Source: an uncultured virus (IMG/VR IMGVR_UViG_3300029953_000002) (taxonomy: Duplodnaviria > Heunggongvirae > Uroviricota > Caudoviricetes). Taken from it: DNA of 64,000 bases. Positions 1 to 64,000 of the stretch are shown here, piece after piece; position 1 is the first letter of the stretch; every line of letters begins with the position of its first letter. The stretch lies in IMG/VR virus record IMGVR_UViG_3300029953_000002; one strand, 5' to 3'. Made by a program: the position numbers and the translations under genes. The notes under the pieces were generated by a model, which saw only the letters and a program-made list of their open reading frames with translations, was not told the origin of the DNA and searched no databases.

Positions 1-250
1 TTAACCAAACTGCTGTAGTTGCTATCTTTGATTCGAATCCTTCTTTACCGAGAATTCTAATACGAGATATTGGAACGAAATGAAGAAGAGGTATAAAATA
101 TTCTTTTATCATCACATTGTAAATTGAGTCTGGTTTATTCCAGATATTTTCTATGGCATATTTTAAAGTAGGGGTCGCGGCGACGATGTCGCCTAACGCG
201 CCTGCATTCACCATAAAAAGCCATGGTGTATTTATTTTTACATTTGGCAT
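1..250 (-). CDS. Glycosyltransferase family 9-like protein, N-terminal part (runs off window edge)
   Basis: Hand translation from ATG 250: MPNVKINTPWLFMVNAGALGDIVAATPTLKYAIENIW... The GxLGDxxxxxPxL motif is typical of GT9 heptosyltransferase-like N-termini. Not in ORF track. Confidence 0.55.
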   Translation of the reverse strand, partial: MPNVKINTPWLFMVNAGALGDIVAATPTLKYAIENIWNKPDSIYNVMIKEYFIPLLHFVPISRIRILGKEGFESKIATTAVWL

Positions 251-320
251 GTTATTTTACCTATTAAGAAACAATGTTAAATTTTCAAATTATACACGCA
301 ATTAGTAAAAAATACTACGT

Positions 321-355
321 CATAAAACCCAGAGTATTTAGCTCTGGGTTTTATG
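321..355. terminator. Hairpin, probable intrinsic terminator
   Basis: cataaaacccagag-tatttag-ctctgggttttatg inverted repeat downstream of 369..734. Confidence 0.6.
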
Positions 356-368
356 ATTCTAAAACACT

Positions 369-734
369 TTACGGATGTCTGCTAAATGATTCTAATACGC
401 TCAGTCCGGGATTACAAATATATACATCTTTTCCATCTGGTGAAATACAGAAACTATTAGGATTAGTAGTAGCTATCGAAAGCGTAGCTGGTGTTAGAGC
501 AGCTAATAACCCTGTACTCGTATTAATAGAAAACATCGATACGCTATTCCCACCGTTATTAGCAGTATATATATTCAATCCATCTGGAGAAATAGTCGGG
601 TACTGTGGCGAAGAACCAGTCGCTATAGACGCAGGCACTGTTCCTTGTAATGGTGATAATAGTCCAAACAAACTCTTAACGAAATTAACAAATGAATTAA
701 TCGCGTTCGCTGCCAGCGTTCCCATTAAAGGCAT
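369..734 (-). CDS. Short beta-propeller (lactonase/YncE-like) repeat protein
   Basis: Two blades: ISPDGLNIYTAN and ISPDGKDVYICN. Confidence 0.55.
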   Translation of the reverse strand: MPLMGTLAANAINSFVNFVKSLFGLLSPLQGTVPASIATGSSPQYPTISPDGLNIYTANNGGNSVSMFSINTSTGLLAALTPATLSIATTNPNSFCISPDGKDVYICNPGLSVLESFSRHP

Positions 735-822
735 GATTATTCCTTCTAACTAATATTTTTTAATAAACTAACTACAACAAGTAAAAATCTTATCCATGTT
801 GTAGTTAGTTTTTTGAATGAAA

Positions 823-2373
823 TTAAAATCTTAATTGTGCGATCTTAGCAATATACGTCGCACTTGCTACCTTGTCGATATTGATTGCGTAGCGATCGTA
901 ACCATTTGTTGAAAGACCAGTTGTTGGTGGTGTATCGTTACCCCAAAATAGATTCGTACCATTTACTAAATCAACACCATCAATTTGTAAACCAGACATG
1001 TAGTACGTTGGAGAACTTCCTTGCAACACATCAATTATTAATGAAACAGCTATATTGTCGCCAACAACACTGTTAAACGTTGTCGTTGCACTCCACGCGA
1101 CATTTAAAATGAAATTATTAGTAGCTGCCACATTACAATACATTACACCTCCTAACGCTACGTAAAAATTCTGTATAGCGGTAGGCGCAGCTGCTATATT
1201 TTGAACTACTTCAGCAGCATTAGTTAAAACGGCAGCAGGAGCATTAATCGATCCATGAGCAACAATACCACCTGTATCTACAATACCGACTGTAGCAGAA
1301 GCAGTGGTGGTAGTTATACTAGAAAACGTCGCGTTAGATGTAGTTCCTAAACCTAAAGCTGTAGCGGCAGCGGCTGCTGTAACAGCGCCAGTACCGCCAT
1401 TTGCAATCGCTACAGTGCCGGTAACATTACCAGCATTAGTAGCTGTAGTGGCATTACCGGCAAGAGCGCCAGTAAACGTCGTGGCTGACACAGCTGCAAA
1501 AGTTGGTGAGTCAGTAGTAGTTAAACCAGTAATGTCAGACTGTGATAACACAACAGCACCGACTCTACCAGCAACAGTAGTAACTTCAGTAGTTGCGCCA
1601 TTCCACTTATCCCAAGTCACTCCATTAAATACCGCCGAATCCCCCCCCCCACATTCCAACTACTATTTCCATCAAGTGTCGTAGTGCCAGCAGTGCTAAC
1701 CTTATACACATAACCTTTAGTACCAACACCATTTGCTAAAGCTGGTATGTTAGTACCCGCGTTCCAAGTACCTTGATACGACATCGCACTCGTAATAGAA
1801 GTAGGTAACTGCGCTAGTGTTAACGTACCACCAGCTGTCAAGGTGGCAACACCACTAGCAGCGCCAAGTAACGCGCTACTTACAGGTGTGTATCCAAGAG
1901 CACTTGTAATCTGGCTTGATTGTAGAGTAATAGCGTTTTGATTTAAAAAGGTAGGTGCACCAGTGCCGCCACTTAGCACGAGTTGCCCGGAAACACCAGC
2001 TGCGCTAAACAGAGTAGTGTTAACAGCACTTTGATACGGTAACGCACCTGCTACACCGCCGTCCAAGTTATTAGAAGTGGTTGCGTTTGTAATAGTCCCA
2101 GAGAAAGCGCCTACAAACGTAGTAGCAGTAACTGTATTAAACGTAACATCGGATGTAGTTCCTAAACCTAACGCTGTAGCCGCTCCAGCGGCAGTAGTAG
2201 ATCCAGTACCACCAAAAGCTATAGCTAAAATCCCAGAAGAAATATTTGAAGCATTTGAACCATAAATTTTTGTTACCACGTCTTGCGCGTTAACAGGATC
2301 AGCTACATTTGTGATTGAGAATGAATTTGCGTCTAAGCCAAAACGACTTTTAAAAGCGTAATTGACTACTCAT
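823..2373 (-). pseudogene. Tail-fibre-like protein split by two frameshifts (ORFs 1617..2279 and 823..1659)
   Basis: AGGA RBS and ATG at 2373, one base out of frame with FKSRFGLDANSFSITNVADP. The G10 tract at 1641-1650 splits WNVG|DSAVFNGVTWDK, which is contiguous in the paralog 5735..8101 (WSVGDIIVFDGVVWD). Confidence 0.7.
1641..1650 (-). repeat. Poly-G(10) homopolymer at frameshift junction
   Basis: cccccccccc on + strand; the frame is restored with 5, 8 or 11 G. Confidence 0.9.
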
Positions 2374-2422
2374 GATTATTATTCCTAAAGTAATGTCAGT
2401 GTAATTACATTTAAACTATCTA

Positions 2423-3076
2423 TTACCCAGACGCAACTTGAGCCTGCCTGATAACAGCAAGTACATTCAAATAAACAGTATCCAGATTTGTTGTCGTGCC
2501 TAAACTTACTCCGGTCGTAGGATCCACTAATGGAATAACGGCTGTTCCGTTATTTACAAGATCGAGTGTTATTGTTATTGGAGATAAAACATCCAAGTGC
2601 CTAACAGACCCATCAACAAGAACAACGGCATTACTTTGAGAAATTATTGCTGTTGGTAACCCCCCTGTAGAATCTGGCCAATTAATAACTAACTGTGGCG
2701 TACGAACATATAACACACCAACCGCATTAGCAGAATAATTCGTTGCTGGTGGATTATTAGCAACTTGAGCTTGTCTGATAACTGCGAGTATCTGAAGAAA
2801 GACGTTATCCAGCGTTGTAGTGGTTCCTAAACCAGCACCGGTGACTGGATCTACCAATGGAATAGGGGTGCTCCCGTCGCTCGTAAGATCTATCGGTATC
2901 ACCAGTGATTGTAAAACATCAAGATTTCTAGTAGTGTCATCAGCCATCGTAACTGCGTTACTTTGGCATATTGCCGCTACTGGCGACCCAGCTACATCTG
3001 GGTAATTTATTACAAGATTTGTAATTCGAACATAAGGAAGACCTACCGTAGAAGAATCATAATTCGCGCTCATCAC
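2423..3076 (-). CDS. Hypothetical protein with a tandemly duplicated ~105-aa domain (possible fibre-associated/chaperone)
   Basis: NYDSSTVGLPYVRITNLVINYPD...LQILAVIRQAQVA is repeated as NYSANAVGVLYVRTPQLVINWPD...LNVLAVIRQAQVA. Confidence 0.7.
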   Translation of the reverse strand: MMSANYDSSTVGLPYVRITNLVINYPDVAGSPVAAICQSNAVTMADDTTRNLDVLQSLVIPIDLTSDGSTPIPLVDPVTGAGLGTTTTLDNVFLQILAVIRQAQVANNPPATNYSANAVGVLYVRTPQLVINWPDSTGGLPTAIISQSNAVVLVDGSVRHLDVLSPITITLDLVNNGTAVIPLVDPTTGVSLGTTTNLDTVYLNVLAVIRQAQVASG

Positions 3077-3089
3077 TGCCTCATTTCGT

Positions 3090-4889
3090 CTAATATAAGA
3101 ACCCGGTTACAATAACTGAAACAGTCGAAGATATGGCCGACATTGATTGACTAATTCCGATCTGTTGGCCAGCTGCAATTTCTATTCCATCTGGGATATC
3201 GTACGATACATTTGTCCCGACACCGTTTGCGAACGTACCAGTCATATTAGGCACATCGACATTCATAACAATGCCCGAAGTCACCGCAACGGTGGCCGCT
3301 GCTCGAACTCGAACTCTACCAGTTATAGCGGTAGTAGACGTTGCCTTTATAGTAACTGAAATTGATGACAAACGTAATACCTTACCAGCTGGAACAGTGT
3401 AAGATGTTCCCGTCGTCACTGTCCCGGCAGTGTTTATACTCATTGACGCCAGTGCTTCAGCGGTAACGCCAGCAGCAACGTCCATGTAGAACGTCATATA
3501 CGTTCTGCCTGTATCGCTAACATTTTGAACTGGCAAAAATAATGCAGCCTGTGCTGATTTAGGCATACGTGGTGAAGAAGACCCTGCCGCCATACAAGAC
3601 GTGCCAATTGTCTGAGCAGTTGTACCAAGACTATTGATCCAAATCGACATCGGTAAATTCGGATTTTGTAAGGTAGGCGCTACAGCGATATTCGCGTTAT
3701 AAATGACATGAAATACGACCCAAACGCTATCTGGTGAAAACACTTCGAATATAATCGATGCTGCACCCAACCATCCAAAACGAATTCTGAATATGTTCAA
3801 GTTAGCAAAATTAATCGCTACAGGAACCCCAGCCTGTGTAAATTTAGAATTAGACAGCCCAGTCAACAGGTCACCGTTCCAAGATGTTCTCGGAGTAGAC
3901 GTTATTGCGCCGCCAGTCATTCTGGATAACGACATTACCCCTGCTTCGTATCCCAGCCATAACCCATTCGCAGAACCGTCCATGTAACCGATACGGGAGA
4001 ATGTGGCAGCTACTGAACTCGCCCCTGACCAATAGGCTGTAAAATAAGCAAATATTTCAAAACCAGCACGGTACGTATTTGTAGCAATGGATGACAATAA
4101 CGCAACTGATGGATTAGTTGTTGTAGTCGCAACAGTCAGCTGACCTGCTGTCCATGTTGCTGTCGCGCTACCTGACAACGTTGTTTGATTCATTAGCGTG
4201 GTAACTGTACCAGCGCCAATAAAACTCAGTTCGACTTGCGCAGTGCGTTCAGCCACTACAACCTGATTGAAACCATCTACATTGTTCGTATTAAGTGCAA
4301 CAGGCAAGCCGATGTTTGTTGTAGGTATCGCCACACCGTTGATTTCGTTAATCGATACCGGACTATTACCAAGCTGAGTTACTGCGGCTTCAGTGCCATA
4401 GTACGTATTAATATTTAACGTTGTTGTGGTCGCTGTTCCCGTGTTTTGTACCACCACGTTTAAATAGTTCCCATTGATTGGGATCGCCTGATTAAACCCT
4501 GTTCCAGCTTTAGCGTAATACACAAACGAACTACATTTTGTATTAGAAGAGGACGTGATATACTGATTGACTGTTATCGTGACCGGCTGGTCAGACACAA
4601 CAGTTAATGAAAGAGTAACTTGATTAAGAATTGATTCAATTGTCCCAGTGAACACACTAGAAGCAGTAAGTTGCCCGGTTGATGAGTTCACTGTGGATGC
4701 GATAAAACTACTTGCTGTCGGCACCACCATTATACCATTTGCGCCAGTCCCGGCTGATAAACTATTAACTGCGTACCCTAAGCCATCATTAATAGCAACA
4801 GGGATTGATGATTGATCGCTTGCGAGAACAACAGGCGCCGAGTTAGCACTAGGTGCCTGACCATTTGCGTTATTTGGAGTATAAGACAT
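3090..4889 (-). CDS. Putative virion/tail-associated protein with beta-sandwich (lectin-like) domain
   Basis: 599 aa, Thr/Ser-rich, IFRIRFGWLGAASIIFEV segment, lies within the fibre cluster. Confidence 0.5.
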   Translation of the reverse strand: MSYTPNNANGQAPSANSAPVVLASDQSSIPVAINDGLGYAVNSLSAGTGANGIMVVPTASSFIASTVNSSTGQLTASSVFTGTIESILNQVTLSLTVVSDQPVTITVNQYITSSSNTKCSSFVYYAKAGTGFNQAIPINGNYLNVVVQNTGTATTTTLNINTYYGTEAAVTQLGNSPVSINEINGVAIPTTNIGLPVALNTNNVDGFNQVVVAERTAQVELSFIGAGTVTTLMNQTTLSGSATATWTAGQLTVATTTTNPSVALLSSIATNTYRAGFEIFAYFTAYWSGASSVAATFSRIGYMDGSANGLWLGYEAGVMSLSRMTGGAITSTPRTSWNGDLLTGLSNSKFTQAGVPVAINFANLNIFRIRFGWLGAASIIFEVFSPDSVWVVFHVIYNANIAVAPTLQNPNLPMSIWINSLGTTAQTIGTSCMAAGSSSPRMPKSAQAALFLPVQNVSDTGRTYMTFYMDVAAGVTAEALASMSINTAGTVTTGTSYTVPAGKVLRLSSISVTIKATSTTAITGRVRVRAAATVAVTSGIVMNVDVPNMTGTFANGVGTNVSYDIPDGIEIAAGQQIGISQSMSAISSTVSVIVTGFLY

Positions 4890-4900
4890 TATATTTTACC

Positions 4901-5719
4901 TTAGATGATGTACCAATTAGCGCCATCCGACACTATCGTTAAAGATGTGTACTGAACTATTAAACTGGCTGTTAAACTCCCGTCTATCGTCTGTGCCCCA
5001 GTTGTACTTATCACCACAGTGCCAGTTCCTATATTTTTAATAGTGTATACGTTTGTGTTTCCAACTGCTGTGGGAAGCGTAATTGGTGCGGCGCCAGATA
5101 CGAGATAAACATACTTGATGTTTGCGGTGTTTGCAGCAGTTGTAGCTACAGCGACGCTGTTAACCACAGTATCGTTAGCCACTAAACCAAGAGCCGCTAA
5201 GGCGCCTGCTACAGTGGTAGCTCCAGTTCCACCGTTTGCTACTGCTACAGTGCCGGACACATTACCAGCAGTGGTAGCTGTCGATGCGTTACCAGATAAA
5301 GCACCTGTGAAAGTCGTAGCAGACACAGATGCAAATGTCGGCGTACCTGTTGTACCTAACCCTAAATTCGTAGCGGCTGCTGCTGCTGTAGTTGCACCAG
5401 TGCCACCGAGCGTCAGTGGCACTACTGCCGCCGCATTCGCAGTTACCTGCGCTTGCAGGTAACCAAACGCCTGTAATGCAGTCGACGATGCAGTTACAGC
5501 CGCATTCGTCGCACTAGAAAAACCAGTTAAAACTGATGATAAAATACTAGCACCAGTTACATATCCAGCTGGATTAGTAGCAGGATATGCTCCCAGTGCT
5601 GTTAATGCTGCGGAGGCAGAAGTAGCGCCAGTACCACCAGCTGCAATCGATATATAATCACCAGATTGAATTTGTTGCCAATCTGAATTATTAAAAACTA
5701 TTGGAGTACGTGCAGCCAT
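4901..5719 (-). CDS. Short tail-fibre-like protein
   Basis: GGTGATxAxxAxxxLG and ATTFTGALSGNASTAT repeats; C-terminal ITLPTAVGNTNVYTIKN...SDGANWYII fibre-type module. Confidence 0.65.
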   Translation of the reverse strand: MAARTPIVFNNSDWQQIQSGDYISIAAGGTGATSASAALTALGAYPATNPAGYVTGASILSSVLTGFSSATNAAVTASSTALQAFGYLQAQVTANAAAVVPLTLGGTGATTAAAAATNLGLGTTGTPTFASVSATTFTGALSGNASTATTAGNVSGTVAVANGGTGATTVAGALAALGLVANDTVVNSVAVATTAANTANIKYVYLVSGAAPITLPTAVGNTNVYTIKNIGTGTVVISTTGAQTIDGSLTASLIVQYTSLTIVSDGANWYII

Positions 5720-5734
5720 AATGCCTTCCTTTTA

Positions 5735-8101
5735 TTACAATTGAATTCTTGGCTGGATGCGAACAAGCATTCGTGTTGAACTCAAAGCTTGTCCCACATT
5801 ACAAACATACTGCCCAGCTGTTGAAGGAGGAGTTGCTGTAAGATTACCAGCAGTTGTAGCGCTTAAGAAATACTTAACGCCAAATGTCAAACCACCTGAT
5901 GTACCTGCAATAGCATCCCATTGCGCTGTTGACGCCACGCACTCACCATCGGTTGCAATCAAACCAGAAGCTCCAGAAGCAATTCCGCTATAAGCAAGAC
6001 CAACAACAGAAGACGTTGTGCCAGAAGCAGCGTTTGCCAGCATGAAAGTGCCAGAAGAATCAGAGTACACAGGACTGCAAATTGGAACAGACGCACCAAC
6101 GTCATTCGTCAAAGTTGAAACCATTGTCGTTGCGTTAGTTGCTGTACCATTCAATATCGGTGCAGTAACAGCAGCAAACGTTGGTGAGTTAGTTGTACCT
6201 AAACCAAGGTTAGTAGCAGCCCCAGTGGCTGTTGTAGACCCAGTACCGCCGTTAATTACCGCGACAGTTCCAGATACATTACTAGCTGTAGTTGCAGTTG
6301 TCGCGTTACCAGTTAAAGCACCTGTAAACGTGGTAGCAGTAACTGCTGAGAAGGTTACTGAATTACCAGTGCCTAAACCAAGATTAGTAGCTGCAGCAGC
6401 AGCGGTAGTCCCGCCAGTACCACCATTTGCAATAGCCACTGTACCCGTTACACTACCAGCAGTTGTAGCTGTCGAAGCATTGCCGGTTAATGCACCTACG
6501 AAAGTCGTTGATGTTACAGATGTTAAACCAGCAATTGTTGTTTGCGAAGCACCTAACGCGATAGACGTAGTGCCAATTGTAACGCTACTGTTAGTCAACG
6601 CTGCATTGCCGATACCAGAAAAGTTAGTACCCGTTAATGTTGGTGTCGTGCTGTAGGATGGAGTCGATCCACCAACTAACACGCCTGCTGCAGTTGCCAG
6701 CATTGCTGTAGTACCAGAACCAGTTTGATACGCGATCGAACCAGCAGCACCACCAACAATATTTGTAGCTGTAGTGGCAGTAGTAGCAGTAGACGCGTTA
6801 CCTACGAGAGCACCGGTAAACGTAGTAGCAGTAACTGACGCATGCGTAACTGCACTAGCTGTACCTAAACCTAAGGCAGTAGCAGCAGCTGCTGCTGTAG
6901 TAGCACCTGTACCACCATTAGCGATAGCTACAATACCAGTGACATTACCGGCATTAGTGGCAGTAGTAGCGTTACCAGTAAGAGCACCTGTAAACGTGGT
7001 CGCTGTGACACCTGCAAACGTAGGTGTGCTCGCAGTAGTTAATCCAACAACGTCAGCTTGAGCGAGAGTAACAACACCTTGACGACCAGCTACAGACAAG
7101 ACGACCGCAGCATCGCCCGGAATCAAATCCCAGACCACGCCATCAAACACGATTATGTCGCCAACACTCCAGTTACTATTGCCATCAATGGCTGTAGTAC
7201 CTGCCGTGCTAACCTTATACTCCCAGCCCTTAGTACCAACACCAGACGCTAAAGCAGGAATGTTTGTTGATGCATTCCACGTACCTTGATAAACTGTACC
7301 GCCCTGTGTAACAACAGAAGGCAATTGAGCAAGTGTTAAAGTACCGCCAGCTGTCAGGGTGGCAACACCACTAGCAGCACCAAGTAATGCATTACTGATT
7401 GGAGTATAGCCTAAAGCGGTTGTAACTTGCCCAGATGATAATGTTAACGCGCTCTGTGCTACAAAAGTAGGAGCACCAGTACCGCCACTCAGCGCAACAT
7501 AACCCGCTGTGCCAGCTGCACTAGTTGCAGTAGCACCTACAGCAGTTTGGTACACTAAACCACCAGCTACACCGCCCGCTATGTTTGTAGCCGTAGTCGC
7601 GGTAGTAGCATTCCCAGCCAATGCACCTGTAAACGTTGTTGCTGTAACACCTGCAAACGTAGGTGTACTAGCTGTGCCAAGACCTAATGCAGTAGCAGCA
7701 GCTGCTGCTGTAGTGGCTCCAGTGCCGCCGTTACCGATACCTACAACACCCGACACACTCACGGCAGTAGTTGCTGTGGTGGCGTTCCCGGCTAAGGCGC
7801 CTGTAAACGTAGTAGCTGTAACGCCTGTAAATGTAGGTGAACTACTTGTTGTTAACCCACTAATATCTGCCTGGGCTAGTACCACCGCTCCAGTTCGACC
7901 AGCTACAGTCTGAACTGGAGCACCTGCTGATGTAATGTACGAGTTGGGGTTCGTTGCAGGGTATGCGCCTAATGCTGTTAATGCACCAGAAGCCGAGGTG
8001 GCTCCAGTACCACCGTATGGAATATCAATAAAATTACCAGATTGAATATTCGACGCTTCGCCAGTTACTGGATTTAATACTAATGGCTTCTGACCTGACA
8101 T
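5735..8101 (-). CDS. Long tail-fibre-like protein with internal repeats
   Basis: 788 aa; multiple ATTFTGALxGNATTAT and NGGTGATTAAAAATALGLGT repeats, a YQGTWNAS module, and a C-terminal domain shared with 8112..8933. Confidence 0.7.
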   Translation of the reverse strand: MSGQKPLVLNPVTGEASNIQSGNFIDIPYGGTGATSASGALTALGAYPATNPNSYITSAGAPVQTVAGRTGAVVLAQADISGLTTSSSPTFTGVTATTFTGALAGNATTATTAVSVSGVVGIGNGGTGATTAAAAATALGLGTASTPTFAGVTATTFTGALAGNATTATTATNIAGGVAGGLVYQTAVGATATSAAGTAGYVALSGGTGAPTFVAQSALTLSSGQVTTALGYTPISNALLGAASGVATLTAGGTLTLAQLPSVVTQGGTVYQGTWNASTNIPALASGVGTKGWEYKVSTAGTTAIDGNSNWSVGDIIVFDGVVWDLIPGDAAVVLSVAGRQGVVTLAQADVVGLTTASTPTFAGVTATTFTGALTGNATTATNAGNVTGIVAIANGGTGATTAAAAATALGLGTASAVTHASVTATTFTGALVGNASTATTATTATNIVGGAAGSIAYQTGSGTTAMLATAAGVLVGGSTPSYSTTPTLTGTNFSGIGNAALTNSSVTIGTTSIALGASQTTIAGLTSVTSTTFVGALTGNASTATTAGSVTGTVAIANGGTGGTTAAAAATNLGLGTGNSVTFSAVTATTFTGALTGNATTATTASNVSGTVAVINGGTGSTTATGAATNLGLGTTNSPTFAAVTAPILNGTATNATTMVSTLTNDVGASVPICSPVYSDSSGTFMLANAASGTTSSVVGLAYSGIASGASGLIATDGECVASTAQWDAIAGTSGGLTFGVKYFLSATTAGNLTATPPSTAGQYVCNVGQALSSTRMLVRIQPRIQL

Positions 8102-8111
8102 GATTTATCCT

Positions 8112-8933
8112 CTATAGTTGTATAGGAGTGTTGATACGAATAATAAAAACTGTTGTACTTACTGCGCGACCAATGGGACAAACATACTGCCCGTTCCCTG
8201 TTGGCGGCACTGGGGTTAATCCGCCATCAACGATATCGAGAAAATAGTTTGTATTTGGAATTAAACCACTCGGGTTATTAACAACAATGCTCCATTGTTC
8301 CACAGTACCATTAATTTGGCCATCAGATAAAACCTGACCACTGCCACCTGGTGTGATTGAATCAGATAAAACTAAACCTAATACCGTTTTCATGTTTGGG
8401 TCGTTCGCTACAGCAAGATCAACTGTTAACGTGCCTGGACTATAAACAGGTTGTCCTAAAAATAAAGTTTGAGAACCAATATTACTGACAGTGATGATTT
8501 CAATAGTCGGGTTAGTAACTCCAGCGGTCGTGTCAATAAGTTGCTGAATTTCAGCAGCAACTGTACTTAATGTTGCTTGTTCAGAAGCAACTAATGTAGC
8601 AGTAGCAGCAGCAAGATTTGCGTTATTAGTAGCGATGAGTTGTTGAATCTGAACTTGCAAAGCAGCTTGACTGGTTTGTATTAACTGTTGAATTTGTGCA
8701 GCTAATGCTGACTCATTCGACGTTACGACATTGGCAAATGTTGGGTATGTCCCACTAGCTACAGTTACGGTTTCTGTAGAACCACCATTTACAAATTGAT
8801 GTGCTAATAAAACATCATTTTCAAACGTACTAATTGCTGTTGCCAATGCTGTATTAACCACCGCTGGAGTAGGGACCTCTTCACACTCTGGCCGAACAAC
8901 TTCGCTTTCATGTTCGTCGTTATGTTTTGACAT
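8112..8933 (-). CDS. Putative virion protein (coiled coil plus C-terminal domain paralogous to the fibre C-terminus)
   Basis: SDG..QW...GL.P...YFL...LT..PP...GQYVC.IG.A.S.T matches the C-terminus of 5735..8101. Confidence 0.55.
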   Translation of the reverse strand: MSKHNDEHESEVVRPECEEVPTPAVVNTALATAISTFENDVLLAHQFVNGGSTETVTVASGTYPTFANVVTSNESALAAQIQQLIQTSQAALQVQIQQLIATNNANLAAATATLVASEQATLSTVAAEIQQLIDTTAGVTNPTIEIITVSNIGSQTLFLGQPVYSPGTLTVDLAVANDPNMKTVLGLVLSDSITPGGSGQVLSDGQINGTVEQWSIVVNNPSGLIPNTNYFLDIVDGGLTPVPPTGNGQYVCPIGRAVSTTVFIIRINTPIQL

Positions 8934-8943
8934 AGGTTTTCTC

Positions 8944-9441
8944 TTAGCTAGTTAAATAGTTATTATTTGGTAGTGTATTATTCATTAATGTGTGAAGACT
9001 ACCTATGTTACTAGGTAAGCCAAATAATAATGTTATTGTTAAACTCCCTTCCCATCCTAGTGAATCATGTTTAGCTTTCAAAATAACTGTTCTAATATCG
9101 CCGACATTCATATTTGATATAACAAAATCTTGCATATCTGTATCAAGCAAGAACGCGTTCCTTGTCTCACTTATTACAGACGCAATAGATTCAATTGTGA
9201 ACGGGGATTCTGATATTAGAGATAAACCAGAACCCATGGCTGATAACTGAATACGATTATAGAAAACCTCAACCTGACCGATATACCCAGACTTAGGAAC
9301 AGCTGTGACTGTTACTTTTGTATCCCATGACGGACCTACGTCTGGAATAGGATTAGAAAAGACAATCTGTTCTGCTGTTAATTGAGCACGTCTGGAATTT
9401 GCTGAATTAATTAAAGCAACAAGCTGGTCGATGATAGCCAT
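8944..9441 (-). CDS. phiKZ-like virion structural protein (YNRIxL family)
   Basis: VTVTAVPKSGYIGQVEVFYNRIQL motif; paralog of the next gene. Confidence 0.55.
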   Translation of the reverse strand: MAIIDQLVALINSANSRRAQLTAEQIVFSNPIPDVGPSWDTKVTVTAVPKSGYIGQVEVFYNRIQLSAMGSGLSLISESPFTIESIASVISETRNAFLLDTDMQDFVISNMNVGDIRTVILKAKHDSLGWEGSLTITLLFGLPSNIGSLHTLMNNTLPNNNYLTS

Positions 9442-9465
9442 AATCGTATCCTGTTTCTTATTGTC

Positions 9466-9990
9466 CTATGGGGTTGGTTGTGTATAGACTAATCCGCTCA
9501 ATGCAGTTACAGTAATAACTGTTGACAATGGAATAGCACCGCGTACCAATTGCAAATGCATTCGACCAATGAACACTAATGAGCTATAATCAGCAACAAC
9601 ATCGAATGGTAAACTTTGATTAGCATTGCCAATAAAAACAGGTAGTGGAGCATTGATGTATTGGCCTGTTGTTAAATTTATTTCATATGCTGAATTAATA
9701 GCAGGTATGATATCCGAAATATTAACAGCATTACCAACATTAAAAGCAATAGACCGTGTGCCAGGTATAGTGTTAAGATCAATTCTATTATAAATTAAAA
9801 TAGTAGAACCGTAATATAAAACTTGTCCTGTTAAACTAACACTAACTACAACCTGAGTATTTTTAGAACCATTGATAGGGGTCGGATAACCAAACGACAA
9901 CATGCCTACTGTAAAAGACGTGCCGTTGTCGTCGTTAATGAGATCGGTTAATATCTGTTCTTGACTTTTAGTGAAATCTTGGATCGGCAT
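9466..9990 (-). CDS. phiKZ-like virion structural protein (YNRIxL family)
   Basis: YYGSTILIYNRIDL, IPAINSAYEINLT, SLVFIG motifs. Confidence 0.55.
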   Translation of the reverse strand: MPIQDFTKSQEQILTDLINDDNGTSFTVGMLSFGYPTPINGSKNTQVVVSVSLTGQVLYYGSTILIYNRIDLNTIPGTRSIAFNVGNAVNISDIIPAINSAYEINLTTGQYINAPLPVFIGNANQSLPFDVVADYSSLVFIGRMHLQLVRGAIPLSTVITVTALSGLVYTQPTP

Positions 9991-10059
9991 ATGCGAACCT
10001 TTTTTAAAAATGATTCATGTATTTTTTTACTTCATAACATAAGATTAAGGTTTTACATG

Positions 10060-10097
10060 GCATAAAACCCTACCATTTTAATAGTAGGGTTTTATGT
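10060..10097. terminator. Hairpin terminator
   Basis: cataaaaccctac...gtagggttttatg inverted repeat. Confidence 0.65.
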
Positions 10098-10102
10098 TTT
10101 CA

Positions 10103-10492
10103 TTACGTCGGCGATGTCTTTTCAAACAACTTTATAAATAACCCATAACTCATTGCTTCAACGTGACCTACATCATCACCACAGTATGCGTTAAATATAA
10201 CGCTTCCGTCTTGTTCATTCTGAACGAGCATTTCTATCCGAAGACCTAATTTCTTATTCTCATAGAAACCAGGTTCAATTATACCAAAGGATGGTACTGT
10301 TTTAAACTCAACTTCTGAATCAAATGAAATACCAATTGTTACACCAGCTCTTAATGGTAATCCTAATTCCACTCGTGTGTCTTGCTCCCATTTATCAACA
10401 AATTCACATAGCTCAAATTTAGCTGAATTATCCATAGTAAACTGTTTATAAATAAATGCTTTTAGTTCATTTATCTTGTCTTGGAAAATCAC
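10103..10492 (-). CDS. Hypothetical protein
   Basis: 129-aa ORF overlapping the stop of the upstream gene by 4 nt. Confidence 0.55.
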   Translation of the reverse strand: MIFQDKINELKAFIYKQFTMDNSAKFELCEFVDKWEQDTRVELGLPLRAGVTIGISFDSEVEFKTVPSFGIIEPGFYENKKLGLRIEMLVQNEQDGSVIFNAYCGDDVGHVEAMSYGLFIKLFEKTSPT

Positions 10493-11844
10493 GATGTCCC
10501 CACACGATTAATAAATATAGATAGAACGGAATGTGATATATAACGAGTAGTCTTTTGTCCCTGTCCTTTTGCCGCTGTGTAATGATGGGCTTTTAACATA
10601 ACGCCGTAAATCTTTTTAATTTCCGTGTCATCAATATATAGAATTTTTACCATCATGCCAGGAAAGATTAGAGTTTGGTTTGAGTTCTCCCATTCTAGAT
10701 CAATCATGCTTCCTTGCCGAACAGCTAGTTTTGATGCTTCGTAAAATGAATTAGCGTTAATTGGATTACTGCTTACTGGCACATTATTGTTACCTGTTAA
10801 ACGTTTAACAGAAACATATTCACTGTTGTTTAATGCTCTACTAGCCGTTGTTTTGTTATTAGCAGTAGTGGCGAATCCTGTTACGAAATTATTAGCATCA
10901 GCATAACGAACACCATTACCTTTGTTAAGCATTTCAACTTCAGAATTATCTTTAAATTTCACACTACCTGTCGCTAGAATAACCAGATTGTCTCCAGTTA
11001 AACGATAAGTGCGCTCAATGCCGGGTAGTTTATTCTTAGGTACGTTAATAATTGTAACAGTCTTTTTTGCACTGTTAAAACGAGTACAGTCGTAACAGGG
11101 GTAAACATACCAGTAATCGCCTTGTAAATAATAACCTAAACCAGAACTATACACACCGCCACATTTTTCATGAATGTATTGCGGCAATTGGACTAGTGGG
11201 ATACCCTGTGGTATGACAATATGACTGCGAGGTGTGTTGTTAGATATAGGCTCTATAACATCAACGCCTTTAATAGCACGTTTCCCATCAACAACGATAG
11301 TTTGCGATGCTTGTGTTAGTGATGATTTAATTACATCGCCAACAGTGCCATTTCTAAATATACTTCCAACACTAATCATCCGTAATTGTTCTAACGCTTT
11401 ATTCACCAATTGAAACTTAACCGTAATTAAGTTTGCAATATCTAACTGTGTCATTGTTGGCGAAAAAGAAGAATTAGCTTCGATAATTGGGTTACCTGTA
11501 TCGATTAACGTAGCGCGATATCTCTCTGTCTGTGGTTTCTGAGTGGTATCAATATTATCATCCACTTCATTGAGTGGTGTTTTAGCTAATATAATCTCAA
11601 TGTCTTCTTTAAACGGATAAATGTTATTCGCGTAAGTACCAGCACCTAACGTAATTTCTAATAGAATCTCATCAGAATAATTATCCTCAAAATCACTTAA
11701 GAAATCAATTGATAATATTTTATACGGTGCGTTATATATCTTATTTGCATAGATCAACGCTGTCCATGTATAGTGAACAGGAAGTGACCCGTCGGTAGTT
11801 ATTTTAGTTACTTCGCGCCATAATGAGCTGTCGGCAATTTCGAT
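10489..11844 (-). CDS. Virion (tail/baseplate hub-like) structural protein, phiKZ gp101-like
   Basis: 422-aa track ORF extends in frame to ATC at 11844, behind an AAGGAG RBS; GGVYSSGLGYYLQ motif; synteny with the phiKZ virion block (recalled). Confidence 0.6.
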   Translation of the reverse strand: MEIADSSLWREVTKITTDGSLPVHYTWTALIYANKIYNAPYKILSIDFLSDFEDNYSDEILLEITLGAGTYANNIYPFKEDIEIILAKTPLNEVDDNIDTTQKPQTERYRATLIDTGNPIIEANSSFSPTMTQLDIANLITVKFQLVNKALEQLRMISVGSIFRNGTVGDVIKSSLTQASQTIVVDGKRAIKGVDVIEPISNNTPRSHIVIPQGIPLVQLPQYIHEKCGGVYSSGLGYYLQGDYWYVYPCYDCTRFNSAKKTVTIINVPKNKLPGIERTYRLTGDNLVILATGSVKFKDNSEVEMLNKGNGVRYADANNFVTGFATTANNKTTASRALNNSEYVSVKRLTGNNNVPVSSNPINANSFYEASKLAVRQGSMIDLEWENSNQTLIFPGMMVKILYIDDTEIKKIYGVMLKAHHYTAAKGQGQKTTRYISHSVLSIFINRVGTS

Positions 11845-11882
11845 GATAATCTCCTTAGTACACTAGTGGAGATATCTAATAA

Positions 11883-12530
11883 CTATCTCCACTTTCTATC
11901 TGCTTTAGAAACTCTTGCGTTTACAAAAGTCTCTGCCATACTCGTACGCGTCGGTCTCTTTTCTTCAGGTTTCTCTTCCTCATCTTCGATCTTATTGAAA
12001 GTAACAATCTTCGGAACGTAAGGAGCTAAGACGTTACTTCTACTAACACGCATTACACTGCCCATACGACGTGCTAATACAGAATCTACATAGTCATTTG
12101 TAAACTCATACTTAGCATGCTCGTACACGGCGTTAGCAAACTTATCCATTAAAATAAGATCGTTAATAGGAGCATCGCGCATGTTCATGCCTGAACTTTC
12201 TAATTTATTTTTCCAAGCATTTAAATGATTAGAAATATAATCATAAATCAGTTTTGTGTCAGACGGTTTAATGACACGAACAATTACACCTTTCTCATAA
12301 AACTCAACCATCTTACTAATAGGGATGGCCGTATCAATTAATTCGTTAGCCATCTCCCTATCATATTCAGGGTCACCAATACCAGGCATACCAAAATACC
12401 TGATATGATCGGATGATCTACTTTGAATATTAGAAACCCGACACATGAAAAGCTCGTGAAAAACATACCATGCTGTATCACGTTTTTCGATAGGGACCCA
12501 AGTGCCAGGTCCAACATTAACATCAGCCAT
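11883..12530 (-). CDS. Conserved phiKZ-like protein (gp100-like)
   Basis: 215 aa; IYDYISNHLNAW and APINDLILMDKFANAVY motifs; synteny. Confidence 0.55.
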   Translation of the reverse strand: MADVNVGPGTWVPIEKRDTAWYVFHELFMCRVSNIQSRSSDHIRYFGMPGIGDPEYDREMANELIDTAIPISKMVEFYEKGVIVRVIKPSDTKLIYDYISNHLNAWKNKLESSGMNMRDAPINDLILMDKFANAVYEHAKYEFTNDYVDSVLARRMGSVMRVSRSNVLAPYVPKIVTFNKIEDEEEKPEEKRPTRTSMAETFVNARVSKADRKWR

Positions 12531-12543
12531 TTATAACTCCATA

Positions 12544-13914
12544 TCAAAATGCTAATATGCTAACCTTGATTAACATTAATAGAATTGGCATATAGTAAAA
12601 ACGCTCTAAACTATCCCATACGTGACATGCCTCACATAACGCATGAATTGTCCGTATATCGATGGCTTTCTTATCTAGATAATCATTTACGCATAACTCT
12701 AAACGAGACTGACCATTTGGTGAGCGGTCGTAAAATGCTTTAGAAAATATATAGTATTCATCGTATAAAATAGGATGAATAAGAGGGATTATACTCTCTG
12801 GTGAATTTCCTATAACCCTAACTGTTATCAGATCGCCTAAGTTCTGAATATGCGGTTTTGTATCTTCTAATACTACTTCTAATGTTTGTTTCGGGAAATA
12901 CCATTGTTGATAGTTAGCATTAACATGCATGTCTTTAGGGTAAACCACATAAGTAACACCACTGTGAAAAATACCTTCTAGCATCGGATCAATAGAAAAC
13001 GATCTAGAGAATACTAAACCAGCTTTTCTCATGATTGTTGTTTTCATTAAATGCTTATCACGTTTTGCTATTGCGTCCCAAACAGTAGTTACTTCCATTG
13101 CTGGATCGCCACTGACATTGAGATGTTTTACAGCACGTATCGTAGGATAATCAAACGTGGTGAAAAAAGACATGACTGTTTTAACTAAGAACGGATCATA
13201 GACAGGTAAACGTTGTCCTGGCACTAAAAGAGTTTTATATTCATTACTGTTAAACTCTTTAAAAAACATATCAGTTAATTGGTTATACCATTGCCCTAGT
13301 TCTTTAACCAACATGTAATCTTCTTCATATAGCAGTGGATTTTGACCATGCTCTAGGAAGTTACGTTCGTAATGAACTGTTTTTACAGTCTTGGATGCTA
13401 AATCATCTAAGCGAATACGGTTAACAGAAACGTTGTCAATTAACTGGTATTCAATCACGTGACAAGTATCATTGAAAATTGTTTTACGTTCGGATAGATT
13501 TACTTGAAACAAACCTTCATTACCATCACCTATGTCGGCTATAAACATATCGCCTTCATTTGGTATTAGGAACGGATAGACAGTAGCAGCGCCAGTAATC
13601 GTTATTTGTTTAGACGTATCGTCCTGAGTGGTAGATAATGGAGTAGTTACCTTTAGCTCCATTTTCTTTATCAGTGTATATTGCTGATATGTCGGACTAC
13701 GGTTAATATCTTGCCCTGTTAGCGGACTATCATCATTTAATACTTGAGAGTAATAATTAACAGTCCAACTACTACCTTCTACATGCGAGAGTAATGAAGA
13801 TTTTGGCGTATATCTAGTATCAACGGTTACTCCCCTGTATTTAGGTGCCGATATACGAACTGGTACAGGTTGTTCTCTTTTCGGTGGGTTTGGCCCATCT
13901 TCAATAAGTGGCAT
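12544..13914 (-). CDS. Virion structural protein, phiKZ gp99-like
   Basis: 456 aa; LLSHVEGSSWTVNYYSQ, PNEGDMFIADIGDG, ERFYYMPILL motifs; synteny. Confidence 0.6.
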   Translation of the reverse strand: MPLIEDGPNPPKREQPVPVRISAPKYRGVTVDTRYTPKSSLLSHVEGSSWTVNYYSQVLNDDSPLTGQDINRSPTYQQYTLIKKMELKVTTPLSTTQDDTSKQITITGAATVYPFLIPNEGDMFIADIGDGNEGLFQVNLSERKTIFNDTCHVIEYQLIDNVSVNRIRLDDLASKTVKTVHYERNFLEHGQNPLLYEEDYMLVKELGQWYNQLTDMFFKEFNSNEYKTLLVPGQRLPVYDPFLVKTVMSFFTTFDYPTIRAVKHLNVSGDPAMEVTTVWDAIAKRDKHLMKTTIMRKAGLVFSRSFSIDPMLEGIFHSGVTYVVYPKDMHVNANYQQWYFPKQTLEVVLEDTKPHIQNLGDLITVRVIGNSPESIIPLIHPILYDEYYIFSKAFYDRSPNGQSRLELCVNDYLDKKAIDIRTIHALCEACHVWDSLERFYYMPILLMLIKVSILAF

Positions 13915-13916
13915 AA

Positions 13917-15569
13917 TTAACTTTCATGTTCATGTACGCGAATAACAAGTGTCTCTAAGTTTGTATAAACACTAGGATTCACATATTGTTGATTTCCTTC
14001 AGATAACCTTATTCGATTAATATAGTTAACAGCGTCATTGTAAACGTTAATCGGAACTTCTGTTCCATTAGTTGTAACAGTTGTGTTGTTTACAACAGGC
14101 TTACTTGGATAGCGATAACTAGTTACTTTACCTAATTCGCTTAGTCTTGGCTGTGTAACAGTGCTACCGCATGAAGGTAGTAAACCAGACTTAACAATAG
14201 ACGGATCTATATACTCCATTACCATTCTAAACAACTTACAGTTCGCTCGCAGTCTATCAGAAGCAACAGTAGCTAGTTTTGTAAGGTTTGTCATCACTCC
14301 TATTCTGACATGATGGTAATCTCTAAATGCTAACTGTGTTGTTGATGTAATGTTTAAATTACTATCTATAGAGACGCTATTAGCATCCATTAGTGTTTGT
14401 CCACGGTATAATGACAATGTAAAAACAGAAGCTCCAGGGATCGTCATATACTGAGCTTCTCCTGCTAAAAATTCAGCAAGAAGAGGATTCAGTTTATAAG
14501 ATGTCATGTTGTTTAAAGACATGAGTTCTAAAGGACTGTTTACATCAATAGACACAAGAGCGGTGAATAGTCTTTTTGTTTCGGGTAACACAAATTCCGG
14601 TATAAACTCATCGTAACTAGGAATAGCTACACCTGGTAATGTATCTAGTTTTGTTTTACCTTTTTCAAAACCATGAAAGTATTTTGCTGATAACGAATAA
14701 ACTTTAAGTTGTTGATCTAGCTCATACGCTGGTTTATTAGGTCTGTACTTTGTACTCAATACCTGATTATGTATCATGAGCGGATAAAACATAGTGCACG
14801 CAATAGCTTTGTCGTATTTAAACTTATACGCAAATGAAATTGTGTAAGTAACACCACCTGTTTCTTCTCTTTCTTCAAGAGGAGGACCTCCTTCAAAATC
14901 ATAATACCCAACAATACGAAGTTGTGTTTCAGGAATAGCCCATGTGCCTTGAGTACCAGTAGTCGTTGTAATAACTGTTGCTTTTGGTGTTAAATTGTTT
15001 CTAAAATAATCATCAAACGAATCACCATATCCTGCTACGTTTTCTCGTAACCGATGAATCTCTCTTAGTACATAAAGATATTCAGGGGGGATGATGTAAT
15101 TGTACGTTATCTCGTGAAGATTTATTTCAGCACCGTGCATCATGGATATGCGATTACGTAGATTATCTCTCCACCGTACTGCGCGCACTTTATCAGCTGT
15201 ACGATAGATAAAATTTATTTTCGTGTCTGTAGAGCTATAGACAGGTTTAACATATGTTTCTAATGGGTCGTCTCTGAATATAAAGAAATTTTCAGGACGG
15301 TAAATAGCGGTACTCAATAAGCGATCTGTTTCATAGTCTTCTTCCACTACAATTGAGACACGTTCTGAGAACGGATAAAGATTAATACCAGGACCAGGAT
15401 CGCTAATAGAACTACCTGGTTGTTTTATTTTATCAATATCACCTGGATAAAATATCTGCGTATTTTGATCAATTCCTGTAGCATCAAATATTTCTCTTGC
15501 AATATCAGTAACAATTGGTCGTGTGATACTCTGCACTGTTTCAGGAAGTGATAACAATATGCGCGGCAT
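13917..15569 (-). CDS. Virion structural protein, phiKZ gp98-like
   Basis: 550 aa; YPLMIHNQ and IPSYDEF motifs; synteny. Confidence 0.55.
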   Translation of the reverse strand: MPRILLSLPETVQSITRPIVTDIAREIFDATGIDQNTQIFYPGDIDKIKQPGSSISDPGPGINLYPFSERVSIVVEEDYETDRLLSTAIYRPENFFIFRDDPLETYVKPVYSSTDTKINFIYRTADKVRAVRWRDNLRNRISMMHGAEINLHEITYNYIIPPEYLYVLREIHRLRENVAGYGDSFDDYFRNNLTPKATVITTTTGTQGTWAIPETQLRIVGYYDFEGGPPLEEREETGGVTYTISFAYKFKYDKAIACTMFYPLMIHNQVLSTKYRPNKPAYELDQQLKVYSLSAKYFHGFEKGKTKLDTLPGVAIPSYDEFIPEFVLPETKRLFTALVSIDVNSPLELMSLNNMTSYKLNPLLAEFLAGEAQYMTIPGASVFTLSLYRGQTLMDANSVSIDSNLNITSTTQLAFRDYHHVRIGVMTNLTKLATVASDRLRANCKLFRMVMEYIDPSIVKSGLLPSCGSTVTQPRLSELGKVTSYRYPSKPVVNNTTVTTNGTEVPINVYNDAVNYINRIRLSEGNQQYVNPSVYTNLETLVIRVHEHES

Positions 15570-15673
15570 GGCTAGTCCTTTGTATAATCGATCATAAAAT
15601 CATGCTTTTATATTTTATTTACATTTTCAAGTCATAAAAGCCATCCATGACAGATGGCAGTTATAACTTGTGT

Positions 15674-17056
15674 TTATGCTGTTCCTGGTATTGCTGTAGG
15701 AGCGGTCATTTCAACAGGGTAACATTCAATTGATTTTTGAATTACCATGATAAATGTATTTACAATACTTAATGATTGTTGCATAAGCGGTATACCGGGT
15801 GAACGAACCCAACCAGCATACGCTGTATTCAACTTCACTAACTCGTGATAACATGCTTCTTCTTTACCAGTATCATCAGCTGGTTTATCAGTGGCTTTAT
15901 GTGAAACACTAGCTTCTTTTGAAGCACGTGCCATTTCCTTCATTGTTTCTTCAACACGGTTATACAGACCACCTTGATCAAAATCCTTAATATACTTCAA
16001 AATGGTTTCGCATTCATTTACAATGTACGCAATACCTTTTGGCGTTAAGGCTGGCATGGTAACCTTATGTTCAGGTGTAAACTCAATACCTTCGGTGTCT
16101 TCTAACCTTAGTTCTGAACCAGACACCGATGATAATAGGTTTAACTTTACTAGTGCTTTATGATCGTTTGACTGTTTCTGTATTTTACGAACTAGGGTCT
16201 TATTCCCCAACAGACCAACGCTACGCATCGTCCTAAACTTAGGACCACCTTTACCGTCGTCAACTTCTTTATCAGGATCTTTAGCTATTCTAGATAATAT
16301 TGGGTTATCTTCATTTGCATTAGTTATTCCTTGCCACGCATGTTCTATTGCGCCATCAATATCACCTTTTGCAAATTTACTCAATGCCTCTATTACCGCA
16401 TTACCTTTCTTTATTGTCGATTCCATGTACATGAAATAAATAAACTTAACAAGAAAAGCGTAGGCGTTTAATGCTCTTTTTAATTGATCTTCATTAGTAA
16501 TTGTCTTACCATCAACGCTAAGAAATACTAATCCAGAAGTAAGCTCTATATCATTTTCTGCTTTACTACCTTCGAGGCTCGCAGATTTCTCTTTAATTAT
16601 ATTTAAACGCGCTTCTGCACTCTCAAAAACTTTAGCGACAGAGCGATAAAAATGTCCCATCTTCGCCCAAATTGTTTTTAAGAATTTAACTATATTTTCC
16701 CATATAGCCTTAGCTGTCTCAACGAAGCCTTCAGTGGCGATAGATTCACCAGCAATAGCTTCCTTAGCAATATCGTCGGGAGACACGTCAGTGCCTGCTA
16801 CAGCCATGTCTGTGGCGTTGTTAATTAGATTTGCTTCTGTAATTGTTGGTGTCGTAATATCACCAGTAATTTCAGCAAGATCTTCTAAGCAGTGAATAAG
16901 ATCTGTTAGATGATAAATCTGTTTTAGTCCAGAATCTACTTCTTCAGCAGCAATGTAAGCGCTATCGCGGATTACTAACTCTTCCTCCAGTGACAACACA
17001 TTACCTTGAAATACTTTAGTTTTAGATTCCAAAGCAATGAATGCTTGTTTACGCAT
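15674..17056 (-). CDS. Internal head/ejection protein paralog (phiKZ gp93-97 family)
   Basis: ALE/SLE/ATE processing motifs followed by the amphipathic helix FVETAKAIWENIVKFLKTIW. Confidence 0.65.
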   Translation of the reverse strand: MRKQAFIALESKTKVFQGNVLSLEEELVIRDSAYIAAEEVDSGLKQIYHLTDLIHCLEDLAEITGDITTPTITEANLINNATDMAVAGTDVSPDDIAKEAIAGESIATEGFVETAKAIWENIVKFLKTIWAKMGHFYRSVAKVFESAEARLNIIKEKSASLEGSKAENDIELTSGLVFLSVDGKTITNEDQLKRALNAYAFLVKFIYFMYMESTIKKGNAVIEALSKFAKGDIDGAIEHAWQGITNANEDNPILSRIAKDPDKEVDDGKGGPKFRTMRSVGLLGNKTLVRKIQKQSNDHKALVKLNLLSSVSGSELRLEDTEGIEFTPEHKVTMPALTPKGIAYIVNECETILKYIKDFDQGGLYNRVEETMKEMARASKEASVSHKATDKPADDTGKEEACYHELVKLNTAYAGWVRSPGIPLMQQSLSIVNTFIMVIQKSIECYPVEMTAPTAIPGTA

Positions 17057-17133
17057 GGTGATTCTCTTTCAAGGCAGTTAGTAATATCACACCAACCACC
17101 ATTAATAACAGTGGTCAGTGTGAGTGGAGTTTT

Positions 17134-18489
17134 TTATGCTGCCACCGGTTCAGGTGGATGTGACGCTGGTGCTTGAGCACTAGCTGGTGCAGCAGTATTG
17201 TTTTCTGGATTAACAGACGCTGCTTCAGATGGCTGTGTAAAACGTCTTAGACTTTCTTCGACATAATCTAAGGTAGCCTTACAGACACGAACTACGTAAC
17301 CAGCCAACGATACAAACCATTTCGACAATAGAGCAACAAAGTCTTTCCCAACTTTCTTAATCTTTTCAAAACGAGATTTATCGCCTTCGCCAACAGTTTC
17401 TTCAGCCTTCTTTGCTTTTTCCATCACGCCAATAATTCTGTTATTGACGACTTCTTTCTTAGTGCCTTCAGAAGCAGCATGAATAATGAATTCTAACAAA
17501 TCCGACACTTCTTTGATTGTATTGCCAATCATATTTGCAGCTAGAGTAGCTAGATTTTCTTTTACTTCAGGAGCGCCTTCAGCTTTCTTAACGCTAGCGT
17601 GTGCCATTTGAGCAGCTGCTGCAATAGCCTCGTCGCCACTTACAGCGCTTTCTGGAGTCTGGTCATCAAATATCATATTGCCAAACATCGAAGTAGCATC
17701 AGACGCTTCGTCGCCTTCTGGGTTAATGTTGATGTCCATTGGTTGATCAGAAGTCAGAGAAGTTTCAGCAGCACCAGCCATTGCCTCAGCAATATCGGTT
17801 GTATACTTATCATGACGTTGGAATAGGCTTTTAATCTTACGACTCCAAGCACCAAGCTTCTCAGTAAAGTCATGTGGTACACTATCACCCATACCAAGAG
17901 TCTCAGCCAGTTGTTTATTAACAAAAAACAACTCGTTTGGTTCACCGGTTGGTTTACGAGTCAATAAGGTCTTTGCGCGTTCCAACTGTGCTCTTGCCAT
18001 CTTCTCAACGTTCGTGAAGAAGTTCTTAATCCATTCCCAAAACTTCTTCATTGCTTCGATGATAGCGTTCCAGATCTTTGCCAAACCGCTGTTGATTTGG
18101 CCTATAGCTAAAGTTGTAGATTCAGTACGTGAACTAGTTCCGCCATAAGCTTCCATAGCTGGCAATTCATGACTAGTAATACCAGCACGTGAAAATAGCG
18201 ACTCCAGTGCAACGTTAACTGCTGCAGCACTATAGCGATCAACACCACCGTTCTCGGCAGCCACACTCATCACATCACGAATGTTTTCCAATGATTCTAC
18301 ACATTGGATAGCATCGTCAACACGCGCATCGTCAATCAAGCCATTGTCTTCACAGTCACGAAGTTGTAATTCAGCCTGACTGCACGCGACGACATTTTCT
18401 GGAGTATTAGTCTGGATTGGTTCACACACAACAATATCTGTTTCGCCTTCCATCGCGGCTACCAAGCCTTTGTTCTTTATACGTGCCAT
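17134..18489 (-). CDS. Internal head/ejection protein paralog (phiKZ gp93-97 family)
   Basis: AME/ALE motifs, ENGGVD, LAKIWNAIIEAMKKFWEWIKNFF helix. Confidence 0.65.
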   Translation of the reverse strand: MARIKNKGLVAAMEGETDIVVCEPIQTNTPENVVACSQAELQLRDCEDNGLIDDARVDDAIQCVESLENIRDVMSVAAENGGVDRYSAAAVNVALESLFSRAGITSHELPAMEAYGGTSSRTESTTLAIGQINSGLAKIWNAIIEAMKKFWEWIKNFFTNVEKMARAQLERAKTLLTRKPTGEPNELFFVNKQLAETLGMGDSVPHDFTEKLGAWSRKIKSLFQRHDKYTTDIAEAMAGAAETSLTSDQPMDININPEGDEASDATSMFGNMIFDDQTPESAVSGDEAIAAAAQMAHASVKKAEGAPEVKENLATLAANMIGNTIKEVSDLLEFIIHAASEGTKKEVVNNRIIGVMEKAKKAEETVGEGDKSRFEKIKKVGKDFVALLSKWFVSLAGYVVRVCKATLDYVEESLRRFTQPSEAASVNPENNTAAPASAQAPASHPPEPVAA

Positions 18490-18568
18490 TTGCTACTCCT
18501 AATTAGGTAAAAAATAAGTTAATTCTAATTCGAATTATGACTTGGAAGCCATCATATTAATTACATTT

Positions 18569-18973
18569 CTATTGTTTCAAAAGTTTTAATGCTTCGTCCA
18601 GTGTCGATATTGTTTCAGATGAAAATGTACGATCTATATTACTGGCAAAACTAAGTATACTTCTCTTAATTTTAGATGCATTGTGAATAGCAGTATAACA
18701 TACAATCGGAGCAATTCTACCAACTCTATCAGGTTCTTCAGAATCAACCTCTACATAACAATATTTTTTGTTTTTCTGGCACTGAACATGATTTTTATTA
18801 AAAATCATCTTACCAGATTTTACAACATCGCTAACGGATGAATAAATATTTTGTCTAAGAGAAGTTTCTGTTCCAGATAATTCTGTTCCATTAATAAAAA
18901 TATGATCGTCTGAAGTATTGTCTAAATGTTGCACCCAACAAACTATATCACCGTCTTCCAATTCATCATTCAC
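18569..18973 (-). CDS. Hypothetical protein inserted among head paralogs
   Basis: 134-aa ORF overlapping the stop of the upstream gene. Confidence 0.55.
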   Translation of the reverse strand: MNDELEDGDIVCWVQHLDNTSDDHIFINGTELSGTETSLRQNIYSSVSDVVKSGKMIFNKNHVQCQKNKKYCYVEVDSEEPDRVGRIAPIVCYTAIHNASKIKRSILSFASNIDRTFSSETISTLDEALKLLKQ

Positions 18974-20348
18974 TTTTTTTACCAGAAGGATCTAACGTTT
19001 TGTTATTACTTGTAGAACCATAAAGCTTTAATGTTTCTCTAACGAGTTTTAATAAGCTATTACATGTTCGTATTGTGTACGAGCCCACATCAACAGCCGG
19101 TTGGTCCATCAAACGAATTGCGCTTATTATAACTGTTCTGTTATCTCTAAGTGCGTCTTTAATAGCTTCACTATGGTTACCTTGGTGTATTTGATTTAAT
19201 AGGCCCAGACTCATTATACGCATTTCGTTTTTTACATGAGTGAACTGAGAAAGTGAACTCTTGTATGTTATCACGTCAGAAAGAATAGCATCTATATCTG
19301 TCAGGATTGTTCCTAGATCACCAGTGCTCAGTATTGGTATTTCTTTATCGGTTGTTTCTGGAGTATTAGAATTGAAAGGACGAATTGCTGCACGTATTTT
19401 TGATAGCGTTTGAATTCCATCTTTTCCATTTAGATCAGTATTCCAAATATGATTATAAATTGCTTTACCGCCAAAAAGTTCTTCTGAACGAACTACTTTT
19501 AATGGAGGGGTTGTTGAAAAATCATTAGGTATATTATTCTCAGCTACTATTGTTCTGTCGTTATCTTCGCTTTTTGGGATACGGAAACTACTATCAATGG
19601 GGTATGCCGTATCTCTCTTTTCGCCAAACAGGATATTAAGTAACTTACCCATTTTAACATTAGAACTTAACGAATTATTAAACGTATCGTGAACAGCATC
19701 TTTAAAATTATTTAACGATGTCTTAATGTTAACTGGAAAATGACCAGCGATATTTAACGATCTAACAAGATATTCATTTTCGAATTTATCTTCTTTTGGA
19801 GAAACAGAAGCTCCGGGAATTCTTCCTCGTAACTCTTTTACTTCTTCTTTTAACTTATCAGCACTTAAGAAAATATTCAAGAAGAAATTCTTTACCATCT
19901 CAATTGATTTCTTAATCAATTCTATAATTTTTGCCCATACTTCTTTAGCTACTTCAGCAATGCCTTCTAACGACATTGTTGCTGTGGTGTTAATTGTTTC
20001 TAACGAAACAGATTTTCTTAATGCATTTACAGAATTATTTACAGTGGTATTTGTATTCTTATTCTTTTTAGAATCACGAGCTATCACGTTAGCAATTGCT
20101 TCCAATGATTCCATAACACGCATCGATTGATCTATCTCTTGGTCAACAGCGGTAATTGCTTGTTCATTTTCACCAATAGTACCTGTGGCTATTTCTAATT
20201 TTTCAGGATTACCATCTAGACCCATTCCTTCAGCTTCCATTTGTGAACGAATGATTTCCTCTTGTGATCTTGTATCAGCAGTTGGTTCAAGTGTAATTAC
20301 GTCTGGATTTACAACAGTATCAGGATTTACCTCAACAACATCACTCAT
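18966..20348 (-). CDS. Internal head/ejection protein paralog (phiKZ gp93-97 family)
   Basis: SLE motifs; MSLEGIAEVAKEVWAKIIELIKKSIEMVKNFF. Confidence 0.65.
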   Translation of the reverse strand: MSDVVEVNPDTVVNPDVITLEPTADTRSQEEIIRSQMEAEGMGLDGNPEKLEIATGTIGENEQAITAVDQEIDQSMRVMESLEAIANVIARDSKKNKNTNTTVNNSVNALRKSVSLETINTTATMSLEGIAEVAKEVWAKIIELIKKSIEMVKNFFLNIFLSADKLKEEVKELRGRIPGASVSPKEDKFENEYLVRSLNIAGHFPVNIKTSLNNFKDAVHDTFNNSLSSNVKMGKLLNILFGEKRDTAYPIDSSFRIPKSEDNDRTIVAENNIPNDFSTTPPLKVVRSEELFGGKAIYNHIWNTDLNGKDGIQTLSKIRAAIRPFNSNTPETTDKEIPILSTGDLGTILTDIDAILSDVITYKSSLSQFTHVKNEMRIMSLGLLNQIHQGNHSEAIKDALRDNRTVIISAIRLMDQPAVDVGSYTIRTCNSLLKLVRETLKLYGSTSNNKTLDPSGKKSE

Positions 20349-20429
20349 GTTCGCTCCAGATAAATAAAAAAAGAGTAATCCAGTTTAGTTAAACCTTCTA
20401 ACTAAACTGGATTACGTTAACTACTAATG

Positions 20430-22850
20430 TTACTTATGCAGTCTCAATGACGATTCCGCATAATCAAGCAATGCGTTAGATGTTGTCATACACGGTTCAA
20501 AGAAACTGTATGAAGTACCTGCGCTAAGCCATTCAGTAAATGTTAATAAGGAGCGCATTTCGCTGATGAAAGACGAAGTGCCCTTACCACCAAATGCCTT
20601 CGATAGTTTATTGCCGATAGCTTTACCAGCAGCAGCCCCTGCGGCAGTACCAGCGGCAACAGAATAAACCCCGGTATTAAAGCCAGTTTCTTCCTTAATA
20701 CGATTACCAAGCGCCAACCCACCTACAGCGCCAGCTATAGTGCCAACAGTACCGCCAATTTGTTCACCATACGACACGTATTTCTGAAGTTCATTAATAT
20801 TTGACTCAAGCAATGCTTCCAGACGATACCATTCTTTTTCTCCAAACGCTACATATGTGCAAATAGAGATTACGTCTTGAACCACTTCTTTGGCTTCTTG
20901 TAGATTCAATACTTTTAATTGCGTGATAGGATTACCTTCTGTTCGTACTTTTGAAACAGAAATCTCAACGCTATCTAAGTTATTGAAAATCTCAGCGCCA
21001 GGACAGTTATCTTCTGGCATCACCCCAACGATTGCCCTATTGCCAAACAATACGTGGCTTGACAATAAAGTAAAACCTTTTGGTGGAATCGAATCATAGT
21101 CAACTTTGTTCTTATCAGGCGTTTGCGTAAACACTTTACGATTGATTTTGAATTCAATTGCATTCAGGAATTCTTCTTTTGTTTCCTTAGCAATAATATT
21201 CTTGAAATTAGTAACGGTGGGACCAAAACCAGTTTCCAAGAAATTACTAAATACTTCTTTCGTAACGGAAGCGAACTCTTTAGATTCGCCAGAGAAGTTT
21301 GTAGGAACGCCATCGCCAATTGCCAAAGCTTTTGCTAAACGCTTGTGCGAGAACACTGTTTCAGTTGCAGTTCCTTTTGCAGAATTGATAGTGGTCAGTA
21401 GCTTCTTAGCACGATTATCAATCTTCTTAAACGTCAAGTAACGACGACGGAAGTAACGTGAAATTGTTTCAAGCGTAGTGCGCAGTGCTTTGATAATTGA
21501 GTTCTTGATTTTACCAACGCTGGATTTGATATCTTCCATCGCGAGCTTGGTTACTAATTCGGCATCTTTTGCATTCGTATTTTCAGTGATAGATTCTAAA
21601 GATACAAACGCGCTAGATTGACGAATACCAACACGCATGTACATATGTTCCAGTGATACAGCCAGGATATCGCTCGATATCTTACTAATGCCGCCCTTCG
21701 ACAATGAATCTTCGAGTGTGTAATAAAGCGATTCCAAAGCTTCGGCTACTTCTTCAGCTTCTTGAATCTGGTTTTCACTGTTGTCATCAAAAGGTTCATC
21801 ACCTTCTTGTTGAATCTCTACGAGATCATCAGCGATACCTTCGTCGTTTGACGATAGATCGGTATCATCAATTTCGACAATCGCGTCTCCCGCATCAGGT
21901 GTCAGATCAGCAGCAGCTGGATCAGCTTGTGTTTGTCCTTCAGCTGGCTCGGTAGGAACCGGTGGAGGGGTTTCAGGCATAGCAGGTGCTACATCAGTCC
22001 CGGCTGTCGGTTCAGTCGAAGCTTCGGTTGGAGGAATTTCTCCATCTGGGTTAACCGGTGCATCATCTGCTGGTGGAGGTGCTTCGCCAGTAACAGCCGC
22101 ATCAGGTGCAGGAGCGCCGTCTTGCGGAGAAGGTGGTACATTATCAGCAGCAGGGGCAGGTGCAGCAGCATCAGGAACAGCAGGTGTAGCTGGTTCTGAA
22201 ACAGGAGGAGTAGCGGTAGCTGTCGGAACAGGTGCGTTAGCTGGTGCACCATCTTCAGGAGAAGTCACTTTATCATCTTCTACATCTGGAGGAAGACCTG
22301 TTTGATCATCTTCCAGTGCTGGATTGGCTTTTGCTTTAGCAGCTGCTGGAACTGTTTTAGTGGTAGCTGCCACTGGTTGTGTGACAGTCATTGCTTTAGC
22401 TTTAGTAGGCCCGCCAGATACGCCGGTTGCTGTAGGAGTAATCTTACCATGTGGAATAGCATTACCTTTTACTTTCATGCTAACAAAAGCTTTAGTAAGA
22501 GCTTCAGCAACCATGTTTGCACAACCTTGCATATCTTCATCAGATAACCGAACACCGTCATCGTCTGAATGCTGAGCAGCAACAGCAGCTGCTTCTTGTT
22601 CATCGGTCAATGGAGTAAGACCTTCTGTAGCTGTTGTTGCTTCTTCTTTAGCTGCTTTCTTTGCAGCTTCCTCATCTCGATGACCTTTAATAGCCCCACC
22701 AGCTGCCAACAAACCTTCTGCTAATTCTTCAGCACGTTTTACAGCTTCTGCATCACCTACTGTCGCTACAGCAGCTCCTGCAATAGTACCAGCCACGTCT
22801 TCTAGTGCCGGTGTTGCGTAGTAATTCTCGAGTTTCTTAATGCGGCGCAT
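20430..22850 (-). CDS. Large internal head/ejection protein paralog with long acidic Pro/Ala-rich propeptide
   Basis: 806 aa; repeated PALED/ATEG/SLES/AMED motifs; glycine-zipper segment near the C-terminus. Confidence 0.65.
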   Translation of the reverse strand: MRRIKKLENYYATPALEDVAGTIAGAAVATVGDAEAVKRAEELAEGLLAAGGAIKGHRDEEAAKKAAKEEATTATEGLTPLTDEQEAAAVAAQHSDDDGVRLSDEDMQGCANMVAEALTKAFVSMKVKGNAIPHGKITPTATGVSGGPTKAKAMTVTQPVAATTKTVPAAAKAKANPALEDDQTGLPPDVEDDKVTSPEDGAPANAPVPTATATPPVSEPATPAVPDAAAPAPAADNVPPSPQDGAPAPDAAVTGEAPPPADDAPVNPDGEIPPTEASTEPTAGTDVAPAMPETPPPVPTEPAEGQTQADPAAADLTPDAGDAIVEIDDTDLSSNDEGIADDLVEIQQEGDEPFDDNSENQIQEAEEVAEALESLYYTLEDSLSKGGISKISSDILAVSLEHMYMRVGIRQSSAFVSLESITENTNAKDAELVTKLAMEDIKSSVGKIKNSIIKALRTTLETISRYFRRRYLTFKKIDNRAKKLLTTINSAKGTATETVFSHKRLAKALAIGDGVPTNFSGESKEFASVTKEVFSNFLETGFGPTVTNFKNIIAKETKEEFLNAIEFKINRKVFTQTPDKNKVDYDSIPPKGFTLLSSHVLFGNRAIVGVMPEDNCPGAEIFNNLDSVEISVSKVRTEGNPITQLKVLNLQEAKEVVQDVISICTYVAFGEKEWYRLEALLESNINELQKYVSYGEQIGGTVGTIAGAVGGLALGNRIKEETGFNTGVYSVAAGTAAGAAAGKAIGNKLSKAFGGKGTSSFISEMRSLLTFTEWLSAGTSYSFFEPCMTTSNALLDYAESSLRLHK

Positions 22851-22878
22851 TTGTTTACTCCAATTTTAAAGTTAAAGA

Positions 22879-23475
22879 TTAAGCATTCCCAAATAGGATG
22901 TGCAGTGTGCCTAACATGTCTTCTAAACCACCATCGTGGCTAATCCATTTTTGGATTACAGATGTCAAGCTGTTACCAAAGTCGTGTTTGAATAAGTTCT
23001 TTGCATATTCAGAAACAGGACCGACAGAATTACCTTCGTCAGTCATTGTTATCAAAGAACCCCACGTCATTAAGCCCATTTCCCGACGACCTTCATTAAT
23101 ATAACGAAGAGTGTCAGTAAGGAATCTATTATGCAAATCACCACATGCAGGACTCTGATGCTGTGACAAATACCAAGATCTGAAACTCCGTGTACCAAAT
23201 GCTCCCAGTGCCGTCAGCAACGTTTCTTTACGAAAATCAAAAGAACCCCAAGAAGGATTCTTTTTAATATATTGAGCATACAGCGCCTCAACATGCGGAT
23301 TCGCTGGAGGACCACCTTTCGATGATTTCTTATCATTCACAGTGTACTGAGTCATTTTCAACACACCCGTAAAAGGCTTAGGAGTGCGTTCAGTTTGCGA
23401 ATTGATGTTAGCACCCAGGAAACCACGCGGGTACAGCCTAAACTGTTGTGAGTCAGCTGATTGGTTACTAAGCAT
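22879..23475 (-). CDS. Conserved phiKZ-like protein (gp91-like)
   Basis: 198 aa; SFDFRKETL and IQKWISHDGGLEDML motifs; synteny. Confidence 0.5.
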   Translation of the reverse strand: MLSNQSADSQQFRLYPRGFLGANINSQTERTPKPFTGVLKMTQYTVNDKKSSKGGPPANPHVEALYAQYIKKNPSWGSFDFRKETLLTALGAFGTRSFRSWYLSQHQSPACGDLHNRFLTDTLRYINEGRREMGLMTWGSLITMTDEGNSVGPVSEYAKNLFKHDFGNSLTSVIQKWISHDGGLEDMLGTLHILFGNA

Positions 23476-24367
23476 AGTCTTTCTCCATCTTGATAATTTT
23501 ATAATTCAAATCATCAATACGTTTTTCCATATATTGAATTTGTTTCTGTACAGCTGCGTCGGGCTTACCTTCTGACAGCTTTTCCATATTTAATTTACGT
23601 AACTGGCAAAGTGACATTTCTTCTTTAGCAGCTTTATAACGTTCAGCTTGGTGTTCTGCTACCATAAGACGAAGGTGATAAATCGGATTAACCCAAGTAG
23701 CAATCAAGCCCATGTTAAACGGATCAATACGACTACTACCAAGGGTAGCGCTTAGACTAGGGCCATTTTCTTCAGTGATACGAATATCAGGGATATCGTC
23801 TAGTTGTTTCTTCAGACTATCAGGACTACCGTTCAGAATACTCAGCGCTGTACAAAACGATAGGAAATTAGAATTAATCCATTCTAATTCATACGGTGTT
23901 ATTGCATCGCGCGATTCTGAGCCTTCGTCTGGAAACTCAGCTGATTCAAGTACATAAACGTAAATAAGAAACTTCCGCGAGTACTTGGAAACAAAACCTG
24001 ACAGTTCTACTAATTGCAGAAGGTTGGCTTTTAGATAAGTAAAACCAGAACCAGAAACATCTTCCATGAAACATTTGTTTACGAGTTCTTCGATGATGTC
24101 GAGATTTGTGATTACTGCCTTCAGTGACTTTTCTATTGTTCCAATGATATTCCCACCACCATCACTTTTTACAAGTCGGCCAAATTGAGCGTTCTTATCT
24201 TTCATCTCTTTCGATTTAAACTTCCAGCCCTTAAACAATGGTGTTGCTGACTCAAATGCAGGGAGGGTACATTCTCGAATCTCCCCACGAGTTATTCGAA
24301 GATCCTCTATGACACGATCACGCTTGAAATTAGGAAGCAAAGACTTTATATAATCGATGATTTTCAT
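23468..24367 (-). CDS. Inner-body/head protein, phiKZ gp90-like
   Basis: 299 aa; LLPNFKRDRVIED, NPIYHLRL, C-terminal coiled coil; synteny. Confidence 0.6.
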   Translation of the reverse strand: MKIIDYIKSLLPNFKRDRVIEDLRITRGEIRECTLPAFESATPLFKGWKFKSKEMKDKNAQFGRLVKSDGGGNIIGTIEKSLKAVITNLDIIEELVNKCFMEDVSGSGFTYLKANLLQLVELSGFVSKYSRKFLIYVYVLESAEFPDEGSESRDAITPYELEWINSNFLSFCTALSILNGSPDSLKKQLDDIPDIRITEENGPSLSATLGSSRIDPFNMGLIATWVNPIYHLRLMVAEHQAERYKAAKEEMSLCQLRKLNMEKLSEGKPDAAVQKQIQYMEKRIDDLNYKIIKMEKDYA

Positions 24368-24447
24368 TTTTAGTACTATCCTAGAATTTATTAGGTTAAT
24401 AAAAGAGATGGCGTTGTTCTTGTTTAATAAGGATAATTATATCTTAT

Positions 24448-25728
24448 TTATAACGAAGGGGCGTTACCTAATTGGTACGCTTTCAGCACGTCACTTACAT
24501 CTGGACCTGCACCCTTATTGCTTGATTTCAAGTCACGCATAGAACACTCAGTAGGCAAGTGAATTCCTCTGTGATAGAAAGTAACTCTATACATTTGTTT
24601 ATCAATCACAGCTACAATCATGAGATATGTCTCTTTGAATAATTTTTCTCTTATCTTAAAATTATCGAACTTGCCATCTAGATGTAGTTCTAATTTAGAA
24701 ATAGCATCTGTCGTAGTAACTACCAAGTTAGAAGCATTAGCAAGTGACGGCGACATTGACGCTAACATGACATTGCTGTTGTTACGATTACGCTGTACGA
24801 TGTTGGAGTAGATACCTTCTTTATCCTTCATCAAATTAGTACGATGCGCATCAATAACGTCCTGACAGAATATAAGATCTCTCCAGAATTCTAAGCGACC
24901 AGACTTCCAACCATGATAGCGTTCTTTAGCTGTTTCAAGTTTATCTTGACCGTTAATAGATAGAATATGAATCAAGCTGTTAGTTGGTATTACGTTAGCT
25001 AACAAGCGAACTTGAATTGGGATAGATGCTTTATGGATACCATCTGTGATATCGACACTAAATAATTTACCAACAGATAAGTTAGAGATTTCTTTTAATG
25101 TTGAAAGAGTATCCCTACCAATGCCAAATTCTGATGTTTCGTGGCGATCTTTAAATTCTTGGATCTTAGAAACTTCATCGAACATGGATTTATCTTGTTT
25201 CATTTTAGTGTCGCGATTATCACGATATTTGTCCTCCATCCTTGCTGCTTCACGTTCTTTTAATGCGTCTGCTTCTTTTCTCTTTTCATACTCGAACCGT
25301 TCTTCTGCTAGTTCTTGTGGTGGCTTTGCTTCGAGAGCAAGTTCATAAGGAACAGGGAGACGATCTTGAAATGACTCAGCGCCATAAGCACCAATTAACG
25401 CTGTCTTCATATCACGAGTTGGGTTTATCTTATCGAGATGTTGCAATACATTTACCTTACCAATTGTCATGGACAATGCAACAGCTTGTAGGTAATAGCC
25501 TGCAAAAATAGAAAGAAGAGATTGCTGTACTTCAGTTAGATTGTCGTAATACAAACAATCTGCATCGATCAAAACAACAGGTTCGACGCGACTTACTCTT
25601 GTGTAGTCAATAAGATTGTCAGGAGCAATACCAGTATCAACTACTCTTGATCCCCAAATTGACGCTATTTTAGAAACAACGGTAAGACTAGCTTGGATAC
25701 CCGCTGCAAGCACTGCTGACGTAATCAT
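24448..25728 (-). CDS. Inner-body/head protein, phiKZ gp89-like
   Basis: 426 aa; RVEPVVLID, AGYYLQAV, NLSVGKLF, KERYHGWKSGRL motifs; ALE site. Confidence 0.6.
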   Translation of the reverse strand: MITSAVLAAGIQASLTVVSKIASIWGSRVVDTGIAPDNLIDYTRVSRVEPVVLIDADCLYYDNLTEVQQSLLSIFAGYYLQAVALSMTIGKVNVLQHLDKINPTRDMKTALIGAYGAESFQDRLPVPYELALEAKPPQELAEERFEYEKRKEADALKEREAARMEDKYRDNRDTKMKQDKSMFDEVSKIQEFKDRHETSEFGIGRDTLSTLKEISNLSVGKLFSVDITDGIHKASIPIQVRLLANVIPTNSLIHILSINGQDKLETAKERYHGWKSGRLEFWRDLIFCQDVIDAHRTNLMKDKEGIYSNIVQRNRNNSNVMLASMSPSLANASNLVVTTTDAISKLELHLDGKFDNFKIREKLFKETYLMIVAVIDKQMYRVTFYHRGIHLPTECSMRDLKSSNKGAGPDVSDVLKAYQLGNAPSL

Positions 25729-25758
25729 TATTCAATTCCTTTAATAGAGGTTTTTCAG

Positions 25759-26934
25759 ATGGCAATCAATAATACAAAACCTACAATACCGAATGAAGCT
25801 GCGGGGCCAACAGTATCAGCCATTATGTCGGCTGGTGGGTTAGGCACACCAAGAGACGCAATAGATAAAATATTTAGCACTTCTCCTATTGGTCCTATCA
25901 CAACAACAATCGGTGATAATTTTTATGGTATTAATCATAGACAAACACCAGGTCCAGTTCAGATTAACAAAGATTATTTTGGCTTAACGTTTTTCACAAG
26001 ACCTTTATTAAATTTATCTACAGTTAACATAAGAACAGTTCGGCAGCTAACTCCATTATTAACAAATGATAGCAATAGCATACCGCGTATTATACGATGT
26101 CTGCTAGATCCTGATTTAGATGTAAATGAAGGAATTACTTGTTCACTAGTGGATAGCCAACAAGCGTTTATTCCTGTGCTGACTAATTACTTACAATCGG
26201 TAACTGGATGGCAAGATATTATTGCGCCTACCTATACATCAAATCCTGGTGTTTATCAAGAAACGTTTGGTTTTGTTGATGGCACAACACAAAACTACAC
26301 GACATACGATATACAGGCCAGTTTCAGAAATTTACCTGGTGACCCAATTACAGCACTGTTTACAACATGGATACGCTACGCATCGCTGGTGTATGAAGGT
26401 GTTCTTGTACCTTATCCACAGTATATTGTGGAAAATGAAATAGATTACAATACACGTATATATCGTCTCGTTTTGGATAACACGAAAACAAAGGTACAGA
26501 AGATTGCTTGTTGTGGAGCATCGTTCCCAATTAGTGCTCCTACCTCCGCTGTTTTCAATTACGAACATGGTAAACCAATCAATGATTCTAACGATCAAAT
26601 CACTATTCAATTTAGAGCAATGGGTATGTGTTACTCTGATGATATTGTGATTGATGAATTTAATAAAACAGTTGCGTTCTTTAATGACGGAATGAGTGCT
26701 AAGAATTTTATAGCACCAACAGGCAATAATACAGCATGGACAAATTCGGCGTATACGCAAATACCAATGGCAGCTTTAACGATTTTTAATAATCGTGGTT
26801 ACCCTAGAATAAATCCTTACAATTATAATTTAGAATGGTGGGTAGATAATGCGCTATATAGCTATATGCTACCTGACTATACTAACGCGATTAATCAAGG
26901 AACGGTAGCACAAAACGCAAGTGCGACGCCATAG
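25759..26934 (+). CDS. Virion/baseplate protein, phiKZ gp88-like
   Basis: 391 aa; GINHRQ, GLTFFTRPLLNLS, IDYNTRIYRLVLD motifs; divergent from the gp89-like gene. Confidence 0.6.
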   Translation: MAINNTKPTIPNEAAGPTVSAIMSAGGLGTPRDAIDKIFSTSPIGPITTTIGDNFYGINHRQTPGPVQINKDYFGLTFFTRPLLNLSTVNIRTVRQLTPLLTNDSNSIPRIIRCLLDPDLDVNEGITCSLVDSQQAFIPVLTNYLQSVTGWQDIIAPTYTSNPGVYQETFGFVDGTTQNYTTYDIQASFRNLPGDPITALFTTWIRYASLVYEGVLVPYPQYIVENEIDYNTRIYRLVLDNTKTKVQKIACCGASFPISAPTSAVFNYEHGKPINDSNDQITIQFRAMGMCYSDDIVIDEFNKTVAFFNDGMSAKNFIAPTGNNTAWTNSAYTQIPMAALTIFNNRGYPRINPYNYNLEWWVDNALYSYMLPDYTNAINQGTVAQNASATP

Positions 26935-26999
26935 CCGAATTCATTTGAACAAACAGTTATAAATCCTGGTAACTCTTATTATTAGAATGATACTTAAAC

Positions 27000-29900
27000 A
27001 TGACAGCCTCTACGATTGTTATTCCTGCGTCAGCGCAGAGCATTACCGCGTCCACTGCCGGTATACCAGAATCTACGGTAATCAACGCGTCTACTAACAA
27101 CACCGCATCTGTTCCTGGTAGTGTTAATAATTCTGCAGCGACATCAGCCATTACAAGTTCTGTTAGTACTCTACTCAGTAACGTAACTAGATATATGTAC
27201 AACCCAGCCGGTATACAACAATCTGTACTAGCTGTGCTAGATCAAGTTACAAACGGAACGATGAACATTGTTGATCCAACAAGCCCGTTCTTATATTCGT
27301 TAGAATCTTCTGCTGTTTTAACTGCCGGGTTTATGCAAGAGAATGCAGCGAATACACGTAAGTTATATCCGATGGCTGCTCAGACACCGTCAGATCTATA
27401 CACACATATGTCTGATTTAGATTATTTGAATCGTTTTGCTGTCCCTGCTACTGCTTCTTTCTTTATTATTCTTCCATTAGCTCAACTGTTATCTAAAATG
27501 GTAACCGACCCAGCGACTGGAATTAACATGGTTGTCATCCCACGTAATTCGTATTTTACTGTGGCAGATACAACATTCAGCATACAGTATCCAATACAGA
27601 TTAGACAGATGCAACATGGTGGTATTTCTGTTGTTTATGATACAACTATAACTTCACCAATGCAGCAGTTAGATACAAATGTTATTCCTTATGAGTTATT
27701 AACAAATAACGACGGCACAGAATGGATTCGACTTCAATTCGAAACATATCAATTTGACATCATTAGTCAAACAGGTTCGTTGGACGCATCAACTGATTTC
27801 TCTATCGATATTTCATTTACAGATCAGTATTATTTCTGTCGTGTATACACACAAAACTTAACAACTGGTTTATATACTGAAATTGTTACAACACATACAG
27901 ATCAGATTTATGACCCAACAATACCAACTGCTGTTTTAACTGTTACTGCTAAATCAATTAATGTAACTATACCACAAATTTATACAAGTACGTCTTTATT
28001 AAATTCTGGTATTCGTATTGATGTATACGAAACAAAAGGCATACTGAATATGATCTTGTGGGAATATCCAATAGGGTCGTGTGTAGGCACATGGGAAGCG
28101 TATGATCCTAATGATCAAACTATATTCACAGCGCCATTACCAACACTGACCACAGTTGTTATTTATTCCGATGACGCAGTATCTGGTGGTAAGAACGCAA
28201 TGACGTTCACGCAACTACGTCAGCAAGTAATTACAAACGCCATTGGTGCTCCATCATTACCAATTACAAACACACAAATTGAAACAGCATTAGCAGTGGC
28301 AGGATATACAATCGTTAAAAATGTGGACTCGATTACAAACCGTATATATCTTGCAACACGACCTATGCCTACGCCAATTAACACAGCGTTGTTAACAGCG
28401 GCGTCTGCTAGCATTGAAACAGTGTCAATTGTAATTAGTGCTATTGCTACGAATACAGCTATAATTGATAACGGCACAAGCATTACGTTAACGCCGAATG
28501 TTATTTATCAAAATAACAACGGCATAGTAACCGTTGTCCCTAGTAGTCAAGTAGCTGCGTTGCAAGCTTTATCACCTTCGTCTTTAGCTGTTGCTGTAAG
28601 TAGCGGTAATTTCTTATATACGCCTTTCCACTATGTATTGGATATGGCGAATAACGAATTTAATATGCGACCTTACTACCTAGATGATCCTGTTATTAAT
28701 ACGAAATTATTTGTAGCTGAAAACGATTCCACATTAATTCAAGTGGGAACTCAAGCTTACTCTATCAGTAGAACAAATACTGGTTTTAGTATTCAGATCG
28801 TTACACAGTCTACTTCAGTCTATCAGTCTTTACCCGATAATGAAGTATATGCTCAACTTTCTTTCACGCCAGAAGGCGAAACAGCTAACGCGTTTATTAA
28901 CGGTGTACAAACAGGAACAACAAGCGCTGGTGAACGTATATACACATTTGATCTCAGTACGAATTTCTATTTAGATATAAACAATAATATTGGTTTAACA
29001 AAATTCTTCATGTTTACTGACCAGTCTATTGTTGTGTATGCTGGGTTGAATACTATATTTAATGTGTTGTATGCTACTACTTCTGTAATGGGTTCTCAGT
29101 GGAGTTCTGATTCTGTTGATACGAATATTGGTAAGTTCTTATTGCCAAATAACGCAGTAGGCATTACACAGGAACAACTAAATGTAACATTTGGATATGC
29201 GCTTACGACATTGTGGGCAGAAGCTAGAAGTGTGGTTTCTTCGGAGCAATATGAAACATACACAGCTAATGTACCATGGACATATCAAGCAGATGTTTAC
29301 ACAACAGATAACAATGGTTCATCAATTAACATCGTAAATGGTCAAGTTGTTTACAACATTCTGCATCATGCCGGTGATCCTGTTTTAGAAACAAACGGAA
29401 CACCTTCATATCAGCATTTAGCAGGTGATACGGTTCTTGATTCAAATGGGAACCCTGTTATCACTAACGCACGTGGCATGATGCGTATGATTGATTTAAT
29501 GATGATAGAGGGCGCATATTGGTTTGCTACGGATTCTGTATCTACTGGATATAGGACAGATCTAACACGAACTGTTGTAGGATGGTTGACAGAAGATCTA
29601 GTTGTATTGTCTACCGATCTACTGGAGAACACTGAACTTCTATTCTATCCAGCTACTAGTCTTGGGCAGATCAATGTTAATGTTGGTAATAGTGTTATTG
29701 TTACTTTAGAAGCAGGTCAGGTATTTGTTGTTAATTTGTTTGTTCCAAATACGACACTTAATAATTTAGCTTTACGTGCTAATATTGAAACAACAACTAT
29801 CCAAGTCATTAGTGCTGCATTAACAGCGACCACAATATCCATTGATCAGATAGTTACTAGTTTACGTGCTCAGTACGGCACAGATGTAACCTCAGTTCAA

Positions 29901-30053
29901 TTGTCCGGATTTGGCGGTAGTTTAAATTATCAAGCAGTTATTATTGAAGATGCTGGTGCTAATTTTAGTATCGCTAAACGGTTAGTAGCACAAGCTGACA
30001 ATAGTCTTATTGTTGAAGAAGCGGTTACGATTAACTTCATACCGTTGAATTAA
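27000..30053 (+). CDS. Baseplate wedge-like protein, phiKZ gp87-like
   Basis: 1017 aa; DPTSPF, LYTHMSDLDY, RIYLATR, YTPFHYVLD motifs; synteny. Confidence 0.6.
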   Translation: MTASTIVIPASAQSITASTAGIPESTVINASTNNTASVPGSVNNSAATSAITSSVSTLLSNVTRYMYNPAGIQQSVLAVLDQVTNGTMNIVDPTSPFLYSLESSAVLTAGFMQENAANTRKLYPMAAQTPSDLYTHMSDLDYLNRFAVPATASFFIILPLAQLLSKMVTDPATGINMVVIPRNSYFTVADTTFSIQYPIQIRQMQHGGISVVYDTTITSPMQQLDTNVIPYELLTNNDGTEWIRLQFETYQFDIISQTGSLDASTDFSIDISFTDQYYFCRVYTQNLTTGLYTEIVTTHTDQIYDPTIPTAVLTVTAKSINVTIPQIYTSTSLLNSGIRIDVYETKGILNMILWEYPIGSCVGTWEAYDPNDQTIFTAPLPTLTTVVIYSDDAVSGGKNAMTFTQLRQQVITNAIGAPSLPITNTQIETALAVAGYTIVKNVDSITNRIYLATRPMPTPINTALLTAASASIETVSIVISAIATNTAIIDNGTSITLTPNVIYQNNNGIVTVVPSSQVAALQALSPSSLAVAVSSGNFLYTPFHYVLDMANNEFNMRPYYLDDPVINTKLFVAENDSTLIQVGTQAYSISRTNTGFSIQIVTQSTSVYQSLPDNEVYAQLSFTPEGETANAFINGVQTGTTSAGERIYTFDLSTNFYLDINNNIGLTKFFMFTDQSIVVYAGLNTIFNVLYATTSVMGSQWSSDSVDTNIGKFLLPNNAVGITQEQLNVTFGYALTTLWAEARSVVSSEQYETYTANVPWTYQADVYTTDNNGSSINIVNGQVVYNILHHAGDPVLETNGTPSYQHLAGDTVLDSNGNPVITNARGMMRMIDLMMIEGAYWFATDSVSTGYRTDLTRTVVGWLTEDLVVLSTDLLENTELLFYPATSLGQINVNVGNSVIVTLEAGQVFVVNLFVPNTTLNNLALRANIETTTIQVISAALTATTISIDQIVTSLRAQYGTDVTSVQLSGFGGSLNYQAVIIEDAGANFSIAKRLVAQADNSLIVEEAVTINFIPLN

Positions 30054-30069
30054 CAAAAAAAATAGGTAG

Positions 30070-30100
30070 CTACCAGAGGGAGTAATCCCTCTGGTATATG
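30070..30100. terminator. Bidirectional hairpin terminator between convergent genes
   Basis: taccagaggga-gtaa-tccctctggta. Confidence 0.7.
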
Positions 30101-30103
30101 CCG

Positions 30104-30352
30104 TTAACCCACGAACGGATGTTCGTTTAACAGCTTTACAATGTGCTCAGCTATCAACTTCGCCTGAATCTTACGACCTGGTTCAGTCTTCGCCATTGTT
30201 TGTGCATTAATGACTTGAACATGAAACATGACGTCGTTTTGAAGCTCCGGCTTGTATTGCTTTGTTTCTGGGTCTCGCTTATAGCTACCGGTTTCTGCTA
30301 AACGATAAACCAGGTTGTCTTCTGTTTGCCACACACCTGTTTGCTCGATCAT
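30104..30352 (-). CDS. Hypothetical early protein
   Basis: 82-aa ORF downstream of the promoter motif at 30680. Confidence 0.5.
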   Translation of the reverse strand: MIEQTGVWQTEDNLVYRLAETGSYKRDPETKQYKPELQNDVMFHVQVINAQTMAKTEPGRKIQAKLIAEHIVKLLNEHPFVG

Positions 30353-30390
30353 GGTAATTCTACTTTATTTCAATGAGTTGTGAATTTTTT

Positions 30391-30642
30391 CTAACCGGGT
30401 GTTAATGTTGCCAGTTGTTTTATAAATGCTCTACCTTTATCAGTGATAGAAACAAAACTGACGTCATGCGCAATCATATTGCCGCTAGGGATGTCCTTCT
30501 TATGGACTTCCATTAGACCGAGTTCATGCAGTTTGCGCACAGCGGTTTCTTCAGCCACGCCATAATGGCACGACTGCATTTCTTTACGACCTTTCAACCA
30601 CATCTCATTTAAGAGAAGTGTTAGAATCAAATTCTTATCCAT
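30391..30642 (-). CDS. Small winged-helix-like early protein
   Basis: GGGAG RBS; AVRKLHELGLM...SITDKGRAFI is wHTH-like. Confidence 0.5.
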   Translation of the reverse strand: MDKNLILTLLLNEMWLKGRKEMQSCHYGVAEETAVRKLHELGLMEVHKKDIPSGNMIAHDVSFVSITDKGRAFIKQLATLTPG

Positions 30643-30679
30643 GTTGTTTCTCCCAATAGTTACAAAGTATTACTGAATC

Positions 30680-30715
30680 TCACATACAGTATATATGTCT
30701 GAAATATTCTAGAAT
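30680..30715 (-). promoter_or_regulatory. Repeated putative phage early promoter, copy 1
   Basis: Minus strand ATTCTAGAATATTTCAGACATATATACTGTATGTGA; near-identical copies at 41787 and 61870, each upstream of small minus-strand genes. Confidence 0.75.
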
Positions 30716-30773
30716 ACAACTTTTTACGGCATAAACCCTATAACCTCTACGATGAGATTATAGGGTAAATGTT

Positions 30774-31604
30774 TTATCTCAAACCTTTTTTCTCTAACAC
30801 TTTCATACTCTTATCAGGATCAATCTGAAACAAAGCATCGTATTTCTTGTAGAGCTTAATGACATCTTTCAATGCGGTGGTCACATATTTTTCATGTACT
30901 TTAGCAATAGATTTACAATAACCAAATGCTGCTGTAGAAATACCAGCCATCTGCATACGGTATTGTTCATTATCCTGCAAATCAATATTATTTGCAGCTG
31001 TTGATTTCGCTTTTGCATCAGCTTTCTTTTCGGCTTCATCAGCTTTGTCAATCGCTTCACTCAGTAGGCAAATAACATTTTTTGTTATTTCTTCTAATGA
31101 AGCACTGTAACGAGTAGCTGACGGCACTTCACTATAAAAGCCTAATGGGACACCGCCAAATCCAGGAGCAATACGTTCTGCTTCCATTGCTAGTTTCTTA
31201 CACATCCCACCAGTCTTAGCAATATCGTTTACAAGATAAGTAAAATCAACAATACGGTTTTCTAACGAGGTGAAGTAACCGTTGTCATAAATAGCCTTAT
31301 CGTCAACAGGTTTGAATAGAACAGTCTCAACGACTTCATCATCTAGTTCGTAACCTTCATTCAGACCACCTAACCCAGATAACTTTTGCTGATCTTCTAA
31401 CTCTAGTTCCATTGGCGTTGCTTCTGTTGCAATTGCTTGCGGCTTGCCATTCACCATTTTGGTAAGTTCCGTTCCTGTATCTGCTGTTTCTTCTATACCC
31501 GCATCAGGTCCCGTTATCTTCGCACCAATGCTTTTATCAACAGAATTAAACTTAATGTAAATTCCATTAACAAGTTTTACATCGCTATACATGACGTTAA
31601 GCAT
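30774..31604 (-). CDS. Head protein, phiKZ gp86-like
   Basis: ATE/SLE/AME motifs; GFYSEVPSATRYSASLEE. Confidence 0.55.
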   Translation of the reverse strand: MLNVMYSDVKLVNGIYIKFNSVDKSIGAKITGPDAGIEETADTGTELTKMVNGKPQAIATEATPMELELEDQQKLSGLGGLNEGYELDDEVVETVLFKPVDDKAIYDNGYFTSLENRIVDFTYLVNDIAKTGGMCKKLAMEAERIAPGFGGVPLGFYSEVPSATRYSASLEEITKNVICLLSEAIDKADEAEKKADAKAKSTAANNIDLQDNEQYRMQMAGISTAAFGYCKSIAKVHEKYVTTALKDVIKLYKKYDALFQIDPDKSMKVLEKKGLR

Positions 31605-31605
31605 A

Positions 31606-32055
31606 TTAACCTCTTAATGCAATAATGGCGTCCATTGCGCTACTAGCCAGAATAAGTATTTCTTCTTTATTTTCATTCAAGAAGTTATATTGTTCTGGAG
31701 ACACAAATACTTCCACACTAGACACACTGTCAAAGAAGCTATACGAGAGCGTATAACATGGACGGCTAGTAGGATGTGCGGCTGTATACCGAATCATCCA
31801 AAACGCTCTAGCAAACTCTACAGCAGCCTTACAATCGAATACAGTGTTCTCGTTAAATAGAGAAATAGTCGTACGTACTTCAGGAAGAATAATTGAATTA
31901 AAATGATTAGCGGGGCTTTCTACTTCTGTTGAAGGGATCGCAGATAAATACGAAGCACCTTGACCAATAGCAGCAGCAAGTATTTTTGAACGTAGTGAGG
32001 AATCTCGAATCGTACTGTCGACTGTACGGGAAAACTCAGTAAATATAATATTCAT
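31606..32055 (-). CDS. Virion protein, phiKZ gp85-like
   Basis: 149 aa; FNENTVFD and FWMIRY motifs; synteny. Confidence 0.5.
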   Translation of the reverse strand: MNIIFTEFSRTVDSTIRDSSLRSKILAAAIGQGASYLSAIPSTEVESPANHFNSIILPEVRTTISLFNENTVFDCKAAVEFARAFWMIRYTAAHPTSRPCYTLSYSFFDSVSSVEVFVSPEQYNFLNENKEEILILASSAMDAIIALRG

Positions 32056-32088
32056 TTTTTATCCTGATAAATTTAAAGTGTGTTCGTG

Positions 32089-33375
32089 TTATTTACTTAG
32101 TTGACGGAGTTCAGCCGCTTTAACGTAAAGATCGCTAACAGCTATTGCTTCTAATTCATTTTGTAACATGACTGTGTTTCTATAGTTACGAGAAGTTGGA
32201 TTGACAAAATCACTTAATACACCAAACCACTGACGTTTACTATTCACTGTTTTAAGAACAGCATCGATAGCGTCTAAATCAGCTAACATACGTTCACTGT
32301 CACCAGGTAATAGTGATTTATCTTTCAATCCATATACAATCTGATTACGTATTTTCTTGAAACGTATATCGACTGTGTCGTAGATATAACCAGTTGTCAC
32401 GGCTAATGAATCCGCTCCAATCATTGACATAGCAATAATTAAAGTAAGGCCAAGTGTAAAGGGAGCAGCTGCAATCAATGCTACTTTTAAAGCTTCCATC
32501 CACAGATACGCTGGCGTAGAACGGAAAGATATATGACCGGAGCCTTCATAAAGTTTACTTAATCCAGTAACCGCATAACGCCCAGCACCATTACGTGCGG
32601 CGTATTGATCCGCTAGCATTTCACATGTAGTCATGTCGTAAACATTACTACCTAGTTCAGAAACAGTTTCTTTAACTACGTTTGTAATAACAACAATTTC
32701 TGCTATTTTAGTATTATTTTTAACAGCTAGTTCTTTTTCATCAAGATCAGATAAATGTAATGCTTTCTTTACTGATAGTAAAACAGCTTCACGTTGATCG
32801 CTGCCAACAGAACCATCTAGAGCCTTACTCATTTCAGCTAAGACTTGGTTTGTTGTAACACTTCGTGTCATGAATTCAAAATAAGTAAATACATGACCAA
32901 GTTCATGTAAAAGAATAGCAGCGCTTTCCTCTGGGTCGTATTTCTTTGAACGAAGTAATTCTAAAGGGTAATAGACATCTGAAACATAGTCTGTCCATAC
33001 GCCAGTAACTTTACCAGTCTTAATATTTACTGTTCCTTTTACAATACCACCAGCATCCTCAATACGGCGTTTTCCATCTGCACTGGAAAGATAGTCTTTG
33101 TAGAAAGATGTAATTAGAATATTGTTTTTATCTGTATCCGGAACATTAACACATGGTCCGATCATGCCAATGACTAAGTTTATTGTTAAGCCTGTGTAAT
33201 GTTTAACAATCTTACTAATTAGCGTATCTGCTTCTTGAGTTTCAAGTTCCTTATCGCTCATATCGCGAAGATGCTTAAAACATGCTGTGAGTTCTTCAAA
33301 GAAACGAGTGCTCTGAAAATTAATAGATTCTGTTGCAATTTCTTCATTAACTAATTTAACTTGTGCGCGACGCAT
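32089..33375 (-). CDS. Virion protein with Zn-metalloprotease (M48-like) motifs, phiKZ gp84-like
   Basis: AILLHELGH (HExxH), EMLADQYA, hydrophobic helix, N-terminal IATES processing motif. Confidence 0.6.
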   Translation of the reverse strand: MRRAQVKLVNEEIATESINFQSTRFFEELTACFKHLRDMSDKELETQEADTLISKIVKHYTGLTINLVIGMIGPCVNVPDTDKNNILITSFYKDYLSSADGKRRIEDAGGIVKGTVNIKTGKVTGVWTDYVSDVYYPLELLRSKKYDPEESAAILLHELGHVFTYFEFMTRSVTTNQVLAEMSKALDGSVGSDQREAVLLSVKKALHLSDLDEKELAVKNNTKIAEIVVITNVVKETVSELGSNVYDMTTCEMLADQYAARNGAGRYAVTGLSKLYEGSGHISFRSTPAYLWMEALKVALIAAAPFTLGLTLIIAMSMIGADSLAVTTGYIYDTVDIRFKKIRNQIVYGLKDKSLLPGDSERMLADLDAIDAVLKTVNSKRQWFGVLSDFVNPTSRNYRNTVMLQNELEAIAVSDLYVKAAELRQLSK

Positions 33376-33498
33376 AATGAAATCCTTTTTTTATCTACTG
33401 CGTTAATTTTTTGATGAACACCACAATAAGAAGATAAAATATAGCGTGTTTAATCATAAAGATTATGCTTGATTCTAAATTACAACAATGGACACTTT

Positions 33499-34953
33499 AT
33501 GGCTGATAAGAAGGTGATAGGTAGGGAATGTAAGTTCGTAGTATATATCCCGCCTCCAAATGATAGAAGTGTAGATAAACACTGTATTAAAGAAGTGGTT
33601 CATTATGATGACGGAACAACAGAACCCACCATTCGTATTATTGACAATTACAAACGTGATTTTTACATAACTAAAAAAGGATTTCAAAAACACAACGATA
33701 AGAAGGAATGGGATGAACTTGATCGGATGAATAAATATCAATCAAGAGAATGTGATTTAATGAAAAATGTTTGTAGAGCAATTGACTTTCCAAACTTTAA
33801 AGGTAACATGAAAAAACTGTGTCGTAATCCTTATATTTACGGCACTGATATTCTCTCTACAGCGATTATCAAACATTCGTATATGGAGAAGTATCCAGAA
33901 TGCATAACGCCTTACACTGAATGCACGTACGACATTGAAACAGACATGATAGAAGGTCATAAACACATCATCATGGCCACGGTTTCATTTGGGAAGAGAG
34001 TATTCACAGCTGTTCATAAAGAGTTCATTGGCGACCGTATGGACGTCATTAAACGACTACATGAAAAGCTACATAAATATCTTGGTAGGTTCATAGAAGA
34101 ACGCCAAATTGAATGGGAAGTAAAACTTGTTGATACAGAAGGTGAAGTGGTAACTGAGTGTTTTAAGAAAATACATGAATGGAGACCAGACTTCCTTGCT
34201 ATCTGGAACATGAACTTTGACATACCACAAACACTAGAAGCATTAAAGAGAGCTAACATACGCCCTGAAGATGTATTCTCCGACCCTAGTATACCTTTCG
34301 CCTATCGTTTCTTTAATTATAAAGAAGGTGATGATGTTAAGCATAACTCTGACGGCACTACTAAACCATTAGGTTTTGCTGAGCGTTGGCATAGTGTGTT
34401 TTGCCCTAGTAGCTTCTATGTCATTGACCCGATGTGTGTGTATCGTCAATTACGTAACGGTAGCCAAGAAGAATCTTCTTATGCACTAGATGCTATCTTA
34501 GATAAAGAATTTGCAGACAAACCAGATATTCGTAAACTGAAATTCAAAGAAGCAGAAGGTTTTGAAAAAGGTGAATGGCATTCATTAATGCAAGCAAATT
34601 ATAAATTGGAATATGTTATCTATAACGTATTTGACTGTGTGTCAATGGAAATCTTAGATGAAAAGATTAACGACATACGCAGTGGTTTCCCGATGCAATG
34701 TGAATGGTCTGATTTTAAAACATTCAAGTCTCAACCTAAACGTTTAGCTGATCTATTACACTTCTTTGCTTTGAAAAGAGGTAAAGTAATGGCTTCTGTT
34801 TCTGATCAAATGACAAATGAATTAGATCTAGAAACGACAAGTATACGCGGGTGGATAACGACATTACCTGCACATTTAGTAGTAGAGAATGGTTTACGTT
34901 GTATTATTGAGAACCAATGGGTAAACACAAATATTAGGGTTCATGTAGCTGAT
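33499..34953 (+). CDS. Family B DNA polymerase N-terminal/exonuclease subunit, exon 1 (phiKZ gp82-like)
   Basis: Exo motifs YDIETD, WNMNFDIP, YNVFDC; SYALDAIL; ends ...RVHVAD at the intron 5' splice site. Confidence 0.8.
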
Positions 34954-36671
34954 TAACAAAGATTAATAAAGTACCACCATTATATGTAGTTAACAACATA
35001 TTTGGAGGTTCTGTGTTTAAAGAAGAACAATATTTACCATACAGCAATGCTAGGTATACAGTAAATCAATATGGGAATGTGTTTGAAAGTTACGGAACAC
35101 AACTTCAAACATATGAAATAGATAATCGAGTTTATGTAGATATTGACTGGATAGAAGGAAAGAAAGCATATCCAGTGGCATTATTAGTTTTAGCTAGTTT
35201 CGACATGTTGTATATGTTTCCATCTCATCTTTATTCAAAAGTAGAATTAATGTTTAAAGATGGAATAGAAAAGAATCTTAGTCCTTCTAATTTAGTCTAT
35301 CGTTTTAAAGATGGACCTATTGAAGTTGAAGGATATCCTGGATTTTATTACATACCGTTTTATACCGGTTACGCTATTAATATCAATGGTGATTTAATTA
35401 ATATTAATAGAGGTAAAATTTTAACTTGGTATAGCCAAAAAAGTAATGGTATTAATAATCGAAAAGGTGGATACTTATACCACACTAAAGTTAAAAATGG
35501 AAAAACTAGTATTTTACTTAAACATCGCGCTATGTGTTTTGTTTTTAAAATATATAACAGTAATGTAAAAGAAATTACAGTTAATCATAGGGATTGCGAT
35601 CCTACTAATAACAAACTCGATAATCTAGAATGGTCTACCTATAGTGAGAATAACATTCACGCTATAGAAAATGGTCTTAGGGCTAGTAGATCTCGTGCTG
35701 TATTAATGCGTAATCTAAAAACAGGTGAGATAAAAAGATACCCTACAATCACACAATGTTCACGTGATATAGGGCAACCACATACTGGTCTAGTCAGACA
35801 TAGATTAGACAGTGAACATTCTATTAATAGAGTGTACCCTGACTTCTTACAGTTTAAATACGACGACGGTGTAGCTTGGCCAGAGATCGATTTAAATAAA
35901 GTAAAGATTACGTATAGTACTGATAGTACTGATATCATTGCTAGAAATGTTTTCACTGGCGAATGTATTATTTTTACCGGAGCACAAAATGGTAAAAAAT
36001 CCACCGGTGTAGAACCTTCACAAATTTCCCGACATTTACGTGATAATTGTCAAATACCTATAATCGGCTGGAATTTTCAATATTTAAAATGTTTAGGTCC
36101 ATGGCCAAACCATACCCATAGGCATTTACAAATATATGAAAAACATCCATTACATCCAAGAAATGGTCTTATATTAACCAAAATCGATACAGGTGAAGAA
36201 ATGTTCTTTACTAGTGTAAGAGAAGGTTCTGAAGCTCTTGGAATTGATATGCGTAATTTACAAGTAGCGGCTTCCAAGGGTGGGAAATATGGTAAGTACA
36301 TTCTTAAAACTTTTAAACTTGAAGAAAATCTAGGTCAGCCTATAGAGTAATCTATAGAAAAATAATCATCTAATTGCTGGAACCTCTCGTAAGACTAATC
36401 AACTAAAGCGGATAGTGAAAACTAATACGTCAATGTTTGAAAATGATTAGGTAGAGACAATCAGCAGCTAAGACTCTAAACTCGAAAGAGCATGAGTAAA
36501 GTTCAACGACTATCGCGTAAGCGAGTAGGAATCAAGTGATTCCGAAACGGTGATCCCCAGACAATAAGAAGTTATTGTCTGGGTGAAGATATAGTCTGCT
36601 CTATATGGCGACATATAGCTGTATTACTTTAATACAGATAACATAATTACGATATGTTATGAACAGAAGTG
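34954..36671 (+). ncRNA. Group I self-splicing intron (IA2-like) containing an HNH endonuclease gene
   Basis: P aattgctggaa (36372), Q aatcagcag (36459), R gttcaacgacta (36501), S aagatatagtc (36586). Exon 1 ends in U and the intron ends in G. IGS at 36328-36339. Splicing gives HVAD|LDVSASYPN. Confidence 0.9.
35013..36350 (+). CDS. Intron-encoded HNH homing endonuclease
   Basis: VNHRDCDPTNNKLDNLEWSTYSENNIHA; C-terminal NUMOD1/HTH-like repeats; GGAGG RBS before GTG. Confidence 0.85.
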   Translation: MFKEEQYLPYSNARYTVNQYGNVFESYGTQLQTYEIDNRVYVDIDWIEGKKAYPVALLVLASFDMLYMFPSHLYSKVELMFKDGIEKNLSPSNLVYRFKDGPIEVEGYPGFYYIPFYTGYAININGDLININRGKILTWYSQKSNGINNRKGGYLYHTKVKNGKTSILLKHRAMCFVFKIYNSNVKEITVNHRDCDPTNNKLDNLEWSTYSENNIHAIENGLRASRSRAVLMRNLKTGEIKRYPTITQCSRDIGQPHTGLVRHRLDSEHSINRVYPDFLQFKYDDGVAWPEIDLNKVKITYSTDSTDIIARNVFTGECIIFTGAQNGKKSTGVEPSQISRHLRDNCQIPIIGWNFQYLKCLGPWPNHTHRHLQIYEKHPLHPRNGLILTKIDTGEEMFFTSVREGSEALGIDMRNLQVAASKGGKYGKYILKTFKLEENLGQPIE

Positions 36672-36920
36672 TTAGATGTCAGTGCAAGTTACCCAAATGG
36701 CGGAGCAGCCTTCAATATTTCGAAAGAAACAACGCATAAAGAACTAACTAGTATTGTTGGTGTACCTGTACGGGCACAGAGAATGAGCACTATAAATTTA
36801 TCTTCAGGTCACACTAATGCTGTTGAAATTTGTAATAAACTATACGGCATGCCTGCAATGGAAACATTGCTACAAGCATTTATACGTAGTGAGAAAGAAA
36901 AGACGGTAGAACATGCCTAA
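36672..36920 (+). CDS. Family B DNA polymerase subunit, exon 2 (motif A)
   Basis: LDVSASYPN matches PolB motif A DxxSxYP; NISKET follows. Confidence 0.8.
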   Translation, partial: LDVSASYPNGGAAFNISKETTHKELTSIVGVPVRAQRMSTINLSSGHTNAVEICNKLYGMPAMETLLQAFIRSEKEKTVEHA

Positions 36921-37062
36921 ACCTGACTCTTATTTTTATCTACGACTGCGATACAAAGCAGCGATGATGGTAGCGAAGAATTGGAGATTGAGAAAACGTT
37001 TACCTAGGTTAACTGTGTACGCTCGTAAAGTAGGGTTGATTGGTAAAAATGATTTAATGTAA
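36913..37062 (+). CDS. Small basic hypothetical protein (49 aa)
   Basis: Hand translation MPKPDSYFYLRLRYKAAMM...; overlaps the upstream stop; followed by a terminator. Confidence 0.3.
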   Translation: MPKPDSYFYLRLRYKAAMMVAKNWRLRKRLPRLTVYARKVGLIGKNDLM

Positions 37063-37080
37063 CAAAAAAATAGTCACATT

Positions 37081-37108
37081 GCCCAGAGGAAATCCTCTGG
37101 GCTTTATG
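37081..37108. terminator. Bidirectional hairpin terminator
   Basis: gcccagagg-aaat-cctctgggc-tttatg. Confidence 0.65.
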
Positions 37109-37111
37109 ATG

Positions 37112-37315
37112 TTAGCCCCGTTCTTTTTCTTTTTCTTTTAATACTTTTTCAAGACATTCGAAACAAATACCCGATACCTCACCGGTTTATGTTGGCATAT
37201 TTACAATTGCGTCCTTACCACGAGTTTGATCCATAATCCAATCAAACCAGTGCACATTTGGAGGACAATCTTTTACATTTGCTTTCTTTCCACAATAGTC
37301 GCAGGTAATGCTCAT
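37112..37315 (-). pseudogene. Small Zn-finger protein interrupted by an in-frame TAA
   Basis: MSITCDYCGK...NMPT*TGEVSGICFECLEK; the two CxxC pairs lie on either side of the stop at 37187-37189. Confidence 0.55.
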
Positions 37316-37500
37316 TTCATTTCTCCTTATTTATAGCTTTAGAAAACTCACCGTCTTTATCTTCTATCAGACGATCGAGTTCAGTTTTTTCAATCGATAA
37401 CATGTCTTGTGTCACAACGAACCATAACAAAACCCTTATCGATAATTTCTTGTATCTGTTGTGGTGAAAGTTGAACAAATTGTTGTGTCATGTTGTTCTC

Positions 37501-37965
37501 CTATAAAGTATATACAGTTGGTGTATGTTCCCAAACACGTGCGATGGAGCCACGAGGTTCACCTGTAAGGTTTGTCAGACTAATATGGAAGACACGTGCT
37601 GGGTCAAATACACAACGTTCGCCATCAAAGCAGGTATTCTCGATATCGGTTATGTATTTCAACAAATCGTTTTTGCAAGCATCAGTCACTTCGATGTACG
37701 AAGATGATTTGTCTTCACGCGTAACTACTTTTATTTCACGGCATAACTCAATCATGCCGTGGAACGACGGCACAGGGTTAGTGTGGTTACGATTTGGCGA
37801 AACACCCAGAGTTATGTGAAGGTCATTTAGCGTAACGTGGCCAGGATGATTTTCCACTATCCATTTCTGCAATAGAAAGAGATAAACATTGTTCTGTATT
37901 ACTAAGGAGAGATACTCTCCGTTATCTATGCAAGTATCTACACAAGCGATGATGCCCATTTTCAT
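37501..37965 (-). CDS. 2H phosphoesterase family protein
   Basis: Two Hx(T/S) motifs: LHITLG and FHISLT. Confidence 0.65.
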   Translation of the reverse strand: MKMGIIACVDTCIDNGEYLSLVIQNNVYLFLLQKWIVENHPGHVTLNDLHITLGVSPNRNHTNPVPSFHGMIELCREIKVVTREDKSSSYIEVTDACKNDLLKYITDIENTCFDGERCVFDPARVFHISLTNLTGEPRGSIARVWEHTPTVYTL

Positions 37966-38055
37966 GGTAATCTCCTATTAAGTTAATTTATAAAAAGCAC
38001 ATTCACAAACAGTAACTCCTATACTAGTTTGTGAATTACTCTTTGAGTTAAGTCG

Positions 38056-38256
38056 CTAAGTTTTTATTAATAAAATAGCTACATAAACAAGATAACCAAC
38101 ACCGGCAATTACGCCAAGCACAGCGGCAGCACTGCCAACCAAATTAACTTTTGTGTATTTATAAGGATTCCCACTTCTTGCCATCATTGTGAAAATACCC
38201 ATGTAAATGGCATACAAAATGAATAAGCCAGTTATATGCTTTATTGTCGGTTCCAT
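38056..38256 (-). CDS. Small two-TM membrane protein
   Basis: Two hydrophobic segments; AAGGA RBS. Confidence 0.5.
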   Translation of the reverse strand: MEPTIKHITGLFILYAIYMGIFTMMARSGNPYKYTKVNLVGSAAAVLGVIAGVGYLVYVAILLIKT

Positions 38257-38355
38257 TTCTTTTTTCCTTTATTTGACTTTATCAAAGCTAACAACGGCGT
38301 TACGTGGCATGTTGTAAAAATTACTTTTGAACCGATGCGAGCTTGTGATTTACTT

Positions 38356-38685
38356 TTAACCGATCATCATGAACAGAGCTTTAATCCAAACAGAGTTTTT
38401 GAGGCGGAGTTTAATAATTAAAGCATCACCGCGCCATAGATGTTCTTTGTTTTCACAACGTAAATCTATGGCGACTTCATCCTGAAGATCAGTACTTGCC
38501 AAACGTTCGACATGCCAACCAGCACGAAGATTCGCCCACAGATCACTATTTGTTACAACAGCGGCTGCGATCTGAATCAAATCTTCTTTAACACTGGGTG
38601 GTATAATATTTTCTACATCGTTATTTCCAAACCTTTTATCGCCGAGATAGTATTCGGCAGCAGGCCAGTTCATTGTAATCGACAT
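38356..38685 (-). CDS. Hypothetical protein
   Basis: AGGAG RBS; 109 aa; resembles the next gene (QIAAAVV...W vs EIAAATA...W). Confidence 0.55.
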   Translation of the reverse strand: MSITMNWPAAEYYLGDKRFGNNDVENIIPPSVKEDLIQIAAAVVTNSDLWANLRAGWHVERLASTDLQDEVAIDLRCENKEHLWRGDALIIKLRLKNSVWIKALFMMIG

Positions 38686-38714
38686 GTTAATTCTCCTATT
38701 GACTAAGTTGGATG

Positions 38715-39065
38715 TTATGTTTTACAAGCTAACGCTTTAACCAAAGCGGCATGCCAAGCTTCTATCGTTATTACGATAGTTGTTTTTATTGGATCTTCCA
38801 GTCCAAAGAAAATAGAATTTTTCTTATCGACAATTTCTATTTCAATGAATCGTTGAGATTCTTCCGTAGGAGATTCTTCTATCTTAGCGATGCTCCACTC
38901 AGACCAACACCCGTTGCTAACAGCAGTAGCCGCAGCTATCTCTGTCATATTCTTTTCTGCGTATATCAGTTTCTTTTCTTTTTCGAGATCTGACATTTGG
39001 TCAAACAGATCAAGATAACCAACACAGTATCGCCTTGAATAGTCATTACCGAATTTAATAGACAT
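38715..39065 (-). CDS. Hypothetical protein
   Basis: AAGGAG RBS; 116 aa. Confidence 0.55.
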   Translation of the reverse strand: MSIKFGNDYSRRYCVGYLDLFDQMSDLEKEKKLIYAEKNMTEIAAATAVSNGCWSEWSIAKIEESPTEESQRFIEIEIVDKKNSIFFGLEDPIKTTIVITIEAWHAALVKALACKT

Positions 39066-39123
39066 TTTATTCTCCTTTATTTAAAATAAAAAAAGAGAGG
39101 AAATTAATCCTCTCCTTCTTAAA

Positions 39124-40032
39124 TTAAAGTTGTTTTATTTCTTCACTAAAACCAGCTAGCGTTTTAGCACGAACGCGTTCACCCAAATCCCGATCATCAA
39201 AACGTTTTGTCTTATTACTAGGTCCGGCACCGAACATGTCGTTAGATACAACAAACCCATCGATAATTCCGGCTTTTGCAGCCAGCAATATTTCATTCAA
39301 TGACCAGCTATATTACCCATTGACAGGGTTCCGAACTTCATGCACTTTGCCGAGTTGCGCTGCAAGTTTGATTTCATCTTCAATGTTATTGAAAACGATT
39401 GGTTCATTGTGATAATGCTTCCAAATATTACCACGCTTAACCAGCGTCAGTTCGCTCTCGCAAATTGCTTGTGAGTAACACTGACCTTCGTTCGAAGTGA
39501 TTTGATAAAATGGGTAAGGGGAACCGTCGCTGCGTGTTGACGCAATATTGTGATAGCTAATATCGCGAATAATGCTAAGAAGACCTTCTCCTTCCCAAAT
39601 AGGGATATGCTCGGGAATGTGCATCGTTTCTTTGAAAACAGCTTTGACGATATCCCCTTCCCAAAATTTAAGTTTTGGTAGATCGCTAAATAGAATAGAG
39701 TCAGCAGACGAGTCTAGCCCACTATCTCGATATTCTTGCATCCGAATATCTTTTATAGTAGGATCGACAAAAACGAGTTCATGTCCATCGAAATAATCGT
39801 CAGTGCCATCTTAAAACTTAACACGCGGCATACCGTTGCTATGGTATACTCCTGGTTTTCTGAAACCGTTTACACGGCTTTTATATGAAATCACTTCACG
39901 AAAACCGACGATCTTACCGCGTGTACCGTTTGGTAGCTTAGTGCAATTGCCGTATGCCCGGCGTTCATCATCGATTTGAATTTCGACTTCATCGCCAATG
40001 CGCATAAACGTATTGGATATAATCTTTTCCAC
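39124..40032 (-). pseudogene. Single ~300-codon gene broken by two in-frame TAA codons
   Basis: 39811..40032, 39313..39741 and an unannotated tail share one frame: MPRVKF*DGTDDYF... and NPVNG*YSWSLNEILL...KTLAGF. Confidence 0.65.
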
Positions 40033-40053
40033 TTTTATTTCCTTTTAGAGTTA

Positions 40054-40284
40054 TTACATCAATGTTACCATCTTTTGCTTGGTAAATAAAGTAACACGAA
40101 AAATTGGGTAATCAATCAGTTCATCTGGATCAGTGATCTTGAACCCATTGATGGAAAGTACGCTATTTTTAATCCAGCGTTTTAACTCACCATTCGATGC
40201 TGTTCCAGTCTTTAAACCTTCACGAGTTTGAAACATACACGTCTCGTGCAGATTCTTCAGATATTCATAGGCATTCATCGCCAT
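40054..40284 (-). CDS. Small S4-like RNA-binding-domain protein
   Basis: SNGELKRWIKNSVLSING resembles the S4 motif SxSEARRLIxxGxVxING. Confidence 0.5.
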   Translation of the reverse strand: MAMNAYEYLKNLHETCMFQTREGLKTGTASNGELKRWIKNSVLSINGFKITDPDELIDYPIFRVTLFTKQKMVTLM

Positions 40285-40296
40285 GATAGCTCTCCT

Positions 40297-40551
40297 TTAC
40301 TCTGGTGTATTGGTTATAATGACAGCATCAATATACCAATCGTGGCCATTAAGTTTAGCGGCTACTTTAGTATGTTTGATTCGCGTTTCGATGATTCGGC
40401 GATACTGCATTTTGACTAACCTCAAACATAAAGCATCGCTTGTGCAACCATCTTTCCAAATTTTACACTTGAATTCTTCAGTCGGAAGTAAGGATTTTTT
40501 CGTATATCGTTCCATTACTTCCGCCAAAGCTACTACGTTATGAAACGACAT
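40297..40551 (-). CDS. Hypothetical protein
   Basis: Probable start MSFHNVV behind GAGG, within track ORF 40297..40599. Confidence 0.45.
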   Translation of the reverse strand: MSFHNVVALAEVMERYTKKSLLPTEEFKCKIWKDGCTSDALCLRLVKMQYRRIIETRIKHTKVAAKLNGHDWYIDAVIITNTPE

Positions 40552-40558
40552 ATTGCCT

Positions 40559-41152
40559 CTAAAAAGTAAATTCACCACAGAGTGTTTTGATAGCATCATT
40601 GTGCCACTTCACATGGTGCTCCCAGTCTTTCTTTACATCATCCAACAAAAGACCAGGACCGCCACCAACGGCTACTTGCATTGCCCAATACTGACGCTGT
40701 GTCATTGGTTGTTTGCAGATCGATTTGAACGGAACACCAAATGGCATTTGAGGTACAGTAACGTCATCTGCACAACGATCCCAGTCAATATATGGCAAAT
40801 GATTGCCATGTAGTAATGAAAAAACAATGATCTCAGGTATCTGATTGTTTATCATCCCAAATATTTCAGGAGGCAAAGTCCCGACGATTTCTGTGTCTTT
40901 ATAGATGTCTCTGGAAGTTACTTTAATACTGACGTTCTTAACTTTACCCCAAGTGAGTTCGTCGGTATAGTTCGCTGGTGTTAACAACAACTCTACTGAT
41001 TTTACCCAAGTAGGGATACTATGTTCTTTTGCTAAAGCAGCAGTTCCGTTCGATTGATGATACAAGACACGATACCAGCTACCTTGTGTGTAAGCGCCAG
41101 CATTGTATTTATGGATAAGGGCGTTGTTGTTATTAGAGCGAATCTCATTCAT
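40559..41152 (-). CDS. Hypothetical protein
   Basis: AGGAG RBS; 197 aa. Confidence 0.55.
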   Translation of the reverse strand: MNEIRSNNNNALIHKYNAGAYTQGSWYRVLYHQSNGTAALAKEHSIPTWVKSVELLLTPANYTDELTWGKVKNVSIKVTSRDIYKDTEIVGTLPPEIFGMINNQIPEIIVFSLLHGNHLPYIDWDRCADDVTVPQMPFGVPFKSICKQPMTQRQYWAMQVAVGGGPGLLLDDVKKDWEHHVKWHNDAIKTLCGEFTF

Positions 41153-41231
41153 GTCGTTTCTCCTAGTTAATTTGTAGAATAAATATTAATGGGATCTCAT
41201 AAATCCCGTTAATGTATTTATTCTGTTATTT

Positions 41232-41744
41232 CTAATATTCACTGATCGGTGTCCAATCACCAACATCTGTACCAAGTGTTAGATTAACCTCAGTTAAGAA
41301 ATCAGTAATTTCTTTAAGGCACACCTTCCCAAAGTTATCCCTGCTTAGTAAATCATTTTCGGTATGTTGGATAAGCTTTCCAACTTCTTCAATGCGAGCA
41401 CTTCTTAATGCATTTTTTACACGGCTAGTAAAATTACAATCTTAAATTAACATATCAAAGACTGGATTATAGTCATGCTTTTCTAAGCGCTGTTTTCGAC
41501 GCGCTTCTTCTTCCATTCTGCGCGCCTTCATCATTTTACCTACATCTTCCAATGACATAACGGGTTGAAATAAGCAAGCTTCTGCTTTTTGAAGCAGTTC
41601 TTTTATTTCTTCTTCGCGTTCCGTACATTCCGCGTACGTTACACCAGGGACTGACGCATAAGCTGTCATTACATTGCTTAACGCAATCGCTTTGTCTTGA
41701 TAAAATTTAGCTTTTGCAATTAACATTTCTTGTGTGTTGGACAT
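41232..41744 (-). pseudogene. Early protein fused to an RNA polymerase alpha C-terminal domain, interrupted by TAA
   Basis: In frame past the stop at 41442-41444: NPVFDMLI*DCNFTSRVKNALRSARIEEVGKLIQHTENDLLSRDNFGKVCLKEITDFLTEVNLTLGTDVGDWTP, which aligns with bacterial alpha-CTD (LTVRSANCLK...NLGKKSLTEIKDVL...LSLG...NWPP). Confidence 0.75.
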
Positions 41745-41786
41745 GTGAATCTCCTTAACAATGGTTTAAGTTAGATTTGCTTCTAT

Positions 41787-41820
41787 TCACATACAGTATA
41801 TGTCTGAAATATTCTAGAAT
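41787..41820 (-). promoter_or_regulatory. Repeated putative early promoter, copy 2
   Basis: + strand tcacatacagtatatgtctgaaatattctagaat (one AT fewer than copy 1). Confidence 0.75.
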
Positions 41821-41930
41821 CCAGTATATAACCACGGAAATACTGTGGCTAGTAATTTAAAAAAACCATCTAGATATATACTGTGAACCAATAAGGAAGA
41901 GTAACCCAGCTTTAGTAAAAAAGAGAAACC

Positions 41931-41966
41931 CATAAATCCAGAGTCTTATTTGACTCTGGATTTATG
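41931..41966. terminator. Hairpin terminator
   Basis: cataaatccagagtc-ttattt-gactctggatttatg. Confidence 0.7.
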
Positions 41967-41989
41967 CTGTCTTTATTTTTTAATGTGGC

Positions 41990-42577
41990 TCATCCGCACT
42001 CTGCCAAAATCCTATTTTCAGTTCTGTTAATTTCATTGTCATTCTCCTTATATTCGATACGCGCCTTCAATACACGAGGGCTAATGTTTAAAATATTTGC
42101 TGCTTCTTTTACGTTTTTATATACAACACCGTCAATAGTAACTGGTTCGTTATATTGAATCATGTTAGGATAGTTACCGGCCAATAAGAAGTTAGTAATC
42201 AATAATGGTATATTAGGATCAGTTTCTCCCCAGAATTCATATTTCATACTAATCTTATCATCATTGTTATTAGACTGCGATATGTTACGATTTAAAATAA
42301 CCATCAATCTATCACGACGTTCTTGCAGAATATACGCTGTGCGTTCAAACACGTATTTCTTCTTAATACTTAACCCACTTAAAATTCTGATACTGCCATC
42401 ACCTACGACGTATTTACCTATCGTCGATATTTCCCAATCTGATAAGATTCTTTTTTCTTCGATGAACGTGTTACAGTCTACTTCGTTATTACTTAACTCA
42501 TCGAATAATTCTAAGAAAATTTCTTCTATCTTATCGATGATTGGTAGAAGATTACTATAGCGTCGAGTAATACACAC
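41990..42577 (-). CDS. Hypothetical protein with C-terminal NUMOD1/HTH-like DNA-binding motif
   Basis: PVTIDGVVYKNVKEAANILNISPRVLKARI. Confidence 0.55.
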   Translation of the reverse strand: MCITRRYSNLLPIIDKIEEIFLELFDELSNNEVDCNTFIEEKRILSDWEISTIGKYVVGDGSIRILSGLSIKKKYVFERTAYILQERRDRLMVILNRNISQSNNNDDKISMKYEFWGETDPNIPLLITNFLLAGNYPNMIQYNEPVTIDGVVYKNVKEAANILNISPRVLKARIEYKENDNEINRTENRILAECG

Positions 42578-42592
42578 GTCACTTCTCCTTTT

Positions 42593-43665
42593 TTAGAAAC
42601 CTAGTTTTTTTGTATAACGATTTATTGTTTGTTGAAATGGATTTGGTTTATTCAATACTTCAGAAAGAGTCCATTTATCTTTAGCTGTAAAATCTCTTTC
42701 TGGTAAGTTCATTACTTTAAGAATATCATTGGCTTCTGATACAGTAAGTAGCTCAAACTTAATAATGTCGAAACAACGTCCACTACGCAGTAGAGCAGGG
42801 TCAATTTTATCAAGGCTGTTAAGATTAGTAGAGAATACAATTTTCTTACCTCGTTCTTGAATAACGCCATCTGCGCTATTAAGAAAAGTAGACATTAGTG
42901 AATTGCCACCTTCACGCGAACCGAGCCAAGCATCGCAATCTTCATATGCTAAAATACTAGCATCTGACCTATAAAACTGTCTTACTGTTTCTTTGTCTTC
43001 TACTGCCTCTTTGCTATAAGCCAAATATGCAGTGGAGTTACGATGTGTGATAAGTGATCTTAAGAAAGTACTTTTTCCTGTCCCAGGTTCTCCAAATAGA
43101 ATAAGAATATTTTCCGAAGATGACATAAACGCATCAAAGTAATCGCTCAACGGAGCGTTAATATACGGATAAAACACAGGTAATGCCTTCTGCATTTTAC
43201 TTGATTCTAAGAATGAGAGATCTGTATCTAGATGGCCATAGCTATCTACACCGGTCACAGTGTTAATGAACGAACCGTTAATTTTTAACTCATCATTAAC
43301 CCATTCTTTTATACAACTAATTTCATCTTCATCGTAAGTACGTTTTCGTTAATATTAATAATAACGCACGCATCGGCTATTGCCTCATCATTTTTTCGCA
43401 AAACTAGGAGCCAATTTACACTAGCTTCTATGGCGGTGAATGTGTAATTATTACGGCGAAAATAATTTAGTATTTTTGTTAAATCTTTTTCTGCATCTCT
43501 TGTTACTAGTTTATGTCTAAATTCATCTGATGATAGTCCTGAATTAACACGCTTTAACATAATAAAATAAAACGTAGCAGCATCGATATTAGAAAGTCCG
43601 GTACTAAGCAATTCAGGCAAAGTATCTTCTGTGAACATAGGTATTGCTTTTTCTTCTTTTGACAT
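42593..43665 (-). pseudogene. AAA+ ATPase with a frameshift near 43340-43350
   Basis: Walker A GEPGTGKST, Walker B YEDCD, and STN...IDPALLRSGRCFD in 42593..43258. That frame stays open upstream to ~43348 and overlaps ORF 43309..43734 (likely start ATG 43665). Confidence 0.7.
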
Positions 43666-43794
43666 ATTCGCCTTTATTTGTAAAAGTATAAAACTATTTC
43701 GAAAATAATAAAAATTAAAAATGTAATAAACCATTCGCGTTTACTATCTACAAATTTAATTTTTATCATTGGTTTGCCGTTATATTTTCTTTTG

Positions 43795-44085
43795 TTAGAC
43801 AATTGCAATTCGGCCAGTTACGCTATGTTTCACTGTCCGGTATTCTTCGCCGGTCCAGTCATTATACACAACGGCACTCCAACTAACATATTTATTTTCG
43901 AGCATGTGTTTTACAACATTACTAACAGCACTGGTAACGTACATGCTCCATGTGCGCTTAATAACTGTTTTTCCATCTGCAGCAAAATAGTCTGTGATAA
44001 TTGCACGTTCATGTTGGTGCTTAACACGACGTGCGTATTGGTGTTTTACTATACGCATTTTCTTACTTGCCATTTTACTTCTCAT
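43795..44085 (-). CDS. Hypothetical basic protein
   Basis: 96-aa ORF in the minus-strand gene run. Confidence 0.5.
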   Translation of the reverse strand: MRSKMASKKMRIVKHQYARRVKHQHERAIITDYFAADGKTVIKRTWSMYVTSAVSNVVKHMLENKYVSWSAVVYNDWTGEEYRTVKHSVTGRIAIV

Positions 44086-44143
44086 CTATATTCAATGGTC
44101 GTATCTTGTTTGGATATAAGAAACATATGCTATCCTTTATCTG

Positions 44144-44332
44144 TTACAACCAAACATTAATAACAACAAACAAAGTAATACCAACTACCGCTATAATGAC
44201 AACAGATATCTTCATCTGTTTAGATGTCTTTGTTTCACCATATCCTTGCCACACCATCCATATAGCAAGAACAAGAAGCATAAGTCCTTGCCACATAGCT
44301 GGGCCTGGATTGCTGTGTGCGTCTATTAACAT
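44144..44332 (-). CDS. Small two-TM membrane protein
   Basis: AAGGAG RBS; two hydrophobic helices. Confidence 0.55.
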   Translation of the reverse strand: MLIDAHSNPGPAMWQGLMLLVLAIWMVWQGYGETKTSKQMKISVVIIAVVGITLFVVINVWL

Positions 44333-45140
44333 CTATTTCTCCTTAACGTCGTAACCATTTTCTTGAAGGAAACGAATAGCTTCTTGAATTTGTTTTTCTT
44401 TCTCAGTAGTCGAAAAGAACAATAACATTTTCTCAAAAGGTTCAGAACTATAATCATGCCGCTTCTTATAAGCCTCGTATTCCTTTTTCCATTCATCAGC
44501 AATTATTTTTAGTTCTGATTCTTCCACAAACTTAAAACTACCCCATATCGTGTTTGTTGATTTGTAACCATATTTAAAATAATTATGATAATCATCACCA
44601 TCTCCTAAGCTGTTTAAATATTTTCTTTTAGCTTCTGGTAATTCTTGAATCACATAAAAAAATACACGTTTCTGAATTGTTTCAATGGATTTTTTACTAC
44701 GATCAAACCAAGCTGGAATAGTAATTTTTTCTTTATAATTACCAAGTAAAATTTCCATGAGATCGATACCACGAAGAATCTCATTACGGTCTTTATCGTC
44801 AGGAATATCAATAGCAGATATTTGTGTAATTAATTCATTACAAACTTTAATCCATCTTTCTTTATCTTCTTTTAAAAGAGATAAAGAGCCATCCCAATAA
44901 TCTTTTTCTGTTTGTGTTCGTTCTTCTTCTTCTGTTAAAAAAACAACACCATAAACGACGTGCTGCTGTATCAGCTCGTGCTCTTAATGTATTCCTATTA
45001 AGATTAAGCTCTGTAGCAATTTCTTTCGTACTCGCGTTATTCAAAAACGCGAGTAGTACTTTCACGTTACGAAAAAAAGTTGGAAGTTCATAGATTCCAG
45101 TTTTACGAATTAACTCAGAAGGTGTGTATTGAATACTCAT
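44333..45140 (-). pseudogene. HTH DNA-binding protein, frameshifted at a T7 run (44937-44943)
   Basis: STKEIATELNLNRNTLR HTH. Removing one T joins it to LTEEEERTQTEKDYWD...IDLMEILLGNY (ORF 44333..44758). Confidence 0.6.
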
Positions 45141-45176
45141 GATAATTCCTTTTTTGTATTTAAAAACACAGAAAAT

Positions 45177-45206
45177 ACTCACTAACTCATCAGTAAGTTA
45201 GTGAGT
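45177..45206 (-). terminator. Terminator of the TIGR-Tas unit
   Basis: 11-bp stem actcactaact/agttagtgagt followed by a T-rich tract on the minus strand. Confidence 0.65.
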
Positions 45207-45219
45207 CTAGTTTAGCTAT

Positions 45220-46578
45220 TTACGCTGCTTTCTTCGTGTGAATAATACCGAGCTTGCCTTCACTATATTCCGGCATTACTGGCAACCCAGCCGCTGTCTT
45301 TGCTGCGACGTAATAGTCCACCAAGAACCGTTTGATCATGTACCGTATTGCCATGTTGTGACGATGACCATCTGTCTTATCTGCATGAGCTGGCATGTTT
45401 TCAATACGATTCTTGTAATCATAATAAAACCGACCATACACACTAGGCTCCGCAGAAACAACATGCCCTTTACTTTGCAAGAACGTCATTACCTGATCAC
45501 CTTGCTTCTCGACACCTTTGCCCTTCGCTTGCACAAATCCTTCCTCCAACGCAAGCTTAAGCCGTAACGCAGCACCCAATTTCTTTCCGTCCACCAACGT
45601 CTTACCAGCACGCAAGAATGACGAACCAAGCACACCAATCAGTTTCGTTTTCAAAAACGGATTGAATGTGATGCTATCGCGCTCAGCTACATTACCTTCT
45701 TTATTTATGTATTCCTTTTTCACAAGACAGAATCCATGTCGACTACGACCGACGTTCTTTAGCACTAGCTGTTGGCCACTCGGTGCTTTCATTTGATATA
45801 CTTCATTCGGATTGTTCATGCTTGTAACTGCACTACGTTCATCCCCAAGTTCTTCTTCAATCATCCGTGCTGGTACGGTATGTTCTTTTTTGTCTTCATC
45901 GACATACTGACCGATAGTAACAACATCGAGACCAGCATACTTGTGAATTGAAGACGCATACTTCGGAATAGCGATGTCAATTTCGGATATCAATACACCA
46001 GACATAGCAGTACCTACACCATCTACATCTCTCAAGAAGTTGTCATAAAGTGGAATGCCGGTCAAAGCACCTTCCAAATCACGGAATTGCTTTTCTTCTT
46101 GGGAAAGCATGCTGATATAAGCATGCACAAGAGTAAGTTCGCTATAGGTGCTAATGATTTCACCAGGAACAAACTTATTCTTAGAAGGAAGCTTACCGTC
46201 AACAATAAGACTTTCTTCGACTTCGAGAGAAACGACATCTTTCTTAATGTCGCTTAACTCTTCTTCTTTGGTCACGCTTTTAGTTTTTTTGCCTTTCTGA
46301 TTCTTTGCTTTAACGATTGCGGCAATTGGATCAGTAATACGTTTATAATCAGCACGTAATTCGTCTAGCATTTTCTTGTCTTGTGCAGCTAAATCCTTTT
46401 CGGACATACCGTCTTGTTTCAAACCGAGCTTGGCTTTGAAGTTACCGGTGATTCTGTTACCCATTTGAATACGAACCTTTTGAAGGTCGTATGTTCCGCG
46501 CACAATTGTACGAATGGTATCGCGAATGGTGTATTCTTTTTGTGGCTTTGCTGACGGCGTGATTACTGTGGTTTCCAT
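45220..46578 (-). CDS. tasA: TIGR-associated Nop-domain RNA-guided protein, TasA-like (no RuvC or HNH visible)
   Basis: Coiled coil YDLQKVRIQMGNRI; IS110-Tnp/Nop motifs LRDVDGVGTAMSGVLISEID, SIHKYAGL, FNPFLKTKL, YYDYKNR, HRHNMAIRYMIKRFL; no DEDD N-terminus; adjacent 36-nt array. Confidence 0.8.
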   Translation of the reverse strand: METTVITPSAKPQKEYTIRDTIRTIVRGTYDLQKVRIQMGNRITGNFKAKLGLKQDGMSEKDLAAQDKKMLDELRADYKRITDPIAAIVKAKNQKGKKTKSVTKEEELSDIKKDVVSLEVEESLIVDGKLPSKNKFVPGEIISTYSELTLVHAYISMLSQEEKQFRDLEGALTGIPLYDNFLRDVDGVGTAMSGVLISEIDIAIPKYASSIHKYAGLDVVTIGQYVDEDKKEHTVPARMIEEELGDERSAVTSMNNPNEVYQMKAPSGQQLVLKNVGRSRHGFCLVKKEYINKEGNVAERDSITFNPFLKTKLIGVLGSSFLRAGKTLVDGKKLGAALRLKLALEEGFVQAKGKGVEKQGDQVMTFLQSKGHVVSAEPSVYGRFYYDYKNRIENMPAHADKTDGHRHNMAIRYMIKRFLVDYYVAAKTAAGLPVMPEYSEGKLGIIHTKKAA

Positions 46579-46619
46579 TTTATTTCCTTTTAGAATTATT
46601 AAAAATACTACGTTAAAAA

Positions 46620-46639
46620 TTTTGGAGTTATCTCCAAAA
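46620..46639 (-). other. Hairpin between the array and the tas gene
   Basis: ttttggag-ttat-ctccaaaa directly after the last repeat. Confidence 0.65.
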
Positions 46640-46640
46640 C

Positions 46641-46793
46641 TGATTCACTATTACTCTACGGGTTACTAAATTTCACTGATACACTTCAACAAGTTGGTTT
46701 ACTAGTGGTCGTTGATACACTTCACTCCCTTGGTTTACTTTCTTGTTGTGGTCCACTATCTTTACTTGGTTTACTTTATGCGAGTGATTCAAA
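46641..46793 (-). ncRNA. TIGR array: 4 units of 36 nt (two alternating 9-nt repeats, eight 9-nt spacers)
   Basis: + strand repeat 1 (tgattcact/tgatacact/tgatacact/tggtccact/tgattcaaa) at 46641, 46677, 46713, 46749, 46785. Repeat 2 (cgggttact/tggtttact x3) at 46659, 46695, 46731, 46767. Unique 9-mers lie between them. Confidence 0.85.
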
Positions 46794-46802
46794 TTACCAT
46801 AC

Positions 46803-46839
46803 TACACAACTGTGATATATGGCTATATTTATTTAGAAT
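46803..46839 (-). promoter_or_regulatory. Degenerate copy of the early promoter motif upstream of the TIGR array
   Basis: tacacaactgtgatatatggctatatttatttagaat aligns with tcacatacagt-atatatgtctgaaatattctagaat. Confidence 0.55.
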
Positions 46840-46842
46840 ACG

Positions 46843-46872
46843 GCATAAAACCAGATGTGAATTCACATCTGG
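46843..46872. terminator. Hairpin terminator after the muramidase gene
   Basis: gcataaaa-ccagatgtgaattcacatctgg. Confidence 0.65.
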
Positions 46873-46874
46873 CT

Positions 46875-47477
46875 CTAAGGCATTGAAGTTCTTACTTTAT
46901 ATTGTCTTTCCAATAACGAGACAGCGTTTTCTTTCACTACATTACTTCTGCTATACACTTCAATAAAATCATTCCAATCTAGATAGTCTAGCGCAGAACA
47001 CAATAGCACATTACTCTTAATATAGTAACCTAAAATAGCTAATTGTTTCTTTCTTGACTGTCTCATGTCGTTCACAAATGAAACAGGATCAATATAGCCA
47101 CATTGTCTATAATTCGATCCTAGCAACTGAAACATTCCCCATCTAGTAGACATTAACGCACATTCTTCATTAATGCTTTTAGCAATCGCTAAACTCCGAT
47201 AATCATCTTCTACTGTACTATACTCACTAGGTCTTTCAGTGATTATATTTGGAAAACTATATTTCAATGTTTTCATTTCTGATTCTGTTTTATTACTAGA
47301 TAAACAATAGTAAAACATATTACGTTCGAATTTAATAACACATGAATCATTACTTAGAAACCCATCATTCAGCGATAATACATCTACCAATGCTTTTGTG
47401 GCAGCCTGTGGAATAAACACTAAACGTGTTTTAAGTTCATCCGATAGAGCAAGATAATCTTGACTAGTAAGTTCCAT
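46875..47477 (-). CDS. N-acetylmuramidase (DUF3380-like) protein
   Basis: IKFERNMFY and ALMSTRWGMFQLLGSNYRQCGY motifs; likely start MELTSQDY behind AAGGA. Confidence 0.75.
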   Translation of the reverse strand: MELTSQDYLALSDELKTRLVFIPQAATKALVDVLSLNDGFLSNDSCVIKFERNMFYYCLSSNKTESEMKTLKYSFPNIITERPSEYSTVEDDYRSLAIAKSINEECALMSTRWGMFQLLGSNYRQCGYIDPVSFVNDMRQSRKKQLAILGYYIKSNVLLCSALDYLDWNDFIEVYSRSNVVKENAVSLLERQYKVRTSMP

Positions 47478-47550
47478 GTTTATCCTTAGGACATAAATAC
47501 GTAATGATGAACAATACCCTCTACAGAATATGTTCATCATTACGTAATAA

Positions 47551-48528
47551 TTACAGAATATTAAAGAAAGCTAATACACGCTGACGTGCACGTTCGTTAA
47601 AGCCGCCATTCGATACCGTAGCGTTAATATCAACTTGCCTTGTTGCCAAAACGCGACCCTTTGGATCTGCTGTAGTTTTCAACAAATTCAAAATACGTTG
47701 AAACAATTGACGATCAGCAGAGGACAGATGCACGTTATCAAAGAACCGAAACACATGCGTATCCGCAAACACTGAATCTTTTTCTTCATGAAATACTTTC
47801 AATATTGTTGAAAATACTTCATTAAAGTCTTCATCCAAAACATTAATAGCACGCATCAATGTTTTATAAAAACTAGCTTGATTTCTAGAACCTTCTTCTA
47901 TGCTCAATACACGTTTCGGATGCATGTTGTTCATGTAGTCGTTAATTTGACTCAGAACAATTTGACCAGCCGGGCCTACCTTAGTTAAAGAAGAAGCAAT
48001 TGTTTCATTTACAGTACTTCCTACTGACGGCACTGGTACTAATGCTGGTGCTGCCGAAGTAATCGGAGTTGGTACAGCAGTAGGAGCTACAGGATCGGGA
48101 ACTGTTGCGCTTGCATCAACAATACCAGTGGCAATTACCGTAGGAGCGTCAGTAACTGGCGTAATCGTCGTGGGTTCCGAAACAGGAGTCACGGAAAGCG
48201 TCGAAGGATCTGCTGCTCCAGATGTTGATGTAGTCGCGGCTGGTTGATCCACAGCCGCTACCACGTTTTGGTCAGTTACCGGAGTCGTGTCTTCAGACGC
48301 AGTATCAGTAACCGCTGTGTCAATGGTGGTAGGATTTTCAGTAACATCTGGAACATTACTCGCTGTGGTATCTGTAGGAGCTGGTGTAGAGGTTTGGGCA
48401 TTCGCACTTGGGGTAATCGTAGTTGTAGTTGTAACCGAGACAGTGTCAATAACAGTAGTTGTGTTTTGACCATCGTCACTTGTAGTTACGTTGCTTGATG
48501 CTGGGGCGGTAGTTGTGGAACTTGACAT
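47551..48528 (-). CDS. Conserved phiKZ-like protein (gp81-like C-terminal domain) with Thr/Pro-rich N-terminus
   Basis: C-terminal helical domain NQASFYKTL...VFRFFDNV; lies between the gp80-like and gp82-like genes. Confidence 0.5.
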   Translation of the reverse strand: MSSSTTTAPASSNVTTSDDGQNTTTVIDTVSVTTTTTITPSANAQTSTPAPTDTTASNVPDVTENPTTIDTAVTDTASEDTTPVTDQNVVAAVDQPAATTSTSGAADPSTLSVTPVSEPTTITPVTDAPTVIATGIVDASATVPDPVAPTAVPTPITSAAPALVPVPSVGSTVNETIASSLTKVGPAGQIVLSQINDYMNNMHPKRVLSIEEGSRNQASFYKTLMRAINVLDEDFNEVFSTILKVFHEEKDSVFADTHVFRFFDNVHLSSADRQLFQRILNLLKTTADPKGRVLATRQVDINATVSNGGFNERARQRVLAFFNIL

Positions 48529-48607
48529 TTTTTATTCCTTATGGGTGGTTAAAAAGCTACTGCTACCACTATTATGCGATAGCAGTAGCTTTGTTTTCAC
48601 TTAGCGA

Positions 48608-50152
48608 TTATTGACCAGTAACCACATCAGGAGTAACTTGTGTCGTAGTTTCGGTAGACACAGATGTGGTTGTTGTTGTGGTATCTGTTCCGTTGTCAAC
48701 TACAGCAGTAGTAACAACAGGAGGAGGCAATGTCGCGACAGCTGCGGTAATAGAAGCAGCCACAGCATTAACAGACAAAGTAGGAGCAGCAGCAATAACA
48801 GCGTTCGTAATAACAGTCGAAGCTGCTACAGATGCGGACGGATCAGTGATAACTGGTGAAGCCGCTACGGCAGTAGTAACAGCATTTAACAGTACACTAG
48901 GATCAGCCACTACATCCGGTGCAGCGTTTACAATGGCCGATACACCAGCCGTTACAGCAGCAACAGCGTTAGGATCTGTAATTGCCGGAGCACTGACAAC
49001 AGTAACAGCTGCGGCTGTAACAGCACCGACTGTTGCTGCTGACGCATCAGGTGCAGTCGCAGCACTTGAAGTATCGACGATAGCAGCGACAGCAACACCT
49101 GGATCCGTAGGAGCTGAAGATGTTACAGCCGAAACAATTGCGTCTGTAGAAGCAGTGACTGGGGTAACAACAGGCACCACAGCGTCAGGAGTTGCAGGAG
49201 TAGTAACTGCTACAGGATCAGAAGCAGGCACCGCAGGAGCAGTACTTGCCACAGGAGCGCTAGCCGGGGCATCCACAGTAGCAGCTGGTTCTGTAGTGTC
49301 GACCACAACAGGAACGACAGCTGGAGTTGGATCAGCTACCACCGAAACGCTATCAGGTGCCGTAACTGCCACGGGTGCTGCTGACACTACGCTAGCATCG
49401 GGTGCGACTGCCACAGTAGGGTCTACTACAACTGGTGTAGCCGTAGCAGTGCTGTCAGTAGCTGATGGGTCAACAGTAGTAGTAACTGGTGCAGGCACCG
49501 ACGAATCACTTGCAGGGGCTACAGGAGCCGTAGATGCTGGAGTAGATGCAGGTACTGCCGGTGTCGTTGCTACTACTGGTGTGGCTGGTGCATCAGTAGT
49601 AGTGGTAGTCACAGGGTCGACAGCTGTGGTATCTGGAGCACTTGCGACCACATCTGCTACAACAGGAGCTACAGTGGTGTCAACTGTTGCAGCTGTGGTG
49701 TCAGTTACTGCTGGAGTAACAGCTGTTGTGGTATCGACCGGAGCAGTAGTGTCGGCAATGACTGCTGGCGCACTCGTGTCTACAGGAGCAGCTACAGTTG
49801 GATCTGGGGATACTACGGCAGGTGTAGTAACTGCGGCAGGTGTGGCCGGAGCAGCTGGGGCTGTAATCACAGCATCCGTAGCAGGAGACTGTGAATCACC
49901 GCTATCGAGAACAACAGGAGCCGTTACATCAGCTGGTGCTGCCGCAGGTGCAACTGGTGCGGTATCGGTAACGACTACGGGTGCAGTTACTGGTGCTACA
50001 TCAGCAGCCACAATCGTTTGAATTGTTTCACTAGTGACGGTAGTGGTGGTTGTGGTGTTTACGCCATCGTCGATTACTTTAGTATCGGTTGTTTGGATTG
50101 TTTCAGTTACAGTGCTTGCGCCGCTCAGTGGTGTTTGTGTAGAACCTGACAT
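48608..50152 (-). CDS. Low-complexity Thr/Ala/Pro/Val/Asp-rich protein
   Basis: 514 aa, almost no basic or aromatic residues; GGAG RBS; followed by a hairpin at ~48554-48592. Confidence 0.65.
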   Translation of the reverse strand: MSGSTQTPLSGASTVTETIQTTDTKVIDDGVNTTTTTTVTSETIQTIVAADVAPVTAPVVVTDTAPVAPAAAPADVTAPVVLDSGDSQSPATDAVITAPAAPATPAAVTTPAVVSPDPTVAAPVDTSAPAVIADTTAPVDTTTAVTPAVTDTTAATVDTTVAPVVADVVASAPDTTAVDPVTTTTTDAPATPVVATTPAVPASTPASTAPVAPASDSSVPAPVTTTVDPSATDSTATATPVVVDPTVAVAPDASVVSAAPVAVTAPDSVSVVADPTPAVVPVVVDTTEPAATVDAPASAPVASTAPAVPASDPVAVTTPATPDAVVPVVTPVTASTDAIVSAVTSSAPTDPGVAVAAIVDTSSAATAPDASAATVGAVTAAAVTVVSAPAITDPNAVAAVTAGVSAIVNAAPDVVADPSVLLNAVTTAVAASPVITDPSASVAASTVITNAVIAAAPTLSVNAVAASITAAVATLPPPVVTTAVVDNGTDTTTTTTSVSTETTTQVTPDVVTGQ

Positions 50153-50296
50153 TTTGCTTCTCCATTAATATTGACAGTAATTGTAAAACAGAAATTGGTG
50201 ACGTTACAGCAAATTACCTGTAGTCAAATCATACGCTAATACAGTTTTTAATTCCTTTTTTCATTAAGATGTTACCCCTAATAAAAATCATCCTCG

Positions 50297-51307
50297 TTAT
50301 TGAGAGATAATATCTTTCTCAATTTTATAATCTTTAAATACCCCATTTTGTTTATTCAACGCATAAAGAAGTCTCGGTGAATAAACATTAAAATACTTTG
50401 CTGCTTTAGTAATACTATCAAATCTTAAAATTTCATCTGATGTAGTTGATCTAAAAATAAGAGGCATTGATTCTCTTACTTTATCTGGTAAACTTCTTCT
50501 AGGTAAACTTCCTACCACATCTAACAATGGTTTGTCGTCGTATTTAAATATCCAATCTTTAAATGGCGTTCCTTTTTCAGATCTCACATAATGAGTTTGT
50601 ACTGATGAAAAAAATAAACCAAGTTCAGCGGCTAATCTTTCTAATGTATTACCAATTACAATTCTTCCATCTTTTACATTAGTGGCATACCAAGCACCAT
50701 ACATTACATCCCATTTATTTTCTTCATGATCATTTGAATCTAAAAAAGGCCATGGGCTTCCATCGTCAAATTTAAAAACAAACCATTTTTTAGTAAGTGT
50801 CCCGGCAGACTTAGATCTTAAATGTCGAGTAAAACGCTTCACGCTTAAGTTAAATTGTTTTGCACATTCAGTAATACTTGGAAATAACATAACACTATCA
50901 TTAAGAATGTGTCTAGCCATTACTACTTTCTTATTCCATAGAAAATTTAAAATAGCGTGTTTACTATTTTCAGAAGGAGTGAGCCATTCGAAGTTAGTTA
51001 ATGTGTTATTACTTTTATCGCCATCAATGTGAATAACTTCTAAATCTTCAAATTTTTTATCTAAATGTCGGTTTGGTCTACCTATAAATGTTAGAGCCAT
51101 TAAACGATGAATATAATAGTTTAATGTAGATCCTTGAAAATTAATGCTTATTTTCCAATACGCATCATTTATAGGCCCTGGTTTTATAAACTTACCTGTT
51201 CGTAAGTTTATAAATTTACCATCCGGGCTAACAACAACTATATCGTTCCCAGGAACATGATAAAAACCAGGATGTTCTTTACATTCTTTTGGTATTAATA
51301 TTTCCAT
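50297..51307 (-). CDS. Free-standing HNH homing endonuclease
   Basis: IHRLMALTF...HIDGDKSNNTLTNFEWLTPSENSKHA; NUMOD1-like repeats; same architecture as the intron HNH. Confidence 0.8.
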   Translation of the reverse strand: MEILIPKECKEHPGFYHVPGNDIVVVSPDGKFINLRTGKFIKPGPINDAYWKISINFQGSTLNYYIHRLMALTFIGRPNRHLDKKFEDLEVIHIDGDKSNNTLTNFEWLTPSENSKHAILNFLWNKKVVMARHILNDSVMLFPSITECAKQFNLSVKRFTRHLRSKSAGTLTKKWFVFKFDDGSPWPFLDSNDHEENKWDVMYGAWYATNVKDGRIVIGNTLERLAAELGLFFSSVQTHYVRSEKGTPFKDWIFKYDDKPLLDVVGSLPRRSLPDKVRESMPLIFRSTTSDEILRFDSITKAAKYFNVYSPRLLYALNKQNGVFKDYKIEKDIISQ

Positions 51308-51381
51308 ATTTTTCCTTATATAATTTGTATTTGACTCACATACTATATAAGGTTATAACGAGTAAAAAATTACTTTATTTT

Positions 51382-52710
51382 TTAAAATATAGCAGTTTTA
51401 ATATCCATTTCAGCTAACATTAGCCCTTTACTGTGCCCCGCGGACATAAATATATTTAAGAAGATTGATCCGTACTCAGTGATAGCAGAAGATATACCTT
51501 TTGGACTAGCTGCAAGTCTATCCCCTACACAACATGAGCAGTAATCTGTTTTATCTAGTTTACAATACATCGGACTACGTAACATTATCTTTTTACCAAT
51601 ATATGTTTTTGCTGTTTCTGCATCAGGCACACGAACACTACCAGATTCTGTCACTACACTAAAACCAATTAACTTCTTGTATGTTTTATCTGTAGGTTTA
51701 ATAACGTTTCCTAAACGACTACCGCAATCTTGGATCTTATCGGATACGACAATATTAGATGATGCACGCATTAACCATTTTACCAATTCACCACCTAACA
51801 TCGTGTTAGCGCCTCGGTTAAATGACCCTGCACGTAATGAATTATTCATAGCTGGGAAAGCACTGACGTCCCAACCTTCTTCTAGTGAGTTCTTAATAAG
51901 ATCAACATTCACTTTTTCTTCTAGACCTACTTCAGCACCAAGCATGCCAAAGAGTTTCTTACGAACGATATTAAAGGCTTTATCCTTAATTAAGAAACCT
52001 TCGCCTTCATCACCTTTCAAATAAGCACGATCAAACTTTACTAGTTCTGCATCTATTTTAGCAATAGTCGCGGGGTCATGTAAACGATCTTTATATTCTT
52101 CTATTAACTGCGCTTTAAAAGCAGCTATACCAGGTGCAGCGGTCATTGTTTTGCGCGTAGCAGCAGGTACGCACAATTGAGAAAATCCAGCTAAATAAAA
52201 TAACGCATTTGTAAACTTCAAATACTCATCTACGTAAATTGCTGAACTAGGACCAGGTTGTTCACGATCGGTGTCATTTTCTGGAGTATCTCTAAGTCTA
52301 TCGATAATAAGACTTTCTAACATTCCGGGTTTCCATTTTTGATAATTAATATATGGAATTTTATTACCAAATGGATATACTAATACCGCGTAGTTAGCTA
52401 ATAGGCGTCCATATGTCGTGTCAATTTCAACATCCAGATTAGGTACATCACCAGCACTAATAAGAAGATGTTCCTTTATGCCGTACAGAGGTTGTCCGGG
52501 GATGGCGTCTTCTACAATAGTCAATTGGTTATTATTGTTTGGGTCAACAAAGAAGTATCCGGTAGGCGTTGCTACTAAACGATACGCGTATGGTAGTTTA
52601 GTCCACGCTTCTTTATCTTCTTGTGTTAAACTAAACGCAGTGAATACCCAAGCCCTACGACGAAATTCTTCTTGTTTCATCGCAAGAAGAAACAATGTTC
52701 TCTTATCCAT
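51382..52710 (-). CDS. Virion RNA polymerase beta'-like subunit (phiKZ gp80-like)
   Basis: TTYGRLLAN, NSLEEGW, RAGSFNRG, DCGS, LRSPMYC...CSCCVG Zn site and FMSAGH: beta' C-terminal-half motifs. Confidence 0.8.
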   Translation of the reverse strand: MDKRTLFLLAMKQEEFRRRAWVFTAFSLTQEDKEAWTKLPYAYRLVATPTGYFFVDPNNNNQLTIVEDAIPGQPLYGIKEHLLISAGDVPNLDVEIDTTYGRLLANYAVLVYPFGNKIPYINYQKWKPGMLESLIIDRLRDTPENDTDREQPGPSSAIYVDEYLKFTNALFYLAGFSQLCVPAATRKTMTAAPGIAAFKAQLIEEYKDRLHDPATIAKIDAELVKFDRAYLKGDEGEGFLIKDKAFNIVRKKLFGMLGAEVGLEEKVNVDLIKNSLEEGWDVSAFPAMNNSLRAGSFNRGANTMLGGELVKWLMRASSNIVVSDKIQDCGSRLGNVIKPTDKTYKKLIGFSVVTESGSVRVPDAETAKTYIGKKIMLRSPMYCKLDKTDYCSCCVGDRLAASPKGISSAITEYGSIFLNIFMSAGHSKGLMLAEMDIKTAIF

Positions 52711-53548
52711 TTTGAGTGTTCCTTTGTAATTGAATCTGATAAGCAGAAACAATATTCATAATTTTAGTAGTGTGCTCAATGCCGCTAATAAAGTTTTCTA
52801 AATTATCAATAATAATAGCTTGCGGATTATCACAACCGTCTTGACTAGCTAAGGCCATTGCATATAATTCTTGCGCAGCGTACTCAGGTGTCATTTCTTC
52901 TAACTTTCTACCGATCGTATTAGCGTATAGTAAGAAAGGATAACCAACGGTTAGGCCGTTATGGATTAAACCAACAATAGTTAATGCGGGGTTATTTGTT
53001 AGACTAATAAATTCTTTTAACGCATCAGTATGTTTCTTATTTATTGCACGTACTTCGTCAGATATATCACCACCACATTCGGCTTCGATTAGATCTTTAA
53101 TAAGCCCAATAACGCGATGTGTTACTGAGTGAATATATGGTAATATTTCATCTGCTGTCTTTGAAGTAACTAATGCAACAATCTCAGCAAATACTTCTTC
53201 AGGACTTTCATCTATTTGGATGGTACGTAAAAGCGCATCTTTATCATCATACATCTGAACAATTGATAAAGCATTAATAAACATTGTACGAATTTGCATC
53301 GTAGCATCGTCGTTAATAAACACACCGTGTTCTTCTAATATTTGATGCTGGATATTGTTTGTTAATAGGACGATTGATTGTACTGTAATACCAGCATCGA
53401 CTAAATCATCTACCATTAGAATAGATTCAAAACCATCTTGGTAGTCGTCTTTACCTATTTTATAAAAGGCTTTATGTGCATCTTCAATTGTTGTTTTTAA
53501 TTCTGGTGTTACCGCACTAGCTAAGTAGTTAGACAATACATCAAACAT
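52703..53548 (-). CDS. Conserved phiKZ-like protein (gp79-like)
   Basis: 281 aa; overlaps the start of the RNAP subunit gene; synteny. Confidence 0.5.
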   Translation of the reverse strand: MFDVLSNYLASAVTPELKTTIEDAHKAFYKIGKDDYQDGFESILMVDDLVDAGITVQSIVLLTNNIQHQILEEHGVFINDDATMQIRTMFINALSIVQMYDDKDALLRTIQIDESPEEVFAEIVALVTSKTADEILPYIHSVTHRVIGLIKDLIEAECGGDISDEVRAINKKHTDALKEFISLTNNPALTIVGLIHNGLTVGYPFLLYANTIGRKLEEMTPEYAAQELYAMALASQDGCDNPQAIIIDNLENFISGIEHTTKIMNIVSAYQIQLQRNTQNG

Positions 53549-53690
53549 AATGACCTCGAAAATAGGTTAAAAAAATACAGTAGTGCTAAATCGTTTAGTA
53601 ACATGTATGGTTTATACACATTGCATATAGTAAAGGTAGTCAAATCATGAGGCTAACCACTACTTTTTTAATATTTATAGGTGAGACAAG

Positions 53691-54320
53691 ATGACGAAGA
53701 AAAGTAACGCGCGAGTAGCCCGTGACACCCATGAAAAGGCTATGAAAGATCAATTAAAAGATAATACGTGCTGGGATGATTTAAATGATATTTATAATCA
53801 ATGCACTAACTTGTTAGCACAACATGCACACATTGCTATATTTTCACGTAACACTACATTGGTAGAAAAGGTAGCTGATAAGAAAAGTTTGATTGGTCTT
53901 ATTAATCTATTATCACATGATCTCAGTGTTTTGAACGATGAATTAAATTCTATCCACAAATCACATGCTGATAAACGAGGCGGTAGTCATGATCCTGATG
54001 AAGTCATGCACAGCATTACGATCTATGAGCACTATAATTTGTTTATGGAGCGTCATCAAGCAGTAGTGATGCCTACGGCTCTTCAAATCACAGAACACTT
54101 CGATCAAGCAGAACGTGAGCTAGTGCGTGCAGGACAAGCAGAACGCGAACGCATTGCACAAACTGAAGAAGGTCGTGAAGCTCTTGCTGAACAAGATGAA
54201 ATTACCCAGCAGATTAACGACGCTGAAAAAGCAACTGGGGAAGATATCGAACGTCGTATCGAAGCAAACAAAGTAGTCGATGTCGAGTTTACCGAAGTAA
54301 AAGAAACAACATCTCTGTAA
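53691..54320 (+). CDS. Conserved coiled-coil protein (phiKZ gp78-like position)
   Basis: 209 aa, helical; AGGTG RBS; divergent from the gp79-like gene. Confidence 0.5.
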   Translation: MTKKSNARVARDTHEKAMKDQLKDNTCWDDLNDIYNQCTNLLAQHAHIAIFSRNTTLVEKVADKKSLIGLINLLSHDLSVLNDELNSIHKSHADKRGGSHDPDEVMHSITIYEHYNLFMERHQAVVMPTALQITEHFDQAERELVRAGQAERERIAQTEEGREALAEQDEITQQINDAEKATGEDIERRIEANKVVDVEFTEVKETTSL

Positions 54321-54356
54321 TGTACCGAATTAAATAGTCGAATAATTGGAAACAAA

Positions 54357-55931
54357 ATGACCACAGAAAATAATGATAGTCCGATCGTCCATAATTTACA
54401 TTCAGAACACCTTCATGTAAAGACAGGCGTCGTCGTTAATCAAGAGCAACCTCTAATCGCTCCTGACATTCAAACTACATATCCTGTTACTGAGAATGCT
54501 TCCGTGACTGAACCTATTCCTACAGATGAAAAACAAGAAGTCGCAGGGGAAAATAAACCTAACACAATTCAAGAATACGAAACTTCTTTTCCTTTAACTG
54601 AAAAAGATAAGAATGAAGATGCTCTTTTAGCACTTCCTTCCGATACGCAAGATAAAATAAACGAAGCAATTAATAATCTTCCAAACGTTTCTATTGAGGG
54701 AACTAAAACAGGAGATCGTTGGATTGAAACAATCGACGCTGCTCGTTTCGCTGTACCGTACAATGACTGGTTTGCTAATACTGTAAATCGCTCAGAAAGC
54801 TACTTCCGACAAGTTGTTGAATCTGAAAAAACAAAGCTTAATGCTGCGTCGCCTAAGTTCAATGATAAAAGCACTGTACTCACTGGAGAAGCAGCTGTCC
54901 ACCGTGTACGCGCGTTACTTGGCATTGGCAGCGTTATTCAAATACCGTTATGGCATTCTGGTTTTTGGATTACACTAAAAGCACCAACTGAAGGAATGTT
55001 GCTAGAACTTAGCCGTCGTTTATCTGAAGAAAAGATTACGTTAGGTCGTCAAACTTATGGTTTGGCGTTTGCTAATACTTCTTCATTCTTTACCGGTTGG
55101 TTAATGGATTTTGCTATTGCAAACATTTACGACAAGACACTCAAGTCGGATATCAGTGAAGCAGAAATGAGAACGTTTATTTCATGTCTTGATATTCCTA
55201 CTATCGCATGGGGCATAGCTTGTGTTATATGGCCTCAAGGGTTTTTGTATGCGCGTTCTGTGATGGATCAGGAAAGCGAACCAAACAAAGTTATTAAAGA
55301 ACGTTTAAACCTCACTAAACTACTATGGACAGATACAAGCGCGTTATCACCATGGCAGGTTGCACACATGGCACAGCGTCACGGTAACACAATGACAAGA
55401 GAAGCGCTTACTCGTTATCGCGATGAATTCACTCGTGGTAAAGGACGAAATATTAAACTGACTGAAGAATTAGAGATGACGTTACGTGTGCCAAACATGG
55501 ACCAATATTTACAATCCGGTCAAAAATGGATTAATAACATTGTTACAATGGTTGATAACGCATTTGCTTTACCGCCTAATGAAGGTGTTAGAGATCAGTA
55601 CATTTTAAATCAAGGTAAAGCAACAAACATGCGGCAGTTTGCGCATTTCGTTGAATCTATATCGCCTGGTAATGGCATTATTCAGGATGCTGAAACAATT
55701 GATATCACAATCGATGCTCTGACATCCAGCGATGAAGTTCGTGATAATTATTTTAAAGGCATTCGTTCTTTTACTGAAGATTCTACTATATCTGTTGTTG
55801 CTATTCCAGCTACAGAAAAGACAGATAAATCAAATCTTCCACGTTTCCCACATCTGTTGCCGTTAGATGTGTTATCCGTGTTTTTTATCCTGCTCGTGCA
55901 GAAAGTACAACAGATAGAGAGTCGGGCATAA
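54357..55931 (+). CDS. Conserved phiKZ-like protein (gp77-like)
   Basis: 524 aa; QIPLWHSGFWITLKAP, LGRQTYGLAFAN, LLPLDVLSVFF motifs; synteny. Confidence 0.55.
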   Translation: MTTENNDSPIVHNLHSEHLHVKTGVVVNQEQPLIAPDIQTTYPVTENASVTEPIPTDEKQEVAGENKPNTIQEYETSFPLTEKDKNEDALLALPSDTQDKINEAINNLPNVSIEGTKTGDRWIETIDAARFAVPYNDWFANTVNRSESYFRQVVESEKTKLNAASPKFNDKSTVLTGEAAVHRVRALLGIGSVIQIPLWHSGFWITLKAPTEGMLLELSRRLSEEKITLGRQTYGLAFANTSSFFTGWLMDFAIANIYDKTLKSDISEAEMRTFISCLDIPTIAWGIACVIWPQGFLYARSVMDQESEPNKVIKERLNLTKLLWTDTSALSPWQVAHMAQRHGNTMTREALTRYRDEFTRGKGRNIKLTEELEMTLRVPNMDQYLQSGQKWINNIVTMVDNAFALPPNEGVRDQYILNQGKATNMRQFAHFVESISPGNGIIQDAETIDITIDALTSSDEVRDNYFKGIRSFTEDSTISVVAIPATEKTDKSNLPRFPHLLPLDVLSVFFILLVQKVQQIESRA

Positions 55932-55951
55932 CGCACGACCCTGAGATTCAT

Positions 55952-56359
55952 GTGGCATACCCAGCGTTTGGTGAAAAGTTTACTATAACAGAAGTATTAA
56001 CTGATCTGTTAAAAACAGCGCCTATTTTATGTCCATCAGATGTAGCGATTTTATTAAGAGATCGTTACGAAACGACGTATGGAATCTTCAATCATGAACA
56101 ATTGATTGAAGAAAAACCATTAGCGTTGGTGGCTATGCAATGGAGTGAAAACTCCACGCTGGGTTGTACACTGTACGAGCGAATAGAGCAATTTAAAGAA
56201 TTTGATGTTGGTAAACATTTCAACATTAGTATTAAAGATTTTTTTGATTTACCAAGTGATGTTTGTAGAAAACTAATTGAGGTAAGTAAAAAGAGTCAAG
56301 GCGCAACAGAAACAGCTGCCCAAGAAGTTTTAAAAGACTTAGAGAACAGTATAAAATAA
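55952..56359 (+). CDS. Conserved phiKZ-like protein (gp76-like)
   Basis: YETTYGIFNH and FNISIKDFFDLP motifs. Confidence 0.5.
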   Translation: MAYPAFGEKFTITEVLTDLLKTAPILCPSDVAILLRDRYETTYGIFNHEQLIEEKPLALVAMQWSENSTLGCTLYERIEQFKEFDVGKHFNISIKDFFDLPSDVCRKLIEVSKKSQGATETAAQEVLKDLENSIK

Positions 56360-56397
56360 ATGTATTTGTTTATCCACCATAGCTCGAAAGGAATATC

Positions 56398-56610
56398 ATG
56401 TTTGGATTCATTGGTTTAATTGTTGTTTTAGTAATTGCTTATTTTGCTTATCGTATTTATACCGGCAAATCAACAGCTGCGGAAGTAGCCGCTGAAGTAA
56501 CAGCAGATGTAACTAAAACCGTTGACGCTACAGCTGATGCTGTAAGTGATGTAAAAGCCGTAGTGTCGGTAGCAGAAGCTGTAAGTCCGTCTACGACATC
56601 TAATAATTAA
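56398..56610 (+). CDS. Small single-pass membrane protein
   Basis: N-terminal TM helix; AAGGA RBS. Confidence 0.55.
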   Translation: MFGFIGLIVVLVIAYFAYRIYTGKSTAAEVAAEVTADVTKTVDATADAVSDVKAVVSVAEAVSPSTTSNN

Positions 56611-56614
56611 CATC

Positions 56615-56998
56615 ATGGTTAAGCATGGTGTGGCTCCATTTCTAGAATGCAGTTCTCGTGGAGACAAACGTTTCTCTGCTTTCTATGCGCGATTACGCCC
56701 TTATGGCGGTAAATGCATAGAAGAGATTTACCAAGCTGCAAAAGTATTTGACGATGGAGAAACTGGGTTAACTCCTAAACTTGCTAAAGAGAAACAAAAA
56801 ACGTGTAAAGTCGTTAATCTGTCAGAGGTTCGTGTCTTGTATTCAAAACTATGGGGTATGTATATTGATAGAGATCCTATCTTGTTAGAAGTGTTGGTTA
56901 ATGCTAGTGGATTATCTGATATGTTTGGTCAGGAAGGGCATGTTTGTCAAGCGACAGAACTTTTTAGAATAAGAAATGCTAGTATGTCTTATAGTTGA
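56615..56998 (+). CDS. NADAR-like (DarT1-antitoxin-type) protein
   Basis: LECSSRG..FSAFYA...IEEIYQAAKVFD resembles the LEISSK..LSAFNL...VExxFQxSKVFE pattern recalled for DarT1-associated NADARs. Confidence 0.45.
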   Translation: MVKHGVAPFLECSSRGDKRFSAFYARLRPYGGKCIEEIYQAAKVFDDGETGLTPKLAKEKQKTCKVVNLSEVRVLYSKLWGMYIDRDPILLEVLVNASGLSDMFGQEGHVCQATELFRIRNASMSYS

Positions 56999-57047
56999 TA
57001 TTTTATGAAGTACCCTGTAGTTAATTGATTTTGAAAAGGAAACAAAA

Positions 57048-57431
57048 ATGTTCACTCCGTTAGATATTGCTTTGTTTATTGTTATTGCTGTACTGGTTAT
57101 CTACATTCTATTGCAACATGTGACGGCATTCAAGACCGCTGTTACTACTGTTCTAGCAGATGCAAAAACAGACATTGCTGTTTTGCAAAAAGATTTGGAA
57201 GCTGTTAAAACTTCTACTCTCAATGAGCTTACTAGTATCAAAGGTAAGTTGAGTTCTTCTGCGCCTCAAGCAGCACCGGTCGCTGCCCCGGTAGTGCCTG
57301 CTACACCGGTCCCTGTAGCTGCTCCAGTATCTGCTGGTGATACTGTAGCTCCTATCGCTCAAGCAGCTCCTGTGACCCCGCCTGCACCTACTGCTGTCGT
57401 TCCTGCTGCAGTTGTACCGGCTGCGCAATAA
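57048..57431 (+). CDS. Single-pass membrane protein with coiled coil and Pro/Ala tail
   Basis: TM helix IALFIVIAVLVIYILL; AAGGA RBS. Confidence 0.55.
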   Translation: MFTPLDIALFIVIAVLVIYILLQHVTAFKTAVTTVLADAKTDIAVLQKDLEAVKTSTLNELTSIKGKLSSSAPQAAPVAAPVVPATPVPVAAPVSAGDTVAPIAQAAPVTPPAPTAVVPAAVVPAAQ

Positions 57432-57507
57432 AGTGTAAGAACTACAAATGCCAAATGGGATAAAACCTGTTTGGCATTTATGCCGTTATAATAAACAAAA
57501 AAAATAA

Positions 57508-57545
57508 GGCATAAAGCCAGAGGAGTTTTATCTCCTCTGGCAATA
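57508..57545. terminator. Bidirectional hairpin terminator between convergent genes
   Basis: gccagagga...tctctggc with ggcataa flank. Confidence 0.6.
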
Positions 57546-57563
57546 CATCTCACCGATATCGCA

Positions 57564-57902
57564 TTACTTCACGGTATCAAATCCAACCCTGGTCAACGCA
57601 AGGTGGATGTCGTCCATGTCACTAGGAGTCATGTCTATTCCATTAAAAACCGTTGACAACTTAAGCTTCAGACTGTCTGGACATTCAGGAAGAGCAGCGA
57701 ACGTGCACATAAACATGTACATCCATTCAAGTGACGCCAGATCAAATTCCTTTCCTTTGATCTTAGCAGACAATTTAATGGTTGACACCTTACGCGCCGT
57801 ATCCACTACCTTACCAATGCCTAACATTTCTTCCGCTTCACCAAGTGTCAGAGAAGCACCCTTTATCGATATGCAGATTTCAAGCAAAAGGCACGTCAAC
57901 AA
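57564..57902 (-). CDS. Hypothetical protein (possibly the frameshifted C-terminal part of the upstream gene)
   Basis: 112-aa ORF overlapping 57880..58629. Confidence 0.4.
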   Translation of the reverse strand: MLTCLLLEICISIKGASLTLGEAEEMLGIGKVVDTARKVSTIKLSAKIKGKEFDLASLEWMYMFMCTFAALPECPDSLKLKLSTVFNGIDMTPSDMDDIHLALTRVGFDTVK

Positions 57903-58629
57903 CAGCTTCAGCTTCAGTTGCGCGCGGTGGCTGATTCGTATTACCAGATATAAACATTGGTGAAATGGGCATCACTTTACCATTGTCCACAACATTTGAA
58001 GCTATACCTGTTGACGGTGTTGGTACTATCACTGGTACTAAAGGAGACGATACCGGTACAACGTGGTTAACCGTGCGACGTGTCGTTTGTTTTGGCATTG
58101 GTGGATTACCCTTTAACGAATACATCAACACATGTTTACCATTTCTTCCTTTCTCACCAGGAACACGGGTTAGCCAACCTTTGCCACCGTCGTATAATGC
58201 GGACATCGCTGACCTCACAGCATCTGCGCTAAGACCAACGTCAGCGGTTAGTATTCCGATCTCGTCAGCGCTCAATGGTGAAAGCGCTTTCAATATCTTC
58301 CAAACGGCCACGTTAGTGCAGTCGAACTTCGACAAAGGTAATTCGGCTTCGTTGGTGACGAATGACTCTGTCGCTGCGGTAATGAACTTTGCATTGTGAT
58401 CGTCAAATTCATTCACTGCGTCAACAGTAATGCTAGCAGGCATCAGGTCAAGATAGAGTGAAGATGGAATAGTGGTGGTTCCATCTTCACTCACCGTCAT
58501 TGCTGATTTAATTCTATCGCGCATTAGCAAAATCGTTGACGGTGCTGGTGCTGGTTCAACAATTGCAACAGGAGGGTTATTTTCCTTACCTGGTTTCGCC
58601 GGAACCTTCTTCGGCCAAGGGCTGTTCAA
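57880..58629 (-). CDS. Winged-helix-domain protein (true start probably upstream, ~58786, across a frameshift)
   Basis: VWKILKALSPLSADEIG...AVRSAMSALYDGGKGWLTRV; the AAGGAG RBS precedes MSLHKKRK in the overlapping ORF 58586..58822. Confidence 0.5.
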   Translation of the reverse strand: MNSPWPKKVPAKPGKENNPPVAIVEPAPAPSTILLMRDRIKSAMTVSEDGTTTIPSSLYLDLMPASITVDAVNEFDDHNAKFITAATESFVTNEAELPLSKFDCTNVAVWKILKALSPLSADEIGILTADVGLSADAVRSAMSALYDGGKGWLTRVPGEKGRNGKHVLMYSLKGNPPMPKQTTRRTVNHVVPVSSPLVPVIVPTPSTGIASNVVDNGKVMPISPMFISGNTNQPPRATEAEAVVDVPFA

Positions 58630-58862
58630 CCCTAGTGAGCGTAAATCTAGGCTTAGCTGGAACGACAGACGATGACAATGAGTTCATACTTTCTCCATTT
58701 TCTTCAGTTGTGACAACACTACCTAGTAACAAACTACCCAGTGCAGAAAATTCTGTGACTTTCCTTTTCTTATGTAAAGACATTTCTACTTCTCCTTTTT
58801 TATACACGGTATAAAAGCACACTCACTGACCCGCTACTCCTATACGGATCAGTAAATTACTC

Positions 58863-59261
58863 TTAAAATAAACCATCGACATAGTTGTGGTCACATTCGA
58901 CCATGTATGAATGATGACAATCAGAACACAACATCCCGTTCCCACGATTAGGCATTGTCGGTGCATGACATTGAGGGCAGACAGGTGAATCTTTCTCATC
59001 CCCAGGAATTCTTGAATCCCCACGCTGATACATTTGTGGAAATCCATATTCATTGGCGTCCTCGTAAAATTCATATTCGCCACCAAAACGCGCAGTTTCT
59101 CTTTCAGCATCCATTTCAGCATCGAGATCGGCACAATGAATGTCGTCCATACGTTTTTCTTCTGGGGTCACTGTGTCAGTCGAACCTATGAGTTCTGCTT
59201 TTAGTTCAACATCTTCGTCTAGCGCGTAACGTATTTCGTCACGATTTAACTTACCCATCAT
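58863..59261 (-). CDS. Acidic protein with C-terminal Zn ribbon
   Basis: CPQC...CSDC; AAGGAG RBS before MMGKLNR. Confidence 0.55.
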   Translation of the reverse strand: MMGKLNRDEIRYALDEDVELKAELIGSTDTVTPEEKRMDDIHCADLDAEMDAERETARFGGEYEFYEDANEYGFPQMYQRGDSRIPGDEKDSPVCPQCHAPTMPNRGNGMLCSDCHHSYMVECDHNYVDGLF

Positions 59262-59487
59262 TTCTCCTTTCGATAGTATCTGGAATATAAGAAGTAATTG
59301 CAATAAAATTCAAAACAGGACGAAATAATCCTTTACCGTTATACTGCTCAATTCTTTCGACCTTATCGAGATCGTGTAGAACCAAATAATTCTTTTGGTC
59401 TTGAACCACAATTGTTACAGTTTCATTTTTTTGCAGACTGTCAGAATAAGCTAAGTCCACAATCGCTTTCAGTTCCGTTAAAGTCAT
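59251..59487 (-). CDS. Hypothetical protein
   Basis: AAGGA RBS; 78 aa. Confidence 0.5.
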   Translation of the reverse strand: MTLTELKAIVDLAYSDSLQKNETVTIVVQDQKNYLVLHDLDKVERIEQYNGKGLFRPVLNFIAITSYIPDTIERRNDG

Positions 59488-59511
59488 TATATTTTCCTTT
59501 CATTAAAAACA

Positions 59512-59724
59512 TTATCGAAACAGGGTGCGATATCCAGAATCAACAGGCAGTGAAAGATATGAGCTAGCGAGTTTACTATCTGGTTTAGCGTGAATTATAT
59601 TTCTAACAAATCCACCAGCTTCTTTTAAAGACCAACTTGTCTCGCCACGAACAAATTTAACAGCCTCGTGGCATTGCATTTCTGAAGCAAGTTCCTTCAA
59701 CGTCTGAATATCTTCGTCAGTCAT
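59512..59724 (-). CDS. Small protein with ribosomal L7/L12-CTD-like motif
   Basis: EAVKFVRGETSWSLKEAGGFV resembles AIKxVRxxTGxGLKEAKxxV. Confidence 0.45.
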   Translation of the reverse strand: MTDEDIQTLKELASEMQCHEAVKFVRGETSWSLKEAGGFVRNIIHAKPDSKLASSYLSLPVDSGYRTLFR

Positions 59725-59926
59725 AAAGCTACCCTCTCCTTAATAGTCTTCTGGTTTTGATGAAAGAAATGCTGTTTGTTCTTCAGAGCTACTAAGCGTA
59801 AGAGATTCTACGCCTGGTTTATTTTTGCTCTCAACAAATCATCGAGCGACGAAGCGATGCTGAGCTTCGTTAATTGCTTCGGCCCGCATTGCTTCATCGC
59901 ATATTTGTTTGTTCCTTTGATATTCT

Positions 59927-60460
59927 TCACGCTGCTGCGACGTCTCGATATTCCTGCATCTTAATATCTTCTTTAGCAAACTTATCCCGAAGTAGATCGC
60001 CAAGCGACATTGGTTTGGCATCAGACATCTCATCAATGACTTGTTTATCCCCTGGTAAAGGTTCTTCTGCGCCTTGTTCCTGTTCCAAGTCAAATGCATC
60101 GAGAATCTCTTCAGACATCGGAATATAATCTGCCATCCGATCAGCGTAACGCTGCGCTGCGCGTTGAGTCTTAAAAAGCCCATCACGCGAACACACAGGC
60201 ATTACATTCCCTGGTGATTTTATCCCATACTGTTCCAGCCATGGAAAATAGAGGCCGTTCCGTTCCCCGTCAATTACTTGACTGCAACCAAACATCCATG
60301 GATCTCCTGGTAAATCTGGAAACGGACGTGTAAGAATAACCAATCGAGACGGTTCTTTTACAAATACTTCACCATCACCGTTGATATAAACTGGCACTTC
60401 CCAGAATATCTTTCCATTCTTGATATCCTTTATTTTTACTGCACCTGATTTTGATGACAT
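59927..60460 (-). CDS. Hypothetical protein (3' end possibly frameshifted)
   Basis: GGAGG RBS before MSSKSGAVKIK. Confidence 0.5.
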   Translation of the reverse strand: MSSKSGAVKIKDIKNGKIFWEVPVYINGDGEVFVKEPSRLVILTRPFPDLPGDPWMFGCSQVIDGERNGLYFPWLEQYGIKSPGNVMPVCSRDGLFKTQRAAQRYADRMADYIPMSEEILDAFDLEQEQGAEEPLPGDKQVIDEMSDAKPMSLGDLLRDKFAKEDIKMQEYRDVAAA

Positions 60461-60687
60461 TTTATTCCTCCCTATTAGAAAGTTTCGGAGTTGGAGTTTC
60501 CATTTCCAAAGCATCCTTATCTTTTTGACGACTTTCACGATGTTTCATCATTTCACCAAACGTCATCGACTCCTTTTTCTGTTCAGCATAAAGTTCTTGA
60601 GTGCGGTAAAGCACCAGTTGAGGTTAATACCTGACCTGGGTATTTACATCCTGTCACTAACACATACTTCTTTGTCATGGTATTCTC

Positions 60688-61185
60688 CTATCTGATTAAT
60701 CCGTGTTTTGTTAACCACTCAACAAACTCCGGGTGTTTAGTAATAAGGTCAATATTAGTTTTAATGCTCAAGCTTGCAAGACGTATATCCCCACTGCTGA
60801 TGAATGCGTATAGTTCATCCAAACACAATCGAACGTTTTTGTCTGTCTTTACGTCCTTTATCAGTTGAGAAAACTGCGTACCCTTTATGGCATAAACACG
60901 CGCCAGTTTATTATGGTACTCTTTTCTCATTTCATCCGACGCAGTATAAAGATTAATATCGTCGTCAGTGTTATAGCCTGTATTGAGATCAGATCCACAA
61001 CCAAGAAGAACGTCTGCGCTATTAAGACTGTCTAACTCAATGACTGGTGAAGATAGACTATTAGCTCCACCTACCCAGACTTCTGATGGTTCGCCTTTAA
61101 CTGTAGTCTCAGGCCAATCTTTGAGTATTTCTTTCAGCTTAGTTATGGTTAAACAACCGCCGAACTCTGAAGTAGTTAAATGCAT
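60688..61185 (-). CDS. Hypothetical protein
   Basis: 165 aa; AGGA RBS. Confidence 0.5.
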   Translation of the reverse strand: MHLTTSEFGGCLTITKLKEILKDWPETTVKGEPSEVWVGGANSLSSPVIELDSLNSADVLLGCGSDLNTGYNTDDDINLYTASDEMRKEYHNKLARVYAIKGTQFSQLIKDVKTDKNVRLCLDELYAFISSGDIRLASLSIKTNIDLITKHPEFVEWLTKHGLIR

Positions 61186-61213
61186 GTCATTTTCCTATGC
61201 GCGTAAACGTATA

Positions 61214-61417
61214 TTACAATTTATCATCAGCGTTTGATAACCAGTGTTCGTAGCCGCCGAAACCAAAATGTTCCTGCGATAAAACTCCTGCACTATTACT
61301 TACTTTAAACTTGATTTTATTTTTCTCAAGTAAGTTTGCAATTTCTGAAACTGTAGGCCCGTCACAGGCGGTTTCGGCGACATTGTCTGTTCCTTTAAAT
61401 CGAATGATGTACAGCAT
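61214..61417 (-). CDS. Hypothetical protein
   Basis: AGGAG RBS; 67 aa. Confidence 0.5.
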   Translation of the reverse strand: MLYIIRFKGTDNVAETACDGPTVSEIANLLEKNKIKFKVSNSAGVLSQEHFGFGGYEHWLSNADDKL

Positions 61418-61426
61418 GTTGATCTC

Positions 61427-61825
61427 CTAATCGTCGTATTCGTAATTGTCGTATTTGCGGTAAGATTCAAGCTCTTCATCCGCACGTTGATTTTGTTTCT
61501 GGCGACACGCAGGGCACACATCGTAAACTGGACCGTCCGTTCCTTCATACAAGTCTCTAACCGGAGCGCAACTTACAGATTGTTTCTTGCACCAATCGCA
61601 TGTTTTCGGAACAAGACGATAAGCTTCTTCTTCCGCTTTCATCTTGGCCAGACAAGACTGACAATAGTCGTTGTATTCCGCCGAGAATGAATCTGTTTCA
61701 CCCTGTATACGGGACACTGCTAGCTTTTCGCATTCGCAGTTATATCCATCACACATCGTTCCGACCGGCAACGGATGATGACTACCGGGCAAAGTTGATA
61801 CAGGGCCTTTTGAACAATCACACAT
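61427..61825 (-). CDS. Cys-rich (Zn-binding) early protein
   Basis: Several CxxC pairs; first gene after promoter copy 3. Confidence 0.6.
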   Translation of the reverse strand: MCDCSKGPVSTLPGSHHPLPVGTMCDGYNCECEKLAVSRIQGETDSFSAEYNDYCQSCLAKMKAEEEAYRLVPKTCDWCKKQSVSCAPVRDLYEGTDGPVYDVCPACRQKQNQRADEELESYRKYDNYEYDD

Positions 61826-61869
61826 TGTATTCTCCTAAAGTTAAATAACAAAAATTTATTTAATACATT

Positions 61870-61904
61870 TCACATACGTTATATATGTCTGAAATATTCT
61901 ACAT
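61870..61904 (-). promoter_or_regulatory. Repeated putative early promoter, copy 3
   Basis: tcacatacgttatatatgtctgaaatattctacat. Confidence 0.75.
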
Positions 61905-61910
61905 TCAGGG

Positions 61911-61940
61911 CATATAGCTGGGAATGTACCCAGCTATATG
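61911..61940. terminator. Hairpin terminator
   Basis: catatagctggg-aatgta-cccagctatatg. Confidence 0.7.
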
Positions 61941-61941
61941 T

Positions 61942-63138
61942 TTATCGATAATCTTTTACCGTTTCATAAAGAACATCTAATTCGTTTTCAAAATTCACCC
62001 ATCTAGCTAAAGATGTTTTATAGATTGGTTGACGTACTTGTGAGAAACTACTAGTCTTTACAATTCGATCGTTATTATAAAATTCCAAACATTTTTTATC
62101 CCACGGCACACCAATATATTCTAATAAACGACGTGCTTCTTTTTCTGTATCAATCACTATGTTTTCGTAACTTACTTCATGTACAGTACCGGGTGGTAAT
62201 ATAGATTCCCAATGTTTCATGTGTTTACGATAACGAACATAGAAACGACCTAACTCACCTTGATCGTAAGAAAAAGGTACATTGCGATCTTTAAACAATC
62301 TCGTATAGCAAGAGAAGCATGAATCCATTGGATCTCTTGTAGCGTGAATAAATTTCGCATTTGGAAACATCAAATACATAATGCCTAAATAGAAACTATT
62401 AGCTGGCATTTTATCGACAAGGTATTTTGTATTTGGAGCTACTTCCCACGCTTCGTTAATATAGTTTTCACCGATTAATCTAAATGTCTCTGGAGTGAAA
62501 TCTAATACACTTTGTGGAAAGTATTTTGCAAATGATTTTTCTGGTAATTGATCAATTATTGTTTTACTCACAAGCGCTAATTCACCTGCTCCATGAATGC
62601 TTGGAACAGTATCTAAAATTTGTTCAATTAACGTAGTACCTGAACGTGGCATTCCCATAATAAAAATTGGTACTCGCTCTTCATTACTTATTGGTCTACT
62701 ACGTTTACTCATCCATTCTTTAGTGAATCCTTTTATTGTTCTTTTCAACAATAAATCTTCTGAGAAATCACTCCAGTTAACTTTTGTACGCGTTATGTTA
62801 TTGCCGTTTGTATACGCTTCAAATGCGCCTGTGTAATTACCTGTGTCTTCTCGCATCTTACCAAGTGTAAACCAAAATTTTTCATGCAGTGGTGCTGGTA
62901 AACCGGATATCTTTGATACTCGATCTTCCAACATCTGTACATGCGGATCATCTTTTTTATAAGAACGAAGTAATGAGATGCCGTAGTGCGCTTGAACGAA
63001 ACCAGGTTCTCTAGCTACGACATCGCTGTATGCAGAAATAGCCTCATCTAATTTTCCTTGATCTAATAACATATTACCGTAGTTAAATAGATCGTCAAGT
63101 GTTTCCCCAACAAACGATGGGCACGCAACATCACTCAT
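61942..63138 (-). CDS. TPR-containing sulfotransferase
   Basis: N-terminal TPR; PAPS-binding IFIMGMPRSGTTLIEQIL; DKMPAN, RDPMDSCFSCY, SYENIV, QVRQPIY motifs. Confidence 0.85.
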   Translation of the reverse strand: MSDVACPSFVGETLDDLFNYGNMLLDQGKLDEAISAYSDVVAREPGFVQAHYGISLLRSYKKDDPHVQMLEDRVSKISGLPAPLHEKFWFTLGKMREDTGNYTGAFEAYTNGNNITRTKVNWSDFSEDLLLKRTIKGFTKEWMSKRSRPISNEERVPIFIMGMPRSGTTLIEQILDTVPSIHGAGELALVSKTIIDQLPEKSFAKYFPQSVLDFTPETFRLIGENYINEAWEVAPNTKYLVDKMPANSFYLGIMYLMFPNAKFIHATRDPMDSCFSCYTRLFKDRNVPFSYDQGELGRFYVRYRKHMKHWESILPPGTVHEVSYENIVIDTEKEARRLLEYIGVPWDKKCLEFYNNDRIVKTSSFSQVRQPIYKTSLARWVNFENELDVLYETVKDYR

Positions 63139-63208
63139 TTAATTTCCTTAAAAAAAAAAATAACTGTTAGCTTACGAAAAAAAAATGTAAGCTAACATAA
63201 AACTATTA

Positions 63209-63883
63209 TTAACTAGCGGCAACAGGAGCCTGCGGTGTAAAAGTACTCTGCATATTTAATTCTGGAACACCAATCAATTTGCCATCCTGATCAAGATGAT
63301 GCACGATAGCACCAGTATGGTGAATTACAACAATGGCTTTTGGACCAAAACCTGGGCCAAACATAACTGGTTGTTTTAGAGTGCCGTTTGAGTCCATTCC
63401 AGCAAACACATTCAGTGGTAACGTACCCGCAGCCCAACCACTTAACACATTAAGTGTGTCGATTGCATTAGCTGTAATAAAATAACGAAGATCTTTTTTG
63501 ACTTCGTTTTTATTTTTATTATCAGTAGGTGGATTTAAAATATCTTTTAGTTTATTCTCATCATCTTGAATAACGATCGACATTTCCGTAAAAGGAATGA
63601 CGTTATGTCGAGCAGCGACTGGTGTTGGAGCCGGAGCAATGGCTGATACAATTTGAGATGGGACTGGCGTGTCTAGAACTGCCACAGGAGCTTCTACAAT
63701 AGGAGTCACTGGTGTTGTATCAACTGTATCTTGCGTGGCTGTAGACACGTTTCCTTCATTAGTATCAACAACTGTTCCTACTGCCGGGTCGGTTGTATTT
63801 GTTGTAGACACTTCAGGCAGAACTGGGTTATCTGCTGCTGTAGTAGTTTGACCAGACGGGAAAACTGTATTAGTAATAGACAT
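63209..63883 (-). CDS. Hypothetical protein with Thr/Pro-rich N-terminus
   Basis: 224 aa; AAGGA RBS. Confidence 0.55.
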   Translation of the reverse strand: MSITNTVFPSGQTTTAADNPVLPEVSTTNTTDPAVGTVVDTNEGNVSTATQDTVDTTPVTPIVEAPVAVLDTPVPSQIVSAIAPAPTPVAARHNVIPFTEMSIVIQDDENKLKDILNPPTDNKNKNEVKKDLRYFITANAIDTLNVLSGWAAGTLPLNVFAGMDSNGTLKQPVMFGPGFGPKAIVVIHHTGAIVHHLDQDGKLIGVPELNMQSTFTPQAPVAAS

Positions 63884-64000
63884 TTCTTTTTCCTTTATAT
63901 TGAATAATTTACACGGTTAAATTTTAGTGAGTTACTTCATAAACAAAGTTAACCGTGTAAATTTTATTTCATTTCGATAATTTCTAACACAGTAGTGATT

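Follow-up and report, generated by a model that had tools for sequence, protein, structure and literature searches.

Three open reading frames lie one behind the other on the + strand of the 64,000-nt stretch of uncultured Caudoviricetes DNA analysed here (IMG/VR IMGVR_UViG_3300029953_000002; hereafter the window), encoding 495 aa (33469-34956), 445 aa (35013-36350) and 83 aa (36669-36920). The question they raise is whether this is a row of separate genes or one DNA polymerase gene interrupted by a group I intron and, if the latter, where in the fold of the intron the HNH endonuclease gene in the middle is housed. We consider it very likely that the locus is a mobile IA-type group I intron (with P7.1 and P7.2) which carries the HNH gene in its P1 loop and splits the jumbo-phage polymerase N-subunit gene, DNAP-N, before motif A. 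The main predicted features are:

33469-34953, + strand: exon 1 of the N-subunit gene of the family-B DNA polymerase, covering the exonuclease part as far as ...HVAD, from the ORF list and phrog_3011
34954-36671, + strand: group I intron, 1718 nt, first bases an in-frame UAA, last base G, from Rfam RF00028, homologue-fixed ends and a script check
34954-35012, + strand: 59-nt P1-loop leader, with the in-frame UAA (34954-34956), a hairpin (34970-35012) and a Shine-Dalgarno GGAGG (35004-35008)
35013-36350, + strand: HNH homing-endonuclease gene, 445 aa, in the P1 loop, from Pfam HNH_3 and phrog_59
36328-36339, + strand: internal guide sequence, AUCUAG (P10 partner) then GUCAGC (P1 partner), 6/6 and 6/6 pairs
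36672-36920, + strand: exon 2, LDVSASYPN... to the N-subunit end, 82 aa and stop, from phrog_3011 and tblastn

Both outer reading frames matched the same protein family. Exon 1 matched phrog_3011 ("DNA polymerase") with an E value of 4e-170, its residues 12-495 lying on profile positions 5-494 of 576, and residues 1-78 of exon 2 followed on positions 495-572 (E 4.3e-23). Together the exons cover positions 5-572, a full-length match to the N-subunit family. The Pfam match of exon 1 to DNA_pol_B_exo1 was weak and below the cut-off (16.4 bits versus 23), and translation of this exon starts at TTG 33469 or, more likely, at an ATG at residue 11. The gene ends 82 residues after the splice junction, which fits a split polymerase with a separate C subunit, and a 2026 preprint on phage Goslar describes such a two-subunit chimallivirus polymerase, composed of DNAP-N (gp068) and DNAP-C (gp244). 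Based on these matches we assign the interrupted gene to a phiKZ-like jumbo phage from peat, as the one encoding the N-subunit of its two-piece family-B DNA polymerase.

The position of the splice junction could be fixed using homologs that are continuous at this site. In tblastn searches of phage records a query of the final 150 exon 1 residues matched 290 records and exon 2 matched 222, almost all of them phiKZ-like jumbo phages, with identities below 60% except for one exon 2 match at 60-80%. Among the matches listed for both queries, the two adjoin base-exactly in nine intronless phages: RP31 (237672/237673), RP12 (240919/240920), FLC1-1B (249413/249414), FLC4-3B (250664/250665), FLC9 (282580/282581), LucasX (85239/85238), RTH11 (15833/15832), Psa21 (74283/74282) and pEa_SNUABM_54 (259744/259743). 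A metagenome relative (L014, 41% identical) likewise reads uninterrupted, ...TCDLDASSSYPS..., across the insertion site. Because these homologs run continuous there, the junction proposed in the initial annotation, between GAT and TTA (HVAD then LDVSASYPN; profile positions 494 and 495), is exact. Moving the junction by one base would leave the mRNA unchanged, yet at the cost of the terminal G and the U.G pair. The insertion lies one codon before the Asp of DVSASYPN, which we take to be the catalytic residue of motif A from the DxxSLYPS consensus, so that the description of the intron as sitting just before PolB motif A is apt.

The interruption itself matched the Rfam group I intron model RF00028 at 36311-36618 (+ strand), over the full model (positions 1-253), scoring 90.1 bits (E 1e-21) versus a gathering score of 50, and this was the sole Rfam match within the window. 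The covariance model thus bears out the earlier call of a group I intron. By script, the intron opens with UAACAA and closes with G 36671. Its folded part, all on the + strand, comprises:

36340-36357, + strand: P2 hairpin, CUAUAGA-GUAA-UCUAUAG, 7/7 pairs, Rfam alignment
36358-36671, + strand: ribozyme core and 3' extensions, from script helix checks and the Rfam alignment
36365-70 / 36549-54, + strand: P3, 6/6 pairs
36375-80 / 36461-66, + strand: P4, 6/6 pairs
about 36384-87 / 36453-56, + strand: P5, with a long L5 insert, Rfam alignment
within 36467-36502, + strand: P6, P6a and P6b, Rfam alignment
36508-12 / 36592-96, + strand: P7 (R/S pairing), 5/5 pairs
36513-24, + strand: P7.1, 4/4 pairs
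36528-43, + strand: P7.2, 6/6 pairs
36556-36567 / 36572-36583, + strand: P8, 12/12 pairs
36601-18, + strand: P9, 7/7 pairs
36619-37, + strand: P9.1, 8/8 pairs
36638-60, + strand: P9.2, 8/8 pairs
36671, + strand: terminal G, by script

The script recovered the whole of the core that had been read from the letters, i.e., P/Q/R/S, P8 at 36556-36583 and the terminal G, with P3, P4, P7, P8 and P9 fully paired. The two extra hairpins noted between R and P3' correspond to P7.1 and P7.2, which lie between the P7 5' strand and P3' and appear as an insert in the Rfam alignment. Their presence fits subgroup IA, and the earlier label "IA2-like" holds to the level of that subgroup, which is as far as the assignment reaches.

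The guide sequence is situated far from the 5' splice site. The end of exon 1, GCUGAU (34948-34953), pairs with GUCAGC (36334-36339) at 6/6 positions to give P1 with the U.G at the splice site, and the start of exon 2, UUAGAU (36672-36677), pairs with AUCUAG (36328-36333) at 6/6 positions to give P10; script checks reproduced both helices as they were first drawn. The guide sequence is directly 5' of P2, which begins at 36340, with 1380 nt between its G and the 5' splice site (put earlier at ~1.37 kb). It falls within the codons E-N-L-G-Q-P at the end of the HNH ORF, an overlap that the initial annotation had pointed out and whose coordinates the script confirmed. The last 23 nt of the ORF cover the guide sequence, the P2 5' strand and the P2 loop, with the stop codon UAA (36348-36350) within the GUAA loop.

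Pairing of this length is by itself weak evidence and is not significant without a positional argument. The guide site ranked first for P1+P10 when 308 G positions of the intron were scanned. Among 5000 shuffled introns, 428 reached a P1+P10 sum of at least 12 bp at some position and 4239 contained a 6-bp P1. The assignment carries weight because of its position: it is the best site, it touches P2, and a P1 of at least 6 bp with a P10 of at least 6 bp within about 12 nt of P2 was rare in random 40-mers of intron composition (18/200000). Moreover, the Rfam model puts P1 and P2 at 36311-36357.

To this we can add a comparison of eight loci: the window, Goslar, HPP-Temi, PhiPA3, phiKZ gp179, Serratia 2050HW, Churi and H101. 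The guide G is 36-40 nt upstream of the conserved AAUUGNNGG across all eight, and in seven of them the best helix to the assumed end of exon 1 is a P1 of 4-6 bp. The P1 pairs vary on both strands (GCUGAU/GUCAGC, GGAU/GUCC, UGAU/GUCA and GAAAU/GUUUC), with covariation at position -4 (U-A, G-C or A-U) and at -3 (G-C or A-U). In the relatives P1 has just 4-5 bp, and longer chance helices occur elsewhere in several of their introns. The eight loci have a common ancestry, and in six of them GAU stands at the exon end, so they are not independent tests. A UAA directly follows the assumed exon end in all eight. The H101 locus was initially read as a terminase-gene intron with an ORF in P1, for which P1 has 2 bp only. 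We rejected this reading because the "ORF" is not HNH (19% identity) and the terminase ends naturally; re-read by eye, the locus is an ORF-less intron of the next gene with the P1 GGGU/GCCC, and this intron starts with UGA, also an in-frame stop.

The location of the HNH gene in the P1 loop is supported by two other polymerase introns, one with a short loop and one with the same loop plus an HNH gene. PhiPA3 DNAP-N has an ORF-less group I intron (Rfam, 71.7 bits) with a conventional P1 hairpin, in which GGAU is followed by ...UAAAUAUUAGUCCCAUCAAGU... around a 9-nt loop (in short form, GGAU then UAAAUAUUAGUCC). In HPP-Temi the guide-P2 sequence is near-identical to that of PhiPA3, and a 1335-nt HNH ORF lies inside that very P1 loop, continues across the guide sequence and has its stop codon within P2. 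This pair, along with the constant distance of the guide before AAUUGNNGG in relatives, upholds the earlier placement of the window's HNH gene within the loop of P1, and the 5' splice site and the guide sequence are 1.38 kb apart because this gene fills the loop. The predicted layout is recurrent in phiKZ-like phages, being shared by phiKZ, Goslar, HPP-Temi, 2050HW and Churi. It is therefore not new, and the relatives temper the unusualness that the initial annotation implied.

Overlap with the guide sequence is more variable than the layout. Of the six ORF-bearing introns compared, three (those of the window, phiKZ and HPP-Temi) have a nuclease gene that runs through the guide sequence and ends inside it and P2; in Goslar, 2050HW and Churi the ORF stops 3-12 nt before the guide G. 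The C-terminal tails of the HNH proteins do not align among relatives. As the tail is not conserved, we read the overlap as a by-product of an HNH gene landing in the P1 loop, the simplest reading being that it represents an unconstrained tail left by insertion and not a dual-coded element under joint selection.

The 445-aa product matched Pfam HNH_3 (E 1.1e-8, 35 bits versus a cut-off of 24.8) and the HNH endonuclease family phrog_59 (E 3.7e-25), as well as phrog_959. A match to the I-HmuI NUMOD-like family PF22083 was weak and below the cut-off (19.1 bits versus 27), and PDB sequences gave no match at E <= 0.01. Its closest homolog is the HNH protein of the HPP-Temi intron (36.4% identity over 98%). 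We infer its nuclease activity and its target only from family membership. The gene starts with GTG 35013, with GGAGG upstream, and in the leader a predicted hairpin pairs GGAGG with CCACC (-13.2 kcal/mol, z -1.54); its stability is not significant, as 14 of 200 shuffles were as stable. Similar hairpins were seen, by eye only, in phiKZ, in 2050HW and before a second, free-standing HNH paralog in the window (50297-51304). No ribozyme was found around this second gene in a search of 48500-52900 at E <= 1.

On the preferred reading of a mobile intron, guanosine would attack at 34953/34954 after long-range formation of P1, P10 would align exon 2 and the terminal G 36671 would be used for ligation, giving a 577-aa subunit. 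Ribosomes arriving from exon 1 would be stopped by the in-frame UAA at intron bases 1-3, and the nuclease would have a GGAGG/GTG start of its own for translation, which the hairpin may damp. By nicking or cutting intronless polymerase alleles the nuclease would let the intron home, and it may harm co-infecting relatives. A more elaborate proposal is that, among IA introns of this jumbo-phage lineage, placement in the P1 loop is the rule and that completing translation of the nuclease and forming P1, P10 and P2 are mutually exclusive on a single RNA, making a splice-or-nuclease switch. Phages that form a nucleus would keep the two apart by compartment, splicing taking place in the phage nucleus, where there are no ribosomes, and the exported, excised intron acting as nuclease mRNA. 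The excised intron could serve in this way because its 5' end lies 59 nt ahead of the ORF and a folded ribozyme closes its 3' end. Nonetheless we hold the proposal as a whole to be rather doubtful, and a switch resolved by compartment was not found described in the papers searched.

Seven metatranscriptome runs contain 35-77% of the sequence words of the window. The assembled contigs of four runs contained no spliced joint, noting that contigs cannot show absence and that the libraries may hold DNA. Unspliced sequence crosses the 5' site in a contig from X8 (34791-34985) and the 3' site in contigs from X8 (35183-36914), X12 (35207-36807) and X17 (36521-36807). These unspliced contigs neither show nor exclude splicing. 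One contig of 151 nt (record 5 of X13) aligns to 34808-34954 apart from its last four letters, which do not match. This is how a spliced junction would look, T being the first letter of both exon 2 and the intron, and the contig was not counted as one. Contig depth, which is unfit for ranking, was 18, 7.8 and 20 over the ORF and ribozyme and 3-7 over exon 1.

That the contigs from four RNA libraries are all unspliced is also what a decayed or host-dependent intron would give, i.e., one with a recognizable ribozyme that self-splices inefficiently and needs a protein helper or is spliced poorly. Such an intron might be expected where P1 must form across 1380 nt, since so long a loop could hamper it, and where ribosomes translating the end of the ORF would open up the guide sequence and P2. 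We nevertheless regard decay or host dependence as unlikely, based on the intact core helices, U.G pair and terminal G, the high Rfam score and the persistence of the same layout in six phages. Furthermore, the interrupted gene encodes a replicative polymerase, which without ligation lacks motif A, and a 287.6-kb metagenome contig carries the identical sequence with 0 mismatches over 2567 nt.

Two other readings would leave less of the proposed structure standing. If the guide sequence were elsewhere, either at 36097 or at an unrecognized site in the 59-nt leader, the ORF would not be in the P1 loop. Site 36097 scores 11 versus 12 in the P1+P10 sum, and helices of such length are common by chance in 1.7 kb; yet its P1 has 3 bp (its P10 has 8), it is 240 nt from P2 and it is inside the ORF, and among the top-scoring sites listed there is no leader site with a P1 of at least 4 bp. 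As 36334 is favored by the Rfam placement of P1 and P2, by the PhiPA3/HPP-Temi pair and by the constant spacing (-36 to -40) in relatives, we judge a different guide site very improbable. It is scarcely credible, in our estimation, that there is no splicing at all and that the N-part of the polymerase is made as two separate polypeptides, whose reading frames flank a free-standing HNH gene and a ribozyme-like relic. This idea draws some appeal from the existing division of chimallivirus polymerases into N and C subunits described in the Goslar preprint, from the GTG at 36669 that opens the 83-aa ORF and from the HNH paralog at 50297-51304, which stands free of any ribozyme. Against it, the break matches the boundaries of a complete ribozyme to the base, with P1 and P10 pairing with both flanks, homologs are continuous at the site, and no Shine-Dalgarno sequence is seen by eye upstream of 36669.

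With a mobile intron in the P1-loop arrangement as our preferred reading, the nearest counterpart by site is the Goslar intron (gp068/gp069, NC_048170). It interrupts the same gene, DNAP-N, at the same site (FVAD then LDISSSYPN), also starts with UAA, and, as in the window, its HNH/NUMOD gene separates the guide sequence from the 5' splice site. The two HNH proteins share only 32.8% identity, and the Goslar ribozyme has no blastn match to that of the window and no Rfam match at the gathering score. Unlike in the window, ORF and guide do not overlap in Goslar, where the ORF ends 3 nt short of the guide G, and P10 is weak by eye. The 2026 preprint calls this intron self-splicing and notes its homing endonuclease gene; the spliced coding sequence was inferred there, the inferred sequence was used to express the N subunit, and a figure legend places that subunit in a primer-extension assay with the C subunit.

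The closest ribozyme to that of the window is in the phiKZ gp180/gp179/gp178 intron (74% over 250 nt, 85% over about 110 nt). There too the HNH gene, gp179, is in the P1 loop and its ORF crosses the guide sequence and ends inside P2. The host gene differs, being the virion RNA polymerase beta gene, P1 has only 4 bp and gp179 is 27.7% identical to the window's HNH protein. The PhiPA3 and HPP-Temi introns interrupt the same gene and motif as in the window, at a site 6 nt further downstream (between HVADLD and VSTYPN), and their ribozymes have a 30-nt core stretch or nothing in common with that of the window; blastn gave no match of the window's ribozyme to the Goslar or HPP-Temi polymerase introns. 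As the ribozyme is closest to an RNA-polymerase intron and the HNH protein to the nucleases of these DNA polymerase introns, the two modules have different histories and are exchanged between phages.

Group I introns that encode HNH nicking endonucleases occur in other phage DNA polymerase genes, as with I-HmuI of SPO1 and I-BasI of Bastille; the likeness of the window's HNH protein to I-HmuI is the weak NUMOD-like Pfam match. A nuclease located in P1 is also found in a nuclear rDNA intron, that of Physarum (I-PpoI). A review of nuclear introns lists P1, P2, P6, P8 and P9 as sites of nuclease genes, and a review of bacterial introns notes that some ORFs overlap core sequence, their expression then being tightly controlled, citing I-TevI. 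Both the nuclear rDNA introns and T4 td/I-TevI differ from the window's intron in intron subgroup, nuclease family and host. A survey of the Bastillevirinae reports 10 introns without a ribozyme signature on one side of the nuclease loop. In the main texts searched, no paper was found that spells out the P1-loop layout in phiKZ-like introns. This is a well-supported but fairly ordinary mobile intron, whose layout is recurrent and little discussed.

For annotation, the consequence is that the polymerase N-subunit would be one 577-aa protein and not a truncated gene and an orphan, and the same correction would apply to PhiPA3 gp085/gp084 and to HPP-Temi, deposited as separate genes. Motif A of the chimallivirus polymerase appears to be a hot spot, as it holds introns at two sites 6 nt apart. 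PhiPA3 and HPP-Temi make a natural system for the tolerance of a 1.3-kb P1 insert and for the separation of nuclease translation from splicing. Birkholz et al. (2024; PMC11620839) describe PhiPA3 gp210, an HNH protein of a nucleus-forming phage encoded inside a putative group I intron of an essential polymerase-type gene, which was shown to harm a co-infecting relative. The gp210 host gene is RNA polymerase beta, unlike the DNA polymerase N-subunit gene of the window; by analogy, the window's nuclease may act in competition between co-infecting jumbo phages.

The presence of the intron is patchy, the nine listed phages and L014 being intronless and Goslar having an intron at the same site. No close intronless allele of the window's phage was found among the viral contigs or the metagenome contigs searched. 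The window's sequence occurs in peat and permafrost metagenomes, and the metagenome contigs comprised one identical contig, one 41% relative and one 27% relative.

The PhiPA3 proteins gp085 and gp084 are encoded by two exons of a single DNA polymerase N-subunit gene, which is interrupted by a group I intron after HVADLD. The polymerase N-subunit exons of both PhiPA3 and HPP-Temi are given as separate genes in the deposited records. The introns concerned are:

PhiPA3 locus L012 (NC_028999), 1591-about 1935: group I intron without an ORF (71.7 bits with the Rfam model)
HPP-Temi locus L011, 1431-about 3130: same intron as in PhiPA3, but here the P1 loop holds an HNH gene

At the window's own intron, contigs from three RNA runs matched only 35 nt (36582-36616, from the 3' strand of P7 to P9) and differed in their flanks. 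These contigs represent other introns in the same samples that share the common conserved core. One low-depth RNA contig (metatranscriptome run X8, depth 3.3) lacked 17 nt at 35039, close to where the HNH ORF begins, which may reflect a variant or an assembly error.

Further group I introns were located in the phage Churi and in the window's own phage (nearest record, G001):

Churi locus L009, 2423-2668: Rfam group I match (89.6 bits), non-virion RNA polymerase beta locus
Churi locus L009, 2936-3256: Rfam group I match (85.3 bits), same locus
G001 (L004/L005), 77832-78088, minus strand, outside the window: ORF-less group I intron (83.4 bits)
G001 (L004/L005), 78146-78480, minus strand, outside the window: ORF-less group I intron (89.2 bits)

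The presence of two matches in one Churi locus, the first of them following an HNH gene situated in that intron's P1 loop, suggests that two introns lie in tandem, separated by a short exon. The two G001 introns are 58 nt apart and are preceded by a 370-aa ORF that looks like a putative RNA polymerase subunit.

Also within the window are:

45220-46575, minus strand: 451-aa ORF matching the PHROG "transposase" family phrog_4285 (E 3e-22)
50297-51304, minus strand: free-standing HNH endonuclease gene, directly downstream of the RNA polymerase beta-subunit gene
51382-52749, minus strand: RNA polymerase beta-subunit gene, complete (matches phrog_2962 over positions 1-432 of 433)

No ribozyme was found near the free-standing HNH gene at E <= 1 (48500-52900 searched). 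Its Shine-Dalgarno sequence likewise lies within a hairpin, as judged by eye. The free-standing and intron HNH proteins are paralogs (25% identity, E 1e-25).
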